In this document: positions 1 through 64,000 of the stretch, piece by piece
Position numbering within the stretch: position 1 is the stretch's first letter
Layout of the letters: each line of letters begins with the position of its first letter
NCBI GenBank assembly: GCA_963664825.1
Contig: OY761614.1
Location: 160,001-224,000, forward strand
DNA from: an uncultured Holophaga sp.
GTDB taxonomy: Bacteria > Acidobacteriota > Holophagae > Holophagales > Holophagaceae
DNA length: 64,000 nt
Reading direction: 5' to 3'
The notes under the pieces: generated by a model
The model's database searches: none
What the model was told of the DNA's origin: nothing
The model's input: the letters and a program-made list of their open reading frames with translations, nothing else
Made by a program: the position numbers and the translations under genes

Positions 1-286
1 CGCCCTGCGCCCCCTCGTGATCCTCAAGCGGATCTTCCAGCGGCTGCCCAGCGCGGACGGAAAACGATTCTTCGAACGGCTCTTGAGCCTGGGCACCACC
101 GCCCGCATTCGCGGCGTCCCCTACTTCGACTGGCTGCTCAAGGCCCTCCACGCTGCCCAATCGAATCAGCCCCTACCGGCACTGGAACCGGCCTGAGGCT
201 GGCAGGACAAGCGGTACATCACCAGCCCATCACGGGTGGCTGCCACCGGCCTACGCGGTCACAGGAACAAGGGGGTGAATCGATAC
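1..286 (+). mobile_element. Right end of an IS66-family insertion sequence (ISBst12-like end), partial
   Basis: Transposase C-terminus at 2-196, then GGGGGTGAATCGATAC ending at 286, which resembles the ...TGAAnnGTTAC terminus of IS66/ISBst12-type elements. The adjacent host gene turns into unrelated sequence exactly at 286/287. Confidence 0.7.
2..196 (+). CDS. tnpC: IS66-family transposase, C-terminal fragment
   Basis: Manual translation ALRPLVILKRIFQRLPSADGKRFFERLLSLGTTARIRGVPYFDWLLKALHAAQSNQPLPALEPA* matches the IS66 C-terminal pattern (ER)ALRPxV..R...S..G......SL..Ta...Gv....wL. Confidence 0.8.
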   Translation, partial: ALRPLVILKRIFQRLPSADGKRFFERLLSLGTTARIRGVPYFDWLLKALHAAQSNQPLPALEPA

Positions 287-545
287 CTTCCTCCTCCTGT
301 TTCCTCCGGGCCTGCCAGCGTTCCCAGTATTCCAGGCTGAGATCCGCGGGCGGCCTCGGATCCTTGGGATCAACGAGCCTCAGGGAGATTTCCTCGGGCC
401 CTGCGGCGTTCCAGCCCCCCAAGGGCGTCAGGATCTCCAGGCGGCCATTCCTGGGATTCGCCTTCCAGAAGAAGGGGGACGAGGCCTGGCCTTGGCACGG
501 CAGGGCCAGGAGCAGGCCGAGGGCCCAGATCCGGGGATGGCGCAC
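287..545 (-). pseudogene. Secreted protein, paralog of 547..1410, truncated by IS66
   Basis: Signal peptide, then RLEILTPLGGWNAAGPEEISLRLVDPKDPRPPAD, which aligns with RLEVQPDLGGWMTEGRQELRIKLVDPKDPDPPKD of the upstream gene. After QEEEG the frame reads into the IS end and stops at 219. Confidence 0.75.
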
Positions 546-546
546 G

Positions 547-1410
547 TTAGCTCTCGATGTCCACGGTGCCCAGTGTCGCGGATCCCGCGCCGGGCAGCAT
601 CAGGCGCTCGAAGCGCCAGTGCCGCTCCCGGTCCGTGCCCCCATCGAGAATGGCCTCGACCACCACGCGGAAGGGCTTGCCGCCTCGGTATCCGCCGGTC
701 CATCGCAGCGTGAAGGTACCGGCGGGCGGGTTCGGGTGGCTGTAATCGCTATTCCAGTCCAGGGTGCCACCGGAGGTCGTGCGCCGCCCGCGGACAGCCA
801 GATCGCCATTGGGCTCCAGGATCTCCAGGCCGCCGCCCCATTCGTCGTCGTCCCCCCGGACGCGGAAGATCCGCAGCCGCGTGCGGTTTTGGAAGGTCCA
901 CCAACTCCGCAGGAGGCGCACGCCTGAATCCGGCTCCAGGATCTCCAGGCGGTTCTCGCCGTTCTGGGAGGCCACGCTGAAATCGCAGCGATGGCCCACC
1001 TGCGCCTCCAGTGTGCTGGAGACGCCATTGAACCACACGAGCAGGCGGCGCTGCCTCCAGGCGTTGCGGCGCGTCATGTCCTCCCGATCCAGGCGCTCCC
1101 GTTTGAGCTGATCGGCACTCTTCGGGGTGCCCTCCTCGCCTTCGCTCTCGTCGAACTCGCTCTCGAAGCCGCTCCAGCGGGCCTCATCCTTGGGCGGATC
1201 GGGGTCCTTCGGATCCACTAGCTTGATGCGGAGTTCCTGCCTTCCTTCCGTCATCCATCCGCCCAGATCCGGCTGGACTTCCAGGCGCCACAGGGAGAGA
1301 TCCGGCGCGTAGATCGGCGCTTTCACTTTCGAAGCTGCGGCCTTCGGCTGCGCCGGGAGCGGAGAAGCGAGGAGCGCGACCACGCAAAGCATCGCTAGGT
1401 CGCACCTCAC
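547..1410 (-). CDS. Secreted alpha-2-macroglobulin-operon accessory protein (YfaP/DUF2135-like)
   Basis: 287-aa ORF with signal peptide and 4-bp overlap with the A2M gene. C-terminal half (LEILEPNGD...GGTLD...YSHPNPPAGTF) resembles YfaP; family assignment rests partly on operon context. Confidence 0.6.
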   Translation of the reverse strand: MRCDLAMLCVVALLASPLPAQPKAAASKVKAPIYAPDLSLWRLEVQPDLGGWMTEGRQELRIKLVDPKDPDPPKDEARWSGFESEFDESEGEEGTPKSADQLKRERLDREDMTRRNAWRQRRLLVWFNGVSSTLEAQVGHRCDFSVASQNGENRLEILEPDSGVRLLRSWWTFQNRTRLRIFRVRGDDDEWGGGLEILEPNGDLAVRGRRTTSGGTLDWNSDYSHPNPPAGTFTLRWTGGYRGGKPFRVVVEAILDGGTDRERHWRFERLMLPGAGSATLGTVDIES

Positions 1411-4400
1411 TTCCCACCCCCTTCCCTTACGGACAGCTCCAGGCCATCACAGGTAGCCCATTGGGTCTCGTTGGACATGAGGCTCAGCTTGGCGGGGCGG
1501 ATGCGGTAGGTGCCCGCCATGGCCGCCCGGAGCAGGATCCGCAGCGTCGGGTGTTCCCAAGGGTAGAGCTTCTGGAAGAAGAAGACGACCTTATCGGGGT
1601 GGACCTCGATGCGAGGCTTGGCCCAGCGGTCGCTGCTATCCCCTTCGGCGAAGGGCTTGCCTTCCAGGACGAAGCCCTCCAGCTTCACGGTGGGGTTGAG
1701 CCCGGCGGGAATAGGCACTTCCAATACCGCATAGTCCGCCACCTGGTTCGAGGCCACCCGCAGTTCCATCCAAGCCTCGTCGCCCACCTCCAGGGCTCCG
1801 GTCCACGGGTCGCGGATCCAACCCTGGCGGGCGTTTCCTGTCTGTTGGGGCGTCCTCAGCCGCCAGATTCGGCGGGAGACATCCATACGGAGGGCCGAAG
1901 ACGCATCGCCCTTCATGGGCGCCCGGGCGCTGCCCGGCACCTGGTAGGCGTAGGTCCAGACCAGGAGCCCCCGGCCCGAGGCCGTGAGGGTGACCGGGCA
2001 GGCCTCCCCCAGGACCTGGTAGCCCAGGCGGGGTTCCTTGGCATTCCAGCGCCGGAAGCTGGGCTTCTCAAGGTGTTTGAAGGACCAGGAAGCCCCGCCC
2101 TGGACGGCTGCGCTGAGATCCAGGCCACCCGCCCAGTCGAACTTCCTGGTTTTCGCTAGGTAGGGCAGCAGGGACACGGCCTGGGAGGTGCTCCAGGTGG
2201 AGCACCAGCCATAGCCCTGGTGCTGGGTGGCCAGGTAGGCCTCGGCCGAGGGAATGGCCGGGGACTGGGGCTTCAGCAGGCAGAGAGCCTTGAGGGCATG
2301 GATGGTGGGCACCACATCGCCGGAAGCATAGCCGTGCCAGTTCTCACGCGGGCCTTCCCAGTGCGTGAGGCCTCCCTTCTGGAGGGCCACCTGTTCCAGC
2401 CGGTTGGCCAGTTCCAGACCCTTGGCGTGGTGCGTCTCCCCAGCGGCCGTGGCGAGCATGGCCAGCACGTGAGATCCGGGCCAGGTTCCGTTTAGCGCCT
2501 TAGCGGCGCTGCTGTTGAGCATCCCCGCGATGGGCTCTCCCGTGGGCGCCAGGCACATCAGCAGGAAGGCCGCGTCGGCGGCGGGATCCAGGGATTCGCC
2601 GTGTTCGCCCTTCCCGGGCGGGGCGACCTTCCTCTCATCGGCGCGCCTAGCCAGTTCCCGGAAGAGATTCAGGGCCTGATGGCGGCCCCGGCGGTAGACG
2701 CCCTCGTCGACTTCATAGCCCAGGCGTTTCATGGCCGCCAGGCTCCAGATGGCGTAGCCCGTCGTGTGCGGGTTGGCCTCCAGGCCGAAATCGTTGGGCG
2801 CGTACCAGCCCCAGCCGCCGTTGGGCTGCTGGTAGCCGTAGACCCGGAACACGCCGTCCCGGATATTGCGGTCCAGGTTGGTCAGATCCTTCCATTCCAG
2901 AGGCGGCATGAGGCCGCGCTTCACGAGATCGGCCGCCAGCACGTTGGGCACAAAGCTCGAAAGCGTCTGCTCCACGCAGCCGTACGGGTATTCCACCAGG
3001 TAGCGCAAGGAGGGCGCCACCAGATGTTCCAGGCCGCCCACGGGCGTCACACTGAGGGAGGCGCCTCCCTTGGCACCCGCAGGGACGGGGATGGTCACGG
3101 AGGCCGAGGAGCCGCTGAGCGAGAGGTATCCGCTGACGGAAGCCGGGATCATCGCTTCCTGCACGGTCACGCTGCGCCGCTCGGCATCCTTCAGGCCTCC
3201 GCCCTCGACACGAGCCGTGATCGTGAGCTGCCCGATCTTATTGGAGAACAGCGGCAGTGCCAGGCGGTATTCGCCCTGGTCGGGAATGGAGAAGGCCATT
3301 TCCGTCGTGCCGCCGAGGCGGCCATTGTTCACTTCCACCTTCACCTTGCCCGTGAGGGCTTGGCCGGAGAGATTGCGCACCTGGGCGATGGCCCGGGCCT
3401 CCTCCCCCACGGAAAGCGTCCGCGGCAGCGTCAGGCTCACCTGGAGCGGCTTGGAGGATGGCCGTTGGGCGCGGCCCACGCCGAGCTTCGTGTCAGAGGT
3501 CACGGCGGTGGCCGTGGCCCTCCAGGCCGTGAGATTATCCGGCAGCACCAGCTCAACCGTGGCCTTGCCGTCGCTGCCAGCGGCCAGGAAGGGCGCCCAG
3601 TGGGCCGTGTCCTTGAAGTTCTGGCGCACCTTGTCGGCGTCGTCGCTCTTGAACTCGCCGCGCTTGGTCTGTTTCAGGCTCCACACGGGGCGCTGGCGGC
3701 GCAGGATATCCCAGAAGCTCCATTCGGTGCTGCCCGTGCGGATCACGCCGTGGCGCCTCGTGGGATGGAAGAAGCGCACGGGGTCCGGGTGCAGCTCGGC
3801 GGAAAGCGCGTAGATGGCCTCGTCCACCACGCCCACACTGAGATCGGCCGCCACGGGGCGGCCTTCAAAATCCCTCACCTGCACAGCCACCTTCATGGGC
3901 TGGCCGGGCTGGTAGCGTTCCCTATCGAGCTTTACATCCACCTGCAGGCGACGATCCATCTTGGGCACGCGGATGGGTACCTCCACCAGCTGGCGGCGGC
4001 CATCGGCCACGATCTGGAAGACGGCCCAGACATTGGGCTGCATGGAGGCCGTGACGGGGATCTCGATGAGGGCCGTCGTGCCCTGCACGGGCCGCGTCTC
4101 GCGCCTACCGAGGGCCTCGTTTTCCAGCGCCCAGTGGAGGGTTAGCTTCGGCTTGGGCAGGCGCACCAGGACGCGGGCCACGTCGCCCACCCGGTACTCG
4201 GCCTTGTCGGCGTTGGCGCGCAGATCGGGCACGGAGGGCAGCGGCGTGCCCTCGGAGGCCACGGTGATGAGGCGTTGGGCCGTGACGGGCCGCCCCTGGC
4301 TATCGCGGGTTTCCGCCATCACCAGGAAGAGACCTCCCTCATGAATCGTCAGGCTGGCCTTGGGACCCGCCACCGTGGCCAGCACCTCGCCAGGCTTAAG

Positions 4401-6200
4401 GGCCGTAGGCCGGGACCACCCGTAGGTGTCCTGCTTGTCGGCCACGATGCGCGTGGCCTTGAGCGTGATGGGCAGGCCCTTGATCTCCCGACCTTCCAGA
4501 TCCAGGGCCCGGGCCGTGGCCTGGAAGGGTTTGCCCGGGCTCGCCACGTTCCGGTCCGTGCCCACCAGGAGCACCAGGTCCCCGAGGCTCGCGCGCACCT
4601 GACAGGTGCCCGAATTTTGCTGGCCGCTGCCATCGGTCACCTTCACAACGAAGCGCCAGAGGCCTTCTTCCGCGGCCTTGAAGGAGGGACTATGGGCCTG
4701 ACCGGCATCATCGAGCTCCAGCTGGCCGCTCTCCATGAGTTCGGGGGCCGGGCCCTCGTCCTCGTCGCCGTCGTACCAGCCGTAAGGATTGCGCCTGGGC
4801 ACGACCTTGTAGAGAAACCATTCGGCCTTGGCCTTGCGCACAGCGGCGCCGTAGAAGTATTTGGCCTGGATGTGGAAGGCCAGGGCGTCGCCCAGGCCCA
4901 CCTTGGACCTGGGGGTAGTGGCCTCCATGGAGAAGGCGGGCTTCACGAAATGTTCCACCTTGAATTCGGCCTGGGCGGGCCCCGTGGGCCCCTGGAATTG
5001 AAAGCGGTAGAGCCCCAGGCGGCCGGTTCCTGGAAGGTGGACGCTGGCGCCGTAGGTGCCCGTCTCGGCGTTCAGGAGCCGGGCCTTGCCCTCGGCCACC
5101 TTCGTATCCTCGGGATCGAGCACCGTGAAGGGAAGTTCGAGAACGCCCTTCACCACCCGGTTTTCGCCATCCTCGACCGTGCGCAGGATGGCCTTGGCGA
5201 AGACATCCTGCCCAGGGCGATAGAGGGGCCGTTCCGTGAAGGCATAGAGCCGCTGGCGCACGCTGGCACTGCCCTGCCCCTCGATGGCGAGCAGCGCGAG
5301 GCTCGCCCCCGACTGGGCCACTACCACGCGGCGCATCCCAGGACTGGCGGGAGTCTCTGCCACACCTTCCGAGTTGAAGCTCAGGGGCTTTAGCGTGGCC
5401 CCCTCATAGAACTGCCCCGATACGCTCCCCCGCAGGGATCCGTCCAGGGCGTTCACAGCCTGCACCCGGAGGCGCGCGCCGTCCTGCTCCCCCAGCAGGG
5501 CCAGGTTCGTCACCAGCCAGGGCACATAGGCCGCCTCCTCCCCCCGAAGGACCTCCAGCAGGTACACGCCGGCCGCCTGGGCGGGCAGCTCCACACGACT
5601 GAGATGCCCGGGTTCGTCCTCGCTACCTTCTTCCTCTTCGCCGCCCTGCTTCCCGGCCTTCTTGGCCGTGATTTCTTCAGTCACCTTGGGCACGATCTCC
5701 GCGATGAAGGTCAGGCCCTTCTGGTCCCCCAGGGGCAGGGCCTCCCCCTCCCGAGGGTTGAGGACGCCTGAACGTCCCTGGTGGAGGCGATCCGTCTGCT
5801 TGGCCACGTCCCGCAGGGCGCGGGTGGCCGTGCGGTGGGCCGTCACGAAGGCCCGGCGCCCACCCCACAAGAAGGCTTCACGCAGGGTATCGAGAGGATC
5901 GCGCCCCCCGCGACCGCCTTCGAAGGCCGGATTGCCCGAGCCCTTGGCCAGGAGCTCCTTCAGGAAGGTCGCAGGATCCTCCAGACGGTGGATGCGTATG
6001 CGCACGTTGGTCGGAATGGGCCCCGCGGCCTCCAGGAAGGCCATGCGCCCCGGCAGCGTGGGCCGCGGCACGGCGAAGGCCCCTGTCCAGCCCCCTTCCC
6101 GCCAGGGAGCTTCCGAGCCCTTGGGCTGGGAGGTCCCCGTGATGGGCAGCAGCAGCGCCACGGGGAGCATGAGCGTGAGGAGGGATCTCAGCCAGCGCAT
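1407..6200 (-). CDS. Bacterial alpha-2-macroglobulin family protein
   Basis: MG2 motif FTERPLYRPGQ, LSVGVVDEAIY, VRQNFKDTAHW, LPDNLTAWRATA and thioester YPYGCVEQT. Start moved to ATG 6200 (MRWLRSLL, signal peptide). Confidence 0.95.
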   Translation of the reverse strand: MRWLRSLLTLMLPVALLLPITGTSQPKGSEAPWREGGWTGAFAVPRPTLPGRMAFLEAAGPIPTNVRIRIHRLEDPATFLKELLAKGSGNPAFEGGRGGRDPLDTLREAFLWGGRRAFVTAHRTATRALRDVAKQTDRLHQGRSGVLNPREGEALPLGDQKGLTFIAEIVPKVTEEITAKKAGKQGGEEEEGSEDEPGHLSRVELPAQAAGVYLLEVLRGEEAAYVPWLVTNLALLGEQDGARLRVQAVNALDGSLRGSVSGQFYEGATLKPLSFNSEGVAETPASPGMRRVVVAQSGASLALLAIEGQGSASVRQRLYAFTERPLYRPGQDVFAKAILRTVEDGENRVVKGVLELPFTVLDPEDTKVAEGKARLLNAETGTYGASVHLPGTGRLGLYRFQFQGPTGPAQAEFKVEHFVKPAFSMEATTPRSKVGLGDALAFHIQAKYFYGAAVRKAKAEWFLYKVVPRRNPYGWYDGDEDEGPAPELMESGQLELDDAGQAHSPSFKAAEEGLWRFVVKVTDGSGQQNSGTCQVRASLGDLVLLVGTDRNVASPGKPFQATARALDLEGREIKGLPITLKATRIVADKQDTYGWSRPTALKPGEVLATVAGPKASLTIHEGGLFLVMAETRDSQGRPVTAQRLITVASEGTPLPSVPDLRANADKAEYRVGDVARVLVRLPKPKLTLHWALENEALGRRETRPVQGTTALIEIPVTASMQPNVWAVFQIVADGRRQLVEVPIRVPKMDRRLQVDVKLDRERYQPGQPMKVAVQVRDFEGRPVAADLSVGVVDEAIYALSAELHPDPVRFFHPTRRHGVIRTGSTEWSFWDILRRQRPVWSLKQTKRGEFKSDDADKVRQNFKDTAHWAPFLAAGSDGKATVELVLPDNLTAWRATATAVTSDTKLGVGRAQRPSSKPLQVSLTLPRTLSVGEEARAIAQVRNLSGQALTGKVKVEVNNGRLGGTTEMAFSIPDQGEYRLALPLFSNKIGQLTITARVEGGGLKDAERRSVTVQEAMIPASVSGYLSLSGSSASVTIPVPAGAKGGASLSVTPVGGLEHLVAPSLRYLVEYPYGCVEQTLSSFVPNVLAADLVKRGLMPPLEWKDLTNLDRNIRDGVFRVYGYQQPNGGWGWYAPNDFGLEANPHTTGYAIWSLAAMKRLGYEVDEGVYRRGRHQALNLFRELARRADERKVAPPGKGEHGESLDPAADAAFLLMCLAPTGEPIAGMLNSSAAKALNGTWPGSHVLAMLATAAGETHHAKGLELANRLEQVALQKGGLTHWEGPRENWHGYASGDVVPTIHALKALCLLKPQSPAIPSAEAYLATQHQGYGWCSTWSTSQAVSLLPYLAKTRKFDWAGGLDLSAAVQGGASWSFKHLEKPSFRRWNAKEPRLGYQVLGEACPVTLTASGRGLLVWTYAYQVPGSARAPMKGDASSALRMDVSRRIWRLRTPQQTGNARQGWIRDPWTGALEVGDEAWMELRVASNQVADYAVLEVPIPAGLNPTVKLEGFVLEGKPFAEGDSSDRWAKPRIEVHPDKVVFFFQKLYPWEHPTLRILLRAAMAGTYRIRPAKLSLMSNETQWATCDGLELSVREGGGK

Positions 6201-6201
6201 A

Positions 6202-7299
6202 TCAGAGCCTTGAGGAGAGGAAAACCGATGGGGGCAAAGGGAAATACTGCGACTGCGGGGAGCAGGCGGTCCCCGCTTCCAGGGACGTTGCGTACGGGCT
6301 CTGCCCGGACACAACGTGGGGGTCAGAGGGGGGACGTAGCGACCGCAGGGCGCAGGCGGTCCCCCCTCTCAGCGTGGTCTCGGCCAGCACCTTCCAGCGG
6401 AAGACGCCCAGGAATGCGGGATTTTCCGGCAGGGGACGGAATTCGGGATCGGGGTGGTGCATCAATTCATCGAGGCGCACCCGGCGAATCTCCCCCTCGG
6501 AGCGGGTGGCGCCGCTCCCCTCGGGACCCGTGTGGTAGAGCAGCATGGGCTGCCCGTCTGGATCGGGGCGCACGAAGGCCATGGCATGGTCCGGCTGGGA
6601 GTGAGCTCCGCCCCGGGCGAAGAAGAGGAGATCTCCGGGCCGGGCGTCCAGGACCTCCCGCCCCAGGGGGACGCAGGCAAGGCGGCGCAGGAAAGTGCCC
6701 CGGGCAAAGGGGTTCCAACCGTCCTCCGTGGGGAAGGCGAAGCGCCAGGGCCCTGCCATGGACAGGCTGGGATCTCCTGAAACGGAAGATCCAGGGAAGG
6801 CCACGCGGTCCCGCCAGGCCTCCGTGTGGGGTCCCCAGGCCTCATGAAAGGCGAAGCGCAGGAGCCCTGCGCAATCCCGTTGAGCGGGCTCCCAGGCGGG
6901 GCTAGGCCCCTCCAACTGCTGCTCCAGGATGGCCACGAACCACTTCCGAAAGGCCTCCCGGTCTCCTTGCTCCAAACCAGAAGAGGCGGCGCCCCCTCCC
7001 GTGGAAGAAATGGACAGAACGTGTCGGAACCGCGGCCAGGCCTGAACGATCACCCTGGCATCCTGAAGGAGAGCCAGGAAGAAACCCTCCCGGGCGCTGC
7101 CCCAGGCCTCGCAGCCCTGCACCCTCGCGCCCCAGGCGGGACGGCGCAGACCCAGCAGGGAACGGCTCTCGAGCGCCACATGTTGAACGGGGTTGCCCTC
7201 GCTGCGCTCGACCCAGGCGCGATGGCGCAAGGGCACGAGGAGTCCGAAGGCCGCCAGCAGGGCCGCGCCGCTCGCGGTGAGTATATGGACGGCCCTCAT
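6202..7299 (-). CDS. DUF1175 (YfaT-like) protein
   Basis: [28 protein letters not shown] and [12 protein letters not shown] are typical of DUF1175; lies directly upstream of the A2M gene. Confidence 0.85.
6249..6369. repeat. REP-like imperfect direct repeat with hairpin inside the DUF1175 3' end
   Basis: gcgactgcggggagcaggcggtccccgc (6249-6276) vs gcgaccgcagggcgcaggcggtcccccc (6339-6366); agaggggggac...gtcccccctct forms a stem. Confidence 0.5.
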
Positions 7300-9458
7300 T
7301 TCGCCCGCGCCTCGAACCCTGCGGAGGTGAGATCCACCTCGAGGGTCTGCCTCCCGAGGATTCGCAAGGCGCCCAGAAAGGGACCGAAGGTGGAGGCCAC
7401 CTCCGCGGCGGCCTCATCTTCGCTGGGCGCGGGTTCGCCGAACCACCAGATGCGGCCTCCATGCTGGATGCGCAGATAGGCGAGCAGCAGGGCTTCCAGG
7501 TCCCGGGCCACCTTGTCGCCATCGATAGAGACTCGGCCGAAGGCGTTCGAGGGCATATCGGCCAGGGTGGGCGCTTGCCCCAGGAGGCCAGCCATCACGG
7601 CCTGCACGGCCTCGCTATCGCTGCCCAGCACCAGGGTTTCGTTCAGCACGGCGTAGGCAGGCGTGAAGGCCTGTTCCGTCGCGATGCGGTGCACCAGGAC
7701 TCCCTTGGCATATTCGCGGTTCTGAGCCTGCCCCTTGAAGAGCTGGATCCAGAGCTTCCGAATGAGTTCCTCGACCTGAATGGCTCTACCCTTCTGGATG
7801 GGCAGAGCCAGGGCAAGGCTGGGGCTCATACCAGGCTCACCGAAGCCGCCAAAGGCCTGCACCTGGCCCTGGCGCTCCAGACGGGAGGCCTGGGATGGCC
7901 CCTCCTGCTTGAGCTTTCGGAATTCCGTCAGGGCAGCCCGCTGGGCGGCGCTGAGGGGAGGCGGAGGGGTCCAGCCGTTCCAGTAGAAAGCCGCGCCGCG
8001 AAGGTCCAGCAGGCCCTGGAGGACCGCGATCTCGCTCCGCAACCCCTTGCGCGCCACCAAGCGGGCCCGCACCCTCTCCGTCTCGGCCCGGTAATGTTGC
8101 TGCTGCTGGGGCGTGAGGTTCTGCCCCCCGTCGGCGAAGGCCGCCATCCGGGGTTCGGAAAGCGTCTCCTCCCGGTCGATGCGGAGGATGGCGCCCATCA
8201 TGGCTTCCGTCGGACCGGCGCCGAGGGCGGCCGATAGCGCGCCGCTCCTGGGAGCGGCCTTGGCGATGAAGGGATTGGGCCAGGTCTGCTGGGCGAGGCC
8301 CTGCATGCGTCGGCAGAGGGCCAGGCGCTCGAAGGCAGCACCCGCGCCCAGGCGCGGCACGATCCAGAGGGAGAGTTCCGTCTCGGGCCTCAGGGCGGCG
8401 AGAGCCACGCGGCACCACTCCGGGCGCTCACCGAGGGTCACGAAGGCTCCCGGGGAAACGGCGGCCCGCAAAGGGGCTTCCTTATCGCAGATCCAGGTGC
8501 CTTCCGGAGAGGCCCAGAGGTTCAGCACGCCCCCCGAGCCCCTGACCTGGGTTATCTCCTGGCGTCCGCCCCACTTGACCGTGCGGACCCGGGCTCCCCT
8601 GGAGGTGGGGTTGAGCCTCAGCAGTTCCAGCGCCAGTTTGGTGCGGGTGGGCAAGTCACCGGGCATGAAGACCAGGGTTCCCCCCGAGGGGCCCGTTCCC
8701 CGCGCCGTTCCGTAGTGCAGGATCCAAGCCTCGCGCTGGGCCAAGGGTTCCAGCACAACGGAGGACTCCTGGAGCCAGGAGGCCCCATGGCGGAGGAGGA
8801 AACCCGCCCGGGTACCCTGGGCCAGCGCCCCCACCATGCCCGCCTCGCCGCCAGCCAGGGACTGGAGTTTGGCGAGTCCTGGGCGCAGATGTTTCAGGCG
8901 CAGCAGGGCCGAGGGTTGGGGGGCGCGCTCCAGGCCCTTGGGCAGCCACCCACCGCCGTCCAGCTTGGGCAGCATGGCAGGGCTTGGAATCCACTGGAAA
9001 CGCCAGTTTGAGCCGTTAAGGTGAAGGCCGAGCCCATGAGTCCAGGGTCGATCCAGGCGCACCGTGGACTCGAGGTAGGCGTAGGCATCCCGCCCCTGGG
9101 CCTTGAACCCCTTACGGTAAAGGAAGAGCGCCACTTCGTCCCGATCGGAGGCCCTGCGCAAGCCTTCGGAGGCCCACTGTTCCGGGGGGCGTTCTCCCAG
9201 CAGCACCAGGGCCGCTCGGCGCTCCTGCTCGGAGCCCCGCAAGCGCTCCAACAGGCCCTCGGTCTGCTCGGCATAGCCAAGATCAAAGAACTTCACGCCC
9301 TTCCAGATGCGCTGGCCATGGGCGTCGTTGCGGTAGAAGGTCCAGGTCTTCACCGCATCCCAGGCCCAGTTTCCCGTGGCCGGAGTGCCCTGCCCCCAAA
9401 GGCTCAGGGTACAGAGCCCCAGGACGAAGGTCCGCGCCCACCATCCATGCCGCTTCAC
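7296..9458 (-). CDS. Large secreted protein, first gene of A2M operon (positional equivalent of YfaA/MagB)
   Basis: About 720-aa ORF, GTG start after GGAGG, signal peptide, 4-bp overlap with the DUF1175 gene. Function inferred from context only. Confidence 0.6.
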
Positions 9459-9531
9459 GGGAACCTCCGAGATTGCCTGGAAGCATACCAAGGCCTCGAG
9501 AATTTCCCTCCCGTGATGTCAGAATAAAAAA

Positions 9532-10737
9532 ATGAGCGCGAAGCATCTGATCACCAACCTGAAGGGGCTCTTCACACCGGATCCCCGAATCCCCTGGGGC
9601 ACAAACAGGATAGAGGACGCCGCCCTGGCCATCCAGGGAGGCCGCATCACGTGGATGGGACCCCGGGACGAGATGCCCAAAGAATGGGAGGAGGCCGAGG
9701 AAATCGATGGCCAGGGGCGCTGGGCGACCCCCGGTTTCGTGGATCCCCATACCCACCTCATCTTCGGCGGCGACCGCAGCCGGGAATTCAATGAGCGCCT
9801 CCACGGCCTCACCTACGCCGAACTGGCCGCCAGGGGGGGCGGCATCCGGGAGACGGTGCGCGCCACGCGGTTGGCTTCGGTCGAGGAACTCGTCGAGATC
9901 GGCGAGGAACGCCTGCAGAAACTGGCCCGCAAGGGCGTGGTACACGTGGAGGCCAAGACGGGCTACGGTTTGGCCCTGGAGGCGGAATCCCGCCAGCTGG
10001 AGGCCTACGGCGAACTTCAGCGCCGGGGCTGGAGCCTAGACGTCACCCTCATGCCCGCCCACGATCTGCCTCCGGAATTCGCCGGGGATCCCGACCGCTA
10101 CATCCGGGTCGTGGCCGAGGAATGGCAGCCGGAACTGGTACGGCGCTTCCCGGGCGTGGCCCGCTTCTGCGATGTCTTCGTGGAAAAGGGCGTCTTTACC
10201 GTGGAACATGGGCGCCAGATCCTGGAGAGCGGGAAGAGGCTCGGGCTCATTCCCCGCATCCACGCCGACGAGTTCTGCCACACGGGGGGCGCCGAACTGG
10301 CCGCCGATCTGGGCGCGGCCAGCGCCGACCATCTCATGTTCTGTTCCGAAGCCGGAATGAAGGCCATGGCCCAGGCCAATGTGACGCCAACGCTGCTGCC
10401 CGCCACCACCCTCTTCCTGGGCATGCGGGACTTCGCCCCGGCGCGCCAGATGATCGAAGCGGGATGCCGCGTGGCCTTGGCCTCGGACTTCAACCCCGGC
10501 TCCTGCGCCTGCCTGGACCCCTTGTTGATTCTGCGCCTGGGCTGCCTTCAGCTCCGCATGACCTTCGAGGAGGCCTTCACGGCCATGACCCTCCATGCCG
10601 CTCGCAGCCTGGGACGGGAGGACCTGGGCCACCTCCACCCTGGCGCCCTGGCCCGGGTGGCCCTGTGGGACGTGAAGAATCCCCTGGAACTGGTCTACTG
10701 GATGGGCGAGGCCTATATTCCGGCTGTCCTGCCCTGA
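9532..10737 (+). CDS. hutI: Imidazolonepropionase
   Basis: PGFVDPHTHLIFGGDR, GGGI..TV.ATR, EAKTGYGL, HADE, SADHL, ALASDFNPGS. Confidence 0.95.
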   Translation: MSAKHLITNLKGLFTPDPRIPWGTNRIEDAALAIQGGRITWMGPRDEMPKEWEEAEEIDGQGRWATPGFVDPHTHLIFGGDRSREFNERLHGLTYAELAARGGGIRETVRATRLASVEELVEIGEERLQKLARKGVVHVEAKTGYGLALEAESRQLEAYGELQRRGWSLDVTLMPAHDLPPEFAGDPDRYIRVVAEEWQPELVRRFPGVARFCDVFVEKGVFTVEHGRQILESGKRLGLIPRIHADEFCHTGGAELAADLGAASADHLMFCSEAGMKAMAQANVTPTLLPATTLFLGMRDFAPARQMIEAGCRVALASDFNPGSCACLDPLLILRLGCLQLRMTFEEAFTAMTLHAARSLGREDLGHLHPGALARVALWDVKNPLELVYWMGEAYIPAVLP

Positions 10738-10832
10738 TCTGCGCTTCGCCCTGCCTTGCGGGTGCTATTCCGTTTCAGGGATCGAGACCTTGGTCCCCTT
10801 GTCCCTGGCTGCCCTCATTGAGCCTCCCAGGA

Positions 10833-10874
10833 GGACGAAGAAGGCCCCGGGAACTCCCGGGGCCTTCTTCGTCC
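10833..10874. terminator. Perfect hairpin between convergent hutI and DUF465 genes
   Basis: ggacgaagaaggccccggg-aact-cccggggccttcttcgtcc, 19-bp perfect stem. Confidence 0.7.
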
Positions 10875-10905
10875 AGTCGGCGCCTGCGCCAACCCCTTGA
10901 TTGAT

Positions 10906-11139
10906 TCACTGATTGCGGTGTTTTGAATCCTCTTGCACGATCTGGTAGATCCGCTCCTTGGCGCGGAGCTTGGCCTTCTTGAGCTCGGTTTCCTCCAGGG
11001 ATTCCTGGGAAGAGACACGGACCTTGTTCAGCAAACACTGGAGCCGCTCATCAGCGGCCGAGTGTTCTTCTAGGAGCTTTCGGAACTCCACGTGCTCTTT
11101 CAGCAGGCGTTCCTGGACATCAGGCTTCAGAAAATCCAT
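10906..11139 (-). CDS. DUF465 / YdcH family protein
   Basis: 77 aa, [12 protein letters not shown] and [13 protein letters not shown] pattern; GGAGG upstream. Confidence 0.8.
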
Positions 11140-11261
11140 GCATCCTCCGAAAAAGGGTTGCGACCTTAGGTAGGTGCCTCGGTCTGGGGAAAGGGTACTC
11201 CCGAGTTATCCCCCGTCAAGGGAAGGCTTCCAATTCTGTAGCCTGCTATGCTGGGCCCCAA

Positions 11262-12173
11262 ATGACCCTTTTCATAAAACACTTGAGCTTGCATCGTCAG
11301 GACGGCGTCAGCCTCCTGGCCCCCTTCGAGCTGACCCTGTTGCCGCACCAGCGGGTGGCCCTGGTGGGGGAATCGGGGTCAGGAAAGAGCCTACTGCTCC
11401 GGGCCATCTTCGGAGTGTTGCCTCCGGGTATCCATCGGGGAGGAGGCCGCATCGAGGCCTTCGGAATCTCCATAGAAGGCCCCGGTGCCGGAGATCTCCT
11501 GGGGGGCCGCCTGGGCTGGGTGCCCCAGGAGGCCCTGACCGCCCTGAATCCCCTCCTGAGGATCCAGGATCAGCTCACCCTGTTGCCCCGAGCCCACCGG
11601 CACCAATCCCAACGGCAAACCCTCCTGCGCTTGGCTCCCCTGATGGAGCGCCTGCGCCTCCCCCAGGAAAGGGCCTTCCTGGGGCGCTTCCCCCTGGAAT
11701 TGAGCGGGGGCCAGCGCCAGCGCGTCGCCTTGCTCATGGCCCTCTCCTGCGACCCGGAGCTCCTCCTCCTGGATGAGCCCACCTCGGCCCTGGACCCCGA
11801 ACTTCAGGCAGAATTTCTTGCCACGATGGCCGATCTTCAGAGGGACCGGGGCCTCGGGTCCCTCTGGATAACCCATGATCTCCGGGTGGCCGCCCGTGTC
11901 GCGGATCGCATGATCGTGCTTTACGGGGGCGAGAGGCTGGAAGCCGGTCCTACGGAACGAATCCTCCGAGCCCCGAGCCACCCCTACACCCAGCGCCTGT
12001 TCTCGGCGGCCCGAGGCGAGCCTTCAAAAGAATCCGGATTCCTCGAAGCCCCGGAATATCGAAAAGCCGGCTGTCCCTTCCAGCCCCGCTGCCCCCGGGC
12101 CATGGCCAGCTGCGCCCTCTGGGCTCCCTGGAAGGGCAGCCCAGAGGACGGCATCCGCTGCGAAAGGGCCTGA
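11262..12173 (+). CDS. Oligopeptide/dipeptide ABC transporter ATP-binding protein (orphan here)
   Basis: [31 protein letters not shown] and GCPFQPRC C-terminal motif. Confidence 0.9.
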
Positions 12174-12188
12174 AGCCCCAACCGAAAA

Positions 12189-13094
12189 TCAGGCGTGTAC
12201 GGACAGCGCCGTGCCGCTGGAGGCCTTGATGAGGCCCCGGCTGAGGGTGAAATCCATGCGCCCCAGGTTCACGCCGCCGAAACCCACCTGGAAGATCAGG
12301 GTCTCCCCCCCCTCGTTCTTCATCCGCACGGGCTCTTCCAGGAAGGTATGGCTGTGGCCCCCGACGATCACATCGATCCCGGGCAGCTGCTTGGCCAGGG
12401 TGAGATCGTCCCAGCCTGTGCCCTTCAGGTCATGACCGAGGTGGGAGAGGAGCACCACCATGTCCACCTTCTCCTGCTCCCGCAACAGCTTGACCACCGG
12501 TTTGAGGCTCGCGAGAGGATCCATCCAGGTGACACCTTCATGGTTCTTGGGCGTGACGAGCCCCTTGAAATCCACGATGACCCCCGTGATGCCCACCCTC
12601 ACACCCGGGAGCTGCTTCACGATCCAGGGCTTGACCCGCTGGGCCAGCCTAGGGGCCCCCTTCATGTCCAGATTGCAGTTCACGAAGGAGAACTTGGCCT
12701 CGGCCATGGCCGTGAGCAGGCCATCCACGCCATTATCGAAGTCGTGGTTGCCCAGAGTGCCCACATCGTAGCCCATCATCGACATGAGTTTGTAGTCCAG
12801 GACGCCCTTGTATCGGTTGAAGTAGGGGGTGCCCTGGAAGACATCCCCGGCATCCAGCAGCAGGACATTCCCGAGCTGGGCGCGGAGCTGTTTGACGAGG
12901 GTGGCGCGGCGGGCCATGCCCCCCCTGCCCGAGAGATTGCCATTGCCGGGACCGAAGGGTTCGATGCGCGAATGGGTGTCGTTGGTGTGGAGCAGCGTGA
13001 GGCGGGCGCTGGCGGGCGCATCCTCCCTGCGTAGGGGAACGCAGGAGGCCAGACCCATGGCTCCCAGGCTTGCGAGGAAATTCCGGCGTTTCAT
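12189..13094 (-). CDS. 5'-nucleotidase metallophosphoesterase (N-terminal half), Tat lipoprotein
   Basis: RRNFL Tat motif plus LASC lipobox; LHTNDTH, DAGD, LGNHDFD, LSHLG, GGHSH. Confidence 0.9.
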   Translation of the reverse strand: MKRRNFLASLGAMGLASCVPLRREDAPASARLTLLHTNDTHSRIEPFGPGNGNLSGRGGMARRATLVKQLRAQLGNVLLLDAGDVFQGTPYFNRYKGVLDYKLMSMMGYDVGTLGNHDFDNGVDGLLTAMAEAKFSFVNCNLDMKGAPRLAQRVKPWIVKQLPGVRVGITGVIVDFKGLVTPKNHEGVTWMDPLASLKPVVKLLREQEKVDMVVLLSHLGHDLKGTGWDDLTLAKQLPGIDVIVGGHSHTFLEEPVRMKNEGGETLIFQVGFGGVNLGRMDFTLSRGLIKASSGTALSVHA

Positions 13095-13102
13095 ATCCGC
13101 TC

Positions 13103-13897
13103 CTACCTGCTCACTTTCTTTTCACGAAAGGCCTGATACATCTCGGGCGGAATTAGGAAGCGCTGCCCCGGGGGAGGGAGGAGCGGAGCCTTGAGATTCC
13201 CGAGGTGCGCACAGGCATCGAGCAGCAGATCCCGCAGCGCGAGGCCGGTGGTGATGGGGCGCCTTCCCTGACGGAGGACGGAGACACCATCCCCGCTGGC
13301 CAGCAGGTAGTCGGTGAGGGCCACCTTCACGATTTCCGCCGGGTCGATGAGGCTGCCGTCGCTCCAGGTGATGGTGAATTCTGGCTTCAAGGGCGTCCCG
13401 CCCACCTTGGCCTTGACCCCTGAGCAGGGCTCGCCTTGGCGCCGGTAGATGCCCTCCGTGACGATCTGGAGGATCTCCGCACCGGTGTAATCGGCCACCA
13501 CCATCTCGTTTTCGAAGGGCATCACCTCGTAGACATCGGAGACCTTCACCACGCCGGGGCGGATGTTCCCCCGCAGGCCGCCCGAATTGGTGATGGCAAA
13601 TTTCACAGGCGCGCCGACGATCTGCTCGGCCCGCTCCCGCATGAGATCGGCCACCCAGTAGCCCAGGAAATTTTCCTCACCGCCCCGCCCCCGGAAGAGC
13701 CCCTGGGGTGCCGTCACCAGTTCCTTGCCGAAGGTGCCCTTCATCTCGAGGGCAAGGGGCGCGATGACCTTGGCCACGGCCTCGTCATCGGGAATGGAAT
13801 CGACCACGGGAATCGGCTGGGCCCGATCGAGCTTGACCGGACTCTGGGCCGCCAGGGCCACGCCAATGGAGAGGAATATCGCGTTTTGAACCTTCAC
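13103..13897 (-). CDS. 5'-nucleotidase C-terminal substrate-binding domain protein
   Basis: NSGGLRGNI, VMPFENE, TDYL..GDG; signal peptide; adjacent to the catalytic half. Confidence 0.9.
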   Translation of the reverse strand: MKVQNAIFLSIGVALAAQSPVKLDRAQPIPVVDSIPDDEAVAKVIAPLALEMKGTFGKELVTAPQGLFRGRGGEENFLGYWVADLMRERAEQIVGAPVKFAITNSGGLRGNIRPGVVKVSDVYEVMPFENEMVVADYTGAEILQIVTEGIYRRQGEPCSGVKAKVGGTPLKPEFTITWSDGSLIDPAEIVKVALTDYLLASGDGVSVLRQGRRPITTGLALRDLLLDACAHLGNLKAPLLPPPGQRFLIPPEMYQAFREKKVSR

Positions 13898-13921
13898 ACG
13901 TTTCTCCTTATGCCTTTCGTC

Positions 13922-14887
13922 TCAACCGGGAAGGACTTCGCCCGCGGCACGCCGCTGCAAGTCCAGGATCTCCGCCCGCACCCTGGCGTCATGCCTCCAG
14001 AAAAGGGCCACGGCACGCAGCGTCCACCCGATCACCCAGGCCGCCGCCAGGGTGGCCAGGGACTGAAGGAGCAGGAAAACCCATACTCTCACGGGCGTGG
14101 CCCCTCCCCAGCGCCAAGCCAGGAAAAGCACGACGAAATGTAGGCCCAGGCGGAAGACCACCCCCCCGGCCAGGAGCAGCGCCCATTGCATGACGTTCAA
14201 CCACAGGCGCAGAAAGCTGTGCCCCAGGTGACGCCCGAGCGCCGTCCAGGAACCCATGCGGAATCCCCCACAGGCCCCCGCTCGGTTCGCCCTGCACAGC
14301 CACCACTGCAGGAGAAAGGCTGAAACCGCCGTCAATCGGACGAGGGTTCTGCCCACCAGATTCGCCCACCCCAGCCCTTGAATCCCCGTGCCTCCCAGGA
14401 TCCCCAGGAACCACGTCAGGGCCAGCGTCAATAGGCAGATTGGCAGAAACCCGATTAGTAGGGCATCCACGAGGCCAAAGATCCAGGGTGCAAAGGCGGC
14501 TCGCTGAGCGACAGCCTTCGCCTGCACTTTCCAACCCGCCCAGAGCACCCAGGCCAGGAAGCCCAGCACGAGTAGGGGCGTCCAGAAGCCGAGAGGGTGT
14601 TCCAGGAGCTTGCCGTTTTCCATCAATTCCCAGACATCCCTGGCCGAGAGCTGCTCACCCCAGAAGGTCGGTAGCGCGCTCCACCCCGCCAATCGGCGCA
14701 AATGCTGGGCCCAGACGGCGCTGGACAGGATCTGGAAGCCCAGCCAGGCCAGGAGCAGCTGCAACCCCGCGCCCGAGAATCCCCCGGGCAGGGCAGGTTC
14801 CAGGAAGGCCCAGGGACCGCGAGGGCTGAGGACTTCTTCGGCCATGGCCGTTTCTGGGGGAGGTTGGCGTTCGGGTTCCATGTTCAT
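13922..14887 (-). CDS. Hypothetical integral membrane protein
   Basis: Long ORF with several hydrophobic helices; start uncertain (14914, 14887 or 14881). Confidence 0.65.
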   Translation of the reverse strand: MNMEPERQPPPETAMAEEVLSPRGPWAFLEPALPGGFSGAGLQLLLAWLGFQILSSAVWAQHLRRLAGWSALPTFWGEQLSARDVWELMENGKLLEHPLGFWTPLLVLGFLAWVLWAGWKVQAKAVAQRAAFAPWIFGLVDALLIGFLPICLLTLALTWFLGILGGTGIQGLGWANLVGRTLVRLTAVSAFLLQWWLCRANRAGACGGFRMGSWTALGRHLGHSFLRLWLNVMQWALLLAGGVVFRLGLHFVVLFLAWRWGGATPVRVWVFLLLQSLATLAAAWVIGWTLRAVALFWRHDARVRAEILDLQRRAAGEVLPG

Positions 14888-14965
14888 TCCTGGGTCCTCA
14901 CCATGGAACCACAAAGCCGCGCCGCTCGCGCCAGGAATCGCCCACTCTTGCCGGGAGAGGCACTG

Positions 14966-15403
14966 TCAGAGGCCATTCCCCCGGGACTTGAGAAACGTGG
15001 CCAGATAGACGTCCTCGCCCTGAAAGTGGTCCAGCAGCCAGCCCTCGAGGAAATCCAGGACCGGAGCCGTCAAGTCGGTCCGGCCCTCCTCGAAACGGAG
15101 GCTGAGCTCCTCCATCTGGGAGACCAGGCTCCCGTGGATCCCCTTGTGCTCGATGACGCCCGGATATCCGAAGCGGTCCATGAGCTCTTCTTCCATTTGG
15201 AAGTGCGCCACGGTGCCATTCTTCAGGGCATCCAGTGCAGCGCTCAATTCGGCCTTGGCCTTCCCTTGAGTCACGGCCTCATGCAACTGGTTGAAGGTCT
15301 CGGTAAGCGCCCGGTGCTGTTCATCAATCTTGGTATGGCCCGTCTCGAGACGGGGTTTCCAGGTAATCAATCCCACTTTTAAGGCTCCTTTGGCGTTCTT
15401 CAT
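14966..15403 (-). CDS. Bacteriohemerythrin (single domain)
   Basis: W....ETG...IDEQH, HFQMEE, HKGIH and HFQGED provide all di-iron ligands. Confidence 0.9.
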   Translation of the reverse strand: MKNAKGALKVGLITWKPRLETGHTKIDEQHRALTETFNQLHEAVTQGKAKAELSAALDALKNGTVAHFQMEEELMDRFGYPGVIEHKGIHGSLVSQMEELSLRFEEGRTDLTAPVLDFLEGWLLDHFQGEDVYLATFLKSRGNGL

Positions 15404-15537
15404 CCTAGGAGCCCCTTCCCGGATTATCCAGGCCACCCCAATGGCAGAATTTAATCATTCCAATGTACAAGGTCGATAAACAGACACTTGGCCGATGAGG
15501 CCAGGCCTCTCCTGAGCCATCAGAGAATGAGGGAACC

Positions 15538-17580
15538 GTGCCCGACCCAGCGCCTGCAGCACCCGAATTCCTTCAGGATCTGCCCGCCATCCTGGTGGTG
15601 GAGGATGACCCTCATTTTTCCGAACTGATGGGCCGAATCCTCTCCCCTCGACACGGTTTCACCCAGGTTTCGATCACCCGTTCCATGAGCCAAGCCCTCG
15701 CCTGCCTGGAGACCCAAGCCTTCGGTCTGATCTTCCTGGATTTGAATCTCCCGGATTCCAAGGGGATGCCGACCCTCTCCAGGATTCTGCCCCAATCCCA
15801 GGAGGCCCAGGTCCTGGTGATGACCGGCGAAGTGGACGAGGAGAAGGCCCTCCAGGCCATGCGGGAGGGAGCTCACGACTACTTGGTGAAGGGACACCTC
15901 TCCCCAGACGCGCTGCGGCGGACCGCCCGCTACGCCCTGGAGCGCTACGCGGCGGGTCGGGCCCTGCGCCAGTATCGGATTCTCCTCAGTGGGAGCATGG
16001 ACGCGCTTCAAGCCTGCATCGCCATCCTGGATTCCGCAGGCAGGGTGCAGATCACCAATTCCCGATGGCGCACCTATTCCGACTCCGGCAACCCGCTAAT
16101 CCATGGGTGCAGCGAGGGCGTCGACTACAGGAGCGCCGTCATGCGTTTCTGGAATGTGGTGGACCCCGATATCACCGAGCCCACGGAGGTGAAGGGGCTG
16201 CTCCAGGTGCTGGCGGGCCAGAGGGACCGGTTCACCATGGACTATTCGGCTCAGCTGGCCTCGGGCAGGGCCTGGTACGGGTTGAGCGTGGAGCGTTTCA
16301 GCGAGAGCGGGAATATCCATCTGGTCATCGCCCATATCGATATCACCGAACGCAAGGAACTGGAGGTCCAGCTCAAGGCCTCCGAGGATCTGTTCACCCT
16401 TATCACGCAAAATGTCGTGGATCTGATGGCCATCATCGAGCCCTCCGGCCACCGGGTCTACACCAGCCCCTCCTACCTGCGCCAGCTGGGTTTTGACGCG
16501 GGCGAAATGGAAGCCTTCTCGAGTCTGGAACTGCTGCACCCGGGGGATAAAGCCAGTTTTACGGAGGCCCTGGACCGTCTCTTCGCCGAAGGGCGCCTGG
16601 ATGGGCGGCACTACCGACTCCGACGCAAGGACGGCCAGTATCGGGATTTCGAATCCAATGGGGTGGTCATCCGGGACGATCCCGGCAAACCTCCCAGGGC
16701 CCTGCTGGTGGCCCGAGATATCACGGATCGGCGGAACGCCGAGCTCGAGCGAGAGCAGATGGAAGTGCAGCTGCGCCATGCGCAGAAACTGGAGGCCATC
16801 GGGCAGCTCGCCGCGGGCATCGCCCACGAGATCAATACCCCCACCCAGTATATCGGGGACAACGCGATCTTCCTGCGGGACGCCTTCAAGGATGTGCTGG
16901 GCTTCATGGCCCTCGTCCAGGAGAGGATCAGCCAGGGCGCCCTTCCCCTGGAATGGGAGGAACGGGTCCAAGCATTGGACCTGGACTACCTCCAGGAGGA
17001 GATCCCTAGGGCCATCCAGCAGAGCCTGGAGGGCGTTGGCCGGGTCTCCAAGATCGTGTCTGCCATGAAGGATTTCTCCCATCCCGGGGGCGCCCTGCGG
17101 GAGCGCGTGGACCTCAACCGGGCCATCGAGAGCACCATCACCGTCTCCCGCAACACCTGGAAATACGTGGCCACCCTCGAGACGGATTTCGACCCCCAAC
17201 TTCCCCTCGTGCCCTGTTTCCCGGGAGAGTTCAACCAGGTGATCCTGAACATCCTGGTCAATGCCGCTCATGCCATCGAGGAGGCCAATGGCGGCAGGGC
17301 TTCAGGTCGCCTAGGCCTCATCCGCGTGAGCACTCGCCAGCAGGGCGACACCGTGGAAATCCGCATCTCGGACACCGGAACGGGCATTCCCAAGGAGATC
17401 CGTTCCCGGATCTTCGAGCCCTTCTTCACCACCAAGCCCGTGGGAAAAGGCACGGGCCAAGGCCTCTCCATCGCCCGCGCCGTGATCGTCGACAAGCACC
17501 ACGGGAAGCTCGATCTTCAGAGCGAACCCGGCCAGGGCACCACCTTCCTGTTACAGCTTCCCTTGAACCCCCCGGAATGA
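15538..17580 (+). CDS. Hybrid sensor histidine kinase REC-PAS-PAS-HisKA-HATPase
   Basis: VEDD...LDLNLPD receiver, PAS/PAC motifs (DITERK), AHEINTP H-box, NAAHA, DTGTG, GTGQGL. Confidence 0.95.
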
Positions 17581-19217
17581 CCATGGCCCCCCCTTTCCTC
17601 CGCATCCTCCTGGTGGAAGATTCCGATCTGGACGCCCTCCTGATCCAGCGACACCTGCAAAAGGCCGGGCTGGATTTCGAGGTGCACCGGGCCGTATCGG
17701 TTGCCGAGGCCCTCTCCACCCTGGCCTCCGTGCAAATCGATCTGATCCTCACGGATTACCGGCTCCCGGGGGGGGATGGCCTCGCCCTCAGCCGCGCCGT
17801 CCAGGCGATGGATCCCGATCTGCCCTGCATCCTGGTCTCGGGCCAGATCGGGGAGGATATCGCAGTGGAAGCCCTCCACGCCGGGGCCCGGGATTTCATC
17901 CTCAAGGGCCATCTGGCCCGTCTGGTCCCGGCCATCCAGCGCGAACAGGCCGAGACGGTCCTGCGGCGCCAGCGCCACAGCCTGGAAGCCGCGGAGATTG
18001 GGCAGGCGAAATTCCTCCAGACCCTCCTGGATACCCTTCCCAACCCCGTCTTCTTCAAGGATCGCGAGGGCCGGTACCAGGGATGCAACCGGGCCTTCGA
18101 GTGCGCCTTCGGCGTGTCGAAGGCAGATCTCTGCGGCAAGACCGTCTTCGAGCTCCTGCCCAAGACGATGGCCGAACACCTCCATGCCCAGGATCAGGCC
18201 CTCCTGGCGCATTCCGGGATCCAGTTCTACCAATCCCAGGTGCAATTCGCCGATGGAACCCTCCACGAGGTGGTGATCTCCAAGGCCACCTACATGGACG
18301 GGACCACCCAAGGGGTGGTGGGCACACTCATGGATATCACCGCGCGCAAGAAGGCCGAGGACGAGCGCCAGCAAATGGAGGCACAGTTGCGCCAGGCCCA
18401 GAAACTGGAGGCCATCGGACAGCTCGCCGCAGGCATCGCCCATGAGATCAACACCCCCACCCAATACATCGGGGACAACGCGATCTTCCTGCGGGATGCC
18501 TTCCAAAATGTGCTGGGGTTCCTCGCCGAACTCCAACAGGAAAGCACGGCGGACACCCTCCCGGATCCAGGCACCCTGAAGGACCGGATCGAGGCCCTGG
18601 ATCTGGATTACCTCCGGGAGGAGATCCCCCGAGCCATCCAGCAGAGCCTGGAGGGCGTGGACCGGGTCTCCAGGATCGTATCGGCCATGAAGGACTTCTC
18701 CCATCCGGGGGGTGCGGCCCAGGAGCAGGTGGACCTCAACCGCGCCATCGAGAGCACCCTCACCGTCTCCCACAACGCCTGGCATTATGTGGCCACCCTC
18801 GAGACGGACTTCGATCCCGAGCTTCCCCTGGTGCCCTGCTTTGCCAGCGAGTTCAACCAGGTGGTGCTCAACCTCCTGGTGAATGCGGCTCACGCCATCG
18901 AGGAGGCAAATGCATCCAAGGGTCCGGGAGCAATGGGCCTCATCCGCGTAAGCACGCGTCGCGTCGGAGACATGGCGGAGATCCGTATCTCGGACACAGG
19001 AACGGGCATCCCTGAGCAGATCCAATCTAGGATCTTCGAGCCCTTCTTCACCACGAAGCCCGTGGGGAAAGGCACGGGCCAGGGCCTCTCCATCGCCCAC
19101 GGCGTGATCGTCGAGAAACACCACGGGAGGATCGATTTCCAGAGTACCCAGGGGAAGGGCACCACCTTCATCCTCCAGTTGCCCCTGCATCCATCAAACA
19201 CGGGGAGGACGTCATGA
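17577..19217 (+). CDS. Hybrid sensor histidine kinase REC-PAS-HisKA-HATPase
   Basis: N-terminal receiver, PAS (FFKDREGRY), AHEINTP and G boxes; kinase core is a close paralog of the previous gene. Confidence 0.95.
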   Translation: MTMAPPFLRILLVEDSDLDALLIQRHLQKAGLDFEVHRAVSVAEALSTLASVQIDLILTDYRLPGGDGLALSRAVQAMDPDLPCILVSGQIGEDIAVEALHAGARDFILKGHLARLVPAIQREQAETVLRRQRHSLEAAEIGQAKFLQTLLDTLPNPVFFKDREGRYQGCNRAFECAFGVSKADLCGKTVFELLPKTMAEHLHAQDQALLAHSGIQFYQSQVQFADGTLHEVVISKATYMDGTTQGVVGTLMDITARKKAEDERQQMEAQLRQAQKLEAIGQLAAGIAHEINTPTQYIGDNAIFLRDAFQNVLGFLAELQQESTADTLPDPGTLKDRIEALDLDYLREEIPRAIQQSLEGVDRVSRIVSAMKDFSHPGGAAQEQVDLNRAIESTLTVSHNAWHYVATLETDFDPELPLVPCFASEFNQVVLNLLVNAAHAIEEANASKGPGAMGLIRVSTRRVGDMAEIRISDTGTGIPEQIQSRIFEPFFTTKPVGKGTGQGLSIAHGVIVEKHHGRIDFQSTQGKGTTFILQLPLHPSNTGRTS

Positions 19218-19279
19218 TTACGCAGCAGGAGCGCAGGGCTACGTGGCCGCAGGCACAGCCCACAGGAGGTGCAGCATGA
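19214..19279 (+). CDS. 21-aa mini-ORF, translationally coupled at both ends
   Basis: MITQQERRATWPQAQPTGGAA*; ATGA overlap with the upstream kinase stop and with the downstream start; GGGGAGG just upstream. Confidence 0.45.
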   Translation: MITQQERRATWPQAQPTGGAA

Positions 19280-20466
19280 AGCAGCGCATCCTCTTCGTGG
19301 ACGACGAGCCCAATGTCCTGAGCGGCCTGCAGCGCATGCTGCGCAGCATGCGGAGCGAGTGGGACATGCGTTTCTGCGAAAGCGGGGCCCAGGCCCTGGA
19401 GGAAATGGCGCGCCAACCCTTCGATGTGGTCGTTTCCGATATGCGGATGCCGGGCATGAACGGTGCTGAGTTCCTGCGGGAGACCATGCACCGCTATCCC
19501 AGCACCGTGCGCATCGTGCTCTCGGGCCATGCGGAACGGGATCTGGTGAATCAATGCGTGGGCATCGCCCAGCAGTACATCTCCAAGCCCTGCGATCCCG
19601 AGCAACTCAAGTCCCTGATCCACAACGCCACCCTCATCGGCGGGAATATGGTGGCCGAGGGCGTCAAGCGCATCATCGGTTCCATCGAACGCCTGCCCAG
19701 CGCTCCCTACCTGTACGTGGAATTGGTGGAGGCCTTGAAGGAAGAAAATGTCACCACGCGGTCCCTGGGCGAGATCATCCAGCAGGATATGGGCATGACC
19801 GCCAAGATCCTCAAGCTGGTCAATAGCGCCTTTTTCGGCCTGCGTCGAACCATCGAGAGCCCGCAGGAAGCCCTAGTGTATCTGGGGATCGATACCATCA
19901 AGGGCCTCGTGCTGGCCAACGGCATCTTCGAATACGCTAGGCCCCTCGAAATTCACGCCCTCACCATCCAAGATCTCTGGGATCGCAGCCTCCTGGTGGG
20001 CAATGGCGCCAAACGCCTGGCCAAGACCGAGGGGCTCAGCCGGGAACTCCAAGAGGAGACCTTCGTGGGAGGGGTGCTCCACGATCTCGGTGTGCTCCTC
20101 CTGGCCTACAATTTCCCCCATCAATACGAGCGGGTGGCTGAGATGGTCCAGGCCGAGGGGATTAGCATCTCCATTGCCGAACAGTGGGAATTTGGAGTCA
20201 CCCACGCCGAGGTCGGAGCCTACCTGCTGGGCCTGTGGGGCATCCCGGCCTCCATCCTCAATATCGTCAGCCTGCATCACCACCCTGGGCGGACCCCCTG
20301 CCCCAGTTTCTCGCCCCTGCTCGCCGTCCACCTGGCCGGCGTCTTTTCCAAGACCCATCCCCTTTTCGCCACCAGCCCACTGGATACCAAACTGCTAGAC
20401 ACCCGTGGTTTCACTCCCCACCTTGAGCGCTGGCGGGCGATCATCACCGAGACCTCGCTCGATTGA
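19276..20466 (+). CDS. Response regulator with HDOD domain
   Basis: FVDDE, SDMRMP receiver; AKILKLVNSAFFG, LHDLG, GVTHAEVGAYLLGLWG. Confidence 0.92.
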   Translation: MKQRILFVDDEPNVLSGLQRMLRSMRSEWDMRFCESGAQALEEMARQPFDVVVSDMRMPGMNGAEFLRETMHRYPSTVRIVLSGHAERDLVNQCVGIAQQYISKPCDPEQLKSLIHNATLIGGNMVAEGVKRIIGSIERLPSAPYLYVELVEALKEENVTTRSLGEIIQQDMGMTAKILKLVNSAFFGLRRTIESPQEALVYLGIDTIKGLVLANGIFEYARPLEIHALTIQDLWDRSLLVGNGAKRLAKTEGLSRELQEETFVGGVLHDLGVLLLAYNFPHQYERVAEMVQAEGISISIAEQWEFGVTHAEVGAYLLGLWGIPASILNIVSLHHHPGRTPCPSFSPLLAVHLAGVFSKTHPLFATSPLDTKLLDTRGFTPHLERWRAIITETSLD

Positions 20467-20483
20467 CCCCAGCTGGAGGCAAC

Positions 20484-21635
20484 ATGACCCAGAAGATCCT
20501 GCTCGTGGATGACGACGAGAACATCCTTCAGGGCTACCAACGGAACCTGCATCGAGGCTTCGAACTGGTGGTGGCCTCCTGGGGGGCCCAGGCCATCCAG
20601 ATCCTGGAGGACGACGGCCCCTACGCGGTGCTGGTGGCCGATATGCGGATGCCCGGGATGTCGGGGCTGGAGCTGCTGGAAATAGCCCGCCAGCGCTGGC
20701 CCGGCACCATCCGGATCATGCTCACGGGCAATGCCGAACAGAAGACCGCTGTGGACGCGGTCAACCACGGCCAGGTCTTCCGCTTCCTGACCAAGCCCTG
20801 CCCTCCCGAGGAGCTGGCCCTGGCCATCGAGGCCGGCCTCCGCCAGTATCAGCTCCAGGAAGCCGAGCGGATCCTCCTGGAGAAGACGCTGACTGGCAGC
20901 CTCCAGGTGCTCACCGATCTCCTTTCGCTGCTGGACCCGGAAGCCTTCGGATGGGCCCAGATCATCCGAGATCGGGCCCGGAGAGTGGCCCTCCACCTTG
21001 GTTACTCCCAGGTCTGGTGCCTGGAGATCGCCGCCCTGCTGGCGCCCATCGGCAAGCTCACGCTGCCCGCGGGACTGGAGGCGCGAGCTCGAAGCGGAGG
21101 CCCCATGACCCCCCAGGAGTTGCTGTTCCTGGAGCGCATCCCCGAGACCGGAGCCCAGCTCCTGGGCTCCATCCCCCGCATGGAGAAAGTGGTCGAGATC
21201 ATCCGCTACCAGGCCAAGCACTACAGCGGCGCAGGCTTCCCCCACGATGGACTGAAGGGAGAGGACATCCCCTGGGGCTCGCGAATCCTCCTGCCCCTTC
21301 AGCATTTCACCGAAGTCGAACGCACCCGCCGCAATATCTTCGTGGCCATGGAGGAGCTCAAGCTCCACGCCAACTGGTACGACCCCCGGGTGCTCTCGGC
21401 CATGAAGGACTGCCTCCTGCCCCTGCCCGGAGGGGCCAAGGTCTCCGAGAAGGTGAATCCCCACCCGGCCCGCTTCCTGGAGGCGGGCATGTGCCTGGCC
21501 GCCGATCTCAAGACTCAGACCGGGAAGGTGGTGATCTATGCCGGCACAAGGCTCTGCCCCCCCCACATCATGCTGATCCGCGATATGGCCGAACTGCTCG
21601 GCCTCGAGGAGCCCGCCTACGTGCTCGGTTCCTGA
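20484..21635 (+). CDS. Response regulator with degenerate HD-GYP-like domain
   Basis: Receiver (VDDD, DMRMP, FLTKP); LAPIGK in place of LHDIGK; GAGFP; IPWGSRIL. Confidence 0.88.
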   Translation: MTQKILLVDDDENILQGYQRNLHRGFELVVASWGAQAIQILEDDGPYAVLVADMRMPGMSGLELLEIARQRWPGTIRIMLTGNAEQKTAVDAVNHGQVFRFLTKPCPPEELALAIEAGLRQYQLQEAERILLEKTLTGSLQVLTDLLSLLDPEAFGWAQIIRDRARRVALHLGYSQVWCLEIAALLAPIGKLTLPAGLEARARSGGPMTPQELLFLERIPETGAQLLGSIPRMEKVVEIIRYQAKHYSGAGFPHDGLKGEDIPWGSRILLPLQHFTEVERTRRNIFVAMEELKLHANWYDPRVLSAMKDCLLPLPGGAKVSEKVNPHPARFLEAGMCLAADLKTQTGKVVIYAGTRLCPPHIMLIRDMAELLGLEEPAYVLGS

Positions 21636-21646
21636 AGGGGAAAGCG

Positions 21647-22795
21647 ATGAACACCAAGATCCTGTTCGTGGATGACGAGGAGAATATCCTGCTGGCCTAT
21701 GCCCGCAGCCTGCGAAAACGCTTCCAGATGTCGACGGCCCTGGGGGGACAGGAGGCCCTCTACCGGTTGCAGCACGAGGGCCCCTTTGCCGTGATCATCA
21801 CGGATATGCGGATGCCGGGCATGGACGGCGTGCAGCTCCTGGAGGAAGCCCAGCTGTGTTCCCCGGACACGGTGCGCATGATGCTCACCGGCAACTCCGA
21901 TCAGCAGACCGCCATGGAGGCGGTGAACAAGGGCGCCATCTTCCGCTTCCTTACCAAGCCCTGCGACACGGAGGATCTGGCCAGGGCCCTCGGGGCCGCC
22001 CTGGAACAGCATCGCCTGCTCACGGTGGAAAAGGATCTCCTGGAGCGCACGCTCAAGGGTGCCATCCTGATGCTCGGCGAACTGCTATCCATGCTGGACC
22101 CGGCCTCCTTCGGACGCTCCCAGCAGGTGGCCGATCTGGCCAAGCGCATCGGCCAGGAGATGGCCATGGAAGATGCCTGGATGATGGAGGTCGCCGCCGT
22201 GCTCGCCCATATCGGCATCCATACCCTGCCCCCCACCGTGCTGGCCAAGCTGCAGAGCGGCGCCTTCATGGGGGCCGTGGAGCGGGAGATGTGCCATTCC
22301 ATCCCCGAGATCGGTGCCAATCTCATCCGCTGCATTCCACGCCTGGACGATGTGGCCAGCATCGTCTATTACGGCCAGAAGAATTTCAATGGCACGGGCT
22401 TTCCCCCCGACGACGTCAAGGGCGACCTGCTGCCCATGGGATCGCGGATTCTAAGGGTGGCTTCGGATTTCGTCACGGTCCTCGCCCAGAAGGGTTCTTC
22501 CAGCGCCGCCATCCGAGACATGTCCACCCGCCTGGCCTGGTACGACCCCAGGGTGCTCCAGACCCTGCGGGCCCTCCTGGCCCACCGGGAGGATCTCGAT
22601 AGCGAGCAGTCCCTTCGCCCCGTCACCTTCGAAGAACTCCAGGTGGGCCAGCGCCTGGCGGAAAATGTCGAGACCCTGGAGACCTGGATGGTGCTGCCAA
22701 AAAATACGGTCATCGGCAGAACCCACCTGGAGAAGATGCGGAATTTCCACCGGCTCACCGGGCTTAAGGAACCCATCCTCGTCTTTGACGAATAG
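21647..22795 (+). CDS. Response regulator with degenerate HD-GYP-like domain (paralog)
   Basis: ATG 21647 (MNTKILFVDDE); LAHIG, NGTGFP, LPMGSRIL. Confidence 0.88.
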   Translation: MNTKILFVDDEENILLAYARSLRKRFQMSTALGGQEALYRLQHEGPFAVIITDMRMPGMDGVQLLEEAQLCSPDTVRMMLTGNSDQQTAMEAVNKGAIFRFLTKPCDTEDLARALGAALEQHRLLTVEKDLLERTLKGAILMLGELLSMLDPASFGRSQQVADLAKRIGQEMAMEDAWMMEVAAVLAHIGIHTLPPTVLAKLQSGAFMGAVEREMCHSIPEIGANLIRCIPRLDDVASIVYYGQKNFNGTGFPPDDVKGDLLPMGSRILRVASDFVTVLAQKGSSSAAIRDMSTRLAWYDPRVLQTLRALLAHREDLDSEQSLRPVTFEELQVGQRLAENVETLETWMVLPKNTVIGRTHLEKMRNFHRLTGLKEPILVFDE

Positions 22796-22834
22796 CCCTG
22801 GGCCACACAGCCGTTCCTAGGGACAGAACGCGGC

Positions 22835-23725
22835 CTAGCCTTGCTGCGGCACAGGGTTGGCCTTGCTCCCCACCCGGGAGGCCAGCCACCCGGCCAAACA
22901 GATGATCGCTCCACCCCCCCCAAGGCGAAGCCAGATGGCCTTTTCCCGGAAGAGCAGAAGGGCCACGAGCACGGCCAAGGGGATCTTGAGATCGTTCATC
23001 ACGGCCAGGACGCCTGCGTTCACCTTCAGAGCCCCCACATTCCAGAGGAAGAAGCACAACCCCGAGGCGATCCCACCCAGGTAGAAGAGCACACCCCATT
23101 GGGTCCAGCTCAAGACAGGCAGCCCTTGGCGCGCCAGGGCGGGCAGGGCCGCGAGACCTGCCACCGCGGCGGCTCCCACCGCACACCAGGCGAAGGCTTC
23201 GGAATTTTTGAGCCCCAGGCCTCGGCCCATGGCCCGGCGATACCAGATCTGTCCGAGGGCGAAGCACAGATTGGAGGCCTGGATCAGCAGAAGCCCTCGC
23301 AGGGAGGCCGATCCCCAACCCTTCAACCCCATATCCAGGACACCAAGGCTGATGGCGGTCCCCAGCGCCGAGAGCAGCGCGCATCCCAGGAAAGCCCACT
23401 GGATCCGGCGCTCCAGGAGATCATCGAGCAGGACCACATAGAGGGGAGTCATGATGGTGGCCAGGGCCGCCTCGTAGGCTTTCAACATTCCAAAGGAGCG
23501 CGTGTAGAAGAAATACATCGCTCCGAATTGAATCGCCCCAATGGCGGCGAGTTCCAGGGCCTTCCGGGCGCCCGCCTTCTTCCAGGGCAGGAAGGGCAGG
23601 AACACCGCCAGGCTGAGCCCCAGACGGATGGCGTTGACGAAGTCCGGGGGCACGGTGACCAGGTAGGTCTTGATGAGGCTGAAGGAGGCAGCCCAGATGA
23701 AGGAGACCAGGAGGAGATTCAGCAA
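22835..23725 (-). CDS. EamA/DMT family transporter
   Basis: About 10 TM helices, IWAASFSLIK...IRLGL pattern; probable TTG start overlapping the elbB stop. Confidence 0.85.
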   Translation of the reverse strand: MLNLLLVSFIWAASFSLIKTYLVTVPPDFVNAIRLGLSLAVFLPFLPWKKAGARKALELAAIGAIQFGAMYFFYTRSFGMLKAYEAALATIMTPLYVVLLDDLLERRIQWAFLGCALLSALGTAISLGVLDMGLKGWGSASLRGLLLIQASNLCFALGQIWYRRAMGRGLGLKNSEAFAWCAVGAAAVAGLAALPALARQGLPVLSWTQWGVLFYLGGIASGLCFFLWNVGALKVNAGVLAVMNDLKIPLAVLVALLLFREKAIWLRLGGGGAIICLAGWLASRVGSKANPVPQQG

Positions 23726-24399
23726 CGTCGCAAGACTTCCATCACACACCTCTCGATCCCGATCCACACATCGCTCAGCCTCGCGTCGTCAAACATGTAG
23801 GCGGGGGTGGTGACGAGCTTGCAGGCCTCGTCGATGACGATCTCCCGGGCCGAAGCGACGCTCTGATAGGCATGGCCCAGCTTCTCCATGGTCGCCCGAA
23901 CCTCCGGCCCCTTCCCCAGCGTCAGGCGCGCCGCTTTCCCCTGCTGGGCCAGGCAAAGGGCGACCAGGGCCGGCGCGATGCAGATGGCCCCCACGGGCTT
24001 CCCAGCCTGGAAGAAGCCCTGGATGAAGGCGGCTACCTCCGGGCGCACCTCGGCCTCCGCCCCCCGGGACGCGAAGTCGCAGAGATTCTTGGCGACGCCC
24101 AACCCGCCCGGAAGCAGCAGGGCATCGTAGTCCGAGGGTTGGGCTTGGGCCAGATCCAGGCATTTCCCCGCCCGCGCGATGCGGCTCGCTTCCTCCAGGA
24201 TATTGCGCGCCCCTCCAGCCACGACCTGCCCCGTGGCATGGTTCAGCACGCCCGCCTGGGGGGCGTCCGGCGCGAGGCACTGGTACTCGGCCCCATGCTG
24301 ATCCAAGGCCAGCAAGGTAAAGACCGCTTCGCGGATCTCCGCCCCATCCCCATGCCCACACCCTGCCAGAAGGACGGCGACCTTGGGAACGCGGGCCAT
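23719..24399 (-). CDS. elbB: ElbB/ES1 family (DJ-1/GATase-like) glyoxalase
   Basis: VAVLLAGCG..DGAEI.E, PGG.GVAKNL, GAICIAP, LVTTPAYM. Confidence 0.92.
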   Translation of the reverse strand: MARVPKVAVLLAGCGHGDGAEIREAVFTLLALDQHGAEYQCLAPDAPQAGVLNHATGQVVAGGARNILEEASRIARAGKCLDLAQAQPSDYDALLLPGGLGVAKNLCDFASRGAEAEVRPEVAAFIQGFFQAGKPVGAICIAPALVALCLAQQGKAARLTLGKGPEVRATMEKLGHAYQSVASAREIVIDEACKLVTTPAYMFDDARLSDVWIGIERCVMEVLRRC

Positions 24400-24568
24400 G
24401 GCAGCCTCCAGAAAAGGGATTCGGAAAGAGTATGACGACAGAACCTGTGGCTCACAAAATAAGAAAAAAACGATGTTTCAAAATTCCAACAAATACCGGT
24501 CTAGAATCGGAAAGGTTTGAATCATTTTTTTCTCTCGAGTAGATAAATTTACCACACTGGAGGCAGGC

Positions 24569-27500
24569 ATGTCCTTTAGGAAACTCACGGCCCACATGGG
24601 CCTTGCGCTTGTGTGCGCCCTATCCCTGGGGCTGACACTCGCATGCGGAGGCGGAGGCGGATCCAAGGCAGTGGCACAGAGCGTCAAGGCCGCCGCACCC
24701 ACCATCACGACCCAACCCATGCCAGCACGCACTGTCACGGAAGGCGCCAGCGCCTCCTTCAGCGTGACCGCGACCAGCCCGGATGGCGGCACCCTCTCCT
24801 ACCAGTGGATGAAGGGCACCACCGCCCTGACCGGCAAAACCACCAGCGACCTCGCCATTAATCCCGTCGCACTCACGGACGCTGGCAGCTATACCGTCGT
24901 CGTCACAAACACATTGAACGGCACCGCCGCCAGCACCACCAGCAACTCTGCCGTGCTCACCGTCAACGCGAAGGCCAGTGCGCCCACCATCACCACCCAG
25001 CCCACGGCAACACAGACCGCACTTGTGGGGACCAGCGCCTCTATCAGCGTGAGCGCAACCAGCCCAGATGGCGGCACCCTCTCCTACCAGTGGATGAAGG
25101 GAACCACCCCTGTTGGTGGTAACAACAGCAGCCTGACTCTGAATCCAGTCGCCCTCTCGGACGCGGGCAGCTACACCGTTGTCGTCACAAACACACTGAA
25201 CGGCACAGCAGCCATCGCCACAAGCGATGCGTCTGTACTCACCGTTACAGTTCCCCAGGCTAGTGCGCCCATCATTAGAGCCCAGCCCACGCCAACGCTC
25301 ACAGTCACGGAAGGCGCCAGCGCCTTCTTCAGCGTGGACGCAACCAGCCCAGATGGTGGCACCCTCTCCTACCTATGGATGAAGGGCACCACCCCTGTTG
25401 CCAGTATCAACAGCAGCCTGACCCTGAACCCTGTCGCCCTCTCGGACGCGGGCAGCTACACCGTCGTCGTCACGAACACATTGTTCGGCACGACAGCCAT
25501 CGCGACGAGCGATCCGGCCGTACTCGTTGTCACCGAAGCGACGTTAACGATCGCGCAGGATCTGGCCTCCACCGAAGTCACCGTCCCGGATGGCGCGACC
25601 TTTACCGTCCAGACCACCGGAGGCAATCGGAACGCCCTTCACTACACCTGGACGAGGGAAAGGAAGACCCCCGGTGATGTCAGTGATACGGCGGCTGATA
25701 TAGCGTTCACTTATCAAGACAAACCCACACTAACCATCACCGCCACGGATCTGCGGCATGTGGCTGATGCTTACAGGGTGACCGTAACCGATGGCGTGAC
25801 GACCCTCACCAGCAGCACTGCCACGCTGGCGGTCAAGGCCCCCAAGCCTGTCTACGCCGGGGATCCTCTCCAGAATCTCGACCCCGCCCATCTCTACGAA
25901 GTGCACGGATCCTATTACCTCTCGGCACCCGCCGATACCGCCTTGGGATCCTTCCGCTACGGGTACGATTCCACCGTGCTGAACCCCGCCTGGTCCGCCG
26001 CCTGCTTCTTCCCCATTATGGGCAACTTTACCCAGTCACGACCGGATGGAACCAACGCCTATCCCACCGATGACCACATCACGCTGGGCACGCCCCTGGA
26101 TGCCAGCGCCTACACCGGAACCGGGTACAGCCGCGGCCATCAGACGGGCTACGCAGATCTCGCGAACCGCTTCGGCCAGGCCGCCGGCAATTCCACGATG
26201 TTCATGACCAATATGTGTCCTCAGACCCAGGTCCTCAATGGAGGCGTTTGGGTGCAACTGGCGGATGCCATCAACGGGGGAATCAGTTCCACCTCCTTCA
26301 CCAACTCCTTCGGGCGCGTCTGGGTCTACACGGGTCCCATCTTTGCCGAAGCGGTGGTATCACCCATCGGTATCCGCAGCATCCCAGTTCCATCGGCCTT
26401 CTACAACGTCATCGTGCGGGAAACCGAGACCGCGGGTGGCCCCGTGGGTACCCCCAAGGTGCTCGCCCTGATCACGCCTCACAGCACCACCATCTGGGAC
26501 GCCACCCTTTCCACCCCGGCATATCGCAACCTGACCCTGGCCGATTGCTGGAAGTACGTCACCACCGTCGATCGGGTGCAGGCACTCACGGGGCTCACGT
26601 TCTTCCCCTCGCCCGCCTCTCCCCTGTCCGCCGAGTTCACATCCACGGTGGACGTGAGAGGCTGGGGCACCACTCTGGAAAACGGCATCGGCAAGCCCAA
26701 TGTCCACATCATTGAGCCGTCCTGGGATTCCACCTACAACCTGGGGCTCCCACTCACGACGGTGAAGGTCAAGACCGGAACAATCAACCAGGGCATCAAG
26801 TTCATCGGCCAAGCCACTACCAGTGGGACAGGCACAGCCTCAACCATCGCCTCCACCACTTGGACATTCGGTGACGGTACAACGGATAACACCCCAAACA
26901 CGACACATGTTTACGCGACTCCTGGCGATTACACGGTCACCTTTACGGCCACGGATGGGGCCGACGTTTCCAACACCGTCAGCCGAAGGATCACAATCAT
27001 CAGTGACATTCCCAGCGCCCCATCCATCTCCCTGATCGCCGACACAAGCACCAATGACACGACCACCAAGACCATCACTTTCACCGTTACGGATGACGCC
27101 ACCGTGGCCAGTTCCATTAATGTCACGGCGACTTCTGATACCCCCAGCGTACTGGCGGATTCTCTCGTCGTAAAAAATACAAATGGCACCTGCACATTGG
27201 ATCTCAAGCCCATCGCGAGCTCCCTGGGCACTTCAAAAGTCACTGTTACAGCCATCAATGCGGCAGGACTTTCTTCGACCCAGAGTTTCACCCTCACTGT
27301 GATTGCCACGCCGAACTACCTGCTCAACGAGACCTTTGAACAAGGATCGCGGGCATCCTACACCACGGCCGGGAACACGGATCTGAAGAGTGGGACATGG
27401 ACCTTCACTCAAGCCTTGCTTGGAAAGGATACGGCCGACATCAAGAATGGTACCCAGGCCGTCCGGTTCCAGAAAAAGGTCGCAGGATCACTCGCCATGA

Positions 27501-27760
27501 CATTCCCCGTGACCAATCCCACAACCGTCAATCTGTCCCATGCACTTTACGGCACCAGCACTGGTTCTGCCGTGTGGGGCCTCTATTATTCTATCAATGG
27601 CGGGGCTTGGACTCAGGCCGGGACTAACGTCACAACGACCTCCCACACTCTGACCACGACGACTTTCCCCGTCAATCTCACAGGGTCCGTGCTCTTCAGG
27701 GTCCAGACCGACGCAACTTCAACGATTCAGCTCAACCTGGATGATTTCCAGATCCAGTAG
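24569..27760 (+). CDS. Surface lipoprotein: Ig repeats + DNA/RNA non-specific endonuclease + PKD + beta-sandwich domains
   Basis: Lipobox LTLAC-GGGG; three tandem Ig repeats; YSRGHQ and TMFMTNMCPQ...LNGGVW (Serratia-type/EndoG nuclease); WTFGDG...THVYATPGDYTV (PKD). Confidence 0.88.
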   Translation: MSFRKLTAHMGLALVCALSLGLTLACGGGGGSKAVAQSVKAAAPTITTQPMPARTVTEGASASFSVTATSPDGGTLSYQWMKGTTALTGKTTSDLAINPVALTDAGSYTVVVTNTLNGTAASTTSNSAVLTVNAKASAPTITTQPTATQTALVGTSASISVSATSPDGGTLSYQWMKGTTPVGGNNSSLTLNPVALSDAGSYTVVVTNTLNGTAAIATSDASVLTVTVPQASAPIIRAQPTPTLTVTEGASAFFSVDATSPDGGTLSYLWMKGTTPVASINSSLTLNPVALSDAGSYTVVVTNTLFGTTAIATSDPAVLVVTEATLTIAQDLASTEVTVPDGATFTVQTTGGNRNALHYTWTRERKTPGDVSDTAADIAFTYQDKPTLTITATDLRHVADAYRVTVTDGVTTLTSSTATLAVKAPKPVYAGDPLQNLDPAHLYEVHGSYYLSAPADTALGSFRYGYDSTVLNPAWSAACFFPIMGNFTQSRPDGTNAYPTDDHITLGTPLDASAYTGTGYSRGHQTGYADLANRFGQAAGNSTMFMTNMCPQTQVLNGGVWVQLADAINGGISSTSFTNSFGRVWVYTGPIFAEAVVSPIGIRSIPVPSAFYNVIVRETETAGGPVGTPKVLALITPHSTTIWDATLSTPAYRNLTLADCWKYVTTVDRVQALTGLTFFPSPASPLSAEFTSTVDVRGWGTTLENGIGKPNVHIIEPSWDSTYNLGLPLTTVKVKTGTINQGIKFIGQATTSGTGTASTIASTTWTFGDGTTDNTPNTTHVYATPGDYTVTFTATDGADVSNTVSRRITIISDIPSAPSISLIADTSTNDTTTKTITFTVTDDATVASSINVTATSDTPSVLADSLVVKNTNGTCTLDLKPIASSLGTSKVTVTAINAAGLSSTQSFTLTVIATPNYLLNETFEQGSRASYTTAGNTDLKSGTWTFTQALLGKDTADIKNGTQAVRFQKKVAGSLAMTFPVTNPTTVNLSHALYGTSTGSAVWGLYYSINGGAWTQAGTNVTTTSHTLTTTTFPVNLTGSVLFRVQTDATSTIQLNLDDFQIQ
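24695..25533 (+). repeat. Three tandem intragenic Ig-domain repeats (about 280-290 bp)
   Basis: AP.I..QP...ATSPDGGTLSY.WMKGTT...DAGSYTVVVTNTL occurs three times with near-identical DNA. Confidence 0.9.
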
Positions 27761-27783
27761 TTCACATTGCCTGAATCACCCAC

Positions 27784-27815
27784 CATCGCGCCCCTTTGGG
27801 GGCGCGATGCTTTTT
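27784..27815 (+). terminator. Intrinsic terminator of the nuclease gene
   Basis: catcgcgcccc-tttg-ggggcgcgatg followed by cttttt. Confidence 0.85.
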
Positions 27816-27845
27816 GCCTCGGCTTCTCCCTGCCATCCTGAATCC

Positions 27846-29003
27846 ATGCGCACGTCCTCCCGCCTCCCCCCGTCCTTCCAGCCCAACGCCCTCAGTGCGG
27901 AGCTGGAACGATTGAGGGAGGCGGGTGCGTCCTGGCTGGATCTGACGGTCTCCAACCCCACGGGCTGCGGCTTCGAATACCCGGAAGAGGCCATTCGCGA
28001 AGCCCTGGGCGGGACGGGCGTGCTGGGCTACGCTCCGGATGCCCAAGGGTCGAGGCGGGCCCGGGAGGCCATCGCCGCCTGGCACGGCCACGGGGTGGCC
28101 CTTGAGGATCTGGTGCTCACGGCCTCCACGTCGGAGGCCTATTCCTGGCTCTTCAAGCTCCTGGGAGACCCCGGGGACGAGATCCTGGTGCCCTCCCCCA
28201 GCTATCCCCTCTTCGAGTGGCTGGCGCGACTGGAGGGCCTGGAAGCGAGATCGGTGCCCGCCTACTACGCGGATCGCTGGCATCTGGATCTGGGCGCCCT
28301 CGACTCGGCCTGCGGGCCCCGCACCCGGGCCATCGTGGTGGTGAACCCCAATAACCCCACGGGACATTTCCTGTCCAAGGGCGAATGGGAAGCTCTCGAG
28401 GCCCTCTGCGCGCGCAGGGGCCTGGCCCTCATCGTCGATGAGGTCTTCGCCGACTATTCCCTAGAGCCCTCGCCAGACCGCCTGGCCACCGCCTTGGAGG
28501 ACTGGACTCCCCCCTGCCCCCTCTTCGTGCTCTCGGGACTTTCGAAGGTGGCCGCCCTACCCCAGATCAAGCTGGGCTGGATCATCGCCCGGGGCCTCGG
28601 GGCCAAAGCCCTACTGGAGCCCCTGGCCTTCATCGCCGATCAGTTCCTCTCCGCCGGGGCCCCGGCCCAGGCCGCAGCCCCGGAGCTCTTAAGCCTGGCC
28701 CCGGGCATCCAGCACCAACTCCTCGCCCGTCTCCGGAGCAACCTCGCCACCCTGGACGCACGGCTTCAGGCCTTTCCACACCTCTCCAGGCTCCCCGTGG
28801 AGGGCGGCTGGTCCGTCCTGCTGCGGCGTCCCGCCCTGGACTCCGACGAGGCCTGCGCCCTGCGCCTGCTGCGGGAGGCGAGGGTGCTGGTGCAGCCTGG
28901 GCACTACTTCGATCTGGGCTCGGACGCCTATCTCGTCCTCAGCCTGCTGGGGCCGGAACTCATCTTCCGGGAAGCCCTTACGCGCATGCTGCCCTTCGTC
29001 TGA
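27846..29003 (+). CDS. PLP-dependent aminotransferase class I/II
   Basis: VNPNNPTG, DEVFADY, SGLSK (PLP lysine), KLGW. Confidence 0.9.
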   Translation: MRTSSRLPPSFQPNALSAELERLREAGASWLDLTVSNPTGCGFEYPEEAIREALGGTGVLGYAPDAQGSRRAREAIAAWHGHGVALEDLVLTASTSEAYSWLFKLLGDPGDEILVPSPSYPLFEWLARLEGLEARSVPAYYADRWHLDLGALDSACGPRTRAIVVVNPNNPTGHFLSKGEWEALEALCARRGLALIVDEVFADYSLEPSPDRLATALEDWTPPCPLFVLSGLSKVAALPQIKLGWIIARGLGAKALLEPLAFIADQFLSAGAPAQAAAPELLSLAPGIQHQLLARLRSNLATLDARLQAFPHLSRLPVEGGWSVLLRRPALDSDEACALRLLREARVLVQPGHYFDLGSDAYLVLSLLGPELIFREALTRMLPFV

Positions 29004-29078
29004 ATGTGGTCTACTTAATGGGCGGGGGCAGACGCCAAGGGCTTTGGCACTGCCTCCCAATCCACGGACCGAGGACAC

Positions 29079-30110
29079 ATGCCTTACGCCAGTGAAGGGA
29101 CTTTCCGGGAATGCCTGTCCCTTCATGCCACCCATAGCAACCATCCCGTGACCCTCCTGACCCCGCATCTCTTCTTCAGCACCGAGGGCGGGACCCTGTT
29201 TCCCCTGAAACGCCGCCTCGGGTGCGTGATGATGACCTGCGACCCGCTGCTGGTGGATGAGGATCCGGCCCAGGCCCTCCAAGCCTTCGACCAGGCCCAT
29301 GGCTCCGATTGCGTGGTACTGGCCTCCATCACGGGCCCGGTGGCCCAGATCCTGGCCGCCCGTGGATATGCCGTCTTCAAGCTCGGCGAGGAGCCCTGGG
29401 TGGATCTCTCAGACTTCCAGCCCAGAGGCAACCGCGGGAAGGGCATCCGGGCCGCGCGGAACCAGGCCCTGCGCTCGGGATGCGAAACCGGTGAATGGAG
29501 CCCCGAAGCCCTCCAGGCCGATCGCCTTGAAATCGAAGCGGTCTTCGAGGAATGGCGAGGCCTGTCCATCCTCTCGATGGAGGGGGGCATCCTGGGCACG
29601 AATCCCTTCGCCGATATCCCCGGACGGCGATTCTTCTGGGTCCGCCGGAATGGGCGCCTGGAGGCCGTCCTGGTGGCCACGCCGATCCGCATCGGCGTCT
29701 GCTACTACCTCGAGGACCTCGTCTACCGGAAGGATGCCTGCCGAGGGGCGCAGGAACTCATCACCCTGGCCTCCATGGAGCGCCTGCATCAGGACGGGGC
29801 GGAACGCGTGAGCCTGGGCCTGGTCTTGCAGCGCAAGCCCGAAAGGGCCGCCCTGGGCCAGAGTTCCGGAGGATTCTGGCTGGCGGCCACCCGGACCCTC
29901 AGCCGCTGGTTCTACAACGCCCAGGGGCAGGATCTCTTCCGGAAACGGTTCCAGATCGCCACCTGGGAACCGACCTACTTCGCCTATCGCGGCCCCCGCT
30001 CAGGCCCCCTGAAGCATCTCGCCCTGCCCTGGGCCACACTGGCCCTCATGGCCAGCCTGGAACCCCGGCTGCGCTGGCCCCACGGATTGGTGAGCCGTCC
30101 CCGGAGTTGA
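29079..30110 (+). CDS. Stand-alone MprF-type aminoacyl-tRNA-dependent transferase domain (DUF2156 / LPG synthase C-terminal)
   Basis: KLGEEPWVDLSDF..RG..GKGIR.A.N, LEDL.YRKDA..G..E, VSLGL and FYN.QG...FRKRF....WEPTYFAY match the MprF catalytic domain. No N-terminal flippase TM region. Confidence 0.85.
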   Translation: MPYASEGTFRECLSLHATHSNHPVTLLTPHLFFSTEGGTLFPLKRRLGCVMMTCDPLLVDEDPAQALQAFDQAHGSDCVVLASITGPVAQILAARGYAVFKLGEEPWVDLSDFQPRGNRGKGIRAARNQALRSGCETGEWSPEALQADRLEIEAVFEEWRGLSILSMEGGILGTNPFADIPGRRFFWVRRNGRLEAVLVATPIRIGVCYYLEDLVYRKDACRGAQELITLASMERLHQDGAERVSLGLVLQRKPERAALGQSSGGFWLAATRTLSRWFYNAQGQDLFRKRFQIATWEPTYFAYRGPRSGPLKHLALPWATLALMASLEPRLRWPHGLVSRPRS

Positions 30111-30164
30111 ACCGGGGGTCTTGCCGGTAAAGGGCCGGCTGCTCTAGCACTAAGCTAACGACTC
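30088..30164 (-). tRNA. Non-canonical tRNA-Lys(CTT)-like gene with encoded CCA
   Basis: GAGTCGT TA GCTT AGTGCTA GAGC A GCCGG CCCTTTA CCGGC AAGAC CCCCGG TTCAACT CCGGGG ACGGCTC A CCA. Four paired stems, U8/A14, G15/C48, TTC loop and A73; acceptor stem resembles bacterial tRNA-Lys. A -10-like TAAACT lies 7 nt upstream. Confidence 0.85.
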
Positions 30165-30279
30165 TGGGTCCAGTTTAGTCGCATCCATCCAAGCTGCAGG
30201 AAATACTTGGTGGCCCGGCTCTTACCCGGCTGGAAGTCTTTGGAGACGTGCGCCGCCCCAAGGGAACGGCCCCTGGTTT

Positions 30280-30717
30280 TTAATGCTTTTCAGCCATGTG
30301 CGCGAGCTTGCGCGCGGCGATGGGAACGCTCTCCCGCAGGCGGCGCCCAAGGGTCAGCCCCAGGTACCAGGCCATGATTCCGCGCGATTCCACGCGGTGG
30401 GTAAGCTTGGTGCCCAGGCTGGAGGGTTCAAGGCTGTGCACGAAGATGAGATTCGAGCCCAAGGTGCGCACGAGGCATGTGAAGCTGCGGCCCTCCACCA
30501 ACTCCACCACCCGAAAGGGCACCCGCTCTCCGCCGCACCACTTGATGGCGCCGGAACTGCCCACAGTCACCGGGCCCTGGATCGTGGCCCACTCGAGGCC
30601 CTCATCCCAGCCCGGCCACCCAGCCACATCCATCCAGCAGCGCCAGATGGATTCTGGTGAGGTCGTGGTCTCCAGCGTGTGTTGGACATGCCACATCCGC
30701 GTCTCCTCGTCCCGCAT
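30280..30717 (-). CDS. SRPBCC / polyketide cyclase family protein
   Basis: PESIW..WMDV.GWP.WD, GP..VGS.G and TKLTH pattern. Confidence 0.8.
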   Translation of the reverse strand: MRDEETRMWHVQHTLETTTSPESIWRCWMDVAGWPGWDEGLEWATIQGPVTVGSSGAIKWCGGERVPFRVVELVEGRSFTCLVRTLGSNLIFVHSLEPSSLGTKLTHRVESRGIMAWYLGLTLGRRLRESVPIAARKLAHMAEKH

Positions 30718-30826
30718 GGGATACTCGGTGCAGGGGCCATTCTCCAGAGTACTCGCTCAGGCCCAGGAATTCACGAGGTAGACTGGAAAGATCGAGGCTA
30801 GAAGCCGATTTCATCCAAGGACACTC

Positions 30827-31114
30827 ATGTTCAAGATCACCTTTCACCGCAACACCCCCACGGAGATCGAGTTGGAGCAGGAGTCTACGCTCCTGTCGGC
30901 AGCTGCTAAAGGAGGCGTGGAAGTCAATCATCGCTGCGGCGGCCATGCCCGCTGTGGCGCCTGCAGGGTCACCGTCGAGGAGGGCGCCGAGCACCTCTCG
31001 GAAATAGGCGAGGCCGAGGCCCGCGTGCTGGGGATCCTCAAGGCCTCGCCCGATCAGCGCCTGGCCTGTCAGGCCAGGGCCAAGGGTGATGTCTGCTGCA
31101 AGGTCCAGGAGTAG
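30827..31114 (+). CDS. 2Fe-2S ferredoxin
   Basis: CGGHARCGAC...RLACQ. Confidence 0.92.
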   Translation: MFKITFHRNTPTEIELEQESTLLSAAAKGGVEVNHRCGGHARCGACRVTVEEGAEHLSEIGEAEARVLGILKASPDQRLACQARAKGDVCCKVQE

Positions 31115-31121
31115 GGAAACA

Positions 31122-31838
31122 TCAATCCAGCAGGAATCCCACGCCCTGCCAGACGCGCACCTTGGTCTTGCCATCCGAGCCCCGGGCGGGGTCGAAGACC
31201 AAGCGCTTAGCGGCTTCCACGCAGGCCTCGTTGGCCTTATCGATCCATTCGTTCTTCCCGGGTAGCCCCTGCAGCAGGCGCGTGGCGAGCACTTCACCGT
31301 TCTCGCTCACCAGCACATTGACCACCACCACGCCCCGGTCCACCTTCCTCACCCCCGGGGTCACCCTCTTCAGGTTCATGGGGATGGCGGGCTGGATCTC
31401 CGGGCCGATGGAGACGGGCACGCCCTCCGGCGCGTCCGCTTCCCGCTTGGCTTCAAGAGCCTCCGCCTGTTTGCGGAGTTTCTCGTTCTCGGCCTGCAGG
31501 GCCGCGGCATCCTCCTTGGCCTTTTGGAGATCCTTCAGGAAGGCATCCCCGCTGGACTGGTTCTCGTTGAAGGAGGCCTGGATCTGCTCCAGGTCCTTCC
31601 GACAGGCCTGGAGTTCCTGCCGCGCCAGGTCCCGCCCCTTCTGGGCCGCGACCAGGTCCTGCTGGAGGTTTTCCGTTGCCCCCAGGCGTTCCTTGAGTTC
31701 ATCCCGCTCCGCAGTGAGCTTCTTCACCTGGGCCTGAAGCTGCACCGGGCTGAGAGCCTTGGGCTTGGGAGCCACGCCCCCAAAAGCGGGGGAGAGTGCG
31801 ATCAGGGGGGCGAGGAACCAGGAAACAAATGCGGACAT
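31122..31838 (-). CDS. Exported coiled-coil protein with TonB-C-terminal-like domain
   Basis: Signal peptide, heptad-rich middle region, C-terminal GVVVVNVLVSENGEV...A.EAAK...FDPA..DG..VRVW. Confidence 0.65.
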   Translation of the reverse strand: MSAFVSWFLAPLIALSPAFGGVAPKPKALSPVQLQAQVKKLTAERDELKERLGATENLQQDLVAAQKGRDLARQELQACRKDLEQIQASFNENQSSGDAFLKDLQKAKEDAAALQAENEKLRKQAEALEAKREADAPEGVPVSIGPEIQPAIPMNLKRVTPGVRKVDRGVVVVNVLVSENGEVLATRLLQGLPGKNEWIDKANEACVEAAKRLVFDPARGSDGKTKVRVWQGVGFLLD

Positions 31839-31867
31839 GGGTGTTCTCCGGTCGAAAGGAAGGGACA

Positions 31868-32995
31868 CTAGAAACGTCGCAGACCGGACTGGGTCCCTTC
31901 CGGAAAGGGTTTTTGCACTTTGAGAATCCCACGTTTGAGCAGCTTGGCGAAGATGGTCAGGCACTCATCGGCGGCGAAGGGCGAAATGGAGATGATGTCC
32001 TTGATGCTCCAGACCCCGTTGACCCGGGTGGCCAAGAAGGCCTCGTTGGGACCCAGCTGGGCCTGCATGAGTTCCTCGATGCTGACGGCCAATTCGGGCA
32101 CCTGGGTCTCATCGATATTCACATCCTCGAGCAGGTGCTCCACGACCTCGAGCATGCGGGTGGCTTCCTGAAGCCGAGGCTGTTCCTCCAGGAGGAGCCT
32201 CAGCTCCGATTGAGCCTCCTGGAGCTTCTGCTTCTCCACCAGCTGCCGGGCCCGCTGGAGCTGAAGGCTACTGCGCTCGCCCAGCCTTCCGCCCGGATGG
32301 AGGATACGGACCATGCCCCGCTCGTGCAGATCGAAGAGCAGCTTGTGGATCTTGAAATCCGTGGCGCGCATTTCGATGATGAGCTGGTCGATGGTCTTGA
32401 TCCCATCGAGCCGGGAGAGGACATCGGCATCCTCGGCCGCCAGGGGCAGCATCTCCGCGATGGCTTCCGAAACCGCACCGAGGACGGCGTCCCCCCCCTT
32501 GATGATCTTCCGGATCCGCTTCCACTCATCCACCCGGCGGGCGCCCTCCAGCACGATGCCCGTGACATCCAGTTGCAGCAGGACGGCCTTCTGGGGCGGC
32601 AGCGCCCCGTCCAGGAATTCGAAGTTCCCGACCTCCCACAGGAAGACATCGAAGATCGATTCGTCCACCTTCAACTGGACGATGCGGCGGATCTCCGCTT
32701 CGGTGATGAGCTGGCGGCTCACCAGGATCCGCCCCAGGAGCTGATTCTCGTCCTCCTGGGTGGCCAGCGCCTCCCGGAGCTGTTCTTCCGTGATGCGGTT
32801 GAAGGCCAGCAGGTACTGGCCCAGGTATTCCCTGGGATCGGTGGAGACCACCCCCGTTATCCGCCCTTCGTGGAAGGAAACGCGCTTGGTGTGCTGGAAC
32901 CCATTGAGCTCCAGGATCCCGGTCTTCTTCCCCACCGCCAACCACTGGAAGATGTCCTCCAGTCCCATGGTGGCCAAGTCACCCTTCAATCCCAT
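31868..32995 (-). CDS. DUF4388 domain protein
   Basis: LKGDL..MGLEDIFQWL....KTG.L, LG..L repeats, W..GNFEF, LEGARRVDEW. Confidence 0.85.
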   Translation of the reverse strand: MGLKGDLATMGLEDIFQWLAVGKKTGILELNGFQHTKRVSFHEGRITGVVSTDPREYLGQYLLAFNRITEEQLREALATQEDENQLLGRILVSRQLITEAEIRRIVQLKVDESIFDVFLWEVGNFEFLDGALPPQKAVLLQLDVTGIVLEGARRVDEWKRIRKIIKGGDAVLGAVSEAIAEMLPLAAEDADVLSRLDGIKTIDQLIIEMRATDFKIHKLLFDLHERGMVRILHPGGRLGERSSLQLQRARQLVEKQKLQEAQSELRLLLEEQPRLQEATRMLEVVEHLLEDVNIDETQVPELAVSIEELMQAQLGPNEAFLATRVNGVWSIKDIISISPFAADECLTIFAKLLKRGILKVQKPFPEGTQSGLRRF

Positions 32996-33109
32996 CCAGG
33001 AACTCCCCGTCCGCTCACTTCAGGTTGCCGGACCTTGAGCTCCGGGATCCCCTCTGGTGCAGCATAGACTCATCGGCACAGGCCCGCCACCACTGAAGAT
33101 GCGACCAAC

Positions 33110-34099
33110 TCATAATGACTCGATGACATCCCGCAGCGCCTGATTGAGCAGCGTGGGGTGATGCCGGGCGAGGGGCTCCTCGGGATCCAACACGGGCTGG
33201 GCGAAGAGGGGCACGCCGCAGACACGGTCTCCACTGGGGAGGAGGGGGGCCCCCCCTTCCTCCCGGTAGCGTTGCAACAGGGGGGCCGGGAGGATGGCGC
33301 TATTGGCGATGACGGCGGCTAGGCCCAGGCCTCCGAAGGCCTGGATGCTCGCGATGTGGGCCTCCAGATCGAGACCCGCGCTCTCGCCGGGTTCGGTCAT
33401 GAGGTTGGCCACGTAGACGATGGGGGCTTCCGAGCGGGCAAGAGTCTGCTGGAGTTCGGGGATGAGCAGATTGGGGATGGTTGAAGTGTAGAGGCTGCCC
33501 GGAGCCAACAGGATCAGGTCGGCCTGAAGGATCGCCAGCACGGCCTCGGGCAGGGGCTCGGCATCCCGGGGTTCCAGCCAGAGCCGCGCCATCGGGGGGT
33601 GGGAGTCATTGACGGCGGTTTCACCCTCATAGAGTCGGCCCTCCATATCCTCGGCGCGGAGGATGACGGGCACCACGGTCGAAGGGAAGAGCCGTCCCGC
33701 CGTCACCAATACCCCGGAGAGCTGGCGGATGGCCCGCACCCAATCGCCGGTGATATCGGCCAGGGCCAACAGCATCAGATTGCCCAGGGAATGCCCCGCC
33801 AGGGAGCCCTCCCCCTTGAAGCGGTAGTTGAGGAGCTCGGAAAGGACCGATTCCTCCCGGGTGAGGGCCGAGAGGCAATTGCGCAGGTCTCCCGGCGGGA
33901 TGCCTCCCAGCTCGGCCCGGAGCCGACCCGAACTGCCCCCGTTATCGGAAACGGTGACGATGCCCGTCAGACGCCAGGGGTCGCGGTTGCGCCCCGCCTC
34001 GGGCTTCAGGGCCCTCAGCAGGGCGGCAAGCCCCGTCCCTCCCCCGATGGCTGCCACCCGCAGGGGCTGGTCCGCATGGAGGCCACGAGGACCGATCAA
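33110..34099 (-). CDS. yvcK: YvcK/GlmR (CofD-like) gluconeogenesis factor
   Basis: IGGGTGL, VTVSDNGGSSGRLR, PPGDLRNCL, GHSLGNL, PGSLYTS. Confidence 0.92.
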   Translation of the reverse strand: MIGPRGLHADQPLRVAAIGGGTGLAALLRALKPEAGRNRDPWRLTGIVTVSDNGGSSGRLRAELGGIPPGDLRNCLSALTREESVLSELLNYRFKGEGSLAGHSLGNLMLLALADITGDWVRAIRQLSGVLVTAGRLFPSTVVPVILRAEDMEGRLYEGETAVNDSHPPMARLWLEPRDAEPLPEAVLAILQADLILLAPGSLYTSTIPNLLIPELQQTLARSEAPIVYVANLMTEPGESAGLDLEAHIASIQAFGGLGLAAVIANSAILPAPLLQRYREEGGAPLLPSGDRVCGVPLFAQPVLDPEEPLARHHPTLLNQALRDVIESL

Positions 34100-34627
34100 C
34101 TAGTCCCTTTCGAAGGCCGCGAAGGCAGCTCCGCAGCGCACACTATCGAAATCGGGTTCCAGACGGAAGAGCACCTGGACACCAGGATCGGCGGCGATGG
34201 CCTTCCCCAGGGCTTCGGCGGCCAATTCGACCTTCCCGAGCTGGGCCAGCGCGGTGGCCTTCAGGAAATTGAGGCGGGGATTGGCCCCGTCGCTCTTGAG
34301 GGCCGTCTCCAAGATATCCAGGGCGGCCTGTCCCTCCTTGAGGTTGAGATGCAGGGTCGCCTCAATGGCGGGCACTTCCGGGTCGTCTTCAGCCTTGAGG
34401 CCCCGGGCCTCGAGGGCGGTGAGGGTCGTGTTGATCGTGCGGATCATGCCGAAGTTCCCGGTGGTCCGAGCCTCGGGCAGGAGGGCGCTCAGGGCGACGG
34501 CAGCCTCCTTCAGCTTCTTCCCATAGAAAAGCTCCAGGGCCGCAGTCAGCTTTCCGTTCAGCGGGTTCTCCTGCCCCTTCGCGGGATCTGAGTTCGGGGT
34601 CACGGAGGATTTCGCTTTCGTTGCCAT
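34100..34627 (-). CDS. TPR-containing protein
   Basis: Helical TPR-like pattern ending in L..AI..DP......R.EPDFDS.R. Confidence 0.7.
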   Translation of the reverse strand: MATKAKSSVTPNSDPAKGQENPLNGKLTAALELFYGKKLKEAAVALSALLPEARTTGNFGMIRTINTTLTALEARGLKAEDDPEVPAIEATLHLNLKEGQAALDILETALKSDGANPRLNFLKATALAQLGKVELAAEALGKAIAADPGVQVLFRLEPDFDSVRCGAAFAAFERD

Positions 34628-34656
34628 GCTCGTACCTCAGTTTCAGTGCTCTCCAA

Positions 34657-35868
34657 CTATACCTTGAAAAGGGCGGATTCGCGGTTCAGCAGGCGCGTAG
34701 CCAGCCAAGTCAGGATTCCGGCCAGCCCCAGGGTCATCAGGAAGGCGATGGCGTATTCCAGGGCATTGCCCTGCTGGCTGAACATCTTGCGCACCGCCAG
34801 GCTCACGTTGAGGATGGGCACATAGGGCAGCCAGGCCATCTTCTCGATGCCAGGCGCCATGGAAAACATGGCCGCCACCAGCACCACCACGAAGCCCGGC
34901 ATCATGGCGGTGCCGGCTTCCACCGTGTTCTTGGCCTGGGTGCCCATGAGCACGATGAAATTGGCGAAGAGCAGACCCAGGGGAATCATCAGGAGGAAGG
35001 TCAGGGTCAGGATCAGGGGGCTGGCGATGGCCGAGAGGGCGCCCAATCCGGGTTCCCCCGCCGCGGCCTGGGCGCCGATCTGGGAGGTCATCAGGCCCAT
35101 GGAGAGGCCCATGCTCGCCACATTGATCAGGGCCGAGATGAGGCCGATGGAGAATACGTAGATGAGCTTGCCCCAGATGATCTGGTTGCGGGGCAGGCTC
35201 GTGGAGAGAAGGCTCAGCAGCGTGCCCCGCTCCTTTTCACCGGCGGTGGCGTAGATGCCGTGCTGCATGGACCCCCCGAACATCATCAGCATGATCATGT
35301 AGGGCAGGAAGGCGCCCAGGGCCTTGCCCACCTCGAGGCCGGGGGTTGCGGCATCGGTGGCCTGGACGCGGGAAGGCACGGCGAGTTCCTGGGAAGCCCC
35401 CATGGCGCTCAGGCGGGACTGCACCCAGGTGGTATTCTGCTTCTCCATGACCTCCTTGAGCCGCTTCAGGGCGAGGCTCGAGGAATCATCGCTCTTGTCA
35501 TAGATGGCATGGAGGCTGAAGGTCTGATGGGACTGGAGCTGGAAGGCGGCCTCGGATCCCACCTCCAGCTTCATCTCCAGCTTCTGGTCGCGGATGGCCT
35601 GTTGGATATCCCCGGCGGGTGCGGGCACGATCTGGAAGGCCTTGGCATCGGCCTTCAGGATGGGTTCCATGACATGAGCCGGGTCCACCAGCAGGATGCG
35701 GCTGGGCTTGCCCTTCCGGTTGGCGGAATCGTTCTGGATCAGCTTGCCCAGCATGCCGAAGAGCAGCGGGTAGAGAATGAAGGGCATCAGGAAGGTGAAG
35801 AACATCGTCTTCCGATCCTTGGAGAGTTCCATGAACTCTTTTTTGCAGACGAGCAGGGCTCCGCGCAT
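34657..35868 (-). CDS. ABC transporter permease, NatB-like
   Basis: KE.....DRKT, TAGEKERGTL..LL, GK, multiple TM helices. Confidence 0.88.
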   Translation of the reverse strand: MRGALLVCKKEFMELSKDRKTMFFTFLMPFILYPLLFGMLGKLIQNDSANRKGKPSRILLVDPAHVMEPILKADAKAFQIVPAPAGDIQQAIRDQKLEMKLEVGSEAAFQLQSHQTFSLHAIYDKSDDSSSLALKRLKEVMEKQNTTWVQSRLSAMGASQELAVPSRVQATDAATPGLEVGKALGAFLPYMIMLMMFGGSMQHGIYATAGEKERGTLLSLLSTSLPRNQIIWGKLIYVFSIGLISALINVASMGLSMGLMTSQIGAQAAAGEPGLGALSAIASPLILTLTFLLMIPLGLLFANFIVLMGTQAKNTVEAGTAMMPGFVVVLVAAMFSMAPGIEKMAWLPYVPILNVSLAVRKMFSQQGNALEYAIAFLMTLGLAGILTWLATRLLNRESALFKV

Positions 35869-36630
35869 CTAGACCTCCACCGCGCTCTGGGCGGCCAGCT
35901 TGAAGAAGACCTCGTCGAGGCTCTTCGCGTTCCAGGATTCCAGGATCTGTTTGGGCGCCGCATCTCCATGCAGGGCGCCATCGAAGATGATGCCGACACG
36001 ATCACAGATCTCATCGACCATGGGCATCACGTGGGTGGAGACGATGACCGAGCGGCCTTCGGAGCGCATGATCCGCAGCAGATCCAGCACGGTCTTGGCC
36101 GTGAGCACATCCAAGCCCGTCGTCGGTTCATCGAAGATCACCACCTTGGGATCGTGCAGCAGGGCCCGGGCGATGGAGACCTTCTGCTTCTGCCCGCTAG
36201 AGAAGCCCTCCATTCGAACATCGGCGAAGTCCAGGAGTTGGAGCTTCTCCAGGAGGTGAAGCCCGCGGCGCTCGGCCACCTTGGCCTCCACCCCTTGGAA
36301 TTCGCCGAAGAGGCGCAATAGTTCCCGGGGGGTGAAGCGGGCGTAGACGTTCAGGTCCGTGGATAGGTAGCCCACCAGACTCCTGGCCTTCTCGGGCTCC
36401 AGGCGGTTATCGATGCCGCAAATCTCGATCCTGCCCTGATCGGCCTGCATGAGCCCGGCGATCATCCGCAGGGTCGTGGACTTGCCGGCCCCATTGGGCC
36501 CCAGCAGGCCGTAGATCTCGCCAGGCTTGACGGTGAGGGAGAGGCCCTTGACGGCCTCGATCCGCTTCTTGGCCCGGGTCTTCTTGTCCTTGACGGTGAA
36601 TGTCTTGTGCACATCCATGAGCTGGATCAT
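35869..36630 (-). CDS. ABC transporter ATP-binding protein, NatA-like
   Basis: GPNGAGKS, FSSGQKQKVSIARAL, FDEPTTGLD. Confidence 0.9.
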   Translation of the reverse strand: MIQLMDVHKTFTVKDKKTRAKKRIEAVKGLSLTVKPGEIYGLLGPNGAGKSTTLRMIAGLMQADQGRIEICGIDNRLEPEKARSLVGYLSTDLNVYARFTPRELLRLFGEFQGVEAKVAERRGLHLLEKLQLLDFADVRMEGFSSGQKQKVSIARALLHDPKVVIFDEPTTGLDVLTAKTVLDLLRIMRSEGRSVIVSTHVMPMVDEICDRVGIIFDGALHGDAAPKQILESWNAKSLDEVFFKLAAQSAVEV

Positions 36631-36759
36631 GTGCGCCTCCTGGGAAACTACAGGGGAAGTCTAACCCAGCGCGCCTGGACTCCCCTTCGACCAGGACGAG
36701 CCGGAGCCCAGGACCGGTGAATGGAAGGTTGGGAAGGGCTCAGCGGAAGGTCCCAGGAC

Positions 36760-37599
36760 CTAATGACGGAGGCCCAGGAAGAGCAGCACAGCCCCGGCGC
36801 CAAGACAGTAGATGGCGAAGCCTCCCAGCTTCGGCTTGCGAGTGAAGCGATCCAGCAGCCCGATGGCCAGATACCCGGAGAGGGCCGAGACCAGCACACC
36901 CACCGCGCAGAACAGGGCCGGATGGGCCGAACCCGCAGGGAAGGCCATTTCCGCATTCAGCGGTTGCCCTAGGAAGAGGGGCTTCACCAGCTTCCGCCCC
37001 TCCACGAGAGCGGCCGCAGCGATGGTGGGGATGCCCAGCAGGAAGCTGAAGCGGGTGGAGGCCGGCAGCGCCAGGCCCCGGAAGGCCCCCATGGCGAGGG
37101 TGGAACCGCTGCGGGAGAGGCCGAAGCCGCCCCCCAACCCCTGGATAGAGCCGATGGCCAGCGCGTCCAGCGCGTTCATACCAGTGATATCCCGCCCTGC
37201 CCGCTTCTTGGAAAGCTCGTTGGCCACCCAGAGCATCCCCGCCGTCAGCAGCAGGCAGACGCCATAGATCCAGATGTGATCCTTGGCCGTCTCCTTCATG
37301 TGCCGGGTGAGCATGCCGAAGATGCCCGTGGGGATCATGGCGATGAAGAGCCAGAGGGCCAGGCGCCGCCCCTCCAGATCCCTGCCGACGAGGCCTCGCA
37401 AGACCTGGGCGATCTCCTTCCGGAAATACACGCAGAGCGCCAACAGCGTACCCACGTGCAGCAGCACATCAAAGGCCAGAGGCATGCTGCGGCCCAGCAT
37501 CAGGTTTTCCACCATCGTGAGATGGGCCGTGGAGGAGACCGGCAGGAACTCCGTGAGGCCCTGGACGAGGCCGAGCAGGATGGCATGCAACAGATTCAT
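36760..37599 (-). CDS. uppP: Undecaprenyl-diphosphatase
   Basis: GLVQGLTEFLPVSS.AH, LH.GT, GLSRSGST, RFSFLLGIP. Confidence 0.93.
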   Translation of the reverse strand: MNLLHAILLGLVQGLTEFLPVSSTAHLTMVENLMLGRSMPLAFDVLLHVGTLLALCVYFRKEIAQVLRGLVGRDLEGRRLALWLFIAMIPTGIFGMLTRHMKETAKDHIWIYGVCLLLTAGMLWVANELSKKRAGRDITGMNALDALAIGSIQGLGGGFGLSRSGSTLAMGAFRGLALPASTRFSFLLGIPTIAAAALVEGRKLVKPLFLGQPLNAEMAFPAGSAHPALFCAVGVLVSALSGYLAIGLLDRFTRKPKLGGFAIYCLGAGAVLLFLGLRH

Positions 37600-38054
37600 G
37601 GAGGCTCCAGCCTAAAGCAACAGTGTGCCAGAGAGCGCGACGGCACCCACCAGGGTCTGGCCTCAGAAGGCCTCCTCAGCCCGCCCCCCCGCGTCCCAAC
37701 AGGCCAGCGCCATGAGCAGCGTGCCGATACCTACAGAGATTCCCACGACCCACCACGCAGAAGGCGTGTGCGGTCCCATCCAATCCGTCAGCCCCATGCA
37801 TGGCATGGCCCAGGGGAAGCATCTGGCCAGGGCAGGCCGATTGCTCACCACGGCGATGAGCGCCACGCCTGTGATGCCCAGGCCCAGATTCACGCCCATA
37901 TTCGAAAATCGGAACGCGAGCCAAGTGTGGGCACTGGCCAGGGCCCAGCTGGCCGCCCAGAGCATTCCAACAAGCGTTGCCGCCAGGAACAAACTGGGCG
38001 CCTCCAGGTGCAGGGCGGGCCGGGCCAGACGCAGCGCCCATCCACCCAAAAAGA

Positions 38055-39384
38055 GGTTCTTCGCGGATTTGCGTGAAGTAGGTCGGCAGTGGCGGATTTC
38101 AGGCATCTTGGGTTTGTCGAGAACTCGAGATGAAGGAGGCCGCCACTGCCTACCAAAGAGCTTATGTCCCGCTTGGGCGGGTGGAAAGGGCAACGCGTCG
38201 GAATCGTGGAGCGCTTCGAAGCCGGGGTGAAGGGGCCGCGGGCCGAGGTGTGGATCGAGTTGCTTGGGTTCGGCGATCATCCCCGGAAGTGCAGCGGTTG
38301 TGGGCATTTCGTGCGGAGCGTCCACGACTGGTCAGAGCGGGAGATCCGCGACCTTCCGCTGTTCGACGCCGACACAGTCCTAGTGGTGTGGCGGGCTCGA
38401 GTAGCCTGCCCCCGGTGCGGCCCGAAGCTGGAAGCCCTGGACTGGTTGGAGCCCCATGCCCGGATCACGAACCGGCTTGCCGCGAGCGTGGCGCGGCTTT
38501 GCAAGGTCATGCCCATCAAACAGGTCGCGGAGCACTATGACCTGCACTGGGGCACGGTGAAGGCGATCGACAAGGCTTACCTGGACCGAGAACTTGGGCC
38601 CGTGAAGCTGAGCAAGGCGAGGCTTCTTCTGATGGACGAATTCGCCATCCACAAGGGACAGAGCTATGCCACGGTCATCACGGATGCGGAAACGCGTCGC
38701 GTGCTCTGGGTCGGGAAAGGGCGTGGCCGCGAGGACATCCGCCCGTTCTTCGATCTGATCGGGAAGAAGGGCTGCAAACGGATCCAGGCCGTGGGCATAG
38801 ACATGTCGGCGGCCTTCGAAGGCGAAGTCCGGGCGCGCTGTCCCAACGCCGAGATCGTCTACGACCAGTTTCATGTCGTGGCAAAGTACGGCCATGACGT
38901 CATCGACCGGATCCGGGTGGATGAGGCCAATCGATACCGGCACGACAAGGCCTCGCGGGAGCTCGTCAAGGGCGCGAAGTGGCTCCTGCTGGGCAATTGG
39001 GAGAACCTGCCGAATCGGGATGCCAAAGTCCGCCTCAACGAGTTATTGGACGCGAACCAGCCTCTGATGACCGCCTACGTGCTGAAAGACGCCCTGAAGG
39101 CACTGTGGCGCTACACGCGGGAGGGCTGGGCTCTGAAGGCCTGGGAGAACTGGATGGAACTCGCCACCTCAAGTGGACTCCAGCCCCTCGTGAAGTTCGC
39201 CAAGAATCTCGCCCAGCGGATCGACGGAATCCTCTCCCATTGCCGCTGGCCGCTCAATACCAGCGTCCAGGAAGGGATCAACAACAAGATCAAAGTCCTC
39301 AAGCGCATCGCCTACGGCTACCGGGATGAGGGCTACTTCTTCCTTAAGATCCGTGCGGCCTTCCCCGGAAAAACGTGAAGAACC
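38055..39384 (+). mobile_element. ISL3-family insertion sequence, 1330 bp
   Basis: Terminal IRs GGTTCTTCGCGGATTT / GGTTCTTCACGTTTTT; 8-bp direct repeat CAAAAAGA at 38047-38054 and 39385-39392. Confidence 0.95.
38164..39378 (+). CDS. ISL3-family transposase
   Basis: Zn finger CSGC/CPRC, MDEFA, IDMS, DQFHVV, EGINNKIK..KR.AYGYR. Confidence 0.95.
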   Translation: MSRLGGWKGQRVGIVERFEAGVKGPRAEVWIELLGFGDHPRKCSGCGHFVRSVHDWSEREIRDLPLFDADTVLVVWRARVACPRCGPKLEALDWLEPHARITNRLAASVARLCKVMPIKQVAEHYDLHWGTVKAIDKAYLDRELGPVKLSKARLLLMDEFAIHKGQSYATVITDAETRRVLWVGKGRGREDIRPFFDLIGKKGCKRIQAVGIDMSAAFEGEVRARCPNAEIVYDQFHVVAKYGHDVIDRIRVDEANRYRHDKASRELVKGAKWLLLGNWENLPNRDAKVRLNELLDANQPLMTAYVLKDALKALWRYTREGWALKAWENWMELATSSGLQPLVKFAKNLAQRIDGILSHCRWPLNTSVQEGINNKIKVLKRIAYGYRDEGYFFLKIRAAFPGKT

Positions 39385-39758
39385 CAAAAAGAAGCCCACC
39401 AGCAGGAGCAGGTGCGAGAGCAGGAGCAGCATTCCAAGGGCCAGTTGCTTGGCGGCGAGATGTTTCCAGCGAGCCACAGGCAGCGCGAATAGGTGCTTCC
39501 ACTGGTGGTTCTGGTGCTCCAGGCTCGCCAGCAGCGTGGCCAGGAGACAGACCAGCAGGGGCAGCAGGAAGTAGGCCCAGGGGACCAGGCTGAAACTCAT
39601 CCATTGGCGCCAGCTGGCCCCCTGCCCGGGTTCCATCACGAGGGCGCCCACCAGGATGGAGACGACGAGCAGCCCCAGGGGAAAGAGCAGGGCCAGGCCC
39701 AGGATCAGGCTGCGGCGCAGCTTGAGGAATTCCGCACGGAGAAGCGCGATGAGACCTT

Positions 39759-40649
39759 TCACAGATCCTCCGTGAGCGTGAGAAAGAGATCTTCCAATCC
39801 GGCTTCCTTCAAGGCCAAGCCGTAGAGGGGAATGCCTGCGCCCACCAGCATTTCCGCCACTCTCGGCGCCTGGGTGCGTTCCGCGTTCAAGAGGATCCGC
39901 TCGCCCTCCTGCTCTCCCACGAGGCCCAGACCCGCCAGGCAGGCCAGAGCCCGCTCTGGCGCGCCGCAGAGCACTTCCATCCGGGTTTCCCCCTTGGCGC
40001 GGAGTTCGGCGGGACTGCCCTGGAAGCGCATGCGCCCCTGGGCGAGAATCACCACGTGATCGGCCAGCTGTTCCACTTCGGCCAGCAGATGGCTACTGAG
40101 GAAGATCGTGACCCCCAGGCGCACGGGCAGATCCCGGATGAGTTCGCGCATTTCCCGGATCCCCGCCGGGTCGAGACCATTGGTGGGCTCGTCGAGGATG
40201 AGCAACTCCGGCTTGTGCAGCAGGGCCAGCGCCAGACCCAGGCGCTGCTTCATGCCCAGGGAATAGCCCTGGGAGGGGCGATCCGCCGCGTCGCACAGCC
40301 CCACAAGCTCCAGCACCTCGTCGATGCTCCCCCGGGGACATCCCCTTATGAGCCGCGTGATCTCCAGGTTCTCCCGGCCCGTGAGATGAGGGTAGAGACT
40401 CGGATTCTCCACCATGGCGCCGATGCGCGAGAGGGCCTCCAGATCCCCCGGAGGGCGACCCAGCACTTCGCAACTGCCCGAGGTGGGCTTCAGAAGCCCC
40501 AACAGCAGGCGGATGGTGGTGGTCTTGCCCGAGCCGTTGGGCCCCAGGAAGGCGCTGACGCCCCCTCGGGGCACCTGAAGATTTAGATCCTCCAAGGCCT
40601 TTACCGCACCGAAGTGGCGCGTCAGGCCTCGGCTGGAGATGGCGTTCAT
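39759..40649 (-). CDS. ABC transporter ATP-binding protein (BcrA/LanF-like)
   Basis: GPNGSGKTT, LYPHLTGRENL, YSLGMKQRLG, LDEPTNGLDPAG; ATG 40649. Confidence 0.92.
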   Translation of the reverse strand: MNAISSRGLTRHFGAVKALEDLNLQVPRGGVSAFLGPNGSGKTTTIRLLLGLLKPTSGSCEVLGRPPGDLEALSRIGAMVENPSLYPHLTGRENLEITRLIRGCPRGSIDEVLELVGLCDAADRPSQGYSLGMKQRLGLALALLHKPELLILDEPTNGLDPAGIREMRELIRDLPVRLGVTIFLSSHLLAEVEQLADHVVILAQGRMRFQGSPAELRAKGETRMEVLCGAPERALACLAGLGLVGEQEGERILLNAERTQAPRVAEMLVGAGIPLYGLALKEAGLEDLFLTLTEDL

Positions 40650-41377
40650 GCGGGCTCCTTCGCATCGGGCACCGCCTTCAACAGGGCCAGGTATTCCCTG
40701 TGTTCCTTCCAGCCGCGGATCATGGCCAGGGCGGCCCAGACCAGAAGGCCCACCTGGAACAGGAGAAAGGCCAGGGCCAAGCCAATGTTGAAGGTGCCGT
40801 ACAGCCAGACGCCATGAGCCCCGAAGAGTTCCAGGAAGAAGAACAAGGCCTGGGCCACCAACACCGCGTAGGCACGCGCCTCCTCCGGCCCCCGGAGACC
40901 GAAGGGAGCCGCCACGAGGTAGAGCAGTGGGAGCGCCACCCCCAGCAGCCAGGGGCGCCAGAGCTCCGCCATAACGCGGGGCAGCTCCTTGAGTTCGGCA
41001 GGACACTGGGAGCACTCCAGGTTCCAGCGAATGAATCCGATCAGGAAACAGGTTTGGAAGACCAGCAGGAAGAGCGCCAGACCCAATATCCACAGCCATC
41101 GCCTGCGTTCCTGGGCGACATCGGGCGCCGCCTTCACCTGCCCCAGCCCCCGATAAAGCCAGCGTTCCAACAGAGGCTTAGCAGCCAGCCAGAGCAAAGG
41201 CATCGCACACACACCCCAGATCCACGCGTACCGGGACTTTTCCACGTACATGATCACCACGACTTCCATCAGGGCCATGAACCCGCCCAGAGCCGTGGCC
41301 AGCCCACTTTTGCGGGCCTGAAAGGCGGCGTAATCCGTGGTCAGCGTTTCGAGCTTGGAGAGTTCCATCGCGTTCAT
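40646..41377 (-). CDS. Hypothetical membrane protein
   Basis: 243 aa, about 6 TM segments, 4-bp overlaps with both neighbours. Confidence 0.75.
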   Translation of the reverse strand: MNAMELSKLETLTTDYAAFQARKSGLATALGGFMALMEVVVIMYVEKSRYAWIWGVCAMPLLWLAAKPLLERWLYRGLGQVKAAPDVAQERRRWLWILGLALFLLVFQTCFLIGFIRWNLECSQCPAELKELPRVMAELWRPWLLGVALPLLYLVAAPFGLRGPEEARAYAVLVAQALFFFLELFGAHGVWLYGTFNIGLALAFLLFQVGLLVWAALAMIRGWKEHREYLALLKAVPDAKEPA

Positions 41378-41694
41378 CGCGTCTTCTCCTCGGGCAGGAG
41401 CGCCCGCAATTGCGTGTGATAGGCCTTCAGCGCCACCCGGCCCTCCAGGGTGATGCGAAAGCTCGTGACGGGAATGCGTCCCCGGAAGGCCTTCACCGTC
41501 TCCAGGTAGCCCGCGACCTCCAGCTTCTGCGTGTGGCTCGACAGATTGCCCTTGCTGAGGCCCGTGACCCGCTGGAGGAAGAGGAATTCCACTTCCTCGG
41601 CCGCGGAAAGCACCGTGAGGATGGCCAACCGCGCCGGTTCGTGGACCATGCGGTCCAGGTTGAGGATGGGCTGGAGATCGGGCTCACGAGACAT
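41374..41694 (-). CDS. Winged-helix (MarR/ArsR-like) transcriptional regulator
   Basis: LD..VHEPARLAIL..L, F..L....GLSKGNLSSH..KLE.AGY, T..GR.AL..Y. Confidence 0.88.
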   Translation of the reverse strand: MSREPDLQPILNLDRMVHEPARLAILTVLSAAEEVEFLFLQRVTGLSKGNLSSHTQKLEVAGYLETVKAFRGRIPVTSFRITLEGRVALKAYHTQLRALLPEEKTR

Positions 41695-41706
41695 GGGCGG
41701 TTCGTC

Positions 41707-41747
41707 TTTACAAAAACAAGTTTGTATAGCAAACTTGTTTTTGTAAA
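41707..41747. promoter_or_regulatory. 18-bp perfect inverted repeat, probable operator
   Basis: tttacaaaaacaagtttg-tatag-caaacttgtttttgtaaa; AT-rich, between the divergent regulator and ltaE. Confidence 0.7.
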
Positions 41748-41804
41748 CCCAAATAATCAACCATGTTTCAATTACCCGGAATTCAAACCCTTTGCGGAGT
41801 CCCC

Positions 41805-42857
41805 ATGCGCCTTCTCGATTTCCGTTCTGATACGGTCACGGCCCCTACTCCCGAGATGCGGGCCGCCATGGCGGCAGCGGAAGTGGCCGACGATGTGCTG
41901 GAGCGCGATCCCACCATGGACCGCCTGGAACGGCGGGTGGCGGAGCTGCTCGGCCAGGAGGCGGCGCTCTGGACGCCCACGGGATGCATGGCTAACGCCA
42001 TCGCCATGCTGCTACACCTCCGGCGGGGAGATCGCTTCCTGGCACCAATGGCGGCCCACGTTCTGGGTTCGGAACTGGGCACGGCGGCCTGGCTGGCGGG
42101 AGGCATGCCGGAAGCTCTTGCCTGGGAGGGCGGCCCCGGCAAGCCCACACCCATGCAGGTGATGCGCGCGGCGGGAAATCCGGGGCCCTACTATGGGCTC
42201 AGGACCACGCTGCTCTGCCTGGAAAACACACACAACTTCGCCGGAGGCACTTGCACCAGCGCCACGGAACACCGCGCCCTGGTGGAAGGGGCCCAGACCA
42301 AGCAGCTCAAAGTCCACTTGGACGGCGCCCGACTCTGGCACGCGGCCGCCTCCACGGGCGCTTCCCCGGCCGATCTGGCCTGGGGCGTGGATACCGTGAG
42401 TGTCTGCCTCTCCAAGGGCCTGGGGGCCCCCATGGGGTCCCTGCTCTGCGGGAGCCGCGAGACGATCGAAGAGGCCCGGCGCCTCCGCAAGATGCTCGGC
42501 GGCGGCGTCCGCCAGGGCGGCGTGGTGGCTGCCGCGGGTCTGGTGGCGCTCGATTATCTCCCCAGACTCCCCGAGGACCACGCCAAGGCCGCGCGTCTCG
42601 CGGCGGGACTCCGCGCCATGGGCTTCAACGTACAGGAGCCCGAGACCAATATCCTGCTGGTGCCCGTGGTGGATATCCCGCTCTCCCTGAGTCTGATGGA
42701 GGATGCAGGCGTGCGGGTGCTGCCCGTGGGTTCAAGCCTGCGCTTCATCACCCACCGGGACCTCAAGGCCATCGATATCGACGAGGCCCTGGTGCGCATG
42801 CAGCCCCTGGTTGCCCAGATGCTCACCACCTGGGAGGGCGACCGGCCCATGGTCTGA
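41805..42857 (+). CDS. ltaE: Low-specificity L-threonine aldolase
   Basis: DFRSDTVT.PT..MR, LENTHN, HLDGARL, CLSKGLGAP.GS. Confidence 0.92.
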   Translation: MRLLDFRSDTVTAPTPEMRAAMAAAEVADDVLERDPTMDRLERRVAELLGQEAALWTPTGCMANAIAMLLHLRRGDRFLAPMAAHVLGSELGTAAWLAGGMPEALAWEGGPGKPTPMQVMRAAGNPGPYYGLRTTLLCLENTHNFAGGTCTSATEHRALVEGAQTKQLKVHLDGARLWHAAASTGASPADLAWGVDTVSVCLSKGLGAPMGSLLCGSRETIEEARRLRKMLGGGVRQGGVVAAAGLVALDYLPRLPEDHAKAARLAAGLRAMGFNVQEPETNILLVPVVDIPLSLSLMEDAGVRVLPVGSSLRFITHRDLKAIDIDEALVRMQPLVAQMLTTWEGDRPMV

Positions 42858-42984
42858 CCGGAGAGCCCCTCCGGAACCACTTCCTAGCGGTGGGAGAAGC
42901 CCGCCCAGCGTTGTTTCCGCGGGAGCAGGGCTCTTCCCCGTAGCCTGGATGCATCGTCGCAATGCGATGCAAAAAGGAGATCCC

Positions 42985-44376
42985 ATGCCCCTCCGCCTGA
43001 CCCCTCTGCTCGTCCCTTGCCTGGCCCTGACCCTCTCCGGGGCGGAGGACCGCACAGAAGCCCTGATGAAGACCGTCACCGAACTCAGCAGCCCAGCCAT
43101 GAAGGGCCGTCTGACGGGCAGCGAATCCGGTCGCCTCGCCGAAGCCTGGGTCGAAAAGGCCATGGGAAGCCTGCCCCTGGAACTGAAGACCCAGGAGGTG
43201 CGCTTCCCCCTCTACGAGGTCCTCTCCCCCACCGCCCTGGCCCTGGTGGACGCCAAGGGCGCGCCGCTGAGGAGCTTCTCCTACATCACGGAATTCCGGG
43301 AGATCCAGTACTCCGGTTCCGGAGACGTCACGGGGGAGCTCGTCTTCCTGGGGCACGGCGTGGATGCGCCGGGCTTCAGCCCCTACGGCCAGGTGGACGC
43401 GAAGGGAAAGGTCGTGGTGCTGCTGTGGGGACTGCCCAAGGGGGCTCCCACGGCCCAGGCTTACCTGGACGCCAAGCTCCACGCCGCCTGGGCCCACGGG
43501 GCCAAGGCCGTGATCCTGGTGCCCACCGGCAGCATGGCCAAGAGCATCGAGGAGCGGGGCGATGAGGCTGTGGTGCGGGCCCTGGGCCCCACGCAGGCCC
43601 TCAACCCCGAGCGCTTCCATGGGGATCTCCCCGGGGTCTTCCTGCGGAAGGCCGCCGTGGAGGCCATCCTGGGCACGACGACGGAGGCCCTGACAGCGGA
43701 TCCCACTCCGAAGATCCTGGGCCGGTCGATCCACCTCCTGCTCCGGGCGCGCATGAACCGGGAGGCCCGGAGCCGGAACGTCTTCGGCATCCTGAAGGGC
43801 CGGGATCCCCAGCTGGCCAAGGAGGTCGTCCTCCTGGGCGCCCACTATGACCATCTGGGCATGGGGGCCGATGGCCGTATCTTCCCCGGCGCCTCCGACA
43901 ACGCCTCGGGCACGGCAGTGCTGCTGGAGGCCGCCCGGGCCCTCGCCACCTCCGGCCTGTGCCCCAAGCGCACCCTAGTCTTTGCCCTGTGGTGCGGGGA
44001 GGAACAGGGCCTCTACGGATCCCGGTTCTACGCGGAGCAGGCGCCCCTCTGGCCCCTCCAGGACACCAAGCTGATGGTCCAGCTGGACGACGTGGGCGGC
44101 AAGGAGCTCGCCCTCAGCAACGTGAACGACAACCCGCTGCTGCAGGCCTTCGCCGGCCAAGCTATCCGTGAGGGACGCCTCACGCCCGTGGACTGGGGCG
44201 GCCAGGGCGCCAGTGACGACGTGCCCTTCCTGGCCAAGAAGATCCCCGCCTACCGCTTCGTGGCCCCCGGTGACCACCACCACAGGGCCACGGACACCCC
44301 CGCCATCGTGGACCGGGCAGGGCTCAGGAAGGTGGCTGATATCGTCATCGAGGGCTTGAAGGCCGTGGCGTTCTAA
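42985..44376 (+). CDS. M28 family aminopeptidase with PA domain, exported
   Basis: GAHYDHLG, GASDNASG, GEEQGLYGS, SDD.PF, HH..TDT; signal peptide. Confidence 0.9.
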   Translation: MPLRLTPLLVPCLALTLSGAEDRTEALMKTVTELSSPAMKGRLTGSESGRLAEAWVEKAMGSLPLELKTQEVRFPLYEVLSPTALALVDAKGAPLRSFSYITEFREIQYSGSGDVTGELVFLGHGVDAPGFSPYGQVDAKGKVVVLLWGLPKGAPTAQAYLDAKLHAAWAHGAKAVILVPTGSMAKSIEERGDEAVVRALGPTQALNPERFHGDLPGVFLRKAAVEAILGTTTEALTADPTPKILGRSIHLLLRARMNREARSRNVFGILKGRDPQLAKEVVLLGAHYDHLGMGADGRIFPGASDNASGTAVLLEAARALATSGLCPKRTLVFALWCGEEQGLYGSRFYAEQAPLWPLQDTKLMVQLDDVGGKELALSNVNDNPLLQAFAGQAIREGRLTPVDWGGQGASDDVPFLAKKIPAYRFVAPGDHHHRATDTPAIVDRAGLRKVADIVIEGLKAVAF

Positions 44377-44724
44377 TACCAGAGTGCTTTCAAGGAAGGG
44401 CCTTGCGGGAGCAAAAACCTTAGAGCAACAGCTCGGGAAGTGCCTCTTGGAGCCATTTCCCGAGGCGAGCGGCCTTGAGAACCGGGATTTGTTTGATCCC
44501 CATTGAAGGCGGCTTGGTCTTGGGATCACCCCAACGCGCGCCGTTCTAGGTGCTTTAGGAAAGCCGCCGCCTCGGCGGAGAGCTGGGCGCGGCCCTGAAG
44601 AGCAAGCCCAGCGGGACATTCGGGCCTTCTTCAGGGCATCCCCCAGCCGACAACCGGAGTCCCAACGTTCCATCGAAATCCCCCCTTCTGACATGCTTGA
44701 AATCAAGATATCCAAGGAGTCCCC

Positions 44725-45285
44725 ATGAACCTGCGCCTTCTGCCCCTGTCCTTCGCCTTGGCTGGAGCCCTGCTCTCGCCCGCCCACGCCGAGAATCCCA
44801 AGGTGGCCCTCCTGGCCAAGGAGGGCCACTGGGTCGAGAAGGGCTGGCCCGCCCATGGGCCCATGCTGGGCCAAATGGCGCCCAGGCTCGAGCTCTTCGG
44901 ATGGATCAACGGCGAAGTGCAGCCCCAGGCCATGAAGGGCCAGATCGTCGTGGTGGATTTCTGGGCCACCTGGTGCGGTCCCTGCAAGCGGGCCATCCCC
45001 CACAACAACGAGATCCTGAAGAAATACGCTGGGAAGGGTGTATTGGTCATCGGCGCCTGTGGCAGCGGGCGGGGCGAGGAGAAGATGGCCGAGACCGCAC
45101 GCCAACTCAAGGCGGAGTATCCCAACGCCCGGGCCTCCAAGGCCTGCACCGAGGCCTGGAAGGTCCAGTGGTGGCCCACCTACGCCGTCATCGATCGCGC
45201 GGGGAAGCTGCGCGCCCTGGGCATCCAGCCCGAATACGTGGAAAAGGTGCTGGACGCCCTCCTGGAGGAGCAGCGCACCCGCTGA
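44725..45285 (+). CDS. TlpA-like thiol:disulfide oxidoreductase
   Basis: Signal peptide, [19 protein letters not shown]. Confidence 0.88.
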
Positions 45286-45342
45286 AGGGATGGGTCCGCT
45301 AGCCAAGGGTAGGCCTCCAATCCAGATCGAAGCCCCTTCGGG

Positions 45343-45384
45343 TAAGACGAAGCGCCCTACTGGGCGCCTCGTCTTATTATTTTT
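45343..45384. terminator. Hairpin terminator between convergent genes
   Basis: taagacgaagcgccc-tact-gggcgcctcgtctta followed by a T-rich run. Confidence 0.8.
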
Positions 45385-45395
45385 GCAATTCAATT

Positions 45396-46616
45396 TCAGA
45401 AGGCCACCTGGAAGGCGACCATCAGGGTGTCCCCGCCCTGCTCCGAGGTCTGGGAGACGTTGGGCTTCAGGAAGTTCTTGTTGCGGGCGATGTAGTTCAC
45501 CTTGATATTGGCTGCCTTCACCTTCTCGGGCTTGAAGGCGTAGGTGTAGCCCAGGGTGATCTCCGTGAACTTGGGCGTGTAGTCCGTGGCGGCGCTGACG
45601 TAAGGGCTGGTGGCGGTGTACCAGTCGTCGCCGCAGTTGTAGTTCAGCAGATCGTAGCGGGCCAGAATCGTATGGGCGCCCATCTTGTAGCCAACGGTGG
45701 CGTAGTAGCCCGTGAACTTCTGGTCCAGGTGCTCCCGCTTGACCGCAGTCCCCAGGCTTGGGAAACGACGGCCCAAGAGGCCTGTGATGCACTCAGCGTT
45801 GAGGATCCAATCCTCGTTCTGAAATTCGTAGAACGCGCCCATATTGGTGGTCTTGTCCTTGTTATCGTAGATGGCCTGCTGGGTGACGCCGGGCCACGTC
45901 GCGCCGGGGACGGCGGGAGCGATGGCGATGCCGGTCTTGTCGGTGACGTCCGTCGTGCCCTGGAGCGTGTATACGCCGAACTTGTGTTCTTTCCCAATGT
46001 TCAGATCCAGGCGGGCGATGAGGTCCTTCTGGGCGTTGGCGTCGCCCACCTTGCCCTTGGCGGCGCTATCGGTCATGCCGTTCACGGCACCCAGGGAGAA
46101 CTTGGCGCCGAAGCCCTTGGGATCGCCGAAGGCGTAGGAGGCGATGGCACCGCGATCGCGCTTATCGCCGAAGACCCGGCCCAACTGAGAGCGCTCCGCG
46201 AAGAGCAGCTCCGTTGAAGAAATATTGCCCTCCATGGTCTGAAGGGTCTTGAACTGGCCGACCTTCAAGTCGAAGCCGGGAGCGAAGGCGTATTTGATGA
46301 AGGCGTCCTGCAGGATCATGGGCTCGGCGTTGGGGTCGGTCTTGATGGAGGGATCGAACATCACCTCGTATTCCACATCGTCGACGATCTTCCCGAAGAG
46401 CTTGATCTCGGCGCGGCGAATATTGAAGCCGTTCTCCTTGTACTCGGAGCGCAGATTGTAGTAGTTCGCCACGGTGTTCTGGCGAAGGTTGCTATCCAGC
46501 ATCTGGGTGTACCAGACCTGCACATCGCCCCCCACCTTCACGTCCTGGGCCTGGGCCGTGGAGACAGCGGCCAGCACCAGGGCTATGCCCGTAAACAGAC
46601 GAAGACGCTTGGACAT
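45396..46616 (-). CDS. Outer-membrane porin, probably phosphate-selective (OprO/OprP-like)
   Basis: Signal peptide, FNIRRAEIK..G, LQDAFI, KVGQFK, C-terminal Phe; lies downstream of pst-phoU. Confidence 0.75.
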   Translation of the reverse strand: MSKRLRLFTGIALVLAAVSTAQAQDVKVGGDVQVWYTQMLDSNLRQNTVANYYNLRSEYKENGFNIRRAEIKLFGKIVDDVEYEVMFDPSIKTDPNAEPMILQDAFIKYAFAPGFDLKVGQFKTLQTMEGNISSTELLFAERSQLGRVFGDKRDRGAIASYAFGDPKGFGAKFSLGAVNGMTDSAAKGKVGDANAQKDLIARLDLNIGKEHKFGVYTLQGTTDVTDKTGIAIAPAVPGATWPGVTQQAIYDNKDKTTNMGAFYEFQNEDWILNAECITGLLGRRFPSLGTAVKREHLDQKFTGYYATVGYKMGAHTILARYDLLNYNCGDDWYTATSPYVSAATDYTPKFTEITLGYTYAFKPEKVKAANIKVNYIARNKNFLKPNVSQTSEQGGDTLMVAFQVAF

Positions 46617-46706
46617 AAAGTCCTCCGTATAAGCTCCGGCCTTGACCGGAAGTGGGATGTCCTGAATCAGCCTTCCGCTGGGACACCTCCATCCTCCCGC
46701 CCCTCT

Positions 46707-46755
46707 GTGAAGACCCCGTGCAGGTTCGGCAACAAGGCGGAGACACCTCTGCAAC
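46707..46755 (-). promoter_or_regulatory. Degenerate 11-bp-periodic Pho-box-like array upstream of the porin
   Basis: + strand gtgaa/gtgca/gcaac/gagac/gcaac at 46707, 46718, 46729, 46740, 46751. Confidence 0.4.
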
Positions 46756-46891
46756 GAACCCGCGGGCGCACCCACGCATTCAGGACGGGAACACGTGGCA
46801 CCCGTACACAGGAACGGAACCACGGAGCCCAGGGAAAGGGCAGCCTTCGTTCCCTGGATGCTCCGTAGTTCTCGCCTTCCTGTAACGCGAC

Positions 46892-47578
46892 TCAGTCCGC
46901 TTCAGGCCCCAGGCTCTCCGGGTGCCGGATATCGGTGCCATGGGTCAGGAACACCACCATCTCCGCCAGGTTGGTGGCGTGGTCGCCGATGCGCTCCAGG
47001 TACTTGGCGATGGACTGCACGCCCATGCCCCGCTGGATGGCGCTGCGATCCTCCATCATCACGAGCAGGGTCTGGTGGAAGATCTGGACGTAATTGGCGT
47101 CCACATTGCGATCCCGCTCGATCACCCACTGGGCCTTGGCGGAATCCGAGGCCACGAAGGCGTCGAGGGCATCGCGCACCATGCCCTGCACGGTGTCGGC
47201 CATCTTGAGGATATCCGGCCAGGGGTGCCTGGGCGGATCCGAGGCCAGATCCAGCACACGCTCGCAGATATTGACCGCGAGATCCCCGATGCGCTCCAGG
47301 TCCGTGACCAGCTTGAGGGCGGTGGTGATGAAGCGCAGATCGGAAGCCACCGGCTGGCGACGGGCGAGGATGCTCAGGCAGAAGCCGTCGATCTCCACTT
47401 CCAGACGGTTGATGTCGTGATCGAGCTCCATGGTGCGCTGGGCCTGCTCGCAGTCCTGGGCGTTGAAGGCCCGCACGCTCGCGGCCACCATGGCCTCGAC
47501 CTTGGCGCCCATGAGGAGGATCGTCTCCCGGAGGCTGGCCAGTTCGGTTTCGTATTCCCTATCGGTGTGCTGCACCAT
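46892..47578 (-). CDS. phoU: Phosphate signalling protein PhoU
   Basis: ARRQPVASDLR, DLERIGD, LERIGDHATNLAE. Confidence 0.95.
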   Translation of the reverse strand: MVQHTDREYETELASLRETILLMGAKVEAMVAASVRAFNAQDCEQAQRTMELDHDINRLEVEIDGFCLSILARRQPVASDLRFITTALKLVTDLERIGDLAVNICERVLDLASDPPRHPWPDILKMADTVQGMVRDALDAFVASDSAKAQWVIERDRNVDANYVQIFHQTLLVMMEDRSAIQRGMGVQSIAKYLERIGDHATNLAEMVVFLTHGTDIRHPESLGPEAD

Positions 47579-47675
47579 GTCCCATCCTCGAGCCGATCTG
47601 CGTTCATGACCTGGAATCAACACCTCAGGGAGATCCCTGCCTTGTTGGCCTTGCCTTTTCCAATGTCCAACGGGA

Positions 47676-48524
47676 TCAACCGAAGCGGCCCGTGATGTAG
47701 TCTTCGGTGCGCCGGTCCGCGGGCCGCGTGAAGAGGGCATCGGTGGCGTTATATTCCACCAGATCCCCCATGTATAGGAAGGCGGTGTTGTGGGAGACCC
47801 GCGCCGCCTGCTGCATGCTGTGGGTGACGATCACGATGGTGTATTTCTGCCCCAGTTCATGGATGAGCTCCTCCACCTTGGCGGTGGCGATGGGGTCCAG
47901 GGCCGAGCAGGGTTCGTCCATCAGGAGCACCTCGGGCTCCAGGGCCAGGGCCCGGGCGATGCAGAGGCGCTGCTGCTGGCCACCCGAGAGGCTCGCCCCG
48001 TTGCGGCCGAGAGAATCCTTAACCTCGGTCCAGAGGGCCGCTTGGGTGAGGGCACTCTCCACCAGATCGTCCGGGTGCTTCACCCGGAGGCCCGCCAGCT
48101 TCCATCCCGCCAGCACGTTATCCCGGATGCTGAGGGTGGGAAAGGGGTTGGGCCGCTGGAAGACCATCCCCACCCGGCGGCGCAGGGCGACGGGATCCAT
48201 ACCCCGGCGATAGACATCCTCATCGTCCAGCAGCACCCGCCCATCCATCCTCGCGCCGGGAATCACTTCGTGCAGACGATTCAGGCAGCGGATGAAGGTG
48301 GACTTCCCGCAGCCCGAGGGGCCGATCAGCGCCGTGACCCGCTTCTCCTGCACGGGCAGCGAGATGCCATTGAGGACCTGGTGCTTGCCGAACCAGGCGC
48401 GCAAGCCTTCGGTCTGCATCTTCCGGGGAACAAGGGCGCTCACCGGCGCGTCCCCATGAGTTGAAGGGGCTGGAGCAATCAAGGGCAGGTCTTCCATCGG
48501 CATCGTCTCGAGAAGGGGGGTCAT
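47676..48524 (-). CDS. pstB: Phosphate ABC transporter ATPase
   Basis: [44 protein letters not shown]. Confidence 0.97.
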
Positions 48525-48528
48525 CGAT

Positions 48529-49374
48529 CTATCTCCCTTGGCTACCCGGCTGGCGGGTCAGGGTGCGGGCCAGGACATTGAGCATGAGCACCAGCAGGAC
48601 CAGGGCCAGGGCCGCGGCCCAAGCCTGCCTGTGCCATTCCTCGTAGGGGGACACGGCGTAGGTGTAGATCTGCACCGGCAGGGAGCCCATGGGCTGGTCG
48701 AGCTTGAGGGCCATGAAATTGCACCCGAAGGCCGTGAAGAGGAGGGGCGCGGTTTCACCGGCGGCCCGGGCCACGGCGAGCATGATGCCCGTGGCGATGC
48801 CGGGAGCCCCGGTGCGCAGCACCACGCCCAGGATCACGCGCCATTTGGGAATCCCAAGGGCCAACCCCGCTTCCCGCAGGGCGTCCGGCACGAGCCGGAG
48901 CAGTTCCTCCGTGGTCCGCATGACCGTGGGCAGCATGAGGATGGCCAGGGCCACGCCTCCCGCCAGGGCCGAGAAACGGTGCATGGAGAGGACCAGGATC
49001 GCATAGACGAAGATGCCGACGGTGATGGAGGGCACCCCCGACATCACATCGGCGGCGAAGCGGACGGTCTTTCCCAACGCATTGTGGCCGAATTCCGCCA
49101 GATAGACGCCCCCCAGCACCCCCACGGGGATCCCGAAGGCACACGCCAGCCCCACCAGGATCAAGGATCCCGCGAAGGCGTTCGCCATGCCGCCCCCACT
49201 CTCCCCGATCGGCTTGGGCAGCTGGGTGAAGAGCTCCCAATTGAGCCCACCGAGGCCTCTGACGCAGAGATCGAAGAGGACACATGCCAGGGGCACGAGG
49301 GCCAGTACCACCATGCCCAAGCAGGCCCAGCGTGCCGCGATATCCAGGTAACTCCGACGCCGATGCTTATCCAT
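48529..49374 (-). CDS. pstA: Phosphate ABC transporter permease
   Basis: [15 protein letters not shown]. Confidence 0.95.
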
Positions 49375-50363
49375 CAGGCCCCCTTGGGCACACGGCCCAC
49401 ACGCCAGATGAGCAGGCGGGCGAGGATATTGAGTAAGACCGTCACGGCGAAGAGGATCAGCGCGATCTCCATCAGGGAGGCGTGGTAGAGATCCCCGGAG
49501 GCCTCGGCATATTCATTGGCCAGCACGCTGGCCAGGGTATGGGAGGGATTGAAGAGGGAGAGGCTGATATCGGCCCGATTCCCGATGACCATGGTGACGG
49601 CCATGGTCTCCCCAAGAGCCCGCCCCAGGCCGAGGATCACGGCGCCCACCACCCCTGAGGTCGCCGAGGGCAGGACGGCCTTGCTGACCATCTCCCAGCG
49701 GGTGGTGCCCAGAGCGAGCGCCCCCTCCCGAATGGAATTGGGAACGGCCTGCAGCACATCGCGGCTCACGGAGGCGATGGTGGGCAGGATCATGATGGCC
49801 AGGACCAGGACGCCTGCCATCAGGCCGAAACCCCGGGGCGTGCCCCGGAAGAAGGGCAGGAAGCCGAGCGTTTTCGCTAGGAAGGGTTGGATCGTGTCTC
49901 GTAGCCAGGGTGCCATCACGAAGACGCCCCACAGCCCATAGATCACGCTGGGAATGGCCGCCAGCAGCTCCACCAGGAAGCCCAAGGGACGGCGCAACCA
50001 CAAGGGAGAGAGTTCCGCCAGATAGATGGCGATGCCCAGGGCCACCGGGACCGCCAGCAGAAGGGCCAGGAGGGAAGAGATCACCGTCCCGTAGATATAG
50101 GGGAGGGCACCGAAGGAATCCTGGACGGGATCCCAATCCAGGCCCGTGATGAAGCGCCAGCCGAAGGTCTTGAGGGCCGGGATCGACTCCTTGAAGATCA
50201 CATAGGCCATTGCAACCAGGAGCAGGATGGCCGCCAGCGCAAACAGGGAGGTGAGGACCTGGAAGAGGCGGTCGGGGACATTCCCCGCCCCTCCCTGGAC
50301 CAGCCCGAGGCGGGCCATCCAGGAGGGGCGGAGCTCCATATCGGCTTCCTTCATTGCCTTCAT
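49374..50363 (-). CDS. pstC: Phosphate ABC transporter permease
   Basis: ELLAAIPSVIYGLWG, GRALGETMAV. Confidence 0.95.
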   Translation of the reverse strand: MKAMKEADMELRPSWMARLGLVQGGAGNVPDRLFQVLTSLFALAAILLLVAMAYVIFKESIPALKTFGWRFITGLDWDPVQDSFGALPYIYGTVISSLLALLLAVPVALGIAIYLAELSPLWLRRPLGFLVELLAAIPSVIYGLWGVFVMAPWLRDTIQPFLAKTLGFLPFFRGTPRGFGLMAGVLVLAIMILPTIASVSRDVLQAVPNSIREGALALGTTRWEMVSKAVLPSATSGVVGAVILGLGRALGETMAVTMVIGNRADISLSLFNPSHTLASVLANEYAEASGDLYHASLMEIALILFAVTVLLNILARLLIWRVGRVPKGA

Positions 50364-50384
50364 CCGAATTCCCGTCCCCGCCGA

Positions 50385-51422
50385 CTACTTCTTGAGGAGC
50401 TGCTGGCCCGAGGCCTTCAGCGTCCTGAGCTTGGCTTCGATCCTGGGCACCATGTCCTTGGTGGGAAGGGGCGCGTAGTCTAGGGCGGCGGCGAACTTCT
50501 GGCCCTCATGGGTGGCCCACCACAGAAAATCAGCCAGGACCCTGCCCTTGGTGGGGTCCTGCTGGCCCTGGTAGACGAGGATGTAGCTGAAGGAGGAGAT
50601 GGGATAATCCTTGGCCCCAGGTCCATCGGTGATGGAGAGGCAGAGGTCTCCGGGAATCGCATTGCCCGAGGCTGCGGACGTGACGCCTGCGGGGGTGGGC
50701 ACCACGAACTTGCCGACCCGGTTCCGGATGGCGGCCATCGCTAGACTGTTCTGCTTGGCATAGGCCAGTTCCAGGTAGCCGATGGCACCGGGTGTGCCCT
50801 TGACGAGCCCGGTCACGCCCTCATTGCCCTTGGCGCCCAGGCCCGTGGGGAACTTGACGCTCTTTCCGGCCCCCACCTTGGACTTCCAGTCCAGGCTGAC
50901 CTTGGCTAAATATTCGGTGAAGACCGCAGTGGTGCCGCTGCCATCCGTCCGATAAGCCACGGTGATGGGCGTGGCAGGCAACTTCACGCCTGGGTTCAGG
51001 CTGGCCAACCGGGCATCGTTCCAGGTGGTGATATAGCCCAGGAAGATATTGGAAATGACTTCGGGGGTGAGCTTGAGGCCCTGGCCGACGCCGGGCACAT
51101 GGTAGGCAACCACGACGGCCCCAAGGGTCATGGGGATGTGGTGGAGCGTGCCCTTGACCTTGGAGAGTTCGGAAGCCGACATTGGCGCATCCGTGCCGCC
51201 AAAGTCCACGGTGCGCATGGTGATCTGCTTGATGCCACCCCCGCTGCCGATGGCCTGGTAGTTGATATTCACTCCTGGATTCACCTTCCGGTACTCGCTG
51301 ATCCACTTGGAATAGAGCGGGTAGGGGAAACTGGCGCCCGCACCCTGGATCACGGTCTGGGCCTGGAGCCCCAGGGAGCATAGCACTGCACCGAGCAGGG
51401 CCGTTCGAAGCTTGTTCATCAT
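50385..51422 (-). CDS. pstS: Phosphate ABC transporter substrate-binding protein
   Basis: GAGASFPYPLY, IGSGGG, RTDGSGTT, YPI. Confidence 0.96.
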   Translation of the reverse strand: MMNKLRTALLGAVLCSLGLQAQTVIQGAGASFPYPLYSKWISEYRKVNPGVNINYQAIGSGGGIKQITMRTVDFGGTDAPMSASELSKVKGTLHHIPMTLGAVVVAYHVPGVGQGLKLTPEVISNIFLGYITTWNDARLASLNPGVKLPATPITVAYRTDGSGTTAVFTEYLAKVSLDWKSKVGAGKSVKFPTGLGAKGNEGVTGLVKGTPGAIGYLELAYAKQNSLAMAAIRNRVGKFVVPTPAGVTSAASGNAIPGDLCLSITDGPGAKDYPISSFSYILVYQGQQDPTKGRVLADFLWWATHEGQKFAAALDYAPLPTKDMVPRIEAKLRTLKASGQQLLKK

Positions 51423-51453
51423 TTTGCCTCCAGGATCACGGTAAGGAAGCCAT

Positions 51454-51480
51454 GTGGCGTCCAGGTGACGGCGCCGCGAC
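51454..51480 (-). promoter_or_regulatory. Pho-box-like 11-bp direct repeats upstream of pstS
   Basis: Minus strand gtcgcggcgcc|gtcacctggac|gccac. Confidence 0.55.
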
Positions 51481-51552
51481 GATTCGGGAAACGTACAAGA
51501 ATCACGCCCGTTCCTGGGGGAAACGGGCGTGGGTTTGACCTCGAAGGAAATT

Positions 51553-52641
51553 TCAGTGATGGATGTGGAAGGCCGGGCTCGGCGGGGGCGTGATCACCCT
51601 GGCCTGGACCTGGGGGTTTGAATTGAGACTGGGCGCGAGGTAGACGACGCCCTTGTAGAAGCCCGCCGCCAGGAGCGCGCTGACGGGAATGGTGAGGATC
51701 CAGGCCACGAAGATATTCCCGGCCAGGCCCCACCGCACCGCACTGGCGTTCATGCTGGTGCCCACGCCCATGATGGCGCCGGTGATGGAATGGGTGGTGG
51801 ACACCGGGATGCCGAAGTGCGCCGTGGTGAATAGCACGATGGCCGCTGCGGTCTCCGCGGCGAAACCGTGGATGGGTTTGAGCTTGGCGATCTTATGGCC
51901 CAGGGTCTTGATGATCTTCATGCCCCCCCCCGCCGTGCCCGCGCCCATCATCAGGGCGCAGCCGATCTTCACCCAGAGGGGCACGACCACATTGGCTCCC
52001 GCAAGCGGGGTCATGTACCCGTAGGTCATGAGTCCCAGACAGATGATGCCCATGGCCTTCTGGGCGTCATTGGTGCCATGGGTGAAGGCCATGGCCGCCG
52101 CCGAGAGGAGCTGAAGTTTGCGGAAGGCGAAATTCACCTTGTGCCCGGGCTGCCGACGCACGATCCACAGGATGATGATGATGAGCACGCCAGCCACGAG
52201 GAATCCCAGCACGGGTGATATCACGATGAAGGCGCTGATCTCCCCGAGCTTGGCCCACTTGAGGACCTTGAAACCCGCATGGACACCCACGGCGCCGGCC
52301 AGGCCCCCCAGGAGGCTATGGGTGGTGCTGGAGGGGATGCCGAACCACCAGGTCAGGAGCCCCCAGAAGATGGTGGCCAGGAGCGCCGCGATGATCACGG
52401 CCGGGACTACATATTGACCATCGGCGATCCCCTTGGCGATGGTAGTGGCCACGGAGGTCCCCATCAGGGCGCCCACGAAATTCAGGCAGGCCGCCATGAT
52501 GATGGCGTAGCGCACAGGCATCACGCCGGTGGAGACCACCGTGGCGATGGCATTGGCCGTGTCGTGAAAGCCGTTGATGTAATCGATGCACCAGGAAAGC
52601 AGGATGATGCAGATCAAGGCCAGCGGAATGTAATGCAGCAT
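51553..52641 (-). CDS. pit: Inorganic phosphate transporter (PiT family)
   Basis: NGFHDTANAIAT, GIPSSTTH, HGTNDAQK, GIPVSTTH. Confidence 0.95.
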   Translation of the reverse strand: MLHYIPLALICIILLSWCIDYINGFHDTANAIATVVSTGVMPVRYAIIMAACLNFVGALMGTSVATTIAKGIADGQYVVPAVIIAALLATIFWGLLTWWFGIPSSTTHSLLGGLAGAVGVHAGFKVLKWAKLGEISAFIVISPVLGFLVAGVLIIIILWIVRRQPGHKVNFAFRKLQLLSAAAMAFTHGTNDAQKAMGIICLGLMTYGYMTPLAGANVVVPLWVKIGCALMMGAGTAGGGMKIIKTLGHKIAKLKPIHGFAAETAAAIVLFTTAHFGIPVSTTHSITGAIMGVGTSMNASAVRWGLAGNIFVAWILTIPVSALLAAGFYKGVVYLAPSLNSNPQVQARVITPPPSPAFHIHH

Positions 52642-52653
52642 GGGTCCGGATCC

Positions 52654-53301
52654 TCAGGCGTTCTTCATGACCGTGGAGCCCACGACCTTGGCGGCGTGAT
52701 CCAGGCGATCCACGGCGGCCTCCAGCGTATCGAGCAGTTCCTTCCACTTGATCACCTCGATGGCGTCCTTGATCTCCGTGAAGAGATCGGCCAGGGCCGA
52801 ATGGTAGACGGAATCGGCGCGGTTCTCGAGATCGTTGACGGCCCGGATATGCCGACGGATCTCTTCGGAATCCGACATGTCCCGGAGGGAATGGACCAAG
52901 TAGAGGAGCTCTTCGCAGCCCATCACATTGAGGGAGGCGATCTCCTTGAAGGCGGGCCGGATCTTCTTGACGGAATAGAGGATCAGGCGATCGGCAATGG
53001 CGTCCAGATCGTCCAGGACATCATCGAGGGCATGGGCCAAGTGGAGGATGTCCTCCCGCTCCAGAGGCGTCACGAAGGTCTTGTCCAGGCGCTCGATGAT
53101 CTCGTGGGTGAGCTCATCCCCCTTGTGTTCCAGGCCCTTCATCTTCCGCCGGAAGTCGCTCCACTCGCCGTTATGCTCTAGGCCCACCTCCCGATCGAAA
53201 TAGCAGGCGGCTTCCAGGACATTGGCCGCGGAGGCTTCCAGCAGATCGAAGAAGACCATTTCGCGGGGCTTGAGCCATCGGATGAGGGAATTCAAGGACA
53301 T
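52654..53301 (-). CDS. DUF47 PhoU-like Pit accessory protein
   Basis: EHKGD..TH, TFVTPLEREDI, LENRAD; directly upstream of pit. Confidence 0.92.
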   Translation of the reverse strand: MSLNSLIRWLKPREMVFFDLLEASAANVLEAACYFDREVGLEHNGEWSDFRRKMKGLEHKGDELTHEIIERLDKTFVTPLEREDILHLAHALDDVLDDLDAIADRLILYSVKKIRPAFKEIASLNVMGCEELLYLVHSLRDMSDSEEIRRHIRAVNDLENRADSVYHSALADLFTEIKDAIEVIKWKELLDTLEAAVDRLDHAAKVVGSTVMKNA

Positions 53302-53327
53302 GCGGCCTCCAGGGAGTAGGGAATTGC

Positions 53328-53366
53328 TGTGTCAATTATGGGACAGGCCTGTGCCAATCCCGTGAC
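53328..53366 (-). promoter_or_regulatory. Pho-box-like 11-bp direct repeats upstream of DUF47-pit
   Basis: + strand tgtgtc, tgggac, tgtgcc, cgtgac at 53328, 53339, 53350, 53361. Confidence 0.6.
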
Positions 53367-53396
53367 GAAGCTTCGAATCGTGGCCTTTATCACGGG

Positions 53397-54323
53397 TCAG
53401 CGCACCAATTCCGAGGCTTTCACGAAGCGGATCTGCCCCCGACTGCGAGGCACCAGCCGCTCCAGAGCCTCCACGGTCTCGGGGTAGATATGGCCGATGA
53501 TGAGCACCTGGCCTTCCTTCCGGGCCAAGGCGATGGCGCGTTCCCACTGCTTGGCCATTTCCTCGAAGGCCTTGTTGTCGTCGAGGAAGACCCTGCGCTG
53601 GATCGCGGGAACGTGCAGGGATTCGGCCACGTCATAGGCCACGGAATCCTTCTCCGTGCGGCTATCGACGAAAAAGCACCCGGCCTGTCGGATCTCCTGG
53701 AGCACCCAGGTCATGCGCTGCTTGTCGGGGGTGATGCGGCTCCCCATGTGGTTGTTCACGCCCTTCCGCCAGGGCACCGCAAAAAGGGCCTTCCTCACCC
53801 GAGCCCGGGTTTCCGGCTCAGAGAGTTCAGCCATCACGGCCCCAGGCCCCGGATCCTTGCCAGCCCCCGGGTAGCCCAGGGGCTCCATGGGCAGGTGCAG
53901 CATGACCTCCTTGCCGGCCTCATGGACGATGCGGGCGCTGGCCTGGGTGTATTCCTGATAGGGAAGCACTGCGGCGGAAAAGGCGATGGGCTGGGCGCAG
54001 AGGCGCCGCACCAGTTCGGGGGACGCATAGCCCAGATCATCGATGACGATGGCCATGCGGGGCAGCTCGACCTTGGCCTCGGCCTCAGCCTTCCGGGGCC
54101 CATCGGCCCCTTGCGCAGGCAGGGCGGGTTCCTGGGGATGGGGCCTCGTCTTTCGAGTCGGGGGCGCCTGTTCCTGCTGATCGATGGGCTTGGCCTTGCG
54201 CCTGCCGCAACCCTGGTTACTCAGGAAGAGCCCCAGCCCCAGGCCCACAAGCAGCATGGTCAGGCCCCAAAAGGCCAGCACTGGAGTCGAGGAGCGGCTC
54301 CCCTTGCGTTTGCGGGCGACCAT
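53397..54323 (-). CDS. Divergent polysaccharide deacetylase family protein (YibQ-like)
   Basis: IVIDDLG, LHLPMEP, GVNNHMGS, FVDSRT, VFLD, IGH. Confidence 0.92.
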   Translation of the reverse strand: MVARKRKGSRSSTPVLAFWGLTMLLVGLGLGLFLSNQGCGRRKAKPIDQQEQAPPTRKTRPHPQEPALPAQGADGPRKAEAEAKVELPRMAIVIDDLGYASPELVRRLCAQPIAFSAAVLPYQEYTQASARIVHEAGKEVMLHLPMEPLGYPGAGKDPGPGAVMAELSEPETRARVRKALFAVPWRKGVNNHMGSRITPDKQRMTWVLQEIRQAGCFFVDSRTEKDSVAYDVAESLHVPAIQRRVFLDDNKAFEEMAKQWERAIALARKEGQVLIIGHIYPETVEALERLVPRSRGQIRFVKASELVR

Positions 54324-54326
54324 GGT

Positions 54327-55574
54327 TCAGGCGGCTTCCTGTCCTTGGGCTTGCAAGCCCCGCCCCAGGAAGATGGGCTTTGCCCGCCCCGCCTTGAGCA
54401 GGGCCTTGGATTCGGGCTTGGCTTCGAGTTTCTTGTCCAACTGCTCGAGAATCTTGGGCAGGGGATCCTCCTCGGGGGCGCCCCGGTCGAGCCGGAGGCT
54501 GCGTAGGAGGAATTCCGGCAGGAAGCCCTGGCGGTCCAGCTTCTCGCCGCCCGCGCCCAGCCAGCGTTTGTTGACGATCTCGACAGCGCCCCCCTGGCGA
54601 AGCAGGAAGCGGGTGCGCTCGGCGCCCATCCCGGAGGTGCGATCCCCGAAGCTGGGCAAGGACTGTTTCTTCAGGGCCGCAGCCAAAGCCTCGGCCGGGC
54701 CGACGGTGCCGAAACCCGTGAGCACGGCCACCTTCGCGAAGGCGGGCCCCTTCTCACCAGTGGATTCCATGGAACGATCGGCCTTGCCGGCCTCCTGAAG
54801 GGTGACGTAGGGCACCTTCCCCAGGAAGACGCCGGCCAGCTGGGCCGATTCACCCAGATCGCCCCCTGCGCAGCGGCGGAGATCCAGGATCAGCGGGAGT
54901 TTCCCGTCGAGAGATCCCAGGAGGGTCCGGAGTTCGGCGGCACGGCCCGCGCCCAGATCCGTCAGGGCCAGCACCGTGGCCCGGGCATCCTTCCGGACGG
55001 CGATGGCGGCCCGAACCTTATTTTTCTCCCGCTTGAGGGTGATCTGCTTGGCCGCACCCACGGAGCTGTCATACCAGAGGAGGCTCAGTTCGCTGCCCTC
55101 GGCTCCCCGGAGACGGCGCTCCAGGGCCCAGGCACTCAGGGTGCCGATGCTCTGGCCGTCCAACTTCCGGATGATGTCCCCCACCTGCACGCCGGCCTTC
55201 GCCGCCGGGCCATTGGAAGCCACAGAGATCACCTGGGCATAGATCTGGCTTTTCCGGAGGGTGAGGCCGGCATCGGCTTGTCCTGGATCCGGGAGTCGGA
55301 GTTCCTCCGGCGTGATGTAGGCATTGAGGGGATGAGCCCGTTCCAGGGTGCCCTGGATGCCCCCGGAGATGACCTTCTCCAGATCCGGGGCATCCACATA
55401 GTTGTCCCGCACCAGGGCCAACACATCCTGGATATCGGAAAGACCGGCCAGGGGGTCGGTGATCGCGGCCTTGGCCTCGACTCTCGGGGGATCGGTGGGA
55501 TGCACCAGCACCGGGTAGGTGAAGGTGGCGACCAGGGGAAGGGTGAGGAGGGAGAGCCAGGTGCGCTGGTGCAT
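54327..55574 (-). CDS. S41/CtpA-like PDZ protease homolog, catalytic dyad apparently substituted
   Basis: VRDNYVD, PDZ (GPAAKAGVQVGD), LILDLR..GG, TVGPAE, TSGMG. Confidence 0.8.
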   Translation of the reverse strand: MHQRTWLSLLTLPLVATFTYPVLVHPTDPPRVEAKAAITDPLAGLSDIQDVLALVRDNYVDAPDLEKVISGGIQGTLERAHPLNAYITPEELRLPDPGQADAGLTLRKSQIYAQVISVASNGPAAKAGVQVGDIIRKLDGQSIGTLSAWALERRLRGAEGSELSLLWYDSSVGAAKQITLKREKNKVRAAIAVRKDARATVLALTDLGAGRAAELRTLLGSLDGKLPLILDLRRCAGGDLGESAQLAGVFLGKVPYVTLQEAGKADRSMESTGEKGPAFAKVAVLTGFGTVGPAEALAAALKKQSLPSFGDRTSGMGAERTRFLLRQGGAVEIVNKRWLGAGGEKLDRQGFLPEFLLRSLRLDRGAPEEDPLPKILEQLDKKLEAKPESKALLKAGRAKPIFLGRGLQAQGQEAA

Positions 55575-55649
55575 GGGCCCAGTGTACGCCAAGGTGCCAT
55601 CCAGGAATAACCCGGGCTTTTCGGGCTGGCCTTCAGGACGGCCAATCTT

Positions 55650-56735
55650 CTAGTGGATCCTGCGGGAGAGATCCCTCAGGCAGAGTTCCACCGTCCGGTT
55701 GGGTTCGGCCCTGGAGATGGTTTGGCGCGGGATGGGGCTGCCCATCAGGCGGGCCACCTCGCTCTCCAAGCGCTCAGAGAAGGCCCTCCCCTGCTCCACC
55801 ACCACGGCCTGGCCATCGGCCTCCATGGCCCGAGCGTTCAGCTTCTGATGATCGCCCGCGCTCTCCGGGAGGGGCACCAGGATGGCGGGACGGCCGCAGG
55901 TCTTGAGTTCGGCGCAGGTGCTGGCACCAGCCCGGGAGATGACTAGGCTGGCCCCTTCCAGGGCCTCGTCCATCGCCTCAATGAAGGGGACCATCCGGTG
56001 GCGGGGATGAGTCTGGGTGGCACCCAGCGCCTCGAAGTCCCGGGCCCCCACCTGATGCAGAATCTCCCAATCCGGAAAGAGTTCCAGAAGGCCGGGAGCC
56101 ATCGATAGGATCCCCTCGTTGAGGGCCCTGGCCCCGCCGCTGCCCCCCAGCACCAGGAGCCGATGGGGGGACCTCAGGGCTTCCGGCGCCTCAAAATTCC
56201 GCAGGAAGGCTTCCCGCACCGGCGTACCCACCACCGCGCAGAGGGCGTTGGGAAGGCGGGCCTCCACGGCTCGCATGCCGCACCACACCCGGTCGGCCCC
56301 CAGGGCCAGCAGGCGGATGAGCCTCCCGGGCTCGGCGTTGGATTCATGCAGGAAGTAAGGAATGTGCAGGGACCGGGCCGCGAAGAGGGCCGGAGCCGCA
56401 GCATAGCCACCAGTTGCGACGACCGCCCGGGGCCTGTGCGCCTTCCAGCGGGCCTTCAGGCTCCTCCAGGCCCGCCATAGTTTCCACAAGCTCAGGAGCA
56501 CCCTCCAGGGGGATCTCCCCACGAAGCCCTCCACATCCAGCAGGAGATGGGGCCACCCACTGCCCGGCAGCTTCCGGGCCTCGATGCCCCTCTGGGCCCC
56601 CACGAAGGCGATGGGCACCTGGGGCCACCGGGCCCGGGCCCCCTCGGCCAGGGCCACCGCCGGGAAGAAGTGGCCGCCTGTGCCTCCCCCTGTGAAAACG
56701 AGGGCGTTCGAGAATTCAGGATCGCTAGAAACCAT
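55650..56735 (-). CDS. murG: Lipid II GlcNAc transferase MurG
   Basis: TGGGTGGHFFP, GGY, HESN, GGSGGA, SRAGAST, HQ..NA. Confidence 0.93.
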   Translation of the reverse strand: MVSSDPEFSNALVFTGGGTGGHFFPAVALAEGARARWPQVPIAFVGAQRGIEARKLPGSGWPHLLLDVEGFVGRSPWRVLLSLWKLWRAWRSLKARWKAHRPRAVVATGGYAAAPALFAARSLHIPYFLHESNAEPGRLIRLLALGADRVWCGMRAVEARLPNALCAVVGTPVREAFLRNFEAPEALRSPHRLLVLGGSGGARALNEGILSMAPGLLELFPDWEILHQVGARDFEALGATQTHPRHRMVPFIEAMDEALEGASLVISRAGASTCAELKTCGRPAILVPLPESAGDHQKLNARAMEADGQAVVVEQGRAFSERLESEVARLMGSPIPRQTISRAEPNRTVELCLRDLSRRIH

Positions 56736-56849
56736 GTCTCCAGGCTACCCCTGGACCCCCCCCGGGGGAATCCAGGCTTCGAGTGTGCCAATCCCTGCGA
56801 TAGAATTGAGGGCTATGCCGTCACCGGGACGGCCCTGAATGGAGTGATC

Positions 56850-57599
56850 ATGAAGATTCTCGTCGCCCTCAAGCAGGTGCCTGACACCGAAACCAAGATC
56901 AAGGTGGGCGCCGATGGCCGCAGCCTGGACCCCGCGGATGTGAAGTGGATCACCAGCCCCTATGATGAATACGCCCTGGAAGAGGGCCTTCGCCTGAAGG
57001 AATCCAAGGGCGCCGAGATCACGGCGGTCTCCGTGGGCCCCGAGAAGGCCAAGGACATGCTGCGCAACGCCCTGGCCCTTGGGGCCGATGCGGCGGTACT
57101 GATCAAGTCCACGGAGACCGGCGATCCGCTGGCCATCGCCCAGCTCCTGGCGGCCTACGCGGAGGGCAAGGGCTTCGATCTGCTCCTCTTCGGCAACAAG
57201 GGCTTCGGCGCCGATAACGGGGCCGTGGGCGCCATGGTCGCCGAGCTGCTGGGCCTCTCCCAGGCCTACCTGGTCACCAAGCTCGAGCTGAGCGAGGCCA
57301 CCTTCCGCGCCGAGCGCGAGGGCGATGGCGGCACGGAGGTGATCGAGGGCAGCCTGCCGGCCGTCATCACCGCCCAGCGCGGCCTCAACGAGCCCCGCTA
57401 CGCCAGCCTCAAGGGCATCATGGCCGCCAAGAAGAAGACCATCGAGGAAGTGGAGGGCGCTCCCGTCCAGGCCACCCTCACCGTCAGCGCCCTGGCCCTG
57501 CCGCCCACCCGTCCCGAGGGCCGGAAGCTGGAGGGCGATGCCGCGGCCCAGGCCTCGGCTCTGCTGGGGCTCCTGCGGGACGAAGCGAAGATCCTGTAG
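56850..57599 (+). CDS. etfB: Electron transfer flavoprotein beta subunit
   Basis: KQVPDT, PYDEYALEE, NEPRYASLKGIMAAKKK. Confidence 0.95.
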   Translation: MKILVALKQVPDTETKIKVGADGRSLDPADVKWITSPYDEYALEEGLRLKESKGAEITAVSVGPEKAKDMLRNALALGADAAVLIKSTETGDPLAIAQLLAAYAEGKGFDLLLFGNKGFGADNGAVGAMVAELLGLSQAYLVTKLELSEATFRAEREGDGGTEVIEGSLPAVITAQRGLNEPRYASLKGIMAAKKKTIEEVEGAPVQATLTVSALALPPTRPEGRKLEGDAAAQASALLGLLRDEAKIL

Positions 57600-57648
57600 G
57601 CTCCGAGACACACCTAAACGACGTTGACATTCCATCGAGGGGAAAAAG

Positions 57649-58605
57649 ATGATTCTGGTTTTCTGTGAATTGAAGGACGGCAAGATCCGCAAGGCCAGCC
57701 TGGAGGCCCTCTCCGAGGCGCGGCGGCTGGCCGGAGCAGCCCAGGTGGGCGCCATCTTCGCGGGCGTTGCCTGCCAGGGCGCCGAGGATGCGGCCAAGTA
57801 TGGCGCCGACGTGATTCTCAAGGCCGAGGCCCCTGCCCTGGGCGCCTACTCCAGCGATCTCTTCGCCACGGTCGTGGCCGAAGCCGTGAAGGCCAAGGGC
57901 GCCCGCGTCCTGCTGGGCGCCGCCACCCCCATGGGCAAGGACATGCTGCCCCGGGTCGCCGCCAAGCTCGGCGCGGGCTACGCCGCCGAAGTGACGGGCC
58001 TCTCCATGAAGGGCGATAAGCTCCAGGCCCTGCGCCCGGTCTATGCCGCCAAGGCCTTCGCCACCGTGGATTTCCAGAGCGCCATCCAGGTGGCCAGCAC
58101 CCGCCCCAATGTCTTCACCGCTGCGGAGTGCCCCAAGGCCGGCAACCTGGAAGCCCTGCCCGCCCCCGCCGCGGACTTCAAGGCCGTCGTCAAAGAGATC
58201 CTGGCCAAGGGCGGCGGCAAGCTGGACCTGACAGAAGCCGATATCATCGTCTCCGGCGGCCGGGGCATGAAGGAGGGCGCCAACTTCAAGCTGCTGGAAG
58301 AGCTGGCCGACGCCCTCGGCGGCGTGGTGGGCGCCAGCCGTGCCGCCGTGGACGCGGGCTGGGATATCCCCCACAGCATGCAGGTGGGCCAGACCGGCAA
58401 GGTGGTCAGCCCCACCCTCTACATCGCCTGCGGCATCAGCGGCGCCATCCAGCACCTGGCCGGCATGAGCGGATCCAAGTTCATCGTGGCCATCAACAAG
58501 GATCCCGAGGCCCCCATCTTCAAGCTGGCGAGCTACGGGATCGTGGGCGATCTCTTCGAGGTCGTGCCCGAATTGACGAAGGCCACCAAGGCGATGAAGG
58601 GATAG
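57649..58605 (+). CDS. etfA: Electron transfer flavoprotein alpha subunit
   Basis: [32 protein letters not shown]. Confidence 0.96.
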
Positions 58606-58730
58606 CCAAACCGCCTCGCGGGGACTCGGCCCCAGCTGGGTCCGATCCCCTCAAGGTGAAGTCTCGCGTACCCCGAAGGGATACCGAGAAGGCCCTCAAG
58701 GCCCAGTCACAACTCACGATCCCTTGTCCC

Positions 58731-58756
58731 GAACGCCCGGCATCCGCCGGGCGTTC
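58731..58756. terminator. Hairpin between convergent etfA and redoxin genes
   Basis: gaacgcccggc-atcc-gccgggcgttc. Confidence 0.65.
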
Positions 58757-58813
58757 TCGTTCAGGCTGCGCCTTCAGAATTGGCACACCCGAGCCCTGGC
58801 CTCGAGAGGCGTG

Positions 58814-60163
58814 CTACTTCACGGCGTCCTTATACGTCTTGAGCTCCGCGTCGAACTGGGCGAGGGATTCCGGGGGGGTACCGGCCTTCTTCAGGACCGC
58901 GATAAAGGTCTCCATGGAGGCGAGGGCCTTGGCGGGCTGGCCCAGCTTGAACCATCCGGAAGCCAAGGCCTTATGCAGAAGTGGAGAAGCCTGGGGGGAC
59001 TTGGCCTTCTCCTCCGCCAGGGCCATGGCCGATTCCAGCGGGGCCTTCTCAACACCATCTTCCTGCAGGAGGACCTGGGCCAAGCGCACCCCACCGACCT
59101 TGCCCTTCTCGGACTCAAAGAGCGCGTAGGCCTTGGGCGCCTCCGTGCGCAGGAGGGCCTTGAAGCGGTAGGGCGCCACCTGGGGCCCCAGGCGGGGTTC
59201 CAGGGCCACGGCCTTATCGATGAGGACCAGGGCCTGCTCGTACCAGCGCTTGGCCAACCCCTTCTCGCCCAGGATCAGCATGGCGGCATCCATGGAGGCA
59301 TCGGCACTGGGTTTGACGAGATCGGCGTCCAGCAGGGCCTGGGCCTTGGCCCCGTCCGTGGCCACCAGGGCCTGGAAGCGCGGGCGCTTGAGCTCGGATT
59401 TGAGATCGGGGTATTTGGCCTCGGCCGCATGGGCCAGGCCCAGCACCTTGGTCCAATCCTTGACCTTCACGGCCTCCTGGATGGCCGGGGCCACTTCCTT
59501 CCAGGCGGCTCGGCCGGCCGCTTCCTTGGCTTCCTCGGCCTTCGCCTCCGCGGCGGCCTTTTCCGAGGCGGCACGCGCGGCCTTCAGATCCCAGGTACCG
59601 GCGATGACCCCGTCCAGGGCCGTCTGGAACGCCTCCTCCATGGGGTGGCCGATGTAGGCGATGCGCCCCTGCTTATCGATGATGAAGGCGGCGGGAATGC
59701 CATTCTGGCCCGCGGCCTGCATCCAGGCCTTGGCCATGTGCGCGTCCTGGCCGTCCCGGCAGACGGCGTAGGCCATTTTGTCGCCCATCTCCTTGACGAA
59801 GGCGTCCACCTTGGCGTCCAGGGCTGCGGCGTCGGAACCCCGCTCCCACACGTCCACGCCGATGAAGGTGGCCTTGCCGGCCCGGGCCTTGGCCAGCTCC
59901 GTGAGATGGGGGATGGTCTCCCGGCAGGGACCGCACCAGGTGGCCCAGAATTCCACCACATAGGCCTGGCCCTTCTCCAGGGAAGCCACCGGGCCTCCCT
60001 TGACCCAGCGGGCGACCTTGAAGAGCGGCGCGGCGTCCCCCACGGCGAGCCGAGTCGCAGGCTGGACCGCCGCGGGCTTGGCCTTGGGGGCGACAGGCTT
60101 GGCCTGGGCCACGAGGCTCAGGGTGAGGAAGGAAAGGGCCAGGGACCCGAACATGCGATTCAT
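58814..60163 (-). CDS. TlpA-like redoxin with C-terminal helical (TPR-like) region
   Basis: Signal peptide, [10 protein letters not shown]...IPHL, GIP.AFIIDK.G, WDL. Confidence 0.85.
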   Translation of the reverse strand: MNRMFGSLALSFLTLSLVAQAKPVAPKAKPAAVQPATRLAVGDAAPLFKVARWVKGGPVASLEKGQAYVVEFWATWCGPCRETIPHLTELAKARAGKATFIGVDVWERGSDAAALDAKVDAFVKEMGDKMAYAVCRDGQDAHMAKAWMQAAGQNGIPAAFIIDKQGRIAYIGHPMEEAFQTALDGVIAGTWDLKAARAASEKAAAEAKAEEAKEAAGRAAWKEVAPAIQEAVKVKDWTKVLGLAHAAEAKYPDLKSELKRPRFQALVATDGAKAQALLDADLVKPSADASMDAAMLILGEKGLAKRWYEQALVLIDKAVALEPRLGPQVAPYRFKALLRTEAPKAYALFESEKGKVGGVRLAQVLLQEDGVEKAPLESAMALAEEKAKSPQASPLLHKALASGWFKLGQPAKALASMETFIAVLKKAGTPPESLAQFDAELKTYKDAVK

Positions 60164-60236
60164 GGGATGCCTCGTGGTGAGAAGCATCCATCATGCCGCC
60201 TTTATCGGAAATGCAAAGGCCCCTTTCGAGCCAGCC

Positions 60237-61010
60237 TCAGTTTTTCCCCTCCTGGGGCGCGCCGATGCGATCGAGCATCTTCAGAAATTCCATGGGCAGG
60301 GGGAAGACGATGGTGCTGTTCTTCTCGGTGGCGATCTCGGAGAGGGTCTGGAGGTAGCGCATCTGGATAGTCACGGGGTTCTGGCTGATCTTGTTGGCGG
60401 CCTCCAGCAGCTGCTGACTGGCCAGGAGCTCGCCCTCGGCGGCGATGATCTTGGCGCGCTTCTCGCGCTCGGCCTCGGCCTGCTTGCCCATGGCCCGCTG
60501 GATCTGCTCGGGCAGGTCCACGCTCTTGAGTTCGACGGCGGTGACTTCCACGCCCCAGGGCTCCGTAGCCGAATCGATGATGGCGCGCAGGCGCTGGCTC
60601 AGCTTCTCCCGGTCCGCCAGCAGCTCATCCAGGCTCACCTCGCCCAGGATCGAACGCAGGGTGGTCTGGGCGATCTGGCTGGTGGCGTAGTAGTAGTTCT
60701 CCACACCGATGATGGCCTGCTTCACATCCAGGACGCGGAAGTAGACGACGGCGGAGACCTTCAGGCTCACGTTATCGCGGGTGATGACATCCTGGCTGGG
60801 CACGTCCAGCACCACCGTGCGCAGGCTCACGACGACGCCCCGATCGATGGGTTTGAAGATAAAGATGAGGCCGGGGCCCTTGGCATGGGGCAGCACCTTG
60901 CCCAGGCGGAAGATCACGGCCCTTTCGTATTCGTTGACGATCTTGAGGCAGCTGATCAGCCAGATGAAGACGACGAAGGCGATGACGCCTGCGGGAAGGA
61001 AGGGTTCCAT
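60237..61010 (-). CDS. SPFH/stomatin-like (slipin) protein
   Basis: [37 protein letters not shown]. Confidence 0.93.
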
Positions 61011-61036
61011 GGCGGACTCCGGGTGTGGGGGACACC

Positions 61037-61660
61037 CTATCTTCGCACGAAAGGATTACCTTGGGCTTCTTCGCAGATGCTCGTCATGGGCCCGTGGCCA
61101 GGCAGGACCCGGGTGGCGTCGTCCAGGGTGTAGAGGCGCTCCCGGATGCTGGTCTCCAACTGTTCGAAGCTGCCCCCGAAGAGATCCGTGCGGCCCACAC
61201 CCCCCTGGAAGAGGGTGTCCCCGGAGAGCAGGAAGGCCCCCTTGGCCCAGCTGCCCAGGAAGCTGCATCCGCCCGGGGAATGGCCGGGTGTGTGGAGCAC
61301 CTTCAGGCCGTGATGGATATCGCCATCGGCCAGGGGCTGCATGGAAGGTATCGCCACCGGTTTCATGCCGAACATGCCGGTCTGCATGGGAAGGCTCTCA
61401 ATGAGGAACATGTCGGCCGGATGCAGATAGGCCGGGCATTGCCAGAGATCCTGCAACTCCCGGGTGGCGCCCACATGATCGAAATGGGCGTGGGTGTGCA
61501 GAAGGGCCTCCACCTTGAAGCCGAGATCCTCCACCCGTCGGCGGATGGTGTCGGCCTGGTCCCCGGGATCCACCACCACGCCCGTGCCCGCTTCCGGGTC
61601 CCACACCAGCACGCAATTGCAGGAGAGGGGGCCCACGGCAAAGGTCTCGAAATTCAGCAT
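61037..61660 (-). CDS. MBL-fold metallo-hydrolase (glyoxalase II-like)
   Basis: [24 protein letters not shown]. Confidence 0.92.
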
Positions 61661-61671
61661 GGCCACCTCCT

Positions 61672-62832
61672 TTAGAGGCTCTTGAGGGCTATCAGTTCCT
61701 GGGGGTTCAGATAGCGCCATTCGCCGGGCTTCAAGTAGGGATCGTCCAGGGGCCCGAACTGGACGCGGCGCAGCTTGTGGACGGGGTGTCCCACGGCGGC
61801 AAACATCTTGCGGATCTGCTGGTTCTTGCCCTCGACCAGGGTGATCTTGAACCAGGGGTTGTTGTCCTGCTTATCGAAGAGCTCGATGCCGCAGGGCTTG
61901 AGACGACGTCCATCCAGGCGGAAGCCTTCCCGCATCTCGTCTAATGTTTCCGGCCGGGGCACGCGATGGATCTTCACCAGGTAGACCTTGGGAATATGGT
62001 TTTCAGGGTTCGCCAGGTGCTGGGCCATTTCGCCATCATTGGTCATCAGCAGCAGGCCTTCGGAATTGAAATCGAGGCGGCCCACGGGATAGACCCGAGC
62101 CTCCACGCCCGAGAGCAGGGCCATGATGGTGGGGCGCCCCTGGTCATCCTTGACGGTGGTCACGTAGCCCTTGGGCTTGTTGATCAGGATGTAGACGGGG
62201 GCTTCCCGCTGGATGGGCTGGAGATTGAGGGTGATCGAATCCCGGCGGGGGTCGGCCTTGGCGCCGAGTTCGGTGATGGTGACGCCATTGACCTGCACCT
62301 TCCCCTCGAGAATCAATTCCTCGCAGGACCGGCGACTCGCCACGCCCGCATGGGCGAGGATCTTCTGGAGGCGCTCCAGACCCGGAGCCGAGGGGAGCGC
62401 CCTGGGCGTCACCGCACTGCGCGCGGCGCCCTCGGGGCGGGGAGGCCGCACACTTAAGGGCCTGCCTGCGGGACGGGAGGGACGGTCTGGCCTGGCCTCG
62501 GGATTCGTGGAGCGGACTTCCGCCCGATCGGGACGATTCGCGGAACGCAGCGGCCTGGATTCCGTGCGGGCAGTGCGACTCTCGGATCGAGGCGCCCGGG
62601 ACTCGGCACGGGCGGACCTGCCTTCGGACCGTCGGGATTCGGTGCGGGCGGGTCGATCTTCGGACCTGGGACCTCGGGACTCGGCACGAACGGGCCTGCC
62701 TTCGGAACGGGGACCTCGGGATTCGGTGCGAGCATTCGGGGCCTTCGTCTCGCGTTTCGCCCCCGGAGTCCCCTTCCCTGAGGAGCGTTCCCCGTCGGTG
62801 CGTTTCGGCATCGCTTTTACGAATCTGGCCAT
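61672..62832 (-). CDS. rluB: rRNA pseudouridine synthase (RluB/RsuA family) with repetitive N-terminal extension
   Basis: S4 domain ERLQK.LA.AG..SRR, NKPKG, VGRLD.NSEGL, EGKN.QIR.M. Confidence 0.88.
   Translation of the reverse strand: MARFVKAMPKRTDGERSSGKGTPGAKRETKAPNARTESRGPRSEGRPVRAESRGPRSEDRPARTESRRSEGRSARAESRAPRSESRTARTESRPLRSANRPDRAEVRSTNPEARPDRPSRPAGRPLSVRPPRPEGAARSAVTPRALPSAPGLERLQKILAHAGVASRRSCEELILEGKVQVNGVTITELGAKADPRRDSITLNLQPIQREAPVYILINKPKGYVTTVKDDQGRPTIMALLSGVEARVYPVGRLDFNSEGLLLMTNDGEMAQHLANPENHIPKVYLVKIHRVPRPETLDEMREGFRLDGRRLKPCGIELFDKQDNNPWFKITLVEGKNQQIRKMFAAVGHPVHKLRRVQFGPLDDPYLKPGEWRYLNPQELIALKSL
62488..62733 (-). repeat. About six tandem 42-bp (14-aa) degenerate repeats in the rluB N-terminus
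   Basis: ARTESRGPRSEGRP / VRAESRGPRSEDRP / ARTESRRSEGRS / ARAESRAPRSESRT / ARTESRPLRSANRP / DRAEVRSTNPEARP. Confidence 0.8.
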
Positions 62833-63036
62833 GAATACTCCCTCGGCGTCTCACGACGCGAATCGAAGATTGTCTCATGGTTGCCCCCCTTTGGGGAGAG
62901 ATATCGCCCCCCCTGCGCCCCCTCGGCCCAGAATGGTCCGGTAGAGGAAAAATCCGCGCTGCTAGAGGCTATTGGGACTCCGAAACAGACCCCGTTCGCG
63001 GTACACTCAGGGGTTTTCTTTCTTTGAGGAGTCCCT

Positions 63037-64000
63037 GTGACGAAATACGTCTATTCCTTCGGCGGTAACCGAAACGAAGGCAGCGCCTCGATGCGCAATC
63101 TGCTCGGTGGCAAGGGCTGCAACCTGGCGGAAATGGCCAGCCTGGATATCCCCGTGCCTCCCGGTTTCACCGTCACCACCGACGTCTGCACCCTGTACAA
63201 CCAGGCCGGCAAGCAGCTGCCCGCCGAAGTGATCGATCAGATCAAGGAAGCCCTCACGTGGCTGGAAGGCGCCCGCGGCAAGAAGCTGGGCGACGCCACC
63301 AATCCGCTCCTGGTTTCCGTCCGCTCCGGCGCCCGGGATTCCATGCCCGGCATGATGGACACGGTGCTGAACCTGGGCCTGAACGACCAGACGGTCGAGG
63401 GCCTGGCCAAGGCCAGCGGCAATGCCCGCTTCGCCTACGACAGCTACCGCCGCTTCATCATGATGTACTCCGACGTGGTGATGGACGTCCACAAGGACAA
63501 CTTCGAAGAGAAGATCGACGCGCTGAAGGCCAAGACCGGCAAGAAGCTGGACACTGAGATCACCGCCGAGGAATGGAAAGCGCTCTGCGGCGAATTCAAG
63601 GCCATCGTCAAAGCCAAGCTCGGAAAGGACTTCCCCCAGGATCCCTGGGAGCAGCTCCTGGGCGGAGTCTGCGCCGTGTTCAATAGCTGGGACACCGAGC
63701 GCGCCATCATCTATCGCCGCATGAACCGCATCCCCGACGAGTGGGGCACGGCCGTCAACGTGCAGACCATGGTCTTCGGCAACATGGGCGATGACTGCGG
63801 CACAGGCGTAGCGTTCACCCGCGACCCCGGCACGGGCGAGCCTTATTTCTACGGCGAATACCTGATCAATGCCCAGGGTGAAGACGTCGTCGCCGGCGTG
63901 CGCACCCCCCAGCCCATCACCAATTACCAGGCGGCCGATAGCGGCTTGAAGAGCCTGGAAGAGGCCATGCCCGAGGTCTTCAAGACCCTCCTGGACACCT
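63037..64000 (+). CDS. ppdK: Pyruvate, phosphate dikinase (5' part, runs off window)
   Basis: GTG after [14 protein letters not shown]...[12 protein letters not shown]...[39 protein letters not shown]. Confidence 0.95.

Follow-up and report, generated by a model that had tools for sequence, protein, structure and literature searches.

Why should a bacterial genome retain, with its stems intact, a lysine tRNA whose anticodon loop, D loop and T stem all depart from the canonical form? The question is raised by the single tRNA gene of the window, i.e., the 64,000-nt stretch of DNA from an uncultured Holophaga sp. that was analyzed here. This gene of 77 nt lies at 30088-30164 on the minus strand, and the original prediction had described it as a tRNA with a 13-bp acceptor/T helix, C33, U37 and GC in the D loop. 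That description was confirmed by the Rfam model, by comparison with the ARAGORN calls and by the parse of the gene, whose parts are as follows:

30088-30164, minus strand: non-canonical tRNA-Lys(CUU)-like gene with a 7/6 acceptor/T arm and an encoded CCA (orthologs L002-L004)
30158-30164, minus strand: 5′ strand of the acceptor stem, pairing with 30092-30098; identical in 4/4 orthologs; discriminator A73
30145-30151, minus strand: 7-nt D loop in which G18G19 is replaced by GC; positions 15 and 48 co-vary
30128-30134, minus strand: anticodon loop CCCUUUA; CUU at 30130-30132 invariant, positions 32/33/37/38 variable, U33 never present
30099-30117, minus strand: T arm with a canonical 7-nt loop and a 6-bp stem (30112-30117 with 30099-30104)
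30172-30177, minus strand: -10-like hexamer TAAACT, putative promoter of the tRNA, 7-8 nt upstream of G1

The Rfam tRNA model scores the gene at 43.3 bits and places one insert in each strand of the T stem. Read from the 5′ end, there is an acceptor stem of 7 bp, U8 and A9, a D stem of 4 bp and a 7-nt D loop in which GC replaces G18G19, followed by an anticodon stem of 5 bp with the loop CCCUUUA, a variable region of 5 nt, a T stem of 6 bp, a canonical 7-nt T loop, A73 and the encoded CCA. The general features of tRNAs, namely the four-stem cloverleaf, U8/A14, the T loop and CCA, are all present. The MFE fold, with z = -3.4 relative to shuffled sequences, contains the 6-bp T stem as well as those of the acceptor and the anticodon, and pairs the D region otherwise than in the cloverleaf. 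Upstream, the -10-like hexamer reads TAGACT in the three orthologs and is kept in 4/4 amid surrounding DNA that looks unrelated, and strict sigma-70 and terminator scans of the region returned 0 sites, including no intrinsic terminator. An RNA run (X18) gives a single contig, at 29490-29791 (302 positions, of which 7 differ), that does not reach the tRNA, and is silent on its transcription either way. A public contig from run X3 (depth 4, a separate assembly and possibly the source of this DNA) has 0 differences over 29000-30400; since it is identical letter for letter and three orthologs have the same extra pair, a sequencing error is excluded.

The peculiarity of the gene is apparent against the other tRNAs of its 3.47 Mb host genome (G000), in which ARAGORN made 54 calls, 49 of them CCA-ending and compared here, with the 5 lacking CCA set aside. 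A 5-bp T stem together with GG in the D loop is found in 48 of the 49, the odd tRNA being the exception, and it alone has a 6-bp T stem, a GG-less D loop and U37. C33 occurs in two of the 49, the other being tRNA-Val(GAC); this gene (G000:C1:6208-6284, outside the window) is the sole tRNA-Val(GAC) of the genome and, C33 for U33 apart, is canonical. Canonical genes for both tRNA-Lys(CUU) and tRNA-Lys(UUU) exist elsewhere in the genome, so that the odd tRNA is not its normal AAG decoder and is a spare copy. Across the four genomes that carry an odd tRNA, canonical tRNA-Lys(UUU) is present in 4/4 and (CUU) in 3/4, the latter not being found in G009 (88% complete). The host encodes a class II LysRS; a lone match to class I LysRS, in a 986-aa frame, is spurious. 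SelA was not found in the host genome, a low-threshold ‘tRNA-SeC’ call there is spurious, and a 14-nt match to the 3′ end of the tRNA elsewhere in the genome falls inside a coding region and is due to chance. The ancestry of the tRNA body, with the anticodon loop masked, is ambiguous: tRNA(CAU) scores 44.4 vs. 43.9 for tRNA-Lys(CUU), in a pool of 105 canonical tRNAs that is biased to matches of the odd tRNA's own covariance model. The acceptor strands, for their part, agree with those of canonical tRNA-Lys genes from other bacteria (L043, L087). As a separate observation on this genome, repeats of ~29 nt with spacers of ~32 nt lie just downstream of tRNA-Thr(CGU) (G000:C1:2797600-2797800, outside the window) and, by eye, look like a CRISPR array.

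Comparison of the four orthologous tRNAs (G000, G109, G009 and G074, i.e., related sequences from three genera) separates what is kept from what drifts. The 7/6 fold is retained in 4/4, and invariant throughout are the acceptor stem, A73, CCA, C34-U35-U36 and the D-loop GC. The T stem is of 6 bp in all, with one cell an A-C mismatch in G074, and its extra C-G pair is invariant. Around the anticodon, position 32 is C, C, C and U, position 33 C, A, C and C, position 37 U, U, A and U, and position 38 A, A, A and C, so that U33 occurs in 0/4 and purine-37 in 1/4. Thus, the bases that LysRS would read (anticodon CUU and A73) are fixed, and the ribosome-facing positions 33/37/38 drift. Lysine identity for the class II enzyme rests on the anticodon and A73 according to PMC9976931, the decoding loop is described as being shaped by U33 and purine-37 (PMC5041475), the free or lost positions bearing on the elbow as well, and EF-Tu is reported to read the tRNA body at T-stem pairs 49-51 (PMC11231383). 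In other words, these tRNAs share with canonical tRNA-Lys(CUU) the LysRS identity set (anticodon (C/U)UU, A73) in 4/4, whereas the 7/5 arm, G18G19 and U33 of the canonical elongator are absent in 4/4 and its purine-37 in 3/4.

The tertiary pair 15:48 switches between G:C in two orthologs and A:U in the other two, one anticodon-stem pair is changed on both sides, and 91 of the 92 paired cells hold standard pairs; the co-variation statistic is weak on four related sequences, with 9 of 500 shuffles scoring as high. The switch puts position 48 directly before the 6-bp stem, which settles the numbering and hence a 7/6 and not an 8/5 fold. The tRNAs are pairwise identical at 64-69 of 77 positions (83-90%), and at 39-43 of 44 in the stems. 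In the same four genomes, the fourfold-degenerate sites of the neighboring enzyme gene are 38-63% identical and its protein 55-80%. Conservation so far above the synonymous sites indicates, as judged by sequence comparison, that the tRNA is under selection; it is real, selected and non-canonical. Several elements of the original prediction can be settled at this point. The extra pair is no sequencing error and the intact pairing no product of random decay, as had been argued, and the orthologs, apart from the one A-C mismatch of G074, are free of the stem-breaking substitutions that a pseudogene would show. From the two geometries that had been offered, 7/6 survives, with the invariant extra pair and the 15:48 switch in its favor, whereas the 8/5 form of tRNA-Sec does not, there being neither SelA nor a long variable arm.

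A covariance model (R1) found no further ortholog in 150 other genomes of the phylum, with 31 candidates scored per genome; the best score there, reached by canonical tRNAs, is 66 bits, whereas the four sequences used for training score 100-106, a value high by construction. These phylum-wide negatives, like the pool of 105 tRNAs, include the unpublished genomes G156 or G180, on which no positive claim depends. In viral contigs, searches by pattern and by protein found none either. ARAGORN at its default threshold misses the most divergent ortholog, the G074 copy (L004:1501-1577), and therefore such genes can be invisible in annotations.

A reason for the oddity, absent from the original prediction, is offered by the gene that converges on the tRNA and overlaps its 3′ end by 23 nt:

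29079-30110, plus strand: stand-alone DUF2156/LPG_synthase_C aminoacyl-tRNA transferase of 343 aa (PF09924, E 3e-23; PDB aaPGS matches)
29424-29474, plus strand: basic helix between the two GNAT halves, codons 116-132; the tRNA-binding helix in homologs
30006-30056, plus strand: hydrophobic C-terminal helix, codons 310-326, a possible membrane anchor

The best PDB matches of this enzyme by both profile and fold are the synthase domains of MprF/aaPGS (4v35, 4v36; TM about 0.71-0.75), and the next are other aminoacyl-tRNA-dependent transferases, namely Sbb17, Sba18 and FemX. Its structure model (pLDDT 87) displays a double GNAT fold with a basic helix in which R119, K121, R124, R127 and R132 are invariant in 10/10 members of its clade; this helix is reported to bind the acceptor arm of tRNA in the DUF2156 family (PMC8913301). 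The enzyme thus shares its Pfam domain, fold and conserved basic helix with MprF/aaPGS proteins (L-PGS 4v36, A-PGS 4v35, LpiA), but differs from them in having no flippase domain, the C-terminal helix being its sole strongly hydrophobic segment, in scoring 39.6 bits against the MprF equivalog cut-off of 600, by which it is not a bifunctional MprF, and in its lysine-pocket residues as aligned. A separate rhomboid-like partner was not found in the host genome. The lysine pocket of B. licheniformis L-PGS is described as including S684 and R742 (10.1101/2023.10.12.562061), in place of which the enzyme has F156 and Y216, the latter next to an invariant R217 (22% identity in a sequence alignment, with the numbering offset deduced); this alignment would speak against a simple lysyl-PG synthase. 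In domain, fold and basic helix, the enzyme also resembles DUF2156 proteins that stand free, the fungal ErgS among them (PMC8913301). Ten close homologs, 53-100% identical and, where named in public records, from Holophagaceae/Holophaga, group in a single clade (SH-aLRT 100) when 66 proteins are placed in a quick tree over the first 380 residues. The nearest relatives outside it are often fusions of DUF2156 with C-terminal rhomboid-like or Rce1-like membrane domains, which hints at a membrane acceptor. These fusions (P0014, P0020, P0031, P0048, P0053 and L012-L015), several of them in Bdellovibrionota, are apparently an uncharacterized aminoacyl transferase group. A plasmid search returned only distant DUF2156/MprF matches.

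The tRNA and the enzyme keep company across the family. Among 133 family genomes, 57 of which are <90% complete or >5% contaminated, BLAST and the covariance model find the odd tRNA in the same four, single-protein and profile searches find the enzyme in four, and these are the same genomes, G000, G109, G009 and G074; none of the 129 enzyme-less genomes carries the tRNA. PF09924 is present in 6/133, the remaining two having full-length MprF and no odd tRNA. In three of the four the genes stand tail to tail, overlapping by 23 nt in G000 and 6 nt in G109 and separated by 1 nt in G074. In G009 the two genes are on separate contigs: the tRNA is followed by an integrase gene, and 23 nt past the stop codon of the enzyme there is a 16-bp repeat of the 3′ end of the tRNA. 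The pair was thus adjacent here as well, until an island entered the tRNA and parted the two genes. This tyrosine-integrase island (L002:129-1328; L007:1404-1419) has the odd tRNA 3′ end as its attachment site. Elsewhere in the host genome, 3′ halves of tRNA-Arg(UCU), tRNA-Cys and tRNA-Arg(ACG) are duplicated (G000:C1:1875589-1875665, 2912330-2912421 and 3040484-3040556) at 9-21 kb from the intact genes and are likely the ends of integrated islands.

The pair is flanked by an aminotransferase and an SRPBCC gene in G000 and G109, by SPFH and dihydroorotase genes in G074 and by NYN and ABC transporter genes in G009, and these three unrelated chromosomal sites suggest that it traveled or survived as a unit; no integrase flanks it in G000, G109 or G074. 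The aminotransferase-SRPBCC slot (29003-30280 of the window) is itself an insertion hot spot, being empty in G106 and occupied in G111 and G104 by other genes that take up ~6 kb. Elsewhere in the window, 24569-27760 encodes a protein of 1063 aa that combines Ig repeats with domains of the non-specific endonuclease and PKD types and whose N terminus looks by eye like a lipoprotein signal. A metagenome scan added one close locus, L017, which is near-identical to L007 and hence not independent. Around distant homologs of the enzyme, a tRNA is nearby in 0/8 loci and, within about 1.5 kb, in 0/26 Acidobacteriota loci, and no tRNA was detected by Rfam in two sets of homolog loci, numbering 7 and 17. 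In five genomes with distant homologs, 33 distinct tRNAs, from 30 of 39 R1 matches, all have a 5-bp T stem. It follows that the DUF2156 family needs no private tRNA and that the pairing is specific to the clade. The linkage counts leave out clade proteins P0003-P0005 and P0008-P0010, the four carriers probably go back to one original pairing, not to 4 events independent of each other, and neighboring genes come and go jointly in any case, which limits the weight of the co-occurrence.

Taken together, we consider it reasonably probable that the odd tRNA is a dedicated, non-ribosomal carrier of lysine for the adjacent DUF2156 transferase, the two forming a two-gene module. In this scheme, the tRNA would be transcribed from its own promoter, as the conserved -10-like box suggests, and would adopt an L-shape with a 13-bp acceptor/T arm, with which its conservation and the 15:48 co-variation are consistent. 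The class II LysRS of the host would then charge it via C34-U35-U36 and A73, the elements for this being present. The extra T-stem pair, the missing G19 and U33, and the purine-37 lost in 3/4 would make the product a poor substrate for EF-Tu and the ribosome; the features themselves are observed, and their effect is what known tRNA biology predicts. Finally, the transferase would use its basic helix to grip the acceptor arm and would move the lysine to an acceptor, which, in the weakest step of the scheme, would most likely be a membrane lipid at the cytoplasmic face. The lack of a flippase domain in the transferase stands against a private donor; MprF enzymes are described as recognizing mainly the aminoacyl moiety rather than the body of the tRNA (PMC4052509). 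The original prediction that the tRNA is selected to be charged and excluded from EF-Tu or the ribosome fits the comparative evidence, with the neighboring transferase supplying a reason for that exclusion.

A parallel may be struck with the staphylococcal NP1-NP3 tRNA-Gly that serve FmhB/FemA/FemB. There too, spare isoacceptors keep their aminoacylation identity (PMC7826273, PMC4052509), have lost G18G19 and have an altered T stem (PMC7826273), the alteration here being the extra pair, and the partner is a GNAT-fold aminoacyl-tRNA transferase, with FemX among the fold matches of our enzyme. The differences are that the amino acid is lysine, the change in the T stem is a lengthening to 6 bp and not a substitution, the T loop is canonical, U33 is lost, the partner belongs to DUF2156/aaPGS, and the genes for tRNA and enzyme are physically joined. 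By this analogy, the odd tRNA may be said to work like the NP tRNA-Gly/Fem system while standing outside that family in amino acid, T-stem change and enzyme. According to PMC9976931, known aaPGS/DUF2156 members draw on the ordinary tRNA pool. LysX and ErdS secure their supply via a fused synthetase, whereas the private part here would be the tRNA. The 13-bp acceptor plus T arm (7 + 6 here) is shared with bacterial tRNA-Sec, in which it goes with weak binding of EF-Tu (PMC7609411); however, tRNA-Sec has an 8/5 or 9/4 arm, the anticodon UCA and a long variable arm, unlike the 7/6 arm, class I body, 5-nt variable region and CUU of the present molecule. As the exclusion of tRNA-Sec is ascribed to its 8-bp acceptor stem, a T stem of 6 bp need not have the same effect. 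The allo-tRNAs, from the same phylum, also have a non-canonical arm geometry, but theirs is of 12 bp (8/4 or 9/3) with long variable arms, as against 13 bp, 7/6 and a short variable region, and some of them are reported to translate (PMC5389517). In the literature searched, in which subscription papers were poorly covered and the supplements of PMC5389517 excluded, no description was found of a tRNA with a T stem of 6 bp or of one that is dedicated to an enzyme of the DUF2156 family.

A more specific version of this proposal, which we put forward tentatively as a possibility, is that the two components are an orthogonal pair: the transferase clade would have evolved together with the tRNA so as to gauge the 13-bp (7/6) arm, in the way that SelB gauges tRNA-Sec, such that the extra pair would both bar EF-Tu and act as a positive determinant.

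The competing explanations fare less well. It is rather unlikely that the gene makes a tRNA-like RNA, charged or uncharged, that regulates the convergent gene or serves it structurally, be it as a terminator or RNase-processing signal, as an antisense to the 3′ end of the mRNA, or as a decoy that binds and tunes the enzyme. Such a role would suit the tail-to-tail contact with the stop codon of the enzyme in all four genomes (in G009 by way of the 3′-end copy), the loss of decoding features, and the region's lack of a detectable intrinsic terminator, but it leaves the invariant CUU and A73-CCA unexplained, and the tRNA of G009, intact and 90% identical though separated by the island, fits action in trans. 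Also unlikely is that the tRNA is a private donor of another amino acid, or of a modified lysine, charged by a different synthetase, with a product other than a lysyl compound. The L-PGS pocket residues S684 and R742 that are not conserved as aligned, a tRNA body equally close to tRNA(CAU), and an acceptor stem invariant in 4/4, as expected if it bears identity, are in line with this; against it, CUU and A73 are fixed while their neighbors drift, the acceptor strands equal those of the canonical tRNA-Lys of L043 and L087, and no extra synthetase is encoded beside the pair.

A comparably low chance is given to a weak but translating extra tRNA-Lys(CUU), borne along by a mobile cassette and retained as an integration site, its link to the enzyme being one of hitch-hiking. 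The 3′ end does serve as an att site in G009, the content of the aminotransferase-SRPBCC slot is variable in the genus, and G009 is the genome (88% complete) for which no canonical tRNA-Lys(CUU) was found. However, the odd tRNA is present in 0/129 genomes without the enzyme; U33 and purine-37 would persist in a tRNA that translates, as they do in the other CCA-ending tRNAs of the host (47/48 and 48/48, respectively); an att site needs the 3′ end only, and yet all four arms are conserved; and the pairs of G000, G109 and G074 are without a flanking integrase. Very improbable is an unusual decoder, whether a frameshift or quadruplet suppressor or a recoding tRNA of the Sec kind that has an elongation factor to itself. 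The 13-bp arm is otherwise known from tRNA-Sec in PMC5389517 and PMC7609411, and the anticodon loop is U-rich, but the suggestion in the original prediction that CTTT could be read in a shifted register fails, inasmuch as positions 34-36 (CUU) alone are constant in 4/4 and the registers 33-35, 35-37 and 34-37 vary, and there is no SelA, UCA anticodon, long variable arm or adjoining translation factor. A decaying pseudogene or an assembly error, to which the G074 copy missed by ARAGORN and the deviant near-invariant positions might point, is refuted by the identical X3 contig, the compensatory changes among conserved paired cells and a tRNA identity far above that of synonymous sites.

Returning to the dedicated lysine carrier, its significance lies in how MprF-like enzymes divert aminoacyl-tRNA from translation, which is called an open question in two reviews (PMC9976931, PMC4052509). 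The two-gene module allows a direct test, with a small soluble enzyme, a 77-nt tRNA and a canonical isoacceptor of the same genome as control. The natural 7/6 geometry likewise makes it possible to ask whether a single additional pair in the T stem is an antideterminant for EF-Tu and may be useful for engineering tRNAs that are charged but non-translating. There is also a warning for annotation, in which genes of this kind are labeled as ordinary tRNA-Lys or, as in G074, overlooked. If the orthogonal pair is true, the clade would have an MprF-family enzyme with its own tRNA of natural 7/6 geometry, and with it a private channel by which Lys-tRNA would serve a non-ribosomal product; in view of the altered pocket, this is possibly a new aminoacylated lipid. 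The two-gene module itself would extend dedicated donor tRNAs beyond the staphylococcal tRNA-Gly.
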